A stretch of DNA of 64,000 nucleotides from Nitrospirota bacterium (GTDB taxonomy: Bacteria > Nitrospirota > Thermodesulfovibrionia > Thermodesulfovibrionales > Dissulfurispiraceae). Position numbers and translations under genes: made by a program. The stretch lies in contig CAWBMP010000002.1 of the NCBI GenBank assembly GCA_963790025.1, positions 672,001 to 736,000 of the forward strand. Direction: 5' to 3'. The notes below the pieces were generated by a model. That model made no database searches. It was given only the letters and a program-made list of their open reading frames with translations, and had not been told where the DNA came from. Below, piece after piece: positions 1-64,000 of this stretch; the first letter of the stretch is position 1, and each line of letters begins with the position of its first letter.

Positions 1-332
1 TTCGATATTATTATGCTCTTGTACCGGTCTTGCCAGAAATGCCCAATATGCCTGTACTTTCCCTTGTAATACTGAGCATAAGAAAGATTGACGCCCTTCA
101 TGATCTCCGCCAGACTGCCTCCATTTACTACTGTCTCAACCACCAAATGCACGTGATTAGTCATAAGCACATAATGATAAAGCTTGTAGCCATACTTTTC
201 TTTATACTTAAGCAATATCTCGATATATCTCTCATAATCCCTTTCATATTGAAATATGTTCTGTCGATTGTTTCCTCTCGTCAGAACATGATATATATGC
301 TCACTCGGAGCTATACGCGCTGTTCTCGGCAT
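1..332 (-). CDS. Y1/HUH (IS200/IS605-like, RAYT-type) transposase, copy 1, cut off by window start
   Basis: 1-332 is identical by eye to 1228-1559 (offset 1227). ATG at 332. HUH motif in LMTNHVHLVV. Confidence 0.9.
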   Translation of the reverse strand, partial: MPRTARIAPSEHIYHVLTRGNNRQNIFQYERDYERYIEILLKYKEKYGYKLYHYVLMTNHVHLVVETVVNGGSLAEIMKGVNLSYAQYYKGKYRHIGHFWQDRYKSIIIS

Positions 333-468
333 TCTAAACTGTCACCGCCACCCTGTTTCTCTCAAAAAAATAGAACCGTCCCATTTAATCTTCTTCATCG
401 TGTAAATTGCCTTAAATTTATTCCGCAAATGTACCCGTCCTATTTAATCTTCCATTTAATCTTGCCGT

Positions 469-822
469 TTATCTTGTTCTCTGGAATTCTCTTCTAAACT
501 CCCAAACAAATGCTATTACTAAAAAGATCGACATAATTATATTAAGTGGATACCCGAACCATAAAAACATGCAAAGGATGCCATATGAATGAAACAGAAC
601 AAGGTGATATTTCTTTAATTTATTTTTCTTTTTATGCTCAAACAATTTAATAGCAATAACATAGCCGACCATACTGCCTGAAATAATTATTGATCTCGAC
701 GCATATTTCCCACCCATAAAAGTAGCAATAAGGTTTGCTAAAAAAATAATGATCGATAATGCAAGTCCCCAGTTTATATATTTAGAATAAAATTGATTAA
801 TGTTTTTATTTTCCATATACAT
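469..822 (-). CDS. Small multi-pass membrane protein, immunity-protein-like
   Basis: 117-aa AT-rich ORF with about 4 hydrophobic segments, flanked by motif copies. The immunity role is inferred from context. Confidence 0.6.
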   Translation of the reverse strand: MYMENKNINQFYSKYINWGLALSIIIFLANLIATFMGGKYASRSIIISGSMVGYVIAIKLFEHKKKNKLKKYHLVLFHSYGILCMFLWFGYPLNIIMSIFLVIAFVWEFRREFQRTR

Positions 823-846
823 AACCTATCTTTTTCTATAACTGAA

Positions 847-1612
847 TAAATGGGACGGTTCTATTTTTCCTCATTTCTCTCCTTCTTGGGTCGCCCTTTC
901 CTCCGTATCATTTCTTCAAGCGCAAATCTCTTCTGCAGCATCGCCACGAAAGCCTCGTTCCCATACACTGCTTTCCGCTCCATCTCGCCTTTCATAGCTT
1001 CTTTTTCGGTAAGCATTCCCTTCACAAATTCCCTGTATTTTATCCTCCGCTCCGCCTCGCTCTCCGACAATTACTCATATATTACGTGCTCATCTACTAA
1101 CAAGTCCTCTCTCCCATGGCCATATGCCCGGTAGCTGCTCCACCGATACTCCTTCGGATCATCTACCATTTGCGCCCTTACCGGATTAAGCTCCACATAG
1201 CTTCCACAGGCAAGCAGATAATTATCTTTCGATATTATTATGCTCTTGTACCGGTCTTGCCAGAAATGCCCAATATGCCTGTACTTTCCCTTGTAATACT
1301 GAGCATAAGAAAGATTGACGCCCTTCATGATCTCCGCCAGACTGCCTCCATTTACTACTGTCTCAACCACCAAATGCACGTGATTAGTCATAAGCACATA
1401 ATGATAAAGCTTGTAGCCATACTTTTCTTTATACTTAAGCAATATCTCGATATATCTCTCATAATCCCTTTCATATTGAAATATGTTCTGTCGATTGTTT
1501 CCTCTCGTCAGAACATGATATATATGCTCACTCGGAGCTATACGCGCTGTTCTCGGCATTCTAAACTGTCACCGCCACCCTGTTTCTCTCAAAAAATAGA
1601 ACCGTCCCATTA
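847..1612 (-). mobile_element. ~766-bp element with terminal inverted repeats carrying a Y1/HUH transposase
   Basis: AATGGGACGGTTCTATTTTT (849-868) is the exact reverse complement of AAAAATAGAACCGTCCCATT (1592-1611). The same end sequence occurs at ~366-387 and ~2096-2116. Confidence 0.85.
861..1559 (-). pseudogene. Y1/HUH RAYT-type transposase, copy 2, split by an in-frame TAA at 1071-1073
   Basis: ORFs 1071..1559 and 861..1070 are in one frame, separated only by TAA. Motifs: MPRTAR, YHVLTRGNNRQNIF, NHVHL, HFWQDRYKS, YVELNPVRA, YRWSSY and C-terminal GRPKK. Confidence 0.85.
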
Positions 1613-1619
1613 ATCTTCT

Positions 1620-1958
1620 TCACCCGCCAATTACCGCGCCGCCTATCGTTCCCAATGGCCCCGCGAGTGAACCAATTGCCGTTCCAACTTCAAGTCCGAT
1701 GCTTGACCCGAATGTTGTTCCAACATATTTACCTGCCGCTCCATCTAGAGTTCCGCCAATTATATTTCCAATTAGTTCACCTGTTCCGGCTGAATTGAAA
1801 ATGTTTTTTCCTGTATCCTTGGCAATGCCCCATCCAAAACCGGCATTTGAATTAGCATAGTTTGAAATAGAATTCATAGCACTATCAATAGTCGGCACAG
1901 TCGGCGTTGGTGGTGGCGGTGGTGGCGTGTATGTACCTCCCCCTCCGCCGCCGTTATT
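1620..1958 (-). pseudogene. Start-less Gly/Pro-rich linker plus glycine-zipper fragment, resembling a polymorphic-toxin/bacteriocin C-terminal region
   Basis: The frame is open upstream of the called GTG: NNGGGGGGTYTPPPPPPTPTVPTIDSAM...GTAIGSLAGPLGTIGGAVIGG. Motif copies lie at both ends. Confidence 0.5.
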
Positions 1959-1965
1959 TCCATTT

Positions 1966-2117
1966 AATCCCTTTCATCTTTAAATATGTTCTGTCAATTG
2001 TTTCCTCTCGTCAGAACGTGATATATATGCTCACTCGGAGCTATACGCGCTGTTCTCGGCATTCTAAACTGTCACCACCACCCTGTTTCTCTCAAAAAAT
2101 AGAACCGTCCCATTTAA
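1966..2117 (-). pseudogene. 5' fragment of the same Y1 transposase unit (copy 3) with its inverted-repeat end
   Basis: ATG at 2062. Matches copies 1 and 2 with a few substitutions, including CGA>TGA at codon 23. Homology ends at GGGATTA, where a TCCATTTAATC motif sits. Confidence 0.85.
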
Positions 2118-2227
2118 CGCATGACGGAGCTGTCAAAATCGCGTTCCAATCTGAATCCATTTTGGGACAGCCTGCCGTCCCATTTAATTCTTATTTCGTA
2201 AATGTACCCGTCCCATTTTATTTTTCT

Positions 2228-2560
2228 CTACTTGTATCTTGTGATATCGGGCTCTTTCTTAATAAGATCGATTAGTAGTAATATTACAACTATCCCATAG
2301 ATAATAATTAGAGATATGAATGAGCTTGAAGCTGGTTGCCTCGTCAGTATTGCATAGACGACGACTAAGGCAATTACAATCTTTATTACGGTAATTTTTA
2401 AAATGCCGTATTTTATTTGCAGCTTATAATATCTATTCTCTATTAACGGCTTATAAGACTTTGTAAGAATAAGCAGCACCGCATCAAGGAGCACAAATAG
2501 AACAAGGCTACTCACTTCTATGATCCTCAGCAAGTGATCAAATTTTACTAATGTTTCCAT
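2228..2560 (-). CDS. Small membrane protein, immunity-protein-like
   Basis: 110-aa ORF with 3 hydrophobic segments, starting a few bp after the stop of the upstream fragment. Confidence 0.6.
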   Translation of the reverse strand: METLVKFDHLLRIIEVSSLVLFVLLDAVLLILTKSYKPLIENRYYKLQIKYGILKITVIKIVIALVVVYAILTRQPASSSFISLIIIYGIVVILLLIDLIKKEPDITRYK

Positions 2561-2566
2561 ATTCGT

Positions 2567-2815
2567 TTACCTTCTATACCACCACTTTTTCAGAGTGTCG
2601 ATTCTCCTTCCAATCCGCTCTGCCATCCCCTGATATTCTACTGACATCGCACCAACGACCTCGCGAGTTTTATTAATTTTGTCATATCCAATATCTACTG
2701 CTGTTGGAATATTTAACGCCTCGCCAATTCGGTACCCAAGATAATTTTCCATTGCGTGAGACCCACTAATTTTAGCAGCCTCCCATACGACAACTCCAAA
2801 TCTGCCTATTCTTCG
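2567..2815 (-). pseudogene. Start-less C-terminal protein fragment, putative toxin tip (...GRFGVVVWEAAKISG...KKWWYRR*)
   Basis: 3' part of ORF 2567..2896. The 5' part of that ORF overlaps a better ORF in another frame (2806..2928). Confidence 0.4.
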
Positions 2816-2928
2816 GAGAAGTTTCTGGAAACGTGAAAATGAACTAAGAAGCCTCCTATGAATATCGGAGCAACAATTAAAAATAACCGGAGCCAACTTA
2901 TTATTTTTCCTTTTTTTCTACGGTCCAT
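2806..2928 (-). CDS. 40-aa single-TM peptide, possibly a truncated immunity gene (MDRRKKGKIISWLRLFLIVAPIFIGGFLVHFHVSRNFSEE)
   Basis: Manual translation. ATG lies 14 bp after the stop of the 2943..3176 fragment. Confidence 0.35.
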   Translation of the reverse strand: MDRRKKGKIISWLRLFLIVAPIFIGGFLVHFHVSRNFSEE

Positions 2929-2942
2929 AAATTTCTTTTAAG

Positions 2943-3176
2943 CTATTTAGAAAAATAGTCATATTCCTTATCTAAACATTTATAACAACTATGAGCAAAA
3001 TCAAAAGCAATTCCAATTTGAGAAGCTCTTCCTCCCCAATTTAAAAGTCCTCTAACTATTGAGGACTGCATTGGTTTTATCAAGAAAGGCGTCCCAATTT
3101 TTGATGGCGTAGTTGCAGCGTGACGCCAAGCGACATAATTAAATGTTCCCGCCGCTCCTTTGCCAGCTACTTTAAA
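2943..3176 (-). pseudogene. Start-less 77-codon fragment, putative toxin tip (FKVAGKGAAGTFNYVAWRHAA...SSIVRGLLNWGGRASQIGIAFDFAHSCYKCLDKEYDYFSK*)
   Basis: Manual translation gives an open frame with no initiator at its 5' end. The style resembles Rhs-type C-termini (inference). Confidence 0.4.
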
Positions 3177-3192
3177 TCATTTTTTCTTCAGT

Positions 3193-3221
3193 AAGTTAAA
3201 GCACGATTGGCCGCCTGTCAA
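3193..3221 (-). promoter_or_regulatory. Candidate sigma70 promoter pointing into the cassette array
   Basis: TTGACA (3221-3216), 17-bp spacer, TAACTT (3198-3193) on the minus strand. Confidence 0.45.
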
Positions 3222-3261
3222 TTTTCGTTGCTTTGTAAAAAAAAGTTGCAGGGGTGCTTAC

Positions 3262-4641
3262 CTATTTCCCTATACAAAACTCGCTGAATATTTTATTAAG
3301 AATATCATCTGTGGTAACAGCGCCGATTATAGTTCCCAAATGGTCCAGTGCATCCCGCAGGTACATGGCTATAATCTCAAGTGGAATGTCGTTTTCAAAT
3401 GACTTTACTGCCTCGGAAAGGGCTTGAGCTGCACGGTCGAGTGAATGCTTGTGTCTGATATTGGTAATAAGAGGAATTTCCGCATCCATAGGAACTCCTG
3501 AAGAAGTACACCTGCAATAGATCATGTCTTTCAGCTCCTCAATTCCCTCTCCGGTCAATGCCGATGCCATAACGAAATGCCTCAACCCCTCAGGAATAGC
3601 GAAGTCAGGAGACCGGATATCACACTTATTAATAAGAACGATTGTTTTCTTATGAGCAACAGCTGCAATGAGTTGTTCATCGGCCTTGTCAAGGGGCATG
3701 CTGCTGTCCAGCACAGCGATAACGATATCGGCGCCCTCAATGGCCTTCAGGCTCCTTTTTATACCCTCCGTTTCGGCAAGATTATGGGTCTCCCGAATGC
3801 CGGCCGTATCCATAATACGGAGCGGCAGACCCTTGATATTCAGAGTGTCTTCTATGACATCCCTGGTAGTGCCGGGCATTTCAGTAACGATTGCCCGGTC
3901 CTTTTCTAGAAGTGTGTTCATCAGCGATGATTTTCCAACATTGGGTTTTCCTACAATAGCGGTTGCGACCCCATCTCTGAAAAATCTGCCGTCTTCGTAT
4001 CCGGCTGAAAGGTCTGCCAGCTCCGTGCCGATAGCTCTTAATGTATCAATGACTTCAACCTTCCTGACTGTTTCAATTTCATCCTCAGGAAAATCGATCT
4101 GTGCCTCCACGTATGCGCACAATGTCGTTACACGGTCCTGCAGCGCAGATATTCTCTGTGAGAGCTTCCCTTCAAGCTGGGCCAGGGCGAAACGTTCAGC
4201 CTGTTCCGATCGGGCCTTTATGACATCAATAACCGCTTCTGCCTGAGAGAGGTCTATTCTGCCGTTCAAGAAAGCCCTTTTGGTGAATTCTCCGGGCTCA
4301 GCTATTCTGGCGCCTTCACTGAGGAGAAGCTGGAGCACTGTTTTAAGAGGAAGCATGCCGCCGTGGCAATTGATTTCAACCACATCCTCCCTTGTGTATG
4401 TCCTGGGTGCCCGCATAACTGTAACCAGCACTTCGTCGACTTTCACCCCCCGGGCAGGATCGACAATAAATCCATATGTTATGGTATGTGATGCCGCATC
4501 CCTCAGTCTTTTAGTCGGCGTTGTCAAAAAGATACGGCCGGCTATATCAACCGCACCTTTTCCACTAAGTCGGATAATGCCTATCCCACCCTCGCCTATT
4601 GGAGTGGCTATTGCCGCAATTGTATCGTCAGGATAGATCAT
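3262..4641 (-). CDS. mnmE: tRNA modification GTPase MnmE (TrmE)
   Basis: DTIAAIATP, GEFTKRAFLNGRIDL, GKPNVGKSS, C-terminal FCIGK. Confidence 0.98.
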   Translation of the reverse strand: MIYPDDTIAAIATPIGEGGIGIIRLSGKGAVDIAGRIFLTTPTKRLRDAASHTITYGFIVDPARGVKVDEVLVTVMRAPRTYTREDVVEINCHGGMLPLKTVLQLLLSEGARIAEPGEFTKRAFLNGRIDLSQAEAVIDVIKARSEQAERFALAQLEGKLSQRISALQDRVTTLCAYVEAQIDFPEDEIETVRKVEVIDTLRAIGTELADLSAGYEDGRFFRDGVATAIVGKPNVGKSSLMNTLLEKDRAIVTEMPGTTRDVIEDTLNIKGLPLRIMDTAGIRETHNLAETEGIKRSLKAIEGADIVIAVLDSSMPLDKADEQLIAAVAHKKTIVLINKCDIRSPDFAIPEGLRHFVMASALTGEGIEELKDMIYCRCTSSGVPMDAEIPLITNIRHKHSLDRAAQALSEAVKSFENDIPLEIIAMYLRDALDHLGTIIGAVTTDDILNKIFSEFCIGK

Positions 4642-4662
4642 AACAGGATGCTTTAAATGGAA

Positions 4663-5601
4663 TTACCCGGCTTTTCGCGTCTCCACATAATACGCCGCAG
4701 CCAGCGCCGCTGTGCACCCGTCAGCTGCCGCAACCACAATCTGGTTGGCAAACTTGCGCCTTAAGTCCCCGGCAGCGAAGATGCCCGGCACGCTGGTCTC
4801 ACACTTCTCGCTTGTAATTACATAACCCTGTTCGTCTATGTGGATCGCGGGAGGGATCAATTGATTATTTGGAGAATTGCCGATAAAAATAAAGACCCCG
4901 TCCGTCGGTATTTCTCCCTTTTCACCGGTCGCAGTATTTTCGAAAGAGACAGCGTTGACAGTTCTCCCGTTTCCCTTTATTTCCGTAATTATCGTATCCC
5001 AGATTACTTCGATTCCCGGCTCGGCCATAAGACGACTTTGGAGTATGTTGGTTGCCCGCAAAGTATTTTTCCGATGAACAAGGTATACTTTTTTCACCAG
5101 CCTTGATAGATAAAGCGCTTCCTCGACAGCGGTATCTCCCCCGCCGATGACAACTACGGTCTTATCTCTGAAGAAGAACCCGTCGCAAGTAGCACAGTAT
5201 GAAACACCTGTTCCGAAGTATTCCGCTTCGCCGGGGATGCCGAGCTTTCGCAAGGTAGCGCCCAATGCAAAAATAAGGGCCACAGTGTGGAACACATCAC
5301 CATTGCCAAGCATGACCGAGTGAAAATCGGGGCCTGAATTGACTGCCGCAACCTCCTGCTGGACAAGGTTCAGGCCAAAGGACTGGGCATGATGGACCAG
5401 TTTTTCTGCCAGATCAAAACCGGTTATGCCCTCCAGGCCGGGGTAGTTCTCCACCTCTTTTGATATTGCAATCTGGCCTCCGGGCAGCCCTTTCTCGAAA
5501 AGGACCGTTTTCAGCGCGGCCCTTTGGCAATAAAGCCCTGCAGTGAGCCCTGCCGGCCCCCCTCCAATAATGATTACTTCATATGTATCGTTAACAGCCA
5601 T
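4663..5601 (-). CDS. trxB: Thioredoxin-disulfide reductase
   Basis: GGGPAGLTAG, CATC active site, GGGDTAVEEA. Confidence 0.95.
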   Translation of the reverse strand: MAVNDTYEVIIIGGGPAGLTAGLYCQRAALKTVLFEKGLPGGQIAISKEVENYPGLEGITGFDLAEKLVHHAQSFGLNLVQQEVAAVNSGPDFHSVMLGNGDVFHTVALIFALGATLRKLGIPGEAEYFGTGVSYCATCDGFFFRDKTVVVIGGGDTAVEEALYLSRLVKKVYLVHRKNTLRATNILQSRLMAEPGIEVIWDTIITEIKGNGRTVNAVSFENTATGEKGEIPTDGVFIFIGNSPNNQLIPPAIHIDEQGYVITSEKCETSVPGIFAAGDLRRKFANQIVVAAADGCTAALAAAYYVETRKAG

Positions 5602-5686
5602 AATGTTTCTCCACCTGATGATATTAAGCTTATCATTGGGTCAATATTCAGTCAATCATCTACTAATAATATACGGTGTCGAGCAG

Positions 5687-5830
5687 TCAGGCCACAGTGC
5701 TTCAGCTAAATTTCGCAAGGCGTCCAGCCTTGCTCAAAGGCGCGGCAGCCTGTTCAGCCATCCATGGCGTCTCAGGCTGCCGATGCCCGCCTCAGCACTA
5801 TGTCCTGCCTGCTCTTGGAGAGAATTTATC
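5687..5830. repeat. ~140-bp dispersed palindromic repeat (REP/MITE-like), copy A
   Basis: Inverted copy at 33194-33332. The 38-bp core GGCAGCCTGTTCAGCCATCCATGGCGTCTCAGGCTGCC is identical in both. Confidence 0.85.
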
Positions 5831-5845
5831 AATAATAAAGAAAAA

Positions 5846-5965
5846 AGGGTTTCGTACGAAGTCCATAGGCAAGGCGCAAATCCTGACGAATGAGGCCGAG
5901 CACTCAACACGTTACTCATAAGCGATTTGAGTGCTCGGCAGTATATGGGCTTTTTACGAAACCCT
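5846..5965. repeat. ~120-bp MITE-like element with imperfect terminal inverted repeats and an internal hairpin
   Basis: AGGGTTTCGTACGAAGTCCATA ... TATGGGCTTTTTACGAAACCCT. The internal hairpin 5895-5939 recurs inverted at 7756-7797. Confidence 0.7.
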
Positions 5966-7502
5966 ACGCGGTTTTTTTTGCGAGCTTCCGGTTGGTATAG
6001 AACTGCTGTCCAATACTCAGCACATTATTCACAAGCCAGTACAGCACAAGGCCCGAGGGGAAGCTCAGAAACATGAACGTAAAGACGACAGGCATAATCA
6101 TCATCATTTTCTGCTGCATCGGGTCCATGGAGGATGGCGTCATCTTCTGCTGTATAACCATGGTGATTCCCATAACTATCGGCATGACATATGTGGGGTC
6201 CTTCAGGGAAAGATCGTGGATCCAGAACGCGAAGGGCGCCCCCCTCAGCTCAATCGAGATAAGAAGCACCTTGTACAAAGCAAAAAAGACCGGGATCTGA
6301 AGCAGCATAGGCAGACAGCCGCCCATCGGGTTCACCTTGTGCTTTTTGTAAAGCTCCATAATCTCCCGCTGCATTCTCTGCGGGTCACTTTTATATTTCT
6401 CCCTGACCTCAGCCATTCTGGGTTGTATATCCTGCAGCTTCTTCATGGATTGCTGCCCTTTATTTACAAGTGGAATAAACGGGATCCTCACAAGAGTGGT
6501 AAGAATGATAATGGCAATCCCGTAGTTGTGCGAAATCTTATAGAACAATTTTAAAACCCAGAACAACGGACGGGCAATGATAGAGAAAAAGCCGAAATCA
6601 ATCACATACTCGAGCCCTACATGATATTGCTGAAGCCGGTCGTTTTCTTTAGGACCGTTATATATCTTATATGTATTTACCCCGCTTTTGAATTGAGCGG
6701 CAACCAGAGCGTCGGCATTTTTGTCCCAGACCTTTACTTCATCGACTGCCTCTCCGGGAATAAGGGAAGAAAAGAAATACTTATCTTCCTGGGCAATCCA
6801 TTTGACGCCCTCTTTAAAGATCTTAGCCTCTTTCAATTTGGGCACTGAAAATTCAAGCCTGTCGGCATCTTTCAATACCACGGGTCCGAAGTGCACTTTA
6901 CTGTCTTTATCATAAATGCCGAAATCCTTTCCCAGGGTTATCCAGTATGTCGGAAGACCGGTTATTTCATCTTTCAGGTCAATAGCGTAGTCATCGTAAT
7001 GAAAAGTATAGGTACGGCGGATCGAAGTGCTCCCATCTGAATAGTCAAAGGCAAGTGAGGCAGTATTTATCCTGGGAGTGAGTTTGACATTGCTTCCGCG
7101 AACCAGAAAAGGGGCATGAGCGAACTGGAATCCATCATCCGCCCCAATCGAAAACGGGGGTAAGGCCTCATCCCGCATTAATACTATCGGGTTCCCTTTA
7201 TTATCTTTGTACTGCTTGAGCAGTATGCTTTTTATGGTGCCTCCCATGGAGCTGAAGGTGGCCGTATACAGATCATTCTCCACCACCACTTCTCTTTCTC
7301 CTTCGGACGCATTTATCTTTGGGATTGACGCAGGAGCGTTAGCAGAAGCCTGTTTCATTTCCTCCTTAGTGGGTTCTTTAGAGGATTCCCTGGCAATATT
7401 TCCGCTCGTTACCGGAGGTGCTGGGGGTTTCACAAAAAAATACTGGTATACGAGGAGTATGGCAATAGAAATAGTAATTGCAAGCAACGTCCTTTTTTCC
7501 AT
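5964..7502 (-). CDS. yidC: Membrane protein insertase YidC
   Basis: NYGIAIIILT, KVNPMGGCLPMLLQIPVFFALY, GLVLYW. Confidence 0.98.
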   Translation of the reverse strand: MEKRTLLAITISIAILLVYQYFFVKPPAPPVTSGNIARESSKEPTKEEMKQASANAPASIPKINASEGEREVVVENDLYTATFSSMGGTIKSILLKQYKDNKGNPIVLMRDEALPPFSIGADDGFQFAHAPFLVRGSNVKLTPRINTASLAFDYSDGSTSIRRTYTFHYDDYAIDLKDEITGLPTYWITLGKDFGIYDKDSKVHFGPVVLKDADRLEFSVPKLKEAKIFKEGVKWIAQEDKYFFSSLIPGEAVDEVKVWDKNADALVAAQFKSGVNTYKIYNGPKENDRLQQYHVGLEYVIDFGFFSIIARPLFWVLKLFYKISHNYGIAIIILTTLVRIPFIPLVNKGQQSMKKLQDIQPRMAEVREKYKSDPQRMQREIMELYKKHKVNPMGGCLPMLLQIPVFFALYKVLLISIELRGAPFAFWIHDLSLKDPTYVMPIVMGITMVIQQKMTPSSMDPMQQKMMMIMPVVFTFMFLSFPSGLVLYWLVNNVLSIGQQFYTNRKLAKKTA

Positions 7503-7520
7503 TATAAAAATCCTTTACAT

Positions 7521-7730
7521 TTATTTTACCGGGTCATATCCGCCCGGATGAAATGGATGGCACTTTAAAATTCTTTTAATGGTAAGATAGCTGCCTTTAA
7601 ACGCGCCATACTCTTCTAAGGCCTCGATGGAATACTCTGAACATGACGGCGTAAATCTGCAACTGGAAGGCAATACAGGTGAAATCAAATACCTGTATAA
7701 TTTCACCAGGACAATTATAAGCGTCTTCAC
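7521..7730 (-). CDS. yidD: Membrane protein insertion efficiency factor YidD
   Basis: [33 protein letters not shown]. Likely GTG start at 7730. Confidence 0.95.
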
Positions 7731-7755
7731 TGCCCAAAGCCCCCTATCACACCCA

Positions 7756-7797
7756 CTGAGCACTCAAATCGCCATAAGCAGCGTGTTGAGTGCTCGG
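7756..7797. repeat. Hairpin repeat between rpmH and yidD
   Basis: GAGCACTCAA...TTGAGTGCTC, an inverted near-copy of 5895-5939. Confidence 0.75.
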
Positions 7798-7801
7798 CTG
7801 G

Positions 7802-7942
7802 TCAGCCTGCCAAACGTTTCCTGCCCTTCGCCCTTCTGTTCTTCAGCACCTTTCTGCCGCCGGTAGTGCTAATACGAGTACGAAAGCCGTGGGTCTTTTT
7901 CCTTCTGCTTTTATGCGGATTATATGTTGTATATGTTCCCAT
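7802..7942 (-). CDS. rpmH: 50S ribosomal protein L34 (missed by ORF track)
   Basis: Manual translation: [54 protein letters not shown] upstream. Confidence 0.96.
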
Positions 7943-8094
7943 TTTAACTGCCCTCCGCTAGAAATATCGAACACAAATTATAAATTCTTCAACAACATAA
8001 TGTCAACAACAAAGACGGGTTGGTAGTGGTACAGTTTGTTTTTGCTCCGGATCAAATAGTCTTTGGCAAAAACAAACTGACCCACTGCCAACGG

Positions 8095-9204
8095 TTAATG
8101 GTATTCCTCGAACTTCCCGTTTTTTGTTATCCATACTACATACGGCGACTGGGCCACGTCGCCTTTTTCGGTAAATCTTATCCTTCCGAGAGAACCGTTA
8201 AACTCAAGTGAATGAATTTTTTCCGCAACGGCCTTGCCTTCTGTTGTGCCGGCAGCCTGGATGGATGCAAGCAATATATTTGCCGCTTCATAGGCATAAA
8301 TGGAATAAGGTCCCATTTCGCCGTATTTTGAAGTATATTTTTCTATAAAGCCCCGGGCAGCCGGTATGTTCTTCGGATCCGGACTGAATGTGAGATAGGT
8401 TCCCTCCGCAGCTTTGCTTCCCGCAATCTCAACGAACTTGGGGTCGATAGAACCGTCTCCGCTCATAAAAGGGACCATCAAACTTACTTCCCGTGCCTGT
8501 TTTACAAGAAGACCGGTTTCAGGATATATTCCGCCAAAGTAGATAAGATCGGGGTTTTTTTCCTTTACAGAAGTAAGGACGGGCTTGAAATCCTTATCTC
8601 CCAGGGTAATCCCTCCTGTGTAAACCACTTCTATGCTACCCGAAAGGTTTTTTCTGAATTCCTCCGCCAGACCTTGCCCGTAAGTGGTTTTATCATGAAT
8701 TATGGCAACCCGTTTTATAGCGAGCTTGTTGCTGACAAATTCGGCGGCGACTTTGCCCTGCTGGTCATCCCTGCCGCATACCCTGAAAACATTTCTGTAT
8801 CCACGTTCTGTGAGCAGGGGATTCGTTGAAGCCGGCGTTATCATTGGGATATTTGCACGATTATAAACATCCGATGCGGGAATCGAACAGCTGGAATTAT
8901 AGTGGCCTACTATTCCTGCAACCCCTTCGTTGCTCAATTTATTGGCAACTTCCACCGCCTGCTTGGGATCGGCCTGGTCATCGCCAAGTATAATTTCTAC
9001 TTTCTTGCCCAAAACGCCGCCTTTGGCATTCCATTCCTCTACGGCTATACCGCCTCCATTTTTAAAGTCACTCCCTATTTTAGCCTGGGCACCTGTCATC
9101 TGGGCAGCGATAGCTATTTTTATAGTTTCTTCCTTTTTCGAGCAGCCTGCAACCACAAGCAGAAAAACTGCACACACCGTAAAAGACAGGGCAAACCGTT
9201 TCAT
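8095..9204 (-). CDS. Branched-chain amino acid ABC transporter substrate-binding lipoprotein (LivK/LivJ family)
   Basis: Lipobox VAGC, DDQADPKQAV, GHYNSSCS, RVCGRDDQQG. Confidence 0.92.
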   Translation of the reverse strand: MKRFALSFTVCAVFLLVVAGCSKKEETIKIAIAAQMTGAQAKIGSDFKNGGGIAVEEWNAKGGVLGKKVEIILGDDQADPKQAVEVANKLSNEGVAGIVGHYNSSCSIPASDVYNRANIPMITPASTNPLLTERGYRNVFRVCGRDDQQGKVAAEFVSNKLAIKRVAIIHDKTTYGQGLAEEFRKNLSGSIEVVYTGGITLGDKDFKPVLTSVKEKNPDLIYFGGIYPETGLLVKQAREVSLMVPFMSGDGSIDPKFVEIAGSKAAEGTYLTFSPDPKNIPAARGFIEKYTSKYGEMGPYSIYAYEAANILLASIQAAGTTEGKAVAEKIHSLEFNGSLGRIRFTEKGDVAQSPYVVWITKNGKFEEYH

Positions 9205-9278
9205 AAAGCATTTCCTCCTTAATAATATGTTTCTAACCGCAGCAGTTCAGAGAATAAAAAATGTAAGACATATCCCCA

Positions 9279-9920
9279 TTACACATTCCGAATTGAAGTT
9301 TTAGCATATTTAAGAAATCTCTGCACATTTTGTTTTATATCGCCCTCCAGTAGCCCCGATGATACAGCGACACACGCGCAACCGGTTTCAAAGACAGACA
9401 GGACATTGTCAGTCTTTATCCCCCCGATTGCCACTACGGGAAGTGTCACGGCATTTATCACCGCTTGCAACCCCTCCACCCCCTTAGGGGCTCCCACCTC
9501 TTTTGTTGTTGAAGGAAAGATCGAACCAAAGCCTATGTAATCGGCACCGCCTCTTTCAGCTTCGAGCGCTTCCTTAATGGAGTGAGTCGAGATCCCAATT
9601 ATTCTATTTCCCATGAGCCTTCTAGCCTCACCTAGAGGAAGGTCTTCCTGACCAAGATGCACACCGTCAGCGTCAACAGCTAGGGCGATATCGGCATAGT
9701 CATTGATAACAAGACAGGCGTTGAACTTCCTGGTGATTTCTCTCAGCTGCAGAGCTTCAGAAAAGGCCTCTTTTGCAGTCTTGCCTTTCCCCCTGTATTG
9801 GACCCATCTTATGCCGGACTCAACGATTATCGTGATATTCTTCTGCAGCGTGCCGCTAATGCCTGATGGACCCGTAATGAAGCAAATACGATGGTTCTTG
9901 AAGTCAAAGCTACTCGGCAA
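9279..9920 (-). CDS. thiE: Thiamine-phosphate synthase
   Basis: VQYR, IND, ADGVHLGQED, GISTHS, VAIGGI. Confidence 0.93.
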   Translation of the reverse strand: MPSSFDFKNHRICFITGPSGISGTLQKNITIIVESGIRWVQYRGKGKTAKEAFSEALQLREITRKFNACLVINDYADIALAVDADGVHLGQEDLPLGEARRLMGNRIIGISTHSIKEALEAERGGADYIGFGSIFPSTTKEVGAPKGVEGLQAVINAVTLPVVAIGGIKTDNVLSVFETGCACVAVSSGLLEGDIKQNVQRFLKYAKTSIRNV

Positions 9921-11295
9921 TGCCGTTTTTCCCAGCCTCTACAGAATGTTCAAGTTCTGCCATCCTTTCAATAAAGTCCGTGCTAAAATTGCCCTTTATA
10001 AAAACAGGATGATTTAAGACTTTCTTGTGAAAATCAATAGTCGTCTTTATCCCCTCGATAATAAACATGTCTAGTGCCATCTTCATTTTTGCAATGGCAT
10101 CCTCTCTGTTTTTTGCATGGACCACCAGTTTTGCGATCATCGAGTCATAGTGAGAAGGAACTACCCAACCAGCGTATGCTGCAGTATCAACTCGCACTCC
10201 CGGACCGCCGGGCGGTAGAAAAAATGTCAACTTGCCTGGAGAAGGGATAAACTTTTCAGGGTCTTCAGCGTTTATCCTGCATTCTATCACATGCCCTGTA
10301 AGCTTGATCTGGCCCTGTTTATACAAAAAAGGGAATCCGGCGGCTATCTTGATCTGTTCCTTTATAATGTCAATACCGGTGAGTTCTTCAGTAACCGGGT
10401 GTTCCACCTGTATCCTGGTATTCATCTCCATGAAATATATATTTTGTTCCTGGTCAACGATGAACTCCATCGTGCCCACATTTTTATATTTCATCGCCTT
10501 TGCAGCGCGCACAGCAAGCTCTCCCAGCTTTTTGCGAAACTTCTCCGTCGCAACGGGCGATGGGGCCTCCTCTATGAGCTTTTGATGCCTCCTCTGGATG
10601 GAACAGTCGCGTTCTCCAAGATGGATCACATTCCCCCTGCCGTCGGAGATTATCTGGACCTCGATATGCCGGATAGAAGTCAAGTATTTTTCAATATACA
10701 CTTCACTATTGGCAAACGAGGCGAGCGCCTCACGCTGCGCCATATGAAAGGCAGGGGCTACCCCGTCCTCATCGTTGACAATCCTCATTCCCCTGCCCCC
10801 GCCTCCGGCGGAGGCTTTTATAATGACAGGCAAGCCTATCTTCTTCGCCACCTTGAGCGCCGCCTCCGCAGACTCCACCGGTCCGTCACTGCCAGGCACC
10901 ACCGGAATTCCGCGCCGCTTCATTACAAGGCGGGCCTTCGCCTTGTCGCCGCCCATTTTCATATTCTCCACAGACGGTCCTATAAAGGTAATGCCTGATG
11001 TCGCGCATGATTCGGCGAACTGCGGGTTTTCTGAAAGAAAACCATAGCCCGGGTGGATTGCTTCAGAATCGGTAAGTTCCGCAGCGCTGAGGATTGCAGG
11101 TATACTCAAATAGCTATATGTCGGATTTGCAGGACCTATACAGATAGACTCGTCAGCAACTCTTATGTGCAGGGCGTCACGTTCGACATCGGAAAAAATG
11201 GCAACGGTTTTGATTCCGAGTTCCTTGCATGCACGAATAATGCGTACTGCAATCTCCCCCCGGTTGGCAATCAGTATTTTTTTAAATAGCTTCAA
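9910..11295 (-). CDS. accC: Acetyl-CoA carboxylase biotin carboxylase
   Basis: KILIANRGEIA, HPGYGFLSEN, RDCSIQRRHQK, EMNTRIQVEH. Confidence 0.97.
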   Translation of the reverse strand: MKLFKKILIANRGEIAVRIIRACKELGIKTVAIFSDVERDALHIRVADESICIGPANPTYSYLSIPAILSAAELTDSEAIHPGYGFLSENPQFAESCATSGITFIGPSVENMKMGGDKAKARLVMKRRGIPVVPGSDGPVESAEAALKVAKKIGLPVIIKASAGGGGRGMRIVNDEDGVAPAFHMAQREALASFANSEVYIEKYLTSIRHIEVQIISDGRGNVIHLGERDCSIQRRHQKLIEEAPSPVATEKFRKKLGELAVRAAKAMKYKNVGTMEFIVDQEQNIYFMEMNTRIQVEHPVTEELTGIDIIKEQIKIAAGFPFLYKQGQIKLTGHVIECRINAEDPEKFIPSPGKLTFFLPPGGPGVRVDTAAYAGWVVPSHYDSMIAKLVVHAKNREDAIAKMKMALDMFIIEGIKTTIDFHKKVLNHPVFIKGNFSTDFIERMAELEHSVEAGKNGIAE

Positions 11296-11752
11296 CGCCG
11301 TCTACCCCTGCGGGCTCGATCAAAAAAAGCGGTTCGCCATATTCTACAGGGTGCCCGTTTTCGACCAGCATCTTCATCACTACGCCATCAATCTCACTCT
11401 CGATTTCATTCATAAGTTTCATGGCCTCTATAATGCATAAGATCTGTCCCTTTTTCACGACTGTACCCGCATCGACAAAAGGCTCAGCGTCAGGCGACGG
11501 TGACCGGTAGAAGGTGCCTACAATCGGAGATGTCACAGTAAAGAGCTTGCCTTCCGGCTCCGGTTCCGTTGCAGGTTCCTCCTTACCGTGCATATCTCTC
11601 CTGCCGGGCATAATCGTTTGCGGGACCTCAAGGTGACTGAAAAATTTATCTCGCCGGATTTTAACCTTAACACCGTCCTTCTCTACCACAAGTTCCGTTA
11701 TATCTGTATCTTTTAAAAGACCAATTAATTCTTTCAAATCGTCAAATTCCAT
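11282..11752 (-). CDS. accB: Acetyl-CoA carboxylase biotin carboxyl carrier protein
   Basis: SPIVGTFY and the EAMKLMN biotinylation motif. ATG at 11752 with GGAGG RBS. Confidence 0.96.
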   Translation of the reverse strand: MEFDDLKELIGLLKDTDITELVVEKDGVKVKIRRDKFFSHLEVPQTIMPGRRDMHGKEEPATEPEPEGKLFTVTSPIVGTFYRSPSPDAEPFVDAGTVVKKGQILCIIEAMKLMNEIESEIDGVVMKMLVENGHPVEYGEPLFLIEPAGVDGVEAI

Positions 11753-11773
11753 TATGGCCTCCTCCAATTAGCT

Positions 11774-11884
11774 TGCAGCGTTATAGCGTTCAGCGCACAG
11801 TGTACAACTGAAAGGATTGGGATTGTATACAAATTTGTATTATGCCTTTACCGCTGTACGCTGAACCCTGAACGCACAACGCTA
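11774..11884. repeat. Heptamer-repeat inverted hairpin (CAGCGTT-like / AACGCTG-like units)
   Basis: Degenerate 7-mers on the left arm mirrored by their complements on the right arm. Confidence 0.6.
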
Positions 11885-12442
11885 TTTCACCTTTTCAATA
11901 TAGTCCGACGTCCTGGTATCTATCTTCAACACATCGCCAATAGCAATATGGAAAGGTACTTTCACCACAAGTCCGGTTTCGAGCTTCGCTGGTTTTGTGG
12001 ACCCCGAGGCCGTATCTCCCCGGAAAGCAGGATCTGTTTCTACTACAGCAAGCTCTACAAACATCGGCGGTTCGACCGTCATAGGCGAGTCTTTATAATA
12101 AAGAATCTTCACAGTCATGTTCTCTTTAATGAATTTCATTGTGTCACCAAGCTGAGCTGACGTTAAGGGGACCTGCTCAAACGACTCGGTATCCATGAAA
12201 TAGTAAAGAGTGTCCTGGGCGTACAGATACTGCATATCTTTCTCTTCGAGGCCCGGCGACTGAAATTTTTCTCCAGACCTGAATGTGTCTTCAAGGACGC
12301 TTCCTGTCTTCATGTTTTTCATTTTGGTCCTAACTACAGCACCGCCCCTTCCCATCTTGACATGCTGGAAGTCGACAATCTCAACCGGCTCTCCCTTGTA
12401 TACTATTTTTGCACCTTTTCTGAAATCACTTGTGCTAAGCAA
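11882..12442 (-). CDS. efp: Elongation factor P
   Basis: FQHVKMGRGGA loop (Arg at the modified position), KPAKLETG. Confidence 0.97.
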   Translation of the reverse strand: MLSTSDFRKGAKIVYKGEPVEIVDFQHVKMGRGGAVVRTKMKNMKTGSVLEDTFRSGEKFQSPGLEEKDMQYLYAQDTLYYFMDTESFEQVPLTSAQLGDTMKFIKENMTVKILYYKDSPMTVEPPMFVELAVVETDPAFRGDTASGSTKPAKLETGLVVKVPFHIAIGDVLKIDTRTSDYIEKVK

Positions 12443-12506
12443 TGAATACCTCCCTATATATTAGCTCATAGCTGAGAGCTAAGAGCCGAGGGCCTTTTTT
12501 AATGAG

Positions 12507-13580
12507 CTATTTTACTATTTCGAGTTCCCTGCTGAGGCCCGTTAAAAGCATGCCTTTTTCACCCTTTAAAGCTACCACATCCTCTATCCGCACGCCGCCT
12601 AATTTCGGTATATAGATGCCGGGCTCTATAGTGAAGACAAAACCGTCGGCAATCCTGTCCCCTGCAGCCCATGACACGCGCGGAGCCTCATGCACATCAA
12701 GTCCGACTCCGTGGCCGGTCCCGTGGCCAAAAAATTCATTGTATCCAGCCTCTTTTATAGTTTCACGGGCAGCCCGGTCAATAGCCTGTGTCTTAACCCC
12801 TGCCCCAACAGCAGACACAGCTCTTTGTAGCGCCTTGTTTACGACATTGTATATTTTAATCTTTTCCTGGAGGTCGGCGCCTGCCATAAGCAGCGTTCTC
12901 GTCATGTCGGAATAATAACCTTCAGCTTCCCCGCCCCAGTCAATTATAACAAAATCCCCTTTTTGTATTTTCTTATCAGTTGGCTGAGCATGCGGTTTCG
13001 AAGCATTATAGCCGGAAGCAACTATAGTATCAAATGGTATATTTCTACATCCTTCTTTCTTGAGCTGCTCCTCAAGTCTCAGGGATATTTCCCTTTCCCT
13101 TGCCCCGACTTTTATCCTCGGTTTGACTTTCAGGAAGGCGGCTTCCGCTCTTTCTATCGCCTTCTGAATAAGGCTGATTTCCGCCACATCCTTCACTTTT
13201 CTCAAATTCTCTATGGTGTTTGCCAAGGGCTCCAGTGTAACTTTCAAGCCCTGGAGCAATAAATAAAAGTCATAAGAGAGCGATGTCTCGAATCCAAGCC
13301 TCCTGACACCCAGGGATTTGACGAGGCGCCGGAGCAATGCCGCTCTTTTGCCTTTTTCATTACCGATTTCATACCCCTGGACCTCTGCTTCCGCTTGCTC
13401 CGTATACCGGAAATCGGTAAAGAACAGCGACCTCTCTTTTGTGATAAGCGCAAAGCCTGATGAACCGGTGAAACCGGTCAGATAGCGTACATTTTTTATA
13501 TCGCTGACATAGAAGGCTTCTATATTCTTTTCCCTGAGTACCTTCCAAACACCTTTTATTCTCGATTCCTGCTGTATCAT
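12507..13580 (-). CDS. Xaa-Pro aminopeptidase (M24)
   Basis: YYSDMTRT, HGTGHGVGLDVHEAP, TIEPGIY, GVRIED. Confidence 0.93.
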   Translation of the reverse strand: MIQQESRIKGVWKVLREKNIEAFYVSDIKNVRYLTGFTGSSGFALITKERSLFFTDFRYTEQAEAEVQGYEIGNEKGKRAALLRRLVKSLGVRRLGFETSLSYDFYLLLQGLKVTLEPLANTIENLRKVKDVAEISLIQKAIERAEAAFLKVKPRIKVGAREREISLRLEEQLKKEGCRNIPFDTIVASGYNASKPHAQPTDKKIQKGDFVIIDWGGEAEGYYSDMTRTLLMAGADLQEKIKIYNVVNKALQRAVSAVGAGVKTQAIDRAARETIKEAGYNEFFGHGTGHGVGLDVHEAPRVSWAAGDRIADGFVFTIEPGIYIPKLGGVRIEDVVALKGEKGMLLTGLSRELEIVK

Positions 13581-13599
13581 TATGTTTACTGATTCCCGT

Positions 13600-14292
13600 T
13601 CACTGTGGACTTTGAAATGCAAACTGTTTCTTTATTGCTTCAAGGAAATTGTCTAATTTCTTTACAATAGTCTCTTTGTCTTTTCCCAAAAATTTGATAA
13701 GAGCTGCCAGTTCTTCTTTCCGCTGCAGTATTCGTTTGTTACCCGGGTTGCGTATAAGCATTTCCTTATACAATTCCATGGCCTCGGTATTTCGCCCAAG
13801 AGCAATAAGCCCTTCAGCCTCTTTCAACTTCGATAAGTCAGAATCGGGTGCCCTTAAAGCCGGTGTCGAAGGCCCTTTCGGTGCATGGTGCCGGGAACTG
13901 ACTGCTGACATCATTCCTCCGGCGGAGGGTCCTATTTCATGAACTTTTATATATTCTTCTGAAACGGGTTCGGTGATACCAAGTCCTCTGCATGCCGCTG
14001 CAAGCCCCTTACGGGCGAAACTGTTGTCGGGAGCTTTTTTTAGAACTGCTGAAAATTGTTCTTGCGCCTCTGCAAACTTACTGCCATGGAGATACCATCT
14101 CCCCAGAGTTACCTGTGCGGCAAGGAAATCGGGGTTTTTCATGATACCATCAACCATCAGATGAACAGCTTCATCAATCTGGTCCAGCTTCTTCAACTCT
14201 TCTGCAAGAGATAGAAAGAGCTTTGAATCCGGTTTCTGCTTCAGTCGCTCTCTGAGCCTCTCCATATAGGTGGTGCCGTCAACATTAACCAC
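13600..14292 (-). CDS. Tetratricopeptide-repeat protein
   Basis: TPR-like helices (FLSLAEELKK, AQVTLGRWYL). Lies within an operon. Confidence 0.75.
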   Translation of the reverse strand: MVNVDGTTYMERLRERLKQKPDSKLFLSLAEELKKLDQIDEAVHLMVDGIMKNPDFLAAQVTLGRWYLHGSKFAEAQEQFSAVLKKAPDNSFARKGLAAACRGLGITEPVSEEYIKVHEIGPSAGGMMSAVSSRHHAPKGPSTPALRAPDSDLSKLKEAEGLIALGRNTEAMELYKEMLIRNPGNKRILQRKEELAALIKFLGKDKETIVKKLDNFLEAIKKQFAFQSPQ

Positions 14293-14322
14293 AGCGTAAT
14301 CCTCTCCACAAATATTCAGTTA

Positions 14323-15501
14323 CTAATTGTTATACTTTAACTCGATAATTCTGTCAAATATTGCATTTGCCACAGCCGTTTTAGCCATTACCGGAAGCTT
14401 GGTTTCCTGCTTCCTGTCTATTATTATCACCTCATTTGTATCAACATCAAACCCGGCGCCTTTCCTTGTAATATCGTTAAAAACGATCATATCTATATTC
14501 TTTGCGGTGAGCTTCCCGCGGGCCCTATCGATTCTGGCACCAGTTTCCGCAGAGAAGCCGCAAGTAAAAGGACGCTGCTTGAGCTTTCCCACTGCTTCAA
14601 GGATATCGGTGGTTTTAAGGAGATTCAGGGAAAATTTATCTTTCTTCTCTATCTTGCTGCTTTTCGATTCAGCAGGCTTGAAATCCGCCACTGCAGCCGA
14701 CATTATCAGCATCGTCGACATGGGGATATTGTCCATTACCGCAGCAAGCATATCCGGGGCCGATTCGGCATAGATCACGTCGACACCCTCAGGAGGACTG
14801 ATAGAGACCGGCCCGCTTATAAGTGTAACCTCAGCCCCCCGCCTCCTGGCAATCCGCGCAAGCGCATACCCCATTTTGCCTGAGGACCTGTTGGTGATAT
14901 ACCGGATTGGATCGAGGTATTCTCTTGTCGGCCCTGCGGTTATCAGTACCTGTTCGCCCGCCAGGTCCTGTTTAGTCAGGGCGGCAACTGAAGATTCAAG
15001 GATATTTTCGCTATCGGCCATCCTGCCAATGCCTTCCTCGCCGCAGGCCAGGCTCCCCCTTTCGGGCCCGATAAAAAGCACCCCAAGAGAAGCAAGGTAG
15101 TGCAGATTTCTCTGAAAGACAGGGTTTTCATACATCCTCCAGTTCATCGCCGGAGCAATGATTACCTTGCCGTTGAATGCGAGCAGTGTGGTGCTGATCA
15201 TATCGTCGGCAATACCCTGCGCATATTTACTGATTACATTGGCGGTTGCCGGCGCCACGATAAAGAGATCGGCACTTGCCGGAAGACTGATATGCGTTAG
15301 CGGGAACTCAAACATATCAGAGTAAACGTGTTCGCCTGCAGCCAATTCAATTGAAAGAGGTGTAATAAAACGTTTCGAGGCCTCTGTCATGATGACCCTG
15401 ACAGAGGCCCCTTCCTGTTTCAGTTTTTTTATGAGATCGATGGCCTTATAAGCAGCTACACTCCCGGTAATTCCTAAAAGTACAGACTTGCCCTTTAGCA
15501 C
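14323..15501 (-). CDS. coaBC: Phosphopantothenoylcysteine decarboxylase/ligase
   Basis: GITGSVAAYK, APAMN, LACGEEGIGRM, DPIRYITNRSSGKMG. Confidence 0.97.
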   Translation of the reverse strand: MLKGKSVLLGITGSVAAYKAIDLIKKLKQEGASVRVIMTEASKRFITPLSIELAAGEHVYSDMFEFPLTHISLPASADLFIVAPATANVISKYAQGIADDMISTTLLAFNGKVIIAPAMNWRMYENPVFQRNLHYLASLGVLFIGPERGSLACGEEGIGRMADSENILESSVAALTKQDLAGEQVLITAGPTREYLDPIRYITNRSSGKMGYALARIARRRGAEVTLISGPVSISPPEGVDVIYAESAPDMLAAVMDNIPMSTMLIMSAAVADFKPAESKSSKIEKKDKFSLNLLKTTDILEAVGKLKQRPFTCGFSAETGARIDRARGKLTAKNIDMIVFNDITRKGAGFDVDTNEVIIIDRKQETKLPVMAKTAVANAIFDRIIELKYNN

Positions 15502-15531
15502 AATTACACACTATACGGTTTCGTAAAAAGC

Positions 15532-15924
15532 TTACTCTTCACTTTCTTCGGTTTCTTCGCCCTCGCTAAACAGATCTTCCAGTGCCTTCTCCGGTGATCC
15601 CTTCTCGTGGAGGTATACCTTGAGGTCTTTCTCAAGCTCAGAGAGGTCTTCAAGGGGCTTTCTCTTCTCCTCGATGAGTTTCTTATAGTCGATTTTTTCA
15701 GACTTCTCCTTTGCCGTAATTGCATCCGGACCCGTGAGAAATTCGATTTTATTGCCGACGGCCTCAAGAATAGCCGTTGTGGTCACCTTTTTTGTCTTTG
15801 ACTGGACCTTGGACGAGGCACCCAGGGAAAGCTCGCGTGCCCTCTGGGCGGCAATCACTACAAGCCTGTATCTGCTGTCAATTTCCTTTTTGTCATATTC
15901 AACGGGCAATGCTATTATGTCCAC
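15532..15924 (-). CDS. rpoZ: RNA polymerase omega subunit with acidic C-terminal extension
   Basis: SRYRLVVIAAQRAREL. Located between gmk and coaBC. Confidence 0.93.
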   Translation of the reverse strand: MDIIALPVEYDKKEIDSRYRLVVIAAQRARELSLGASSKVQSKTKKVTTTAILEAVGNKIEFLTGPDAITAKEKSEKIDYKKLIEEKRKPLEDLSELEKDLKVYLHEKGSPEKALEDLFSEGEETEESEE

Positions 15925-15925
15925 C

Positions 15926-16549
15926 TTATACTTCCTCCTCCAAAAAGTTTCTATGTATCCATTCGTGATCGATGCTCGTTATACACGCCCTCTCGGCTAT
16001 AACAATAGCTTCCAATTCTCTTAGAGCATCTTCCATCTTATCATTTACTATAACATAACCGTAATTTTCGTACTCCTTTATCTCCCCGACAGCGTTCTTG
16101 AGCCTTCTTCCGATAACTTCGTCCGAATCGCTCATCCTTTCCACGAGTCTTTTCCGGAGAACCTCCATTGAGGGCGGCAATATAAAGATGAAGATGCAAT
16201 CAGAGAGGCCCTTTCTTATCTGATGCGCACCCTGCACATCAATGTCCAGTAGCACATCGATGCCGGCGTCAGCCAACTCTTCAATCCTTTTTTTTGAAGT
16301 CCCGTAATAATTGCCATGCACTTCGGCCCACTCGATAAACACCTCTTCATCGATCATCGCTTTGAAAGTGTCTTTATCCACAAACGTATAGTGCAAGTCG
16401 TTTATTTCTCCCGGTCTGGGCATCCTGGTTGTGTAAGATACGGAATGCCGTATCCCGGGAAGGGTCGCGCAGAGTTTATGGCACAACGTGGTTTTCCCGG
16501 CGCCGGATGGGGCCGATATTACAAACAGGCTACCCTTGTTCCTCTTCAT
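15926..16549 (-). CDS. gmk: Guanylate kinase
   Basis: [29 protein letters not shown]. Confidence 0.97.
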
Positions 16550-16814
16550 CCTCGACCTCTTTGTCGCCCTCTTTAACACTGGCAATCCTCTGTGCTATGG
16601 TTTCCACCTGGATAGCTGATAATATTATATGGTCACTGTCGGTCACAATTATCGACCGGGTCTTCCTTCCTTCGGTTGCATCAATAAGTTTTCCCCTCCC
16701 GCGCGCCTCCTCCCGCAATTTCCTGATCGGTGAGGAACCAGGATTTACAATGGCGACCACCCGCGAGGAATGTATGACATTGCCGAAACCTATATGTATA
16801 AGTGTGCTTTTCAT
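16530..16814 (-). CDS. remA: DUF370 / RemA-family protein
   Basis: [20 protein letters not shown]. yicC-remA-gmk synteny. Confidence 0.9.
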
Positions 16815-16895
16815 AGTGTCAGTGTTTAGTGTCAGTGTCAGTGTTTAGTGTCAGTGTAATTCCTTTACTGACACTGTCACTGTTCACTGTCACTG
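16815..16895. repeat. GTCAGT/ACTGAC-type repeat hairpin
   Basis: (AGTGTC)n arm and (CACTGT/GACACT)n arm. Relatives at 39891-39963, 42485-42548 and 48052-48122. Confidence 0.8.
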
Positions 16896-17738
16896 AATAT
16901 TTTGCACCTGTTCCTTGAGCTTTTCAATGCCTGTTTTTATTTCGATAGTCAGGTTTATTATTCTTATATCGTCTGCTTTTGACGCAATAGTGTTCGCCTC
17001 CCGGTACATCTCCTGCATAAGGAAATCGAGTTTTCTGCCCACTGCCTCGCCATGATAAAGGAAGGACTTGAATTGCTGAAAATGGCTGCGAAGCCGCGCC
17101 AATTCCTCTGTAATATCACTCTTCTGTGCAAGCAGAGCAACTTCCTGAGCGAGCCTGGTCTCATCGATTGTTATGGTGGAGGACAGTTCCTCAACTTTCC
17201 TCGCAAGAACTTCCTTATGTGCCATAGCCATGTCCCGCGAAAATACCTCGACCTGTTCCCTGAGGCCCTCGACCCGTCCGGCATGGAACTCCAGCTCTTT
17301 TTTCAGCGCCTCCCCCTCTTTATTGCGCATCTCCTCAACACGCGTTACGGCATCGCGCAGCGCATCATAAAGATCATCGGCACTATACGCCGGCTCCTCA
17401 GTCAACAAAAATTCACGGTACCATGACAAAAAACTGATATCAAGAGACCCCGGGATTGACAATGATTTCTGTAAATCCAAAATCGTGTCATAAATATCTC
17501 TTACCAGTTCCTTGTTGGCACGTACCTTGACCTGCCGTTTATCGGTCAGTGATATAGTAATGTCGAACTTGCCCCGCGCAAACCGTTCTTTAATCAAATT
17601 CCTGACCGGTATTTCGTGTTCCATGAGAAAAGAAGGCATCTTGACGTTCACATCGACATACCGATGGTTTAGAGACCGCACCTCGACCTTAAAACCCTTT
17701 CTTTCGGCAGCCCCGTAACCCGTCATGCTCTGAATCAT
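16890..17738 (-). CDS. yicC: YicC/YloC family endoribonuclease
   Basis: SMTGYG, RSLNHRY, GRKLDFLMQE, EQVQNI. Confidence 0.95.
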   Translation of the reverse strand: MIQSMTGYGAAERKGFKVEVRSLNHRYVDVNVKMPSFLMEHEIPVRNLIKERFARGKFDITISLTDKRQVKVRANKELVRDIYDTILDLQKSLSIPGSLDISFLSWYREFLLTEEPAYSADDLYDALRDAVTRVEEMRNKEGEALKKELEFHAGRVEGLREQVEVFSRDMAMAHKEVLARKVEELSSTITIDETRLAQEVALLAQKSDITEELARLRSHFQQFKSFLYHGEAVGRKLDFLMQEMYREANTIASKADDIRIINLTIEIKTGIEKLKEQVQNIQ

Positions 17739-17998
17739 GCCTTTACCCCCGTTATTTTCACTATCTTTCTCCTGGAAGTCCCGCCCCTGAGTATTATTAT
17801 ATTACTTTTCCTGACACCAAACTTTTCTGCCAGAAGTTCTATAAGCTGTTCATTCGCCGCACCTCCAACCGGAGGGGCCGTAAGTTTGACCTTGAGCACG
17901 TTATCCGTAACACCGGCAATCTCCTTTTTTGAAGACCGCGGGTCAACTTTAACTTCAATGATTATACCATCCTTCGTTTTACTGTAGGGAATTTCCAT
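17735..17998 (-). CDS. DUF167 (YggU) family protein
   Basis: LKVKLTAPPVGGAANEQLI, GGTSRRK. ATG at 17998. Confidence 0.9.
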   Translation of the reverse strand: MEIPYSKTKDGIIIEVKVDPRSSKKEIAGVTDNVLKVKLTAPPVGGAANEQLIELLAEKFGVRKSNIIILRGGTSRRKIVKITGVKA

Positions 17999-18863
17999 TC
18001 TGCCTTCTAAACCGGGGTTGATAATATACCTCACCTCCTGCGATCGTTGCAACAGCGAGGACGACTCCGCAGATAACATCTATTACATAGTGGTACCTGC
18101 AGTAGACTGCGGCAAAAATCAGGAGCGCTACAGGGGCGATCATGAACCAGAATAACGTTCTTTCGTAGCGATATGCCAGGAAAAGCACTGTGAGCGCAAC
18201 CCCGGTATGCCCGCTGGGGAATGCATCCCTTTTAACTCCCTCGAGGAGATTGAGCACGCCCTGTATCGGACCGGAGACTAAATAGCCATCCAGATTCACG
18301 ACCTGGAGGTGTTGCATTGTATACCGCGGACCGAGTGCAGGGAAAAGCAGGTAGCCGATATAAGACAAATAAAAGCATAGAAGCATCAAAAAAAGCGATT
18401 TTTCAAATGCCTCCCTTTTTCCCTTAACCCATAACACCATGCCAAGGATAATCGGAAGGAAATAATAGGTCGCATAGGCGGTTTCAAGTACATCCGTAAG
18501 AAATGGGTTAATCATTCCCTCAAGAAAAACAGTGGGGTATTCACGAAAAATGCGATAATCAATTCTTATAAGCAGGTAGTCGATATCGTGCGGATTGATG
18601 TTGTGCACAATCAGGCCAAGGCTGTCAAAAATAATGAGCACGCTGAGGACGGGGAAAATCAGATCATGGACCACAGCAAAGAATTTAGTGCTCCGGCCCA
18701 AATTCACCAGCACAATCTGAAAAAGCGCCAGTGATGAATATATAACCATTAGGTATCCGGCGGCAGGAATTTTATCGAAAAAAAACAGCGTCAGGACCAA
18801 CAGAAATAGGCTGAACACGATGGTAGCGGCATCTGCCGGCCTGCATTTCAGAAACCGTATCAT
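17979..18863 (-). CDS. PAP2-family membrane phosphatase/phosphotransferase
   Basis: PALGPR, AFPSGH, RYHYVIDV. Confidence 0.88.
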   Translation of the reverse strand: MIRFLKCRPADAATIVFSLFLLVLTLFFFDKIPAAGYLMVIYSSLALFQIVLVNLGRSTKFFAVVHDLIFPVLSVLIIFDSLGLIVHNINPHDIDYLLIRIDYRIFREYPTVFLEGMINPFLTDVLETAYATYYFLPIILGMVLWVKGKREAFEKSLFLMLLCFYLSYIGYLLFPALGPRYTMQHLQVVNLDGYLVSGPIQGVLNLLEGVKRDAFPSGHTGVALTVLFLAYRYERTLFWFMIAPVALLIFAAVYCRYHYVIDVICGVVLAVATIAGGEVYYQPRFRRQNGNSLQ

Positions 18864-18867
18864 AATA

Positions 18868-19404
18868 TTACAGCTTACTCAACGCCCTTCTGACAGATTT
18901 TTCCCTTTTTGAAAGTTTGTAAGAGTTGCCCTTCCTGGAAGACACAACTTCGTCATATTCGCCGGAATCTTTCAACTCGTCCGCTCCATAAATGTCAGCA
19001 GCAGCGCCGGCTTCTAAGGGAATATCCTTCAACGCAGCTTCTTTATACACTTTTTCGAGGAATTCTTCCGACGGTACCGGGATGGAATTGACCGACCATG
19101 CATAGCGAACAATATCTTTATCCGAACTTACGACTATCCATTCCTTCCGGTTTTTCGCGATAATCCTCTTGATAACTTCGTCAGCTCTTTCGCCGAGCCC
19201 CGAATAAATGATTGACACACCGCCGCGGACTGCCAGGCTCTCATTGCCCCGGCCTGCCTTATAGCCGTCAAACACAACAGTTATGTCATGCATCCTGATT
19301 CGTTTATACCGGACCATCAGATCAATGAAATCATCGCGTGCCTTCTCCCTGCTGTTGTGAGAAGTCCCTATGACATTGTACCCGTCAATAATTATACTTG
19401 TAAT
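18868..19404 (-). CDS. NYN-domain (YacP/Rae1-like) RNase, probable ATT start
   Basis: The frame extends upstream of the called Met to IIIDGYN. Also VVFDG, ADEVI, VVSSD. Confidence 0.85.
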   Translation of the reverse strand: MTSIIIDGYNVIGTSHNSREKARDDFIDLMVRYKRIRMHDITVVFDGYKAGRGNESLAVRGGVSIIYSGLGERADEVIKRIIAKNRKEWIVVSSDKDIVRYAWSVNSIPVPSEEFLEKVYKEAALKDIPLEAGAAADIYGADELKDSGEYDEVVSSRKGNSYKLSKREKSVRRALSKL

Positions 19405-19435
19405 AGCCTTTCACCTCAGTCTGTGCTTCAGTTCA

Positions 19436-19570
19436 TAAATACAGTGTCGCACCGAGAGTGTCGAGGCGCCGCTCCAGCAAGGCGCACGGCTGAAGCGTAC
19501 TGTCGAGTCCGTTAAAGGAGTGCAACGAAGCTTAAGCGGATGCATCGGCACTCGAATGCAACTGTATTTA
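19436..19570. repeat. ~135-bp MITE-like element
   Basis: TAAATACAGT...ACTGTATTTA termini. Internal CAAGGCGCA is shared with the 5846-5965 element. Confidence 0.65.
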
Positions 19571-20137
19571 TGTATTGAAGCACTTAGCTATATCAAGGAT
19601 CATCTCCGCAGTAGTTTTGCTGTAATTGCCGATGTAGTTGAGGCTGCTCCTTACTTCTTTTTCTACATTTGCCATCTCGATATAAAACATAGTGCGGTTG
19701 AACACGAAGTACTGCACGTCTCCCGCCTTCTCCTCCATAAACCGGTAACACCCCATTCCGTATTCAACAGACCCGTCCCTCTTTTGCATCTCGTAGGGTA
19801 CTCCGTGTATTCTGCATATCATGGGACGATGTGCATAGAGAATGCACAAACCGTTCTCGTTGAGCGGACACATGACCCGCACATCGTCGGGAGAGGCGTT
19901 ATGGATCCTTACGACGTTCTCGGCGCGGCTTATTATCTCTCTTCTCCTGTCCCTGTCAAGACCCCTGAGGCCTTCGGCAAGATAAAGCTCCTCAGCCAGC
20001 ATGTGGTGATGGAATTTAGTCTTGCAGCAATTGTCGGCACAGCCGTCACAGCCGAACTTGTAAGAATCAAGGGCAGCCGAATACAGAGAGTCGATGGCCC
20101 CGAATATTTCCTCAAGTCTCTTTAAATGCCTGTCCAT
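19568..20137 (-). CDS. Cys-rich YkgJ-like putative zinc/Fe-S protein
   Basis: CDGCADNCC...CPL...CILYAHRPMICR. Confidence 0.8.
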   Translation of the reverse strand: MDRHLKRLEEIFGAIDSLYSAALDSYKFGCDGCADNCCKTKFHHHMLAEELYLAEGLRGLDRDRRREIISRAENVVRIHNASPDDVRVMCPLNENGLCILYAHRPMICRIHGVPYEMQKRDGSVEYGMGCYRFMEEKAGDVQYFVFNRTMFYIEMANVEKEVRSSLNYIGNYSKTTAEMILDIAKCFNT

Positions 20138-20155
20138 TATTCCTCCGCAAATACC

Positions 20156-20323
20156 TTAAGCACGGTCGCATGGTCTTTTCTGAATCAGGTCCCATGTTGC
20201 GTCATCAATTTCATTTATATACTCCGAAAGCGTGTAACTCCAGCCGCATTCCATGCAGCGCAGTGTCACCGCCTTTCAGCCGGTAATCACTTTAAGCTCG
20301 CCGTTACATTTCCTGCATTTCAT
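20156..20323 (-). CDS. Dual-CxxC small selenoprotein (in-frame UGA = Sec at codon 16)
   Basis: MKCRKCNGELKVITG-U-KAVTLRCMECGWSYTLSEYINEIDDATWDLIQKRPCDRA. GGAGG RBS and a SECIS-like hairpin after the UGA. Confidence 0.8.
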
Positions 20324-20427
20324 AAAAAGACCCTCCAAGCCGAGCTAAGGGCTGAAGGCAAATGGCTAAAGGTTTAATAAAATGAAAAAGTCTGTTTTTA
20401 TTTTTCCTGGTTTTTGCCCTTTACCTT

Positions 20428-20997
20428 TTGCCTTTAGCCCGGTTTTTAATATACCATACTATTGTGGATCAGTTAAAATTACTAAACCATACTCTCTTGT
20501 GGCGGAACAGGGAACAATGGGAAAAAGCAGTACAACTCCTGGAGCTGTTTTTCGACAATAATGGCGCCGTTTTCGCCGCAGCTAAAGAGAAGGCATCATT
20601 GCTTAAAGATACCATTAACTCAATCGATGCCTTTATCCAGCGGCATACCGACGAAGTATGCCCGCACTGTCAAAATGTATGCTGCATAAACAGGCACGGT
20701 TATTACGATTATGAAGACCTTATCTATGTTTACGCTCTCGGGATGAAGCCCCCTGCTTACAAAGAGGGCATTGAGGATACGTCTTCCTGTCAATTCATTT
20801 CGCGCAACGGCTGCACCATTGAAAGGGCCTTGCGCCCGTTCAGGTGCAACTGGTATTTCTGCAGCGAGCTCATACGCCACATGGAAGAGGGACCCCCAAA
20901 ACCTTACAGGGACTTTATCAGGCAGTTCCAAAGGGCGACCGGGGCAAAAAAAACAATGCTGGATGAGTTCTTCGCGGCCGCACAAGGAAATAACTAA
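20428..20997 (+). CDS. Cys-rich YkgJ-like hypothetical protein (start uncertain)
   Basis: CPHCQNVCC...CQF...GC...RPFRCNWYFC. Confidence 0.75.
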   Translation: MPLARFLIYHTIVDQLKLLNHTLLWRNREQWEKAVQLLELFFDNNGAVFAAAKEKASLLKDTINSIDAFIQRHTDEVCPHCQNVCCINRHGYYDYEDLIYVYALGMKPPAYKEGIEDTSSCQFISRNGCTIERALRPFRCNWYFCSELIRHMEEGPPKPYRDFIRQFQRATGAKKTMLDEFFAAAQGNN

Positions 20998-21024
20998 CCT
21001 CCGGTTTTAAGAAAGGAGTTCACT

Positions 21025-23712
21025 ATGTCAATAAAAAATCTCGAAACCTTGTTCAAACCCAAAAGGGTTGCCGTTATCGGTGCAAGCGAGGACCCAGATT
21101 CCATAGGTTATCGTATTCTCAGCAACATGGTCGGCAAAGGATTCAAGGGCGTAGTATATCCTGTGAATCCTTTATTGGAGGGAGTGCAGGGGATAGAGGC
21201 ATACAAATCCATCTCCTCCATAACCCAGCCGGTCGATCTGGCGGTAATTGCTGTTCCTATTGACGCCATTCTTTCCACACTGGAAGAGTGCGGCAAAAAG
21301 GGAGTTAAGGGAGTGTCCATAATATGCCCCGACTTCGAGAGCAAGGTCAAAGACCTCCATCTTTGGGCATCCCAGATCAAGGAGCTTTCTTTTAAATATG
21401 CTTTAAGAGTCGTCGGTCCGAACACTCTCGGCTTTATCAGGCCCAGTATGAATCTAAATGCGAGCATCTTTCCCAAAATGCCCAAGAAAGGCAACATCGC
21501 TTTTATTGCCCAGAGCGCTACGCTTTCCGCTGCCCTGCTGGACAGGGCGGTAAGCAAGAACGTCGGCTTCAGTTATATAATTTCATTGGGGGCCAAAATG
21601 GACCTCGGCTTTTCCGACCTGATCGATTTCCTGGGCGTCGACCCCGAGACAAGGGCCATTATTCTTTACCTCGAATATATCTCTCGTGGACGGAAATTCA
21701 TGACTGCTGTCAGGAGCTTTGCGCGGAGCAAGCCTATCGTTGTCGTCAAGTCGGGCAAATTCGATATCTCGGCCCAAATGTCTTTGACCCATTCAGGGTT
21801 TCTTGCCGGGGAAGACAGGGTCTACGATGCTGCATTCAAACGGGCTGGGGCAGTGAGGATAGATGAAATTCTCGATCTATTCTATATGGTTGAGACGCTC
21901 GCCAAACAGCGCCGTCCGAAAGGGAACCGCCTTGCCATTATTACCAATGCCGGTGCGCCGTCCATACTTGCAGTCGATACACTTTTGCGCCTTGAGGGCA
22001 AGCTGGCTAAACTCTCGGACGAGACCATGGCAAGCCTGAAACAACAATTGCCCGCGGTAACGCAGGCGCATAACCCTCTCACTCTCTTCACCAATGCCTC
22101 TACCGTAGAATACCATGCAGCAGTCAAACACTGCTTGAACGACTGGGACGTGGATGGAGTGCTGGTACTGCATGTGCCTTATTTCGGCACAGACCCGACA
22201 GAGATTGCATGGGCGGTCGCGGCGGCATCACAGGAAAATCCCTCTGTTCCCATCTTTACAGTCTGGATGGGCGATGATCAGGTGTCCTCTGCGCGGGAAT
22301 ATCTGAATGCTAAAGGGATACCCACCTTTGTTACTCCGGAGCAGGCGGTAAAAAGTTTTATTTACATGTACCGTTACGATTACAACTTGCAGCTCCTTCA
22401 GGAAACGCCCGAAACCATTCTCAAAGATTTCGCGCCGGATTCCAAGGGTGCCATGGAAATCTTCAAGCAGGCAGCAAAAGAGAAAAGGTTCATACTGAGC
22501 CTCAATGAGATCAAAGCGGTACTGCAGGCATACGGCATCCCGGTGATAGACACCAGGAGGACCGGAAGCGAAGAGGAGGCCATACATATAGCCGAAGATC
22601 TCGGCTATCCTGTGGTACTGAAAATAGATTCGGAGAAGATCATCAACAAGCTCGAGAAAGGAGGGGTGATCCTTAATCTCAAGGACAGCTCTTCCGTGCA
22701 ATCCGCCTTCAGGCAGATCAGGAAAATAGCCGATGACATAGGGGACCCCGACGCTCATGTCATAGTCCAGCCTATGATCATTAAGCACGGCTTTGAACTG
22801 GCGATCGGCGCAAAGAAAGACCCGACGTTCGGAGCGGTCATCCTTTTCGGTACCGGTGGAGAACTCCTTGAAGCACTTGGAGATTATGCGGTAGGCCTTC
22901 CCCCGCTCAATCAGACGCTTGCCAGACGCATGATGGAGGAAACCAAAATTTACAAATATCTCCAGACACAGGAGGCATACAGAGAGATGCTGCCGTTGCT
23001 TGATGAAATGCTGGTACGGTTTTCGCAGCTTATTGTTGATTTCCCCTGTATAAAAGAGATCGATATTAATCCCTTCGTCATCACAGGCAAAGAAGGGTTT
23101 GTGCTGGATGCGGCCATACTGCTCGAAAAAGACGAAATGGATGAATGTGAACGAATGAGAGAGGATATTTGTCCCTCCCATCTTTCCATCTGCCCTTATC
23201 CTTTTAAATACATCAAGGAGGTCGTACTGAAAGATGGGACTCCGGCAGTCATCAGGCCCATACGGCCCGAAGATGAACCGCTGATTTACGAGTTCTTCAA
23301 GTTGCTCTCCGATGACACTATTATGTTCAGGTTCTGCCAGCGCCTGACCGATATGCCGCATGAGCGACTGGTAAGATATTGCCAGATAGATTACGACAGA
23401 GAGTTGGCCTTTGTGGCTGTAATCAAGGACAATTCGGACCGGGAAAAAATCATTGCCGATATACGGATCATCAAAATGCCTGACCTTGAAACCGCCGAGC
23501 TTGCTATAACGGTGGCCGATGGATGGCAGGGACGTGGTATCGGCAGCATGCTGATGGAGTACTGCATCGATATTGTAGTGCAGATAGGATTAAATCTTGT
23601 CTGGATGGAGATCCTGAAAAACAACTCGAGGATGCTTCACCTTTCAAAGACTTACGGCTTTAAACAGGTGCATGATGATGAAGATATGATAAAGGTCATG
23701 CGCCAGTGGTAG
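21025..23712 (+). CDS. Acetate-CoA ligase family / GNAT fusion (Pat/YfiQ-like protein lysine acetyltransferase)
   Basis: CoA-binding VAVIGAS, GPNTLG, ATP-grasp GYPVVLKI and EIDINP, C-terminal GNAT WQGRGIG. Confidence 0.92.
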   Translation: MSIKNLETLFKPKRVAVIGASEDPDSIGYRILSNMVGKGFKGVVYPVNPLLEGVQGIEAYKSISSITQPVDLAVIAVPIDAILSTLEECGKKGVKGVSIICPDFESKVKDLHLWASQIKELSFKYALRVVGPNTLGFIRPSMNLNASIFPKMPKKGNIAFIAQSATLSAALLDRAVSKNVGFSYIISLGAKMDLGFSDLIDFLGVDPETRAIILYLEYISRGRKFMTAVRSFARSKPIVVVKSGKFDISAQMSLTHSGFLAGEDRVYDAAFKRAGAVRIDEILDLFYMVETLAKQRRPKGNRLAIITNAGAPSILAVDTLLRLEGKLAKLSDETMASLKQQLPAVTQAHNPLTLFTNASTVEYHAAVKHCLNDWDVDGVLVLHVPYFGTDPTEIAWAVAAASQENPSVPIFTVWMGDDQVSSAREYLNAKGIPTFVTPEQAVKSFIYMYRYDYNLQLLQETPETILKDFAPDSKGAMEIFKQAAKEKRFILSLNEIKAVLQAYGIPVIDTRRTGSEEEAIHIAEDLGYPVVLKIDSEKIINKLEKGGVILNLKDSSSVQSAFRQIRKIADDIGDPDAHVIVQPMIIKHGFELAIGAKKDPTFGAVILFGTGGELLEALGDYAVGLPPLNQTLARRMMEETKIYKYLQTQEAYREMLPLLDEMLVRFSQLIVDFPCIKEIDINPFVITGKEGFVLDAAILLEKDEMDECERMREDICPSHLSICPYPFKYIKEVVLKDGTPAVIRPIRPEDEPLIYEFFKLLSDDTIMFRFCQRLTDMPHERLVRYCQIDYDRELAFVAVIKDNSDREKIIADIRIIKMPDLETAELAITVADGWQGRGIGSMLMEYCIDIVVQIGLNLVWMEILKNNSRMLHLSKTYGFKQVHDDEDMIKVMRQW

Positions 23713-24964
23713 TTTTTGCAAGGCTTTTCAGGTATCGTATTCTCTCAAGCACGGGTGGGTGAGAATAGTACAGCGCCGCATACAGCGGGTGTGGGTAGAA
23801 ATTGGAGAGATTTTCCTTTGAAAGCTTGACGAGGGCATTGACCATGCTCCCCGTATCTCCTGTGAGTTCGTATGATGCCAGGTCAGCCTGCCGCTCATAC
23901 CTCCGGGATAAGAAATTAGGGAGCGGCTTCAGCGGGAACAGAAAGATGCCTGCAACAAAACCAAGCAGCAGTAATTTCACAAAGAGGGTGCCTCTGCCCG
24001 GGGTCATCCCGATCCCAAAAACGTGCAGAAGAATATCGCTTTGAACAATCCTGTATGAGACATACATGCCCAGAAATGAAAAAATCTCAAAAGCGGCAAG
24101 GGTCTTCAGAAGATGTTTTCTTCTCCAGTGGCCAATCTCATGGGCAAACACGGCCAGGATTTCATTGTTATCCATGCGCTCAAGGAGAGTATCATACAGG
24201 ACTATCCTTTTTGTCCTCCCTATCCCGGTAAAATAGGCATTTGTGTGCTTGCTCCTCCTTGAAGCATCCACCTTCAATACCCTGCTTGCATGAATGCCGG
24301 CCTTGTCCGCAAGCGCAATGATCTTCTCCTTGAGCAACTCATCCTGAACAAGCGCAAATTTGTTGAACAACGGCTCGATGACATACGGCGATATATACAT
24401 AACAAACAAGCTGAAAATAAAAAGAAAACCCCACACCCATAACCACCAGTAGCGGGGGCCCCACTGAATAAGCCAGAGACCCGCGAAAGTGACGAGTGAG
24501 AACATGATCATCGATATAAGGATGGACTTTATAAAATCCGATATCCAGAGCCGCAGCGTCATGGTGTTGAACCCGTACCTGTTTTCTATTCTGAAAACAT
24601 TATAGAGACTAAAAGGGATTGATGTTGTCTCTTCTGCAAAGGATAAAAGCAGGAAAAAAAGCCACCCGGAAACAATGAAGGATAAATTGAGCGACGCAAT
24701 CCACACACAATAACGGTCCAGCAAGCCGCCAAATACGAAGGCAATAACAACAATATTTCCAAACAGCGACGAAATAAAACCGAACCGGGTCTTGTCGGTC
24801 TCGTAGGCCCGCATTTTTTCGAGCATCGGAACATCGACCTGCCCCTCAAACTCCGGAGGTATCGAAACACCCTTTTTCCTCATATGTGTGAGGTTGAGGC
24901 ATTGCACCGCGTATTCAAACGCTTCCTTAACTACATAGAGTATGAGAATCGCTATTCTTACCAT
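23696..24964 (-). CDS. M48 (Ste24-type) zinc metallopeptidase
   Basis: NAYFTG, HEIGH, ERQAD, YSHPP. Confidence 0.93.
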   Translation of the reverse strand: MVRIAILILYVVKEAFEYAVQCLNLTHMRKKGVSIPPEFEGQVDVPMLEKMRAYETDKTRFGFISSLFGNIVVIAFVFGGLLDRYCVWIASLNLSFIVSGWLFFLLLSFAEETTSIPFSLYNVFRIENRYGFNTMTLRLWISDFIKSILISMIMFSLVTFAGLWLIQWGPRYWWLWVWGFLFIFSLFVMYISPYVIEPLFNKFALVQDELLKEKIIALADKAGIHASRVLKVDASRRSKHTNAYFTGIGRTKRIVLYDTLLERMDNNEILAVFAHEIGHWRRKHLLKTLAAFEIFSFLGMYVSYRIVQSDILLHVFGIGMTPGRGTLFVKLLLLGFVAGIFLFPLKPLPNFLSRRYERQADLASYELTGDTGSMVNALVKLSKENLSNFYPHPLYAALYYSHPPVLERIRYLKSLAKTTTGA

Positions 24965-24970
24965 GTATAG

Positions 24971-25591
24971 TTATGGCTGGGTCTGATTGATATTCCTGTA
25001 GATAAACAGCATAAAATCATACGCCATCCTGTCATGCCTGAGAGATATAAAGGGAGAAAGGTTTTCAGCTGCAAATGCAAATGCCTCTTCAGGAGAAGTA
25101 TAGTGCAACTCAAAATCTTTATTGGGATTATAAACAGAGAGGGCATTAAAGGCAAGCGCACTGCGGCAGTGTTTGAAAAGTTTAATCAGGGCGTTCCTGA
25201 TTGTCTCATCAAGCCCCTGGACATTCAGATTAAACACGCCGCAGAGGAATATATAATCAAAATCCTCGCCAAGTACATCTTTTTCAATATCAAAAACTCT
25301 GAAATCGACACCGGGAAATTTTTCTTGTGCCAACGCAACAAGTTTCTCATTAATATCAAAACCTGAATATCCTACCTGAATATCCCTGTCTTTCAGGAAC
25401 TGGTAGAAATCTCCTTTCCCGCATCCGTAGTCGAGGACCTTCCCGCCGCTGATGTCTCCTATATCAAGAAGGCTTTCGTAGTGTAAACGCTGCCCTGCAT
25501 CCGACCACCTGACCGCCTCCGGTCTGTCGCCGAGCAGGCCGAGTTGCCTGTCGAAAAAATTGACCACCCACTTTTTTGAGAGCTCGTCCAT
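24971..25591 (-). CDS. Class I SAM-dependent methyltransferase
   Basis: VLDYGCGKGD, GFDIN. Confidence 0.85.
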   Translation of the reverse strand: MDELSKKWVVNFFDRQLGLLGDRPEAVRWSDAGQRLHYESLLDIGDISGGKVLDYGCGKGDFYQFLKDRDIQVGYSGFDINEKLVALAQEKFPGVDFRVFDIEKDVLGEDFDYIFLCGVFNLNVQGLDETIRNALIKLFKHCRSALAFNALSVYNPNKDFELHYTSPEEAFAFAAENLSPFISLRHDRMAYDFMLFIYRNINQTQP

Positions 25592-25650
25592 AGATAATTA
25601 TAAACTAAAGGCCATCTACTTTCCTGCTGCCATCTGTTACAATAAAAGAC

Positions 25651-26115
25651 ATGGCTAAAGTCAGTGCAGGAATTCTTATGTTTCGTCTTAACGGCAATGG
25701 CATCCAGGTATTATTGGTGCACCCCGGCGGTCCTATCTGGAACAAAAGAGACCTTGCCGCATGGTCCATACCCAAGGGGTTGATCGGTCCCGGAGAAGAG
25801 GCGCTCGATGCTGCGCAGAGGGAGTTCATGGAAGAAACCGGTTTCAGGGCCTCGGGACATTTTATGCCCCTCAAATCCGTAATACAGCCCGGCGGCAAAA
25901 TCGTGCAGGCTTGGGCGCTCGAAGGCGACTGCGATCCATCGGCAATCAAAAGCAATTATTTCTCTATGGAATGGCCCCCGGGCTCCGGCCGGTCCCAGAG
26001 GTTTCCCGAAGTTGACCGGGCCTCATGGTTTGGGCTGGAAGATGCAAGAATAAAGATTCATAAAGGGCAGTCACCCCTGCTTGATGAACTTGAGCAAATG
26101 CTCTCAAAGTCGTAA
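25651..26115 (+). CDS. NUDIX hydrolase
   Basis: HPGGP, WSIPKG...AAQREFMEETG, FPEVDR. Confidence 0.9.
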   Translation: MAKVSAGILMFRLNGNGIQVLLVHPGGPIWNKRDLAAWSIPKGLIGPGEEALDAAQREFMEETGFRASGHFMPLKSVIQPGGKIVQAWALEGDCDPSAIKSNYFSMEWPPGSGRSQRFPEVDRASWFGLEDARIKIHKGQSPLLDELEQMLSKS

Positions 26116-26144
26116 AATTTCACTATGAAAAACACCGGATTATT

Positions 26145-26801
26145 ATGCTGAAAAGACAGATTGCCGTAGGCGACATACATGGCCTTTTTGAGCTGCTAAA
26201 AACACTGGTCGAAAAAAATATCGGGTTCAGACCCGATGAAGACATGTTAATCTTTATGGGCGATTACATCGACCGCGGAAAGCAAAGCAAAGAAGTCGTC
26301 CAGTATGTAAGTGCATTGAAAGATAAACACCCTGATTCCATTGTTCTACTCAAAGGGAACCATGAAGACCTTGCCTATAATGTGCTGACGGCCCTGGACC
26401 CGCGAAAGGAAATGCTGTTTTGGGGTTTCAACGGAGGCAATGATACTGTCATCAGCTTCGACGGTATTGACAATGCCAGGGAATACCTCATCCCCTTTAT
26501 CAACTCATTGCAACTCTATTACGAAACCGATACACACATTTTTGTGCATGCGGGCATTCCGCGCGGCAAAGACTTGAGCACGGCTACCCCTGAAGAACTC
26601 CTCTGGGGCAGGGATTTTAACTATGCCGGGGAAAAAACACTCGTTGTAGGTCACACCCCCAAAAGCAAGGTCGACTATTTCAACAACGGCAAAATACTGT
26701 GCGTAGATACCGGAGCATATATAAGCGGCATCCTTTCTGGCTATGATGTACTTAATTCGAAACTGTATAAGGCCGAAAAGAAAGATGGCATTATTTCCTG
26801 A
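26145..26801 (+). CDS. Metallophosphoesterase (PrpA/ApaH-like Ser/Thr phosphatase)
   Basis: GDIHG, GDYIDRG, GNHE, HAG, GHT. Confidence 0.92.
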   Translation: MLKRQIAVGDIHGLFELLKTLVEKNIGFRPDEDMLIFMGDYIDRGKQSKEVVQYVSALKDKHPDSIVLLKGNHEDLAYNVLTALDPRKEMLFWGFNGGNDTVISFDGIDNAREYLIPFINSLQLYYETDTHIFVHAGIPRGKDLSTATPEELLWGRDFNYAGEKTLVVGHTPKSKVDYFNNGKILCVDTGAYISGILSGYDVLNSKLYKAEKKDGIIS

Positions 26802-27489
26802 TAATGCGTCCTGTGGGCTCCCATAGGGGGGCATTTACCTGCGGCGGAGGGCGAAAGCTCTCCACAAGGTCTCCTATTTTTGCCTTGTTAAAATCCTTTA
26901 TTCTTATGCCGACATGCTTCCCGGGTGTTACTTTGTTTACCGTGGCATTCCCTATATGGAGCGACTCTATTGCGCCTTCATACACAGGACCCATGGCAGA
27001 GATGATGCGGAAACGTTCACCAACGGCAAAAAAACCTTCCTGGATTTGGCATCCAATGATAATCCCCTTCCGGGTGCTTTTGAAAAGGGCTATTATTTTG
27101 CCCGATCCGATAATCTGCTCCTCCGGCGGATGTGGAACCATGTCCCCGGCAATGGCCTGAATATCATCTGTCAACTTGTAAATAACATCATATAGGCGGA
27201 CCTCGACCTTGTGCTCCCTTAACACTATGTCCATAGCCGGCATCACCGCCACCTGGAAACCAACAATAAGCCCGCTTGCAGTCACGGCAAAGAGGACATC
27301 AGATTTACTTATGGCGCCGACACCGCTGTGAATAACAGTGATTTCGACATTGGGCGTGGTAAGTGCCGTAATACTCTTCGTAACAGCCTCCACACTTCCC
27401 ACGGAGTCACACTTAAGGACAATTTCGAGCTTCGGCTTTTTCTCTTGTGCCGTAAGTCCTGGCGCCGGTAGTTTCTTTATTGTTTTCAT
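26791..27489 (-). CDS. Stand-alone IF2 C-terminal-domain-like protein (no GTPase domain)
   Basis: IVLKCDSVGSVEAV, GVGAISKSDV, YDVIYKL and a beta-barrel ending GDLVESF match IF2 C1/C2. No P-loop. ATG at 27489. Confidence 0.8.
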   Translation of the reverse strand: MKTIKKLPAPGLTAQEKKPKLEIVLKCDSVGSVEAVTKSITALTTPNVEITVIHSGVGAISKSDVLFAVTASGLIVGFQVAVMPAMDIVLREHKVEVRLYDVIYKLTDDIQAIAGDMVPHPPEEQIIGSGKIIALFKSTRKGIIIGCQIQEGFFAVGERFRIISAMGPVYEGAIESLHIGNATVNKVTPGKHVGIRIKDFNKAKIGDLVESFRPPPQVNAPLWEPTGRIIRK

Positions 27490-28134
27490 GGGATTCCTAT
27501 TCAAAGCATAGGACTTTGGCCCGGCGGTGTCAATGTCAAATTGAAGAAGAATTTTGTTTTTAACATTGACACTATGAAACAAAAAATCAAAGAGAATCGT
27601 ATAAACTGTTCGCCGGGATGCAGCTTTTTTAAAAGCTGAAACTGCATGCTGTTGAGGGTCTAAACTGATGATAACCAATAGAGGAACTGGCATACGACCG
27701 GCCAGTCTCTCGATTGGATTATTTGCGGCAGATTCCTGCCAGTCACTCCGATTCATTCCTGCCGACTGCTCCGTTTTCTTTCTGCCACCCGTTCCGAAGC
27801 AAACTTGCCGCTCGTCGCGGGACGACTTGGCGTCGCCTTGAAACAGTGACGGATAGGTACTTCCTGGAGTCCGCAACAGTTTCGGTTATTAATATCTGTT
27901 TTTTTCAATCCAAGTGCGCAAACTTAAGAGGTCTCGGCTAGCGCAAAGTACGCTCTAAACAAGGCGTGCCCGAGTGGACCTAAGCTGATGAGAAGTTTCT
28001 TCGGAAATCTTGAGTCTTCTCATTAATATTTCATCCAGAAGAAATAGGAATCCTTGCGCCGCATCACAACTGTCCTGCTGGTGATAGTATTAGAAAATAG
28101 CCCTGGCTCCCATGGTTGACAAAGACAGAAGAGC

Positions 28135-28163
28135 TTGACATATTATGAGCATATGCTTATAAT
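28135..28163 (+). promoter_or_regulatory. Consensus sigma70 promoter with overlapping palindromic operator
   Basis: TTGACA (28135-40), 17 bp, TATAAT (28158-63). Near-perfect palindrome TTATGAGCATATGCTTATAA at 28143-28162. Confidence 0.8.
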
Positions 28164-28169
28164 TATCTT

Positions 28170-28455
28170 GTGGCGAGACCTAAGAAATGCAGATGCGTCA
28201 AATCCAGACCAAATGCCATATATTTTAAAGCCTAGGGGTATCCCCCTTATGGAACTTGCAGAGATATCCATCAGCTTGGACGAATTTGAGGCTATAAGAC
28301 TGGCAGACTACGAGGGGCTTTATCACGAGGACTCAGCCGGTAAAATGGAGATTTCACGCCCGACATTTGGCAGGATATTAAATGATGCTCACAGAAAGAT
28401 CGCTGAGTGCCTTTTACAAGGCACTCAGCGATCGAAGATGAATAAAAAAAACTAG
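28170..28455 (+). pseudogene. DUF134 (UPF0251) HTH protein, frameshifted
   Basis: GTG-ARPKKCRCV...YFK, then an extra A shifts the frame to PRGIP...DEFEAIRLAD...MEISRPTFGRIL. Confidence 0.85.
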
Positions 28456-28463
28456 GAGGTAGA

Positions 28464-28847
28464 GTGATGAAAGTATGTTTTCCAGTAGAAAAGAACGAGG
28501 GAGTCGAAAGCATGGTGTTTAACCATTTCGGCACGGCGCCGCTCTTCGTAGTTGTGGATACCCAAACAGACGAGGTTTCGGTAATAACCAACAGGGATCA
28601 GCACCATGTTCACGGGCAGTGTAATCCCGTTAGGGAGCTGGGTAATAAGCAGGTTAATGCCGTAGTGGTCGGCGGTATCGGCAGTGGCGCTCTCAGAGGG
28701 CTAAATCTATCAGGAATAAGAGTTTATCAGACACGGGCTCAGAACGTTAAAGAGAATGTCCTAATGTTCAGAACTGGGTCCCTTACGGAGTTTACGCCCA
28801 TGCAATGCTGTGGTGGACATACACAAGGAGAAGGCTGCGCTCATTAA
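28464..28847 (+). CDS. NifB/NifX-family (dinitrogenase FeMo-cofactor biosynthesis-like) protein
   Basis: HFGTAPLF, VVGGIGSGA, Cys/His-rich tail. Confidence 0.88.
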   Translation: MMKVCFPVEKNEGVESMVFNHFGTAPLFVVVDTQTDEVSVITNRDQHHVHGQCNPVRELGNKQVNAVVVGGIGSGALRGLNLSGIRVYQTRAQNVKENVLMFRTGSLTEFTPMQCCGGHTQGEGCAH

Positions 28848-45019: not shown

Positions 45020-45074
45020 ATGTAATTATCACATAAGGAAAAAAAGCAGTCAATGGAAAGATTTTTTTTAATTA

Positions 45075-45263
45075 AGTATTTGAGTTTATGGAGCTTGAGG
45101 AATACCTTGCCACTATCTTTCAGTCAAAGACTGATTTGGTTACAATTCGATTCGACTGCCTCTGTCACTTCTAGAGGCAATACGCATTGAGGCGAACAAG
45201 AGAGATGTGCCTTATCAATCGCTGATAAAGGTATGGTTATCAGAAAAGGGTCATCAATGCTGA
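45075..45263 (+). pseudogene. Fused remnants of an MNT C-terminus and a BrnA/CopG-type antitoxin C-terminus
   Basis: FMELEEYLATIFQSKTDLVT, then SIRLPLSLLEAIRIEANKRDVPYQSLIKVWLSEK. Confidence 0.65.
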
Positions 45264-45293
45264 GATCTGGAATCAGTCTAACCCTTTTTCTCC

Positions 45294-45536
45294 TTACGTA
45301 CTTCCCTTGTTTGCACGTTTGGCAAGGTTTTCAAATTGATGGTCCTGGACGAAAGACAAACGTTCCTGGAATATGACACAGTCTGCAAGATTCAGGATCC
45401 AAAAATTATCCGGTTTTAACTCCCTGGATTTAATAAGGGAATCAACTTCTTCACCGCTTCGGCAGGCAAAAAATGAATAATCTTCACTATGGTCGATAAC
45501 AAGAAAACGATCTGTTTTGTCTTTGAATGATCCCAT
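45294..45536 (-). CDS. Hypothetical protein
   Basis: 80-aa ORF with GGAGG RBS. Confidence 0.55.
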   Translation of the reverse strand: MGSFKDKTDRFLVIDHSEDYSFFACRSGEEVDSLIKSRELKPDNFWILNLADCVIFQERLSFVQDHQFENLAKRANKGST

Positions 45537-45835
45537 AAAGCCTCCTTCGGTGAAAGGAATTTTAAAGATCTTCATTTACAGATTAAAACAGAAATCGATA
45601 TCTCATCTCATACAATTATATAATACTATTATAAACACTTTACGTCCACTTAAAAAAAAGAATGCTTTATTGCTTCAGTTTAGTGCATAATATAAAGGTG
45701 ATGTTGCCTTTCTCACTTATTAGTGCTATTGAAATGGTGTGTGGCGTTTTCGGCAGAAATGTAGATCGCAGATGACCACGGGACATTTTGTCTTTGTGGT
45801 TTTTTTATTTCGCAGCAAAGGAGAACAACAGTATT

Positions 45836-46033
45836 ATGACGGGAACAGTAAAGTGGTTCAATGACTCAAAGGGTTTCGGATTTATTACCGCAGCGGATGG
45901 AAGCGACGTCTTTGTACATCATACCTCTATCGTTGCAAATGGCTTCAAGTCGCTTGCCGAAGGTGAGCAGGTGTCTTTCGATGTAGAAAAGGGCCCCAAA
46001 GGTCCAAAGGCACTGAACGTAGTTAAACAGTAG
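45836..46033 (+). CDS. Cold-shock protein (CspA family)
   Basis: GTVKWFN, KGFGFI, DVFVH. Confidence 0.96.
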
Positions 46034-46058
46034 AAGAATCGGAAAAGACAAATAATAT

Positions 46059-46087
46059 GGCGGGTCTACCAGGCCCGCCTTTTTTTT
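46059..46087 (+). terminator. Intrinsic terminator of the csp gene
   Basis: GGCGGGTCT/AGGCCCGCC stem plus T8. Confidence 0.85.
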
Positions 46088-46204
46088 GCTAACACGCGAA
46101 TGCACCGTGCAAATTTAAACGTCCATAATATAGACTATAATTAGATCACGTGAAAGAAAGATGTTCCATTAAACTAAGCGAGGCTGTTAAAGACTATTAC
46201 GGGA

Positions 46205-46552
46205 ATGAACATGAATATTAAAAAAATAGTGGTAGTTATATTGGTGGTATTGACGCTGGCAATTGCTTTCAATTATTTCATGGGGACATCTATTATAATA
46301 AACGGCAAACAAGTAACCAGCGTAAGAGGTTACATAGCTGCATATCTGGCGTTGGTCCTCCTTGCCGGCGTGTTAGTCGTCGTTATCCCATCAGCCTTTA
46401 TACTTACTGCAGTGCTCGCAATAGTTTTTGGTATCTTTGTTATGATGTTCTTTCCTTTATTGCCCATTGCCTTTCTTTTGCTTCCAGGTGTTGTTTTTGC
46501 CGGTATCGTTTACCTTATTTATATATTTGTGAAAAAGAGAAAGTCGAAGTAG
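46205..46552 (+). CDS. Hypothetical membrane protein
   Basis: 115-aa highly hydrophobic ORF. Confidence 0.6.
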   Translation: MNMNIKKIVVVILVVLTLAIAFNYFMGTSIIINGKQVTSVRGYIAAYLALVLLAGVLVVVIPSAFILTAVLAIVFGIFVMMFFPLLPIAFLLLPGVVFAGIVYLIYIFVKKRKSK

Positions 46553-46730
46553 GTTTCTTGAAATTTCTTGTCAAAACCATGGGCTCAATGATATCAGCCT
46601 ATTAAGGCGGGTGGATGGGGGGCTTTGTCGGGCTGGGTACATCGCTGTTTGCAGGCATTATTTTGAGTATAGTAGGATGGTATTCAGCGAAATACTTATG
46701 GAATGAGTACATGGAATAATTTATATCAGT

Positions 46731-46760
46731 AAAAAAAGGGGGCTATGCAGCCCCCTTTTT
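46731..46760. terminator. Bidirectional intrinsic terminator after ahcY
   Basis: A7-GGGGGCT-ATGC-AGCCCCC-T5. Confidence 0.85.
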
Positions 46761-46777
46761 GGTATGTCCAGGTTAGT

Positions 46778-48037
<1,260 letters not shown>

Positions 48038-48124
48038 CTATCCTCCTTTTTATAGTGTCTGTGCCAGTGTCAGCGTCAGTTTATGTATTACTTTTCTGTC
48101 ACTGACACTTTCACTGACACTGGT

Positions 48125-49279
48125 TTATATTCCCGCCTGTTTCTTAAGTGTTTCCGCTACGTCCGTGTGCTCCCAGGTAAATTCCTTTTCGCTCCTGCCG
48201 AAATGCCCGTATGCAGCGGTTTTCCTGTAAATGGGTCTCCTCAGGTCGAGATGGTCGATGATGCCTTTTGGCGTCATATCGAAATTTTTAACGATCAGGC
48301 TGGATATTTCCGTATCGCCGATCTTCCCGGTGCCGAACGTATCGACATATACCGATACAGGCTGGGGCACTCCGATCGCGTAAGCTACCTGTATCTCGCA
48401 ACGCGACGCAATCCCTGAGGCAACTATATTCTTCGCGATATACCGTGCCATATACGAGGCGGAACGGTCCACCTTTGAGGGGTCTTTTCCGGAAAAGCAG
48501 CCTCCTCCGTGACTCCCGACACCGCCATATGTATCGACAATAATTTTCCTCCCGGTCAGTCCTGTATCGCCTTGAGGGCCTCCGATAACAAAACGGCCGG
48601 TCGGGTTGATATGGTATACAACTGTTTCCTCATCAAGCAGCTCGGAAGGAATAACAGGTTTTATTACTTTCTCTATTATGTCCTCCCTCATTTCTTTCAG
48701 GGTTATGTCAGGGCTATGCTGGGATGATATAACAACGGTGCGAACCTTGTACGGCTTCCCGTCTTTATATTCGATCGAAACCTGGGACTTGCCATCAGGC
48801 CGGAGATAGCTCAGGACATCAGTTTTTCTCACCTCTGACAGCCTCCTTGTCAGCTTGTGGGCAAGCATGAGCGTCATCGGCATCATTTCAGGCGTCTCGT
48901 CACATGCAAAACCGAACATCAATCCCTGATCTCCGGCCCCGCCGGTGTCAACGCCCATGGATATATCAAGAGACTGCCTGTCGATAGCTGTTATAACAGC
49001 ACAGGTCTCATAATCAAAGCCGTACTTTGCCCTTGTATAGCCGATATCCCTGATAGTTTCCCTGACAATGTCAGGGATATGAACATAGCAGTTTGTTGTA
49101 ATTTCACCTGCAACAAATGCCATTCCGGTCGTCACAAGACATTCGCATGCGACACGCGCAAACTTGTCCTGTCCGATGATTGCATCCAGTATTGAATCCG
49201 ATATCTGGTCTGCAATCTTGTCGGGATGCCCCTCTGTGACAGACTCGGACGTAAACAAGTAATTTTTACCATTTCCCAT
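48125..49279 (-). CDS. metK: Methionine adenosyltransferase
   Basis: [27 protein letters not shown]. Confidence 0.98.
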
Positions 49280-49330
49280 GGCTCACCTCCCGTGAATATA
49301 TCAAGAACTAAATGCTCTCAAAACAACAGT

Positions 49331-50353
49331 CTATTGTGCCTGTCTGATAAGCTCCTCGGCAATCTGCACTGCATTTAATGCCGCGCCCTTTCTCAGGTTG
49401 TCGGAGACAATCCAGAGATTGATCCCGTTTTCGATGGACTCGTCTTCCCTGATCCTGCCTATGTACACATCATCCTTGCCGGATATCTCGACCGGAAGAG
49501 GGTATACGTTTTTATCCGGGGCATCAAGCAGCGTGATTCCTGGGGCCGTCGAAAAAAGTGCGCGGACCTCATCCGGGGTGATCTTTATTTTAGTCTCTAT
49601 GTTCACCGCTTCGGAATGCCCCCTGAAAACAGGCACGCGGACTGTTGTAGCCGTCACTTTTATCGAAGCGTCACCCATGATCTTTTGCGTCTCGTTGACC
49701 ATTTTCATCTCTTCCTTCGTGTAGCCGTTTTCAAGAAATTTATCGATATGGGGCAGCACATTGAACGCTATCTGATGCGGATAGACTTCGCACTTGATCT
49801 CCCTGAAATTGAGCAGGTCGGTTGTCTGATGAAGGAGTTCATCCATGGCTTTCTTCCCCGTACCCGAGACCGCCTGAAAGGTTGTCACAACCACCCTGTT
49901 TATTTTTGCCGCGTCATGTATGGGCTTCAGTGCCACAACCATTTGGATCGTCGAGCAATTAGGGTTAGCAATAATGCCTTTGTGCCATTTCAGGTCGTGG
50001 GCATTTACCTCCGGTACCACAAGTGGAATAGCCGGGTCCATCCTCCACTGGCTTGAGTTGTCCACAACAACGCATCCCGATTGTGCGGCTATAGGCGCCC
50101 ATATCTTCGAACGTTCGGCGCCAGCCGAAAAAAGAGCGATATCTATGCCCTTGAATGAATTTTCGTTCAGGGTCTCCACAGGGATGCCCTCGCCTTTGAA
50201 TTCGAGAGTGTTCCCTTCGGACCTTTCCGACGCAAACAGTCTCAGCTTATCTACGGGAAACTTCCGCTCCTCAAGCACCTCGATCATTTCGTTCCCAACG
50301 GCGCCCGTTGCTCCTACCACCGCCGCCACATATCTATCTTTTTTCTTTAACAT
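49331..50353 (-). CDS. asd: Aspartate-semialdehyde dehydrogenase
   Basis: GATGAVG, ANPNCSTIQ, DNLRKGAALN. ATG at 50353. Confidence 0.97.
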   Translation of the reverse strand: MLKKKDRYVAAVVGATGAVGNEMIEVLEERKFPVDKLRLFASERSEGNTLEFKGEGIPVETLNENSFKGIDIALFSAGAERSKIWAPIAAQSGCVVVDNSSQWRMDPAIPLVVPEVNAHDLKWHKGIIANPNCSTIQMVVALKPIHDAAKINRVVVTTFQAVSGTGKKAMDELLHQTTDLLNFREIKCEVYPHQIAFNVLPHIDKFLENGYTKEEMKMVNETQKIMGDASIKVTATTVRVPVFRGHSEAVNIETKIKITPDEVRALFSTAPGITLLDAPDKNVYPLPVEISGKDDVYIGRIREDESIENGINLWIVSDNLRKGAALNAVQIAEELIRQAQ

Positions 50354-50371
50354 CTCCTCACCCCTTCTCAA

Positions 50372-50515
50372 AGTAAGCAGTATGAAGTAGTCAGTAAGCA
50401 GCAAAGACTTAAAAAGAATGGATTCCCGCATACGCGGGAATGATCTTAACAAATTCTGTTTTTCTTTGCCGCTTATTGCTGCCTATTGCCTACTGCTTAC
50501 TGGTTGTTGCTGCCC
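50372..50515. repeat. Heptamer-repeat hairpin (AGTAAGC/GCTTACT-like) enclosing an ATTCCCGC-N4-GCGGGAAT palindrome
   Basis: Degenerate 7-mer arms, with a perfect 8-bp inverted repeat at 50422-50441. Confidence 0.65.
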
Positions 50516-50520
50516 AACTT

Positions 50521-51600
50521 TTATTTTAGATGTTTTGCCACTAAATCTCCAACCTCTGTAGTGGTATGACCCATTTGGCCCGCAGCCTGGCTCTTCATTT
50601 GCTGCATTACCGTCAGCATTGCCGCCTCAATCGACTGCGCGGCCTTTGCTTCGCCAAGTGTATCGAGCATCATCATAGCAGCGCCGATGGCCGCCATGGG
50701 ATTTATAACGTTCTTGCCGGCATACTTCGGGGCACTGCCTCCCATCGGCTCGAACATCGAAACACCTTCAGGGTTGATGTTCCCTCCGGACGCCACTCCG
50801 AGCCCGCCCTGTATCATGGCGCCAAGGTCGGTGATGATGTCGCCGAAAAGGTTTTCCGTGACAGCCACGTCGAACCATTCAGGGTTCTTCACGAACCACA
50901 TATTCGCAGCATCAACGTGGTTGTAGTCCCGTTTAAGCTCCGGGTAGTTCTTTGATCCCATCTCTTCAAAAGCGCGGTACCAGAGATCTCCGCAATGGGT
51001 TAGCACGTTCCTCTTGTGGATAAGCGTAATAGGTTTCTTTGCATATTTCGGGTCTACAGCGTTGCGCCTCTTCTTCAGCTCGAATGCATACTTCAGACAG
51101 CGGTCCACCGTCCGGCGATCGTACACCATAAGCTGCGTGGCGATCTCATCCGGGGTCCCCACACGCGTAGCACCACCGTGACCCGTGTATATGCCGCCGG
51201 TATTCTCGCGAATAACCACAAAATCTATGTCCGCTGGTCCCTTGTCCCTGAGCGGTGTCTCCACGTTGGGATATAGTTTTACAGGCCGGAGATTTATGTA
51301 TTGATCAAGAGCAAAGCGAATCTTAAGAAGAATTTCCGTTTCGAGTATGCCGGGTTTTACATCAGGGTGGCCTATGGCGCCCAGAAAGATCGAATTGAAC
51401 TTTCTGAATTCTTCAATCGCACTGTCGGGAAGCGTCTCACCCGACTTCAAATAGCGCGCACCGCCGAAGTCGAATTTAGTAAATTCGAGCCTGAACCCGA
51501 ACTTTGACGAAGCTGCCTTGAGGACTTTTATGCCCTCGGCCACTACCTCCGGGCCTGTTCCGTCTCCCGGTATTACCGCTACTGTATATGTCTTGCTCAT
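50521..51600 (-). CDS. leuB: 3-isopropylmalate dehydrogenase
   Basis: GDGTGPEV, NLRPV, RENT, NLFGDIITD. Follows leuD. Confidence 0.92.
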   Translation of the reverse strand: MSKTYTVAVIPGDGTGPEVVAEGIKVLKAASSKFGFRLEFTKFDFGGARYLKSGETLPDSAIEEFRKFNSIFLGAIGHPDVKPGILETEILLKIRFALDQYINLRPVKLYPNVETPLRDKGPADIDFVVIRENTGGIYTGHGGATRVGTPDEIATQLMVYDRRTVDRCLKYAFELKKRRNAVDPKYAKKPITLIHKRNVLTHCGDLWYRAFEEMGSKNYPELKRDYNHVDAANMWFVKNPEWFDVAVTENLFGDIITDLGAMIQGGLGVASGGNINPEGVSMFEPMGGSAPKYAGKNVINPMAAIGAAMMMLDTLGEAKAAQSIEAAMLTVMQQMKSQAAGQMGHTTTEVGDLVAKHLK

Positions 51601-52100
51601 ACTGCCGCTCCTTTCATACGCTTCTTTGTCCACGCGATCAACCCGCCCGAGCTTATCAGTTCCTGCATAAAGGGAGGGATCGGGTTGGCAATATATTGTT
51701 CGCCGGTGGTGGTATTATTGATGACACCCTTATCAGCATCGACCTCTATTACATCTCCCTCTTTAATCCGTTCCGATGCCTCTTCAGACTCAAATATGGG
51801 AAGCCCTATATTGAAAGAGTTGCGGTAGAATATACGCGCAAAGCTTTTTGCAATGACTGCCTGGATACCGGCGGCCTTTATTGCAATTGGGGCATGTTCC
51901 CGGGAAGAGCCGCACCCGAAATTCTTGCCTGCAACGATGAGATCGCCGGCTTGCATTTTGGAAGGAAATTCCTTATCGGCATCCTCCATGACATGGCGGG
52001 CAAGCTCTGCATGATCGGATGTATTAAGATATCTCGCCGGGATAATAGCATCAGTATCTATATCGTCCCCAAACCTCCAGACTTTTCCTTTAAGTAACAT
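51597..52100 (-). CDS. leuD: 3-isopropylmalate dehydratase small subunit
   Basis: DIDTDAIIPARYL, NFGCGSSREHA. Confidence 0.95.
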   Translation of the reverse strand: MLLKGKVWRFGDDIDTDAIIPARYLNTSDHAELARHVMEDADKEFPSKMQAGDLIVAGKNFGCGSSREHAPIAIKAAGIQAVIAKSFARIFYRNSFNIGLPIFESEEASERIKEGDVIEVDADKGVINNTTTGEQYIANPIPPFMQELISSGGLIAWTKKRMKGAAV

Positions 52101-52181
52101 GGCAAACCTCCCCAAAAAATTGCTTTACTGAAAGTTATTGTAATAAACTTATTATTATACAGTGAGCGTCAATAATTTTCT

Positions 52182-53150
52182 ATGAAAAAAGTTATCATCA
52201 TGCTCGGCCCCACCGGCGTCGGGAAAACAGCTGTATCACTCCTCCTTGCCAAAGCCTTGCATTCGGAAATTATCAGCGCAGATTCGATGCAGATATACCG
52301 GCACATGGATATAGGGACCGCCAAACCTTCAGTCCTTGAACTGCGCCAAGTAAAGCACCATATGATTGATGTGGTCGAACCGTGGGAGTCGTTCAGTACA
52401 GGAGCGTATATCACTCATGTCAGGGCTGTTATCGATACACTGATAGACAAAGAGAAAATCCCGATCATTGTAGGCGGCACTGGATTATATATAAAGGCAA
52501 TGACGCGGGGCATATTCAGCGGTCCTTCTGCGGACTGGGAACTGAGGAATAAATTGAGAGAAAAGGAAAAGGAGGACCCGGGATTCCTTTACGATTATTT
52601 GAAATCACTCGATGCCGTGTCTGCCTCGAAGATTATGCCCGCTGACGCGAGAAGGATAATCAGGGCGCTGGAGGTCTGTCTGAAGGGAGACCGGAGCATG
52701 TCGGCAATGTGTGAGACATTAACCAAACCCCTGCCACATAAGTTCATAAAGATAGGCATCACAAGGGACCGAAAGGAACTTTATCCCCTGATAGAAACAA
52801 GGGTCGACACTATGGTCAAACAGGGTCTTGTGGATGAAGTTAAGCAAGTTATCAAGTTCATAAAGGACGCGGAGATATCCGCCGATTCCCCGATTCCCGT
52901 TTCGTCTCTTTCTTCCATGCAGGCCATAGGGTACAAGGAAATAGCAATGCATTTAAATGGCGTGATCAGCCTGGATGAAGCCATTGGTCTCATCAAGCAA
53001 AGGTCGCGGAACTACGCAAAGCGGCAGTTCACCTGGTTTAAAAAAGAAGAAGGGATTCAATGGGTGGACGTGACGGGGATATATGATCCAAATACAATAT
53101 TCCAGAAAGTTATGCAATTTATTCCTGTCCGCAAGGAGATATCTTTATGA
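52182..53150 (+). CDS. miaA: tRNA dimethylallyltransferase
   Basis: GPTGVGKT, DSMQIY, GGTGLY, YAKRQFTWF. Confidence 0.97.
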   Translation: MKKVIIMLGPTGVGKTAVSLLLAKALHSEIISADSMQIYRHMDIGTAKPSVLELRQVKHHMIDVVEPWESFSTGAYITHVRAVIDTLIDKEKIPIIVGGTGLYIKAMTRGIFSGPSADWELRNKLREKEKEDPGFLYDYLKSLDAVSASKIMPADARRIIRALEVCLKGDRSMSAMCETLTKPLPHKFIKIGITRDRKELYPLIETRVDTMVKQGLVDEVKQVIKFIKDAEISADSPIPVSSLSSMQAIGYKEIAMHLNGVISLDEAIGLIKQRSRNYAKRQFTWFKKEEGIQWVDVTGIYDPNTIFQKVMQFIPVRKEISL

Positions 53151-54175
53151 AAGCAATGATCCTGAAGAAAATCTGTTCCCTTGATGCATCTTCTGAGCCC
53201 CTTGAGTTGACCGACACGCCTGTCCCTGCCCCCGGAGCGGGAGAAATACTTATAGAAGTTTCAGTATGCGGGGTTTGCCATACCGAACTCGATGAAATTG
53301 AAGGAAGGACGCCTCCGTCGATATTTCCGGTTGTTTTAGGCCACCAGGTTGTAGGAAAGGTGGAAAAGGCCGGTGACAATACAAGGCGTTTTAAAAAAGG
53401 CGACCGTGTCGGGGTTGGATGGATCAACTCTGCATGCGGGAAATGCGGGGCCTGCAGGGAAGACAATGAGAATCTCTGCAATGATTTCAAGGCAACAGGA
53501 AGGGATGCCAACGGCGGTTACGCTGAATACATGGTTATAGCTGAAGATTTTGCCTATAATATTCCCGATGTTTTTTCCGATTCGGAGGCTGCACCGCTCC
53601 TGTGCGCAGGCGCAATAGGTTATCGTTCGCTGCGGCTGACCGGGATGGCAAATGGCGACAATATCGGTCTTGTAGGTTTCGGAGCTTCAGGACATTTGGT
53701 CCTTAAAATGGTGAACCATAAATTCCCGCGGTCAAAAATCTACGTTTTTTCACGGACAGAAAATGAAAGAGAATTTGCACGGGAACTCGGCGCATCCTGG
53801 GCCGGAGATTTTGAGGATGCTCCGCCCGGCAAGCTCCGCTTTGCCATTGATACCACTCCGGCGTGGAAGCCTGTAGTGGCGGCCCTGGGGAACCTCGAAA
53901 AAGGCGGCAGGCTCGTAATAAACGCTATCAGGAAAGAAGATAAGGACAAGGAGGCACTGATGGCCCTCGACTATAGCCGGCACCTTTGGATGGAAAAAGA
54001 GATAAAGAGCGTTGCCAACATAACCCGAAAAGATATTGAGGACTTTCTGGAACTCGCTGCGGATATCCCTATAAGACCTGAGGTCCAGGAATACAGGCTT
54101 GAGGAAGCGAATACAGCCCTCCGTGAATTGAAAGAGCGCAAGATCAGGGGCGCAAAAGTTTTGCGAATCGGTTAG
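53147..54175 (+). CDS. Zinc-dependent alcohol dehydrogenase family protein
   Basis: CGVCHT, CGKCGAC...C, LLCAGAIGY, GFGASG. Confidence 0.92.
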   Translation: MKAMILKKICSLDASSEPLELTDTPVPAPGAGEILIEVSVCGVCHTELDEIEGRTPPSIFPVVLGHQVVGKVEKAGDNTRRFKKGDRVGVGWINSACGKCGACREDNENLCNDFKATGRDANGGYAEYMVIAEDFAYNIPDVFSDSEAAPLLCAGAIGYRSLRLTGMANGDNIGLVGFGASGHLVLKMVNHKFPRSKIYVFSRTENEREFARELGASWAGDFEDAPPGKLRFAIDTTPAWKPVVAALGNLEKGGRLVINAIRKEDKDKEALMALDYSRHLWMEKEIKSVANITRKDIEDFLELAADIPIRPEVQEYRLEEANTALRELKERKIRGAKVLRIG

Positions 54176-54269
54176 TTTAGTTATACGTGTTTGTTTAACG
54201 AAATGATATAATTAGCTGAGATCGGACGAAGAAAAAACTGAGACTGGAAATAGCGGAAGGGAGGTTATG

Positions 54270-54506
54270 ATGGAGCGGATAACAGTCAATCCTGCGATCC
54301 TGGGGGGAAAGCCTATTGTAAAAGGCACAAGAATATATGTGGAATTTGTTCTTGAACTGTTTGCATCAGGCATCACAGAGGATGAAATCCTTCAGGATTA
54401 CCCGCATCTGACAAAAGAGGATATCCATGCCTGCCTTGAGTACACCGCATATGCACTGAAGAACGAGATAATTGTTGAACTGGAAACAGCTTCTTCCTGT
54501 ACCTGA
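54270..54506 (+). CDS. DUF433 antitoxin-like protein (orphan)
   Basis: ILGGKPIVKGTRI, EILQDYPHLTKEDIHACLEY. Confidence 0.9.
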   Translation: MERITVNPAILGGKPIVKGTRIYVEFVLELFASGITEDEILQDYPHLTKEDIHACLEYTAYALKNEIIVELETASSCT

Positions 54507-54862
54507 CACCAATTGCGATTTCCTTAACCTGTCTCTTTCCGTTTGTACTGAACACTATAGGAAGATGAGAGCGAACGTTTAGTTCTCCCTAAAAGAAACA
54601 GAATCGGCACATCATCTGAATTATAAGCTTTCAACTCGTAATTCGTAAAAACTAATGACCACGAAGAGTGCTCATTATGGCAATTAACAATCTCGTTTGG
54701 GATGCGATCTGGAAGAGTGCTATCTGTCCAATACCTCCCTGATCTTTGTCATCAATAATATAAACTCTTTGGGGTGTCCATCAATTCGGGGAAAGGGCAG
54801 TGCCATCATGAGGAAAAAAACGGCAGGCCGAGGGATATGGAAGAGACCTGCCCCTTGCAAGT

Positions 54863-54988
54863 TCATCTTCGCATCATTTGGAGGGAATTACCTTCAGCCT
54901 TTTCTTTTTTTGCTTGTCTTTTTTCTTTCAGGATGTGCTGAGGTTTTTTCTTTGCATTTGGTTTTTGCTTGTTGTTTTCTTTGCTCAT
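54863..54988 (-). CDS. 41-aa lysine-rich small protein (missed by ORF track)
   Basis: MSKENNKQKPNAKKKPQHILKEKRQAKKEKAEGNSLQMMRR. Strong AAGGAGG RBS. Confidence 0.6.
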   Translation of the reverse strand: MSKENNKQKPNAKKKPQHILKEKRQAKKEKAEGNSLQMMRR

Positions 54989-55081
54989 GATGTCCTCCTT
55001 GATAAGGCTTAATATTATTCTACTGCATCCATTAGAATAGGCAATAGGACGTAATACGACTACCGCGTTGTTTGCCTCTGT

Positions 55082-57715
55082 TTATTTATGTGGTTCATCT
55101 TTCCGAATCTCCCGCTCCGCCTGCTCCCAGTCCTGAACTGCCCGACCTTCTCGGTGGCCTCGCCGCTCGTATAGTTCATAGGCCCGTGTGGCGATCTTTG
55201 GTGTAAGATCGAGCGGCTTCTTGGCCAACAATGGGGCTTCAGTAGGGTCAAAAATCCGATACGCGAGCAGTTTCACTCGGTCATTAATGAGGAACCACAC
55301 AAGCGCATAGCCCCAAACAAACAGTGCCCAACCCCAGCCGAGGGGTGTCATAAACAACCCATAAACCGCTATTAACGTCGCCACGATTTGTGTGCCGATC
55401 ACGGCCCCCAATAAAATCCTCGCCGGACGATGAGACCAGAACGGTCCGCGCGTGCGTGTTAGGAAGATCGTCAGATGTCCCGCCACCGACAGCTTCAAAT
55501 ACATCAGCGTCTGGATGTGCGGACGGTCAAGATGAAAGACGTGCTCACCGAGATAGAACAAGCCGAAGGCGGAAACGACACCTATGACGCCAAGCACCGT
55601 GGAGACCCCCAGCACCATATGCATGTTCCATGCTTCGGGCTTGTCCTTGTACTTAACGTTGTCATACGCAATGGACAGGATCGCCCCGTCGTTGAGCAAC
55701 GCCAGCATCACGATCATCACTGCGGTCAATGGATAAAAGTTAAACACCAGGATCGCCGACGTCATGAACAACAGCACGCGCAGCGTTTCGGCGATGCGGT
55801 AGATGGCATAGCTGTTCATCCGCTGAAAGATTTTCCGGCTCTCCTTGATCGCGTCTATAATCACCGACAGGCCGGGTGTCATCAGCACGATAGACGCTGC
55901 CGCGCGCGCCGCGTCCGTCGCGCCAGAAACGGCGATGCCGCAGTCGGCCTTCTTCAACGGGGGGGCGTCATTTACCCCGTCGCCCGTCATGCCTACGATG
56001 TGGCCGCGCTGCTGCAGTACGTCTACTATGTGGAACTTGTGTTCGGGAAACACTTGGGCGAAACCGTCCGCTTTCTCGATGGACTCCGCCAACTGCGCCG
56101 TCTCGTGATGCTTCGTGTCGCCGAAGCCACCAGCATCGAGGATATTTGTGCCCAGTCCCAATTTCCCTGCGGTTTCCCGGGCAATAGCCACTTGATCGCC
56201 CGTAATCATCTTGACGTTTACACCCATTTGGCGGGCAGTAGCGATGGTCGTCTTGGCATCTTCCCGGGGTGGATCGAACAGGGGCAACACACCAAGAAAC
56301 TGCCATTGACCTTCTCCCTCGGACCGCGCCACGCCCAACGAACGAAAGCCGCGCGCCGCGAATTCGTTGATGGCTTTCTCGATGGCAGGCTTGACCTGCC
56401 CTGCATTGGCCGATAACTCCAGGATAACCTGCGGCGCGCCCTTGGTCACCTTGAACTCCTTTCCGTCCGTGTCCTTGACAGTGGCTTCAGTGCGCTTATG
56501 CACCGGGTCGAATGGCTGGAAATGGACCACTTGATAGCCTTTCAGGGCCTGATCATTTTTCAGACCACCCAGCACGGCCAGGTCTATAGGGTCCTTATTG
56601 TCCGAGCGCGATGCGAGCGCTGCGTTTAGGATGACTTGATCGGAAGTTATGCCATCCACGCTGAACGGATCGCTCAGCGTCAGCTTGTTCTGGGTCAGGG
56701 TGCCGGTCTTGTCCGCACACAGCACATCCACGCCCGCCAATTCCTCTATGGCCGCCAACCGGGTCACAATCGCCTTTTTTTTGGCGAGTAGACGCGCGCC
56801 GACCGCCATGGTCACAGATAGCACTGTGGGCATCGCCACAGGAATAGCGGCCACCGTCAACACCAATGCAAACTGGAGAGTGGTAAGGATCGGATCACCG
56901 CGGAAGAGTGCGACGGTAATAATCACCGCCACCAGGGTCACTGCGAGGAGGATCAGATAATTGCCGATCTTCAACACCGCGCGTTGGAAATGGCTGGCTG
57001 TCTGCGCCCCCTGCACCAGTTCCGCCGTCTTGCCGAAGTAGGTGTTCTGGCCCGTGGCGTAAACGAGCGCGTCGATTTCGCCCGTGCGGATAATCGAACC
57101 TGAAAACACCGCTTCGCCGGATTTGCGCGTGACGGGCAACGACTCTCCCGTGAGCGTAGACTGGTCCACTTCTACAGGGTCACCCTCCAGCAAGCGCGCA
57201 TCTGCAGGCACTATGTCGCCCAGACGCAGATGGATGACGTCGCCCGGCACAAGCTCGCGCGCCTCCGGGTTGGTCCACTTTCCATCGCGTTTCACCTGGG
57301 CCTTGATCGCCAGCGTAGCTTTCAGCGCGGCTATGGCGTTGCCCGCTTGGTGTTCCTCCCAGAATCCGACCACGGCGTTGGCAACAAGTAGCAGAAGTAT
57401 GATGCCAAAGTCCGGCCAATGTTGGGCTACTGCTGAAAGGATCACAGCAGCTTCGATCATCCACGGGATTGGACCCCAAAAATATGTGAGGAATTTCAGG
57501 AACGCATTCGTTTTCTTTTCTTCAATCTCGTTAGGCCCATATTGGGTCAGCCGTTTCTGCGCCTCGGCTTGACTGAGGCCGTCCTGCGAAGTCCCTAATT
57601 TTGCCTGTAGTTCCGGCATGGGAAGGGATTTCAGATCGTCCTTCGCATTCGGCTTCGACCCCGGTTTTGATCCGGGCGCCTTGGGCTGGTCGGCATTGGG
57701 TTTCATAATAGGCAT
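55082..57715 (-). CDS. Plasma-membrane proton-efflux P-type ATPase (PIIIA) with C-terminal DUF2934-like domain
   Basis: FWGPIPWMIE, TGES, IPVAMP, DKTGT, KGAP, GDGVND, ALLNDG. Tail IATRAYELYERRG...QDWEQAE. Confidence 0.93.
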   Translation of the reverse strand: MPIMKPNADQPKAPGSKPGSKPNAKDDLKSLPMPELQAKLGTSQDGLSQAEAQKRLTQYGPNEIEEKKTNAFLKFLTYFWGPIPWMIEAAVILSAVAQHWPDFGIILLLLVANAVVGFWEEHQAGNAIAALKATLAIKAQVKRDGKWTNPEARELVPGDVIHLRLGDIVPADARLLEGDPVEVDQSTLTGESLPVTRKSGEAVFSGSIIRTGEIDALVYATGQNTYFGKTAELVQGAQTASHFQRAVLKIGNYLILLAVTLVAVIITVALFRGDPILTTLQFALVLTVAAIPVAMPTVLSVTMAVGARLLAKKKAIVTRLAAIEELAGVDVLCADKTGTLTQNKLTLSDPFSVDGITSDQVILNAALASRSDNKDPIDLAVLGGLKNDQALKGYQVVHFQPFDPVHKRTEATVKDTDGKEFKVTKGAPQVILELSANAGQVKPAIEKAINEFAARGFRSLGVARSEGEGQWQFLGVLPLFDPPREDAKTTIATARQMGVNVKMITGDQVAIARETAGKLGLGTNILDAGGFGDTKHHETAQLAESIEKADGFAQVFPEHKFHIVDVLQQRGHIVGMTGDGVNDAPPLKKADCGIAVSGATDAARAAASIVLMTPGLSVIIDAIKESRKIFQRMNSYAIYRIAETLRVLLFMTSAILVFNFYPLTAVMIVMLALLNDGAILSIAYDNVKYKDKPEAWNMHMVLGVSTVLGVIGVVSAFGLFYLGEHVFHLDRPHIQTLMYLKLSVAGHLTIFLTRTRGPFWSHRPARILLGAVIGTQIVATLIAVYGLFMTPLGWGWALFVWGYALVWFLINDRVKLLAYRIFDPTEAPLLAKKPLDLTPKIATRAYELYERRGHREGRAVQDWEQAEREIRKDEPHK

Positions 57716-57847
57716 TCTCCTTTCTTTGCTATGCCGCAGGTTTCGTGAGTTTCGGGACACTTGTTGTCATGCGCATGCCCTTTCCATCGCGGCATTTATT
57801 GGGTCCTTTTTATTCATTCTTTTTTTGTCTTTCTTTTACAAATTCAA

Positions 57848-60394
57848 TCACCGCTGCCACAGGATTCGTGCGTCTTCCAGTGGTATGGCAACTCTGTCGC
57901 AGTGCGGTATTACCCGAGCCGTATAGTCCGATGTTGGGCGGGCCGAAGGCACCGACGCACTGTAAACGTAGCCGCCCGACGTGTTGGCAAGTTGGCCAGC
58001 GCGCTTCATCTCCTGACGCACCGGACCGCCGCCGTTTATTCCTTCAGCATAAAGTTCTACACGCACTGCCTTCGGGTCGAGGTCGTTGAGATATATCTGA
58101 ACCTCGAATACATGCTGTTTCCCGTTGGTGTCGATCTTTACATCGCCGAAGTGGAGTGCGGCCCATTTTTGCTCCAGACTGTGTTGCCACTCGACCATTT
58201 GCCTGCCCATTGCGCCTTCATCGGCAATGCGCAAATGGTACGAGGTAGCAGCTGGGATGTAGTATTGCTCAGTGTATTCGCGCACGGAGCGGTTGGTGGA
58301 GAAGCGAGGTGTCAACCGTGCCATGCTTTCACGCATCCGCGCTACCCAGGCAGTGGGGATGCCCTTTTTGTCGCGAGTATAGAACTCGGGAATCACCTGA
58401 TGTTCGAGCAGGTCGTAGAGCGACTCGGCTTCGATGGCGTCCCAGGTCGGATCATCACCATGTTCCTGGCCGTCCCCCAGCGCCCACCCCACCTCGGGAG
58501 TGTAGGCTTCCGCCCACCAGCCGTCCAATTCCGAAAGATTAATGCCGCCATTGACGAGCACTTTCATGCCGCTCGTTCCGCAGGCTTCCCAGGGCCGTCT
58601 CGGCGTGTTGATCCAGACATCTACTCCCCTCACCAGGTGCTCGGTCAGAAGCATGTCGTAGTCACTGAGGAAGATAACATGGGGACGAGAATCGAGCCGG
58701 TGGATGAAATGGGTCCATTCCTGAATCAGGGCCTGCCCCGCCTGGTCCTCCGGATGGGCCTTGCCGGCAATGATGAGTTGCACAGGCAGCTGAGGATTGG
58801 TCAACAGGCGAAGCAGTCGTTCCGGATCGTACAGCAGCAGGTTCGGTCTCTTGTAGGCCGCGAAGCGCCGCGCAAAGCCCAGCGTCAACGCATTGGGATC
58901 AAGCAAGTGCTTCGCACTGTTAACCGTCTCGGGCGATGCGCCGGAGGCGGCCAGTTGCAAGGACAATCGTTCGCGAGCGTATTCAACGAGAGACTTGCCG
59001 GCCGCAATGCGAAATGTCCAGAGCCTGGCATCAGAGATGCGGCGAATGTCATTCTCCAGGGTTTCAGTTGGCCCCAGCCAGCGGTCTTTCCCACAGGCTT
59101 CCGTCCAAAGATCGTCAGATTCTGCCGAGTCCCAGCTCCGCATGTGGACTCCGTTGGTCACGTGTCCGACCGGCACTTCGTCTTGCGGCCAGTGCGGAAA
59201 GAGAGGCTCAAAAAGTTGCCGGCTCACCTTTCCATGCAGGCGGCTCACGCCATTCACCGCCCCGCTTCCACGAATTGCAAGATATGCCATGTTGAAACTC
59301 TCTGAGGCGTCGTTAGGGTTCTGCCGTCCCAGGGCCAGCAAATCGTGGAATGCTATGCCGAGCTTCTGTTCGGCATAACCACCGAGGTATTGCTCGATGA
59401 GGGCAGGAGCAAAGCGGTCAAATCCGGCAGCCACCGCTGTGTGGGTGGTGAAGAGATTGCCCGCTCGCGTGACGGCCAGTGCGACTTCGAAGGGCTGCTC
59501 TGTTTCTTTCATAAAACTCCGGGCCCTCTCCAAAATGGCGAAGGCCGCATGCCCTTCATTCAGATGACAGACTTCCGGCTGAATGCCGAGCGTGCCGAGC
59601 AGTCGCCAACCGCCGATCCCAAGCAGCATTTCTTGTTTCAGCCGCAACTCTGGCCCGCCCCCGTACAGCTCGCTGGTAATCCCTCGATGAGCAGGGAGGT
59701 TCGCAGGGTCATTGCTGTCGAGCAGGTAAAGGTGCACTCGGCCCACCTGGACCTGCCAGGCGCGCAGCCAGACCGGGTAACCAGGCAAGTCGAGCTTCAG
59801 CCGTAACCACTCCCCGTTAGCCTGGCGCAAAGGCGTTATGGGCAATTGGCCGGGATCGTTGTAGGGGTAAAGGGCTTGTTGCGCTCCGTCTTTGTCGAGC
59901 ACCTGCCTAAAATAGCCTTGCTGGTAGAGCAACCCCACGCCGATGACCGGAACGCCCAGGTCGCTAGCCGCTTTGAGCTGATCGCCGGCAACATTGCCAA
60001 GCCCGCCTGAGTAGATCGGCAAAGCTTCACTCAACATGAATTCCATGCTGAAATACGCGACACAGGTAAGTGGAGACTTCGAATGCGCTTGCTGAAACCA
60101 CGCAGGGGATTTCGTCGCCTGTCGCCTGGCTTGCACGAGGTCATCGACGCTTTTACGAAAGGATGGATCGCCTAACACACGCTGGAGCTGGTCCCGGGAG
60201 ACCGTCTGTAGGACGGCCCAAGGGTTATATGTGAAATCCCAAAGCGCGGGATCAAGCTGTCGCCATATTTCGTCAGTAGCGTGGTTCCACGACCAGCGCA
60301 TATCCAGCGCAAGCTCCGCCAGGGAATCAAATCCATTGATTTTCGTGGGTAAAAGACTGTAGATAGGCTTGTTGACAGGTGTTTGTTTGATCAC
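57848..60394 (-). CDS. glgP: Alpha-glucan phosphorylase
   Basis: YFSMEF, YSGGLG, NEGH, EACGTSGMK PLP site. Confidence 0.96.
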   Translation of the reverse strand: MIKQTPVNKPIYSLLPTKINGFDSLAELALDMRWSWNHATDEIWRQLDPALWDFTYNPWAVLQTVSRDQLQRVLGDPSFRKSVDDLVQARRQATKSPAWFQQAHSKSPLTCVAYFSMEFMLSEALPIYSGGLGNVAGDQLKAASDLGVPVIGVGLLYQQGYFRQVLDKDGAQQALYPYNDPGQLPITPLRQANGEWLRLKLDLPGYPVWLRAWQVQVGRVHLYLLDSNDPANLPAHRGITSELYGGGPELRLKQEMLLGIGGWRLLGTLGIQPEVCHLNEGHAAFAILERARSFMKETEQPFEVALAVTRAGNLFTTHTAVAAGFDRFAPALIEQYLGGYAEQKLGIAFHDLLALGRQNPNDASESFNMAYLAIRGSGAVNGVSRLHGKVSRQLFEPLFPHWPQDEVPVGHVTNGVHMRSWDSAESDDLWTEACGKDRWLGPTETLENDIRRISDARLWTFRIAAGKSLVEYARERLSLQLAASGASPETVNSAKHLLDPNALTLGFARRFAAYKRPNLLLYDPERLLRLLTNPQLPVQLIIAGKAHPEDQAGQALIQEWTHFIHRLDSRPHVIFLSDYDMLLTEHLVRGVDVWINTPRRPWEACGTSGMKVLVNGGINLSELDGWWAEAYTPEVGWALGDGQEHGDDPTWDAIEAESLYDLLEHQVIPEFYTRDKKGIPTAWVARMRESMARLTPRFSTNRSVREYTEQYYIPAATSYHLRIADEGAMGRQMVEWQHSLEQKWAALHFGDVKIDTNGKQHVFEVQIYLNDLDPKAVRVELYAEGINGGGPVRQEMKRAGQLANTSGGYVYSASVPSARPTSDYTARVIPHCDRVAIPLEDARILWQR

Positions 60395-60516
60395 GGTTTC
60401 TCCTTAGCAGTTTGGCTGGTTTCGCTGCCCCTCGTTCACTGGTACCGGTTCTTTTTCCACCATAAGAACATCTTTCATGATTGATCCCGTTATTTTTTAG
60501 CTATCCTTAAGCTTTG

Positions 60517-61488
60517 CTATTTTGCCAACACTCGCACCAGTTCCAACAGACGCAAATCCAGCGGCTTGTTGTTGGCTGAGACTTCGGCCAACGGGGTGGT
60601 TGCGATCCCACCTTTGAGATGCCCGACAAGCGCTCCATGCTCGCCCTTGGCCAGCAGTTCCGTTGCCGCCGCACCTAGGAGGGTTCCCAGCAGACGGTCA
60701 AATGAACCCGGTGCACCCCCACGCTGCACGTATCCCAGTTTGGTCACCCGCAGCTCGAAGCCCAACCGTTCTCCGTGCTCCTGAAAGTAGTGCGCCATTC
60801 CTTCTGCATTGTATCGGGCGCCTTCTGCAACGACCATGATGGCTGCAGCCTTGCCCTTGTCGTAAGCGGCGCGCAGTTCTGTGGCAGCAGCCTCTGGGTC
60901 TGCCTCTTCCTCGGGAATTATTACCACCTCGGCCCCACCGGCAATGGCAGCCATTAGGGCCAGATAGCCGCATTTGCGACCCATCACGTCGACGAGGAAC
61001 GCTCGATGGTGGGAGGAGGCAGTGACCTTAAGCCTGTCAATGGCCTCCAATGAAACGTTGAGAGCAGTATCTACCCCGATGGCGATATCGGAGCCATAGA
61101 GGTCGTTATCGATGGTTGAGGCCACGCCAACCACTGGAAAATCTAACAGTGACAGTGCGTGAGCGCCTGCCTGGGAGCCGTTGCCACCGATAACAACCAA
61201 TGCTTCGATCTCATGCCGGCGTAGCTCGGACAGGGCTTTCATTCGCCCATCAACGGTCTCGAATTCGAGACAGCGGGCACTGCCGAGCACGGTACCGCCT
61301 TGCTGTATGATGCCACCTACTTCCCGTGATCCCAGGGAAAAAATATCTCCGGAGATTAGGCCAGAGTATCCGTGTCTGACTCCTGACACATCCCAGCCTT
61401 TAGCGAGTCCGGTTCTCACGACAGCGCGGATGGCAGCGTTCATGCCAGGAGCGTCACCTCCGCTGGTTAATACAGCAATACGTTTCAT
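60517..61488 (-). CDS. pfkA: 6-phosphofructokinase
   Basis: TSGGDAPGMN, GGNGS, STIDND, MGR. Confidence 0.94.
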   Translation of the reverse strand: MKRIAVLTSGGDAPGMNAAIRAVVRTGLAKGWDVSGVRHGYSGLISGDIFSLGSREVGGIIQQGGTVLGSARCLEFETVDGRMKALSELRRHEIEALVVIGGNGSQAGAHALSLLDFPVVGVASTIDNDLYGSDIAIGVDTALNVSLEAIDRLKVTASSHHRAFLVDVMGRKCGYLALMAAIAGGAEVVIIPEEEADPEAAATELRAAYDKGKAAAIMVVAEGARYNAEGMAHYFQEHGERLGFELRVTKLGYVQRGGAPGSFDRLLGTLLGAAATELLAKGEHGALVGHLKGGIATTPLAEVSANNKPLDLRLLELVRVLAK

Positions 61489-61600
61489 GTGTTCCTACCG
61501 ATGGAGACCGCCGCCCCGACGTTCGAAGTATTGGTTTTGTTCTTCATGTTTGCTTCAGGAGTTTTTGCTGCACTATCTGCTTCGAGCAGGCTCCCTTTCA

Positions 61601-62051
61601 TTACCTCCTCACAATGAGCACCGGTATTTTTGTTTCTTTGTGGAGTACGCCATAGGCGACGCTCCCGAGGACTGCAGCTGCAAGAGCACTCTTCCCGTGA
61701 GAACCCATAATAATCAGATACCGCTTTTGCCCTCTCAGCCTCTTTCACAATATCCTCAATAGGATGCCCTGCCGTTATAACAATCGTTGATTGGACTCCA
61801 TTTTTATCGCAGAGTTTCTTTATTTCTCCGGCATAACCTTCAGCAGCCTCCCTCAGATAATCCTCGATAGGCTCTATTACATGCTTTGCAGTCTTCCCGG
61901 CTGGAACTGTCTGGCCTATAAATGAGCGCTTATCTGTAACGCTCAAGACAATTACCGAGGCTTTCAACTGCTTTGCGAGGTCAATCGCATACATGGCTGT
62001 CTTTTGAGCGGTCTTTGAGCCGTCTGTCGGAACAAGAATTTTTGAAATCAT
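61601..62051 (-). pseudogene. Universal stress protein, frameshifted
   Basis: KILVPTDGS...GHPIEDIV. The C-terminal IIMGSHG...LGSVAYGV...PVLIVRR* is in another frame. Confidence 0.85.
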
Positions 62052-62238
62052 ATATTCTCCTTTAATCCCCTGTTTTAAGTTTGCGAATGAACGGACACCT
62101 CGTGGCCTGTGCTTTTCAGTATATCCTTGGCCAAGGCCAGGTCATCCCCCAGGCCACGACGGCGCAAGGGTCCCGCACCAGAGACCACAGGATGAGAAAT
62201 CAAATTGCCTAATATTATTCAGTCTGATTCCATTGACC

Positions 62239-62697
62239 TTATGGTGCAGGCTCCGGTTCTTTCTTCACCATAAGAATTGAACACGGCATCTTCCGAATAA
62301 TCTCTTCGTTACTTCTTCCAAATAGGAAATGCTCCAGATGCCCCTCCTCATGGGCGAGCATGATGATGAGGTTTATGTTCTCTTCTTTTACAGCTTTTAG
62401 AATTTCCTCTGTAGGATTGCCCTCTTTGATTAATACCTTTATGGGCACGCCTTTCTTTTTCTCCATATCGATAATTGCATCCAGCTCATTTTTCGTCTCC
62501 TTCAATGTTCTCTTGTATTCTTCTTCAAGAGACGGTATCGGAAGGTTCCACCCCCCGTAAAAGAAAGGATCGTGGACCACGTGGACAACATAAAGTTCAG
62601 CCCGATATTTTTGGGACAGGGAAATTCCATAATGCACAGCCTTTCTGCAGTACCTGGTCATCCTGCTCACGACAAGAATGCGTTTAATATCTTCCAT
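62239..62697 (-). CDS. Universal stress protein
   Basis: IKRILV, LYVVHV, GNPTEEI, MPCSILMV. ATG at 62697. Confidence 0.9.
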   Translation of the reverse strand: MEDIKRILVVSRMTRYCRKAVHYGISLSQKYRAELYVVHVVHDPFFYGGWNLPIPSLEEEYKRTLKETKNELDAIIDMEKKKGVPIKVLIKEGNPTEEILKAVKEENINLIIMLAHEEGHLEHFLFGRSNEEIIRKMPCSILMVKKEPEPAP

Positions 62698-63016
62698 AAG
62701 TCTCCCTCCTGAATGATATTGATGATTGTCTGTTCGGCCCAGCCTTTTATGCAAAGGATAGAACATTTAAGACCCCATTTCAACATTTCCATTACTTTAT
62801 TTACACAATGTCTCAGTAGTTGATAGTCGGCATGTGATTTTGGTCAGCTTTGGGCACTAATAGGCGTCGAACAGTTACACACTCGATTTTAAGGCAAAAA
62901 CCCGAAATTAAAATGGAAATTACAGTTTAGTCTGTGTCAAAATTGGACGCTGATGATGAGTCAGAATTCCTTGCCGATTAACAGTTTTGTCGGGGCGATA
63001 TTAGGAGATTTAACAA

Positions 63017-64000
63017 ATGAGGAAAAAGGTTCTCGAAAGTTCGGTCTTGTTTATAAGTATCAGTAAATGGATTTTTCTTGCTTCAGTCGTGGGTATTATT
63101 GTCGGTTTTTCAACAGCGCTATTTCTTAAGTTACTCGGCCTGAGTATGGACTTTGCGAGGGGATACAAATATTATTTTATCTTGCTTCCTGCTGCGATGT
63201 TCTTAAGCGTGATTATCGTGAAATATCTTGCGCCGGAAGCCGAAGGTCATGGAACGGAGAAGGTGATAGAAGCTGTACACAAACGTTCAGGAAAGATAAA
63301 CCCTCTCGTGGTTCCCGTGAAACTGCTTGCGACGATCATAACGATTGCTGCTGGAGGGTCTGCCGGGAAAGAAGGCCCCTGTGCCCAGATAGGAGCCGGA
63401 CTTTCGTCGCTTATGTCAGATATACTCAGATTTGATGACAAAGATCGCAGAAGATTAGTCATATGCGGCATCAGCGCCGGGTTTGCCACAGTTTTCGGCA
63501 CACCCATAGCAGGTGCAATCTTCGGAGTGGAGGTCTTATTTGTCGGAGGCCTTCTTTATGATGTGCTTCTTCCCTCATTTGTTGCCGGAATAGTCGGCTA
63601 CCAGGTTTCATCTTCTTTGGGTATTACCTATTTTCACCACTCACTGAATTTTGTGCCTGTCTTCAGCAGCTTCTTCTTCATCAAGGTATGTTTCGGAGGA
63701 TTGTTCTTCGGCCTCTGCTCTTTTTTGTTTATAGAATTACTGGATTGCCTCAAAAAAATAAACAATAAAATCAACCTCCCTATTTCTTATAAAAGCATTC
63801 TCGGCGGTATTGTCCTGATGGGATTGGCCTTCCTGGTTTCTGCGCGTTATTTGGGGCTTGGGCTGGACACTATCGGGACTGCTCTTGAAGGCGGAAAGAT
63901 TCCCTGGTCGGCCTCCGTCATGAAGATGCTTTTTACCTCCATTACTTTGAACTTCGGCGGCAGTGGGGGCATCGTGACCCCTATATTTTTTATTGGGGCA
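63017..64000 (+). CDS. ClC-family chloride channel/transporter, partial (runs off window)
   Basis: Manual translation from ATG 63017: GHGTE, GGSAGKEGP, FGTPIAGAIF, GGSGGIVTP. Confidence 0.9.
   Translation, partial: MRKKVLESSVLFISISKWIFLASVVGIIVGFSTALFLKLLGLSMDFARGYKYYFILLPAAMFLSVIIVKYLAPEAEGHGTEKVIEAVHKRSGKINPLVVPVKLLATIITIAAGGSAGKEGPCAQIGAGLSSLMSDILRFDDKDRRRLVICGISAGFATVFGTPIAGAIFGVEVLFVGGLLYDVLLPSFVAGIVGYQVSSSLGITYFHHSLNFVPVFSSFFFIKVCFGGLFFGLCSFLFIELLDCLKKINNKINLPISYKSILGGIVLMGLAFLVSARYLGLGLDTIGTALEGGKIPWSASVMKMLFTSITLNFGGSGGIVTPIFFIGA

What the first reader, a model, noticed from the sequence alone, without database searches (positions are those of the whole stretch)
1..3221. Candidate HUH-transposase-driven gene-cassette array of toxin tips and immunity-like genes downstream of mnmE
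Seen: the 3.2 kb after mnmE is AT-rich and entirely minus-strand. It alternates start-less protein C-termini (2943-3176, 2567-2815, 1620-1958) with small membrane ORFs, two of which begin a few bp after such a stop (2806-2928, 2228-2560; 469-822 is a third). Three copies of one Y1/HUH transposase unit are interspersed, and most junctions between 376 and 2220 carry a CCGTCCCATTT / TCCATTTAATC motif that also forms the transposase's own ends. Known: orphan toxin-tip/immunity pairs are typical of polymorphic-toxin (Rhs/CDI) loci, mnmE is a common island insertion site, and Y1 HUH enzymes cut and rejoin ssDNA at short motifs. Inference: this is an integron-like acquired-immunity array in which a RAYT-like HUH nuclease, not a tyrosine integrase, captures or shuffles the cassettes.
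Basis: partly seen in the sequence, partly recalled or inferred. Interest (0 to 1): 0.85.

Follow-up and report, generated by a model that had tools for sequence, protein, structure and literature searches.

The report
Tyrosine-transposase-stitched toxin-immunity leftover array
Next to a housekeeping gene this bacterium carries a row of cut-off toxin ends and likely antidote genes joined at the end-repeats of a little-studied jumping gene, and the same layout turns up in distant bacteria, hinting that this enzyme family helps build antidote collections.

Summary
Real, and larger than one locus. A 3.77-kb insert fills the mnmE-surA gap; 0 of 13 relatives carry any part of it. Four of six cargo ORFs match Rhs toxin C-termini or the membrane gene right behind them in other genomes; the genome has no Rhs core and no integron integrase. 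The repeat is not a direct att site but the inverted end (TIR) of a TIRYT (Y1 HUH subclass 2.1), a named but untested family. There are two full copies, both with an internal stop, plus a 150-bp stub. The same grammar (immunity stop, TIR, truncated tip, immunity) occurs at Rhs loci of the same order, at all 3 Rhs loci of a deltaproteobacterial MAG and in a Pseudomonas aeruginosa CDI orphan array, where one toxin is cut at the TIR end. TIR outer ends carry short tandem duplications at one register (34 of 156; shuffled 1). Against a dedicated integron: two junctions here lack the TIR, 17 of 23 Rhs loci lack one, the IS control was not significant, and no cassette gain or reordering was shown. 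The scan noted a TIRYT before on other DNA, but not this link.

The parts
3262..4641 (-). mnmE (trmE), upstream neighbour; not part of the insert
   Evidence: Pfam MnmE_helical, TrmE_N, MMR_HSR1; followed directly by surA-like gene in relatives
2943..3176 (-). Start-less Rhs toxin C-terminal tip 1 (77 aa); no TIR at its 5' end, only an AAAATG hexamer
   Evidence: 47-48% identical over 76-77 aa to the end of an ORF with an Rhs core in G386
2806..2928 (-). 40-aa ORF with one hydrophobic stretch in the immunity position; probably a truncated immunity gene (inferred)
   Evidence: position and hydropathy; no alignment to the G386 immunity gene at E<=1, no hit
2567..2806 (-). Start-less Rhs toxin C-terminal tip 2 (about 79 aa)
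   Evidence: 37% and 34% identical to the last 70-80 aa of two full-length Rhs proteins (1846 and 1884 aa) of G010
2228..2560 (-). 110-aa three-helix membrane protein, cognate immunity-type gene of tip 2
   Evidence: family of 55 representatives; homologues follow both G010 Rhs genes directly (38%, 33%)
2096..2220 (-). Cluster of TIR variants and stubs 8 nt after the immunity stop (variant 2200-2219, small hairpin 2160-2186, full TIR 2096-2116)
   Evidence: bridged by a 146-bp contig of run X1
1965..2116 (-). 5' stub of the TIRtron (TIR plus first 35 codons), 97% identical to the full units
1620..1958 (-). Gly/Pro-rich coding fragment, open at both ends, fused to the stub at an AAATGG junction; origin unknown
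   Evidence: no homologue; both junctions bridged by a 414-bp contig with no differences
1593..1613 (-). Left TIR of full unit 2
861..1559 (-). TIRYT (Y1 HUH subclass 2.1) gene, unit 2, interrupted by an in-frame TAA at 1071-1073; H60, H62, Y121, N125 lie before the stop
847..868 (+). Right (inverted) TIR of unit 2; holds the gene's natural stop
469..822 (-). 115-118-aa membrane protein, Rhs immunity-type gene, starting about 25 nt outside the right TIR, behind a possible 15-codon toxin tail
   Evidence: 29% identical (E 1e-9) to the gene directly after an Rhs-core ORF in G421/G433; tail read
430..461 (-). TIR variant with a 12-nt tandem duplication at its outer end, just after the immunity stop
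366..397 (-). Left TIR of full unit 1 with the 11-nt flank shared with unit 2
1..332 (-). TIRYT gene, unit 1 (continues left of the window to -366, same internal stop; right TIR near -380; insert ends before the surA-like stop at -511)
   Evidence: right junction seen as a loose end in run X1

Best explanation
The insert is an orphan Rhs tip/immunity array whose junctions were largely made by a TIRYT element (TIRtron). Shown: the parts, their homologies and the recurring layout. Inferred steps: (1) the Y1 HUH enzyme nicks single-stranded DNA at the outer end of its TIR, just after AAATG(G), and rejoins it, leaving short stutters; (2) elements, internally deleted mini-elements and solo TIRs settle right behind immunity stop codons, outer end facing the stop; (3) the far end is then joined to a site inside another toxin gene, either further down the same locus (adjacent deletion) or on incoming DNA (one-ended transfer, or recombination between two element copies), which removes the toxin's front and keeps its immunity gene; (4) repeated rounds give immunity-TIR-tip-immunity rows that are kept because orphan immunity genes protect. 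The element is mobile and not dedicated to this job: it also sits beside toxin-antitoxin and defence genes. The local array is probably frozen now, both copies being interrupted.
For: Cargo homologies. In G010 the homologous immunity gene runs into three tandem TIRs and an intact 77%-identical TIRYT. In 200 genomes of the order 6 of 69 listed TIRYT genes in Rhs-bearing genomes lie within 6 kb of an Rhs core (0.69 expected, Poisson p 8e-5) against 0 of 71 ParE genes (Fisher 0.013). In 23 Rhs loci not picked for a transposase, 10 TIR hits fall in 91 kb downstream of the core, all on the rhs strand, against 2 in 180 kb outside. All 3 Rhs loci of G511 have a TIRYT 0.9-3.7 kb downstream on the same strand; 2 of 31 close metagenome loci too; also a Pseudoalteromonas Rhs-immunity row. 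P. aeruginosa NZ_CP116719.1: CDI orphan array with three 800-bp TIRtrons and four 190-bp mini-elements at module borders; the nuclease tip's 72% match to a full-length CdiA starts 2 nt after the TIR's T run. Outer-end tandem duplications: 34 of 156 TIRs, peak at register +1/+2, shuffled mean 1.05, max 3 (first set 20 of 110, inner side 2 of 110, random sites 29 of 1911). HUH fold and catalytic residues. Orphan cdiI genes protect P. aeruginosa (10.64898/2026.09.30.755834, passages).
Against: Two junctions of this array have no TIR. 17 of 23 Rhs loci have none, among them multi-orphan rows L202, L216, L218. Against a DDE-transposase control the enrichment is not significant (6 of 69 vs 1 of 35, p 0.42). 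The TIR pattern was partly learned from L184 and L203 (without L203: 6 hits, 5 of 22 loci, p 0.02). Genomes are related and lists were cut at 150 rows. Only one breakpoint was mapped against an intact parent at high identity. No intact enzyme of this TIR type is in G000. No cleavage, circle or strain series was observed.
Confidence: 0.47

Rival explanations
1. Dedicated integron-like system: TIRs are reusable recombination sites and the TIRYT excises and inserts TIR-bounded cassettes as single-strand circles, building immunity and toxin-antitoxin arrays for the host.
For: 10:0 strand polarity of solo TIRs at Rhs loci, several rows with a TIR at successive junctions and no transposase in cis (L203, L214, L219); fixed stutter register; a 1,794-bp circular P. 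aeruginosa record made of two CDI cassettes that opens at a TIR outer end; 20 of 70 exact-TIR loci have a toxin-antitoxin or defence family among the nearest genes scanned (no matched control).
Against: Ends are inverted, as in a transposon; no flank duplication around cargo (2 of 102 vs 1 of 102 control); close relatives sit in many unrelated neighbourhoods; no array promoter above chance (8 found, 10.9 expected); the circular record may be an assembly loop; TIR-less junctions and arrays exist.
Confidence: 0.22
2. Passenger model: the array is the remnant of an ordinary Rhs locus built by toxin-tip displacement through homologous/illegitimate recombination, whose rhs gene was lost; TIRtrons landed later in AT-rich neutral DNA, and junctions at their ends come from host recombination between copies.
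For: Displacement is the published model for orphan rows (PMC6336857, PMC3150448, passages); TIR-free arrays are the majority; DDE control not distinguishable; two units here share a stop and 11-nt flank, which fits a host-made duplication; TIR outer flanks are A-rich.
Against: Strand polarity and position right behind immunity stops; 3 of 3 loci in G511; breakpoint at the TIR end in P. aeruginosa; ParE control 0 of 71; pieces from at least three unrelated Rhs types at a site that is empty in 6 of 6 congeners.
Confidence: 0.27
3. Assembly artefact: the repeats are a misassembly of one element.
For: The two units are identical over about 700 bp; 396-842 is not covered by any contig of the runs laid.
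Against: The units differ at several positions near one end; contigs of run X1 bridge 1582-1995 and 2085-2230 without differences and show the unit-1 right junction (X1 may be the source sample, so this is a second assembly, not a second strain); the same layout occurs in other genomes.
Confidence: 0.04

Closest known systems
TIRYT / TIRtron (Di Nocera 2013, PMC3733652, passages) = TnpA-Y1 subclass 2.1 (Quentin 2018, PMC6006769, abstract and sections 11, 15 part 1, 31) = RAYT group 1 (Bertels 2017, PMC5581495, passages)
   Same: NHVH, WQ, YxxxNP and WSS motifs, about 232 aa, terminal inverted repeats with a GGGAC core, no REPs, solo and clustered TIRs elsewhere in the genome.
   Different: In the passages seen these papers give the family no cargo, target or function and no cleavage register. 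Here TIRs mark junctions of toxin-tip/immunity modules and carry outer-end stutters. The TIR has TGGGACGG rather than the GGGGWSAS consensus.
Orphan Rhs-CT/immunity and cdiA-CT/cdiI arrays (Poole 2011 PMC3150448; Cuthbert 2022 PMC9086364; De Gregorio 2019 PMC6336857; passages)
   Same: Start-less tips followed by small immunity genes, one strand, low G+C.
   Different: No parent rhs in the genome; tips are cut far inside the C-terminal domain and keep no Rhs core for recombination; junctions carry TIRs. The papers explain arrays by displacement and mention IS only as disrupting elements.
Polyimmunity loci next to XerC/D recombinases (Zhang 2012, PMC3482391, passages) and Bacteroidales acquired interbacterial defence arrays (recalled)
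   Same: Parent-free row of immunity genes with an adjacent DNA-rearranging enzyme; variable between relatives.
   Different: The enzyme is an HUH nuclease, not a tyrosine recombinase; sites are inverted element ends.
Integrons (recalled)
   Same: One-strand row of small accessory genes separated by a repeated site; single-strand chemistry is plausible.
   Different: No IntI over cut-off, no attC-like pair found in the insert by a script that also missed attC-like hairpins seen by eye elsewhere, cargo is gene fragments, no promoter shown.
E. coli TnpA-REP (PDB 4ER8) and IS200/IS605 TnpA
   Same: Fold and HUH/Y active site (profile E 8e-7; Foldseek E 5e-8 on a pLDDT-83 model of an intact relative).
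   Different: 15-21% identity; no GTAG REP hairpins or subterminal hairpins; extra C-terminal 70 aa; below both NCBIfam cut-offs.

Membership tests
TIRYT / TnpA-Y1 subclass 2.1 | HUH and Y motifs NHVH, W[EQ], Y-x-x-x-NP, and SS motif after the core | tested here: met
   H60, H62, Y121, N125, S142 invariant in 17 of 17 rows; motifs as in Table 1 of PMC6006769
TIRYT / TnpA-Y1 subclass 2.1 | Gene flanked by terminal inverted repeats, not REPs | tested here: met
   22 of 22 complementary ends; both TIRs in 19 of 27 full-length close relatives with flanks
TIRYT / TnpA-Y1 subclass 2.1 | About 238 aa with C-terminal extension | tested here: met
   231 codons when read through the internal stop; intact relatives 230-232 aa. 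The local copies are interrupted.
TIRYT / TnpA-Y1 subclass 2.1 | Assignment by the authors' own subclass profile or tree | not tested
   their HMMs were not available; no tree built
REP-type RAYT (TnpA-REP groups 2, 3) | Flanking GTAG/GGAG REP hairpins, abundant in the genome | tested here: not met
   ends are non-palindromic TIRs; 9 exact 19-mer copies in G000; 68 bits against cut-off 80 of NF047646
Orphan Rhs-CT/immunity module | Start-less fragment homologous to the C-terminus of a full Rhs, followed by its partner gene | tested here: met
   tips 2943 and 2567, genes 2228 and 469; not met for 1620-1958
Orphan Rhs-CT/immunity module | Lies downstream of a full rhs gene and keeps part of the Rhs core | tested here: not met
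   no TIGR03696 match in G000, 98.8% complete; no core peptide
Orphan Rhs-CT/immunity module | Toxic activity of the tip and neutralisation by the partner | not testable with these tools
   no Pfam/NCBIfam family; Atlas gave leads only
Integron | IntI tyrosine recombinase | tested here: not met
   0 of 11 matches over the TIGR02249 cut-off, none near the insert
Integron | attC hairpins between cassettes | tested here: inconclusive
   none found in the insert, but the script was too strict: it found none in any locus
Integron | Cassette excision, insertion and reordering at the sites | not testable with these tools
   one genome per species; no joints in the contigs laid
trmE/mnmE-targeting genomic island | Integrase and duplicated 3' end of mnmE | tested here: not met
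   no integrase ORF in the insert; no repeat of the mnmE end among the repeats listed or in the junction text

The most novel reading that the evidence does not exclude
TIRYTs, a Y1 HUH class found in about 15% of species and so far without a function, are a widespread single-strand gene-capture system: the enzyme cuts at the outer end of its TIR and adds TIR-bounded pieces behind the last immunity gene, so that Rhs and CDI immunity arrays (and many toxin-antitoxin and defence rows) grow by an HUH-driven, integron-like route that needs neither homology nor a tyrosine recombinase.
Probability: 0.27. Interest if true: 0.9.

Novelty: new variant of a known kind. Interest (0 to 1): 0.72.

Why it matters
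How bacteria collect orphan immunity genes is an open question, and such genes are shown to protect against rival strains. The second-largest class of Y1 HUH nucleases has no known substrate, cut site or job. This finding ties the two together and hands over a testable package: an intact natural enzyme (L142:8561-9256), a 21-nt site, a predicted cut register from the stutters, and a cultured species in which the same architecture can be compared across many public genomes. If the enzyme joins a short site to new single-stranded DNA, it is also a candidate DNA-writing tool.

Tried and rejected
Homologue searches for tip 2567 and fragment 1620 among longer proteins gave nothing (weak by the tool's own note); tip 2567 was found later through its partner gene. 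Gene 469 had only itself in the protein search and unnamed Atlas hits under 0.9. Fragment 1620: no match in 200 genomes or in fetched loci. CRISPR-like duplication of the flank around cargo: not supported (2 of 102 vs 1 of 102). Stutters in other TIR families were few (1 of 11, 2 of 22, 3 of 33; shuffled means under 0.3). attC script found 0 everywhere and is uninformative. Promoter scan at chance level; no Rfam family. DDE-IS control did not separate from TIRYT at 6 kb; the 3-kb cut (5 of 69 vs 0 of 106, p 0.009) was chosen afterwards. No RNA holder listed; 396-842 and 2788-3400 not covered by the contigs laid, no joints listed. Single-sequence fold was poor (pLDDT 42); single-sequence PDB search empty. 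The planned replication in another class returned only 4 genomes. Skermanella and Iodobacter TIRYTs sit beside toxin-antitoxin genes, not Rhs; G516's five TIRYTs are not on its Rhs contig. Two scan look-ups by words and one by relatives were empty.
Full report
1. What is there. The window is G000:C2:672001-736000; earlier scan notes call the organism a Nitrospirota bacterium (not tested here). Between the stop of mnmE (3262) and the stop of a convergent surA-like gene (-511, left of the window) lies a 3,772-bp insert of 40.5% G+C in a 47.4% genome. In 13 relatives fetched (6 of the same genus) none of the insert's proteins is found in 10-12 kb around mnmE; 11 of 13 have a gap of only 64-268 bp there, two have 1.0 and 1.5 kb of other genes. 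Reading on the minus strand from mnmE: 80 bp; tip 2943-3176; a 40-aa ORF 2806-2928; tip 2567-2806; membrane gene 2228-2560; a cluster of repeat variants 2096-2220; a 150-bp transposase stub; fragment 1620-1958; full unit 2 (841-1620); membrane gene 469-822; repeat variants 430-461; full unit 1 (395 to -385); 125 bp; surA-like.

2. The element. The gene is Y1_Tnp with H60-H62, Y121, N125 invariant in 17 of 17 aligned rows; a model of an intact relative (pLDDT 83) matches TnpA-REP 4ER8 first, then ISDra2 and IS608 TnpA (profile search). Its ends are 21-22-nt inverted repeats. Motifs, length and ends fit subclass 2.1 of Quentin 2018 (PMC6006769; abstract and sections 11, 15 part 1, 31), the TIRYT of Di Nocera 2013 (PMC3733652, passages); 'TIRYT' occurs in only these two works of the library. 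Both full copies share an in-frame TAA at codon 163 and an 11-nt left flank, and differ at a few sites near the right end: a recent duplication of an already interrupted element. No intact gene of this TIR type is in G000; other TIRYT types with other TIRs are. A second site, C4:39134-40290, has a 5' stub and a 3' stub of the same element around a RelE/ParE-type toxin-antitoxin pair. Close relatives are mobile: 19 of 27 full-length copies with flanks have both TIRs, in many different neighbourhoods.

3. The cargo. Gene 2228 heads a family of 55 representatives at E<=0.001. A profile found it in 3 of 400 other genomes of the phylum; in G010 two homologues (38%, 33%) directly follow full-length Rhs proteins of 1846 and 1884 aa whose last 70-80 residues match tip 2567 (37%, 34%); the homologues in the other two genomes have no Rhs neighbour in what was printed. 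Tip 2943 is 47-48% identical to the end of an Rhs-core ORF in G386, 1 of 200 genomes. Gene 469 matches 4 of 200 genomes; in G421 and G433 (one locus) it follows an Rhs-core ORF and is followed by a TIR of another type. The 40-aa ORF and fragment 1620 have no homologue. G000 has no Rhs core and no integron integrase over cut-off. Toxicity and immunity are inferred from position; no family names them.

4. Is it assembled correctly? One public run holds 46% of the words. Its contigs bridge 1582-1995 and 2085-2230 with no differences and show the right junction of unit 1; 396-842 is uncovered. The run may be the source sample.

5. The link between TIRYT and toxin arrays. (a) In G010 the immunity homologue's last codons are the TIR itself, followed by two more TIRs and an intact 232-aa TIRYT, 77% identical to ours. 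(b) In 200 genomes of the order, from lists cut at 150 rows (G000 rows dropped), 6 of 69 TIRYT genes in Rhs-bearing genomes lie within 6 kb of an Rhs core, 0.69 expected; ParE 0 of 71; rve-type IS 1 of 35, not significantly different (p 0.42). (c) Of 23 Rhs loci fetched without regard to transposases, 6 have TIRs downstream of the core: 10 hits in 91 kb, all on the rhs strand, against 2 in 180 kb outside and 5 in 255 kb of mnmE control loci; the pattern was partly learned on L184 and L203, and without L203 it is 6 hits (p 0.02-0.03). They stand at immunity-to-orphan borders. 17 of 23 loci have none. (d) All 3 Rhs loci of G511 have a TIRYT 0.9-3.7 kb downstream, same strand; G516's one Rhs locus has none on its contig. 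(e) The best plasmid-collection match (4 records) is a P. aeruginosa record with CdiA genes, orphan tips (glutamine deamidase with Imm35, non-specific endonuclease and others), three 99%-identical 800-bp TIRtrons and four 190-bp TIR-to-TIR mini-elements at module borders. The endonuclease tip's 72% match to a full-length Ralstonia CdiA begins 2 nt after the T run of the right TIR, while the left flank is another module: not a simple insertion into one gene. A 1,794-bp circular record of another strain consists of two CDI cassettes and opens at a TIR outer end; it may be an assembly loop. A Pseudoalteromonas row reads SpvB/TcaC-type protein, hypothetical, Imm26, two hypotheticals, TIRYT. (f) The link is not exclusive: of 70 GTDB loci with the exact 19-mer, 20 have a toxin-antitoxin or defence family among the nearest genes (119 of 349 called genes scanned, picked by eye; class labels partly recalled; no control), and none showed an Rhs family in that scan.

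6. A footprint of the enzyme. Perfect 6-19-nt tandem duplications end in the first bases of the TIR, mostly after AAATG or AAATGG, in 20 of 110 and, with more loci, 34 of 156 distinct copies; flank-shuffled copies give about 1, the inner side 2 of 110, random sites 29 of 1911. The insert has such a stutter at 447-461 and two AAATGG junctions without the rest of the TIR (2163, 1966). I read this as nicking and rejoining at the outer end (inference). A test for flank duplication around cargo was negative.

7. Mechanism. Most likely (0.47): the TIRtron settles behind immunity genes and its ends are joined into other toxin genes by adjacent deletion or one-ended transfer, trimming toxins and lining up immunity genes; selection for cross-immunity keeps the rows (orphan cdiI protection: 10.64898/2026.09.30.755834, passages). 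Rivals: passenger elements in an array made by ordinary displacement (0.27); dedicated integron-like capture (0.22); misassembly (0.04). Shown: anatomy, homologies, co-occurrence, one mapped breakpoint, stutter register. Inferred: every enzymatic step, and function of the cargo.

8. Novelty. Ten library searches found no paper linking this transposase class or its TIRs to Rhs/CDI arrays. Term look-ups gave no 'transposase' in PMC3150448, PMC4725963, PMC6336857, 10.64898/2026.07.13.738213 and 10.1101/2025.05.08.652813, and no 'transpos' in 10.64898/2026.09.30.755834; PMC9846239, PMC9086364, PMC3482391, PMC5581495 and 10.1101/2024.07.17.603846 (passages) name other elements or treat the topics apart. 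Allen and Hauser 2019 and Allen 2020 on P. aeruginosa CDI were not held; I have an unverified recollection that the 2019 review remarks on repeats in these loci, so the P. aeruginosa part may be partly in print. No supplements were read; they may bear on this. The scan noted a TIRYT with hairpin repeats in another genome (e1-868645). Verdict: known element, known cargo, apparently undescribed and widespread coupling: new variant of a known kind, interest 0.72.

Noticed in passing
L203:7422 and 6052, L214:2794, L219:3516, 4254, 7245, L215:3337, 3748, 5800, L184:10594: A conserved leader of about 30 codons opens many orphan Rhs modules in four genomes of the order, often within 45 nt after a TIR, fused to different internal points of Rhs; absent from G000. 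It may be a start-providing adaptor or a small repeat element.
   Followed up: partly
L075, L087, L092, L119, L124 (also L063, L064, L065, L076, L088, L098): In about 5 to 11 of 70 exact-TIR loci the TIR is followed within 30 nt by an attC-like start (xxCTAAC/GATAAC), in five with a hairpin by eye; L076 has an integron-integrase fragment on the other side. TIRs may meet integron arrays.
   Followed up: partly
G000:C4:39134-40290 (L061, L062): 5' and 3' stubs of the same TIRtron enclose a CopG/ParE-type toxin-antitoxin pair; a second pair follows.
   Followed up: partly
G000:C2:336901-337671, C5:499015-499419, C3:262052-263641: Another TIRYT type with palindromic ends: one intact 223-aa gene, one 3' stub, and two such ends around a 450-aa foreign gene.
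   Followed up: partly
L243 (NZ_CP137494.1) and L240 (NZ_CP137521.1): Small circular P. aeruginosa 'plasmid' records (1.8 and 2.6 kb) that hold only CDI orphan pieces and mini-TIRtrons; excised circles or assembly loops.
   Followed up: partly
L047 and L052, after rplQ: In two genomes a solo TIR marks the junction between the end of the ribosomal alpha operon and foreign low-G+C genes, in L047 a row of secreted-effector-like repeats.
   Followed up: no
L046/L096 and L117: Solo TIR directly behind a type IV pilin gene, leading into Uma2 or PIN genes, in two genomes.
   Followed up: no
L141:12045-16944: Behind a G010 Rhs-immunity pair lies a primase-like gene with two tyrosine recombinase-like genes and then another Rhs tip with immunity gene: a second kind of element at an Rhs junction (labels by eye).
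   Followed up: no
window -500 to -440 (G000:C2:671497-671555): Long hairpin after the surA-like stop, plus a degenerate TIR-like GGGGACGG at about -415.
   Followed up: no
window 4663-7957: trxB-like, yidC, yidD, rnpA and rpmH-like genes: the insert lies in the conserved block near the likely replication origin (names by eye).
   Followed up: no
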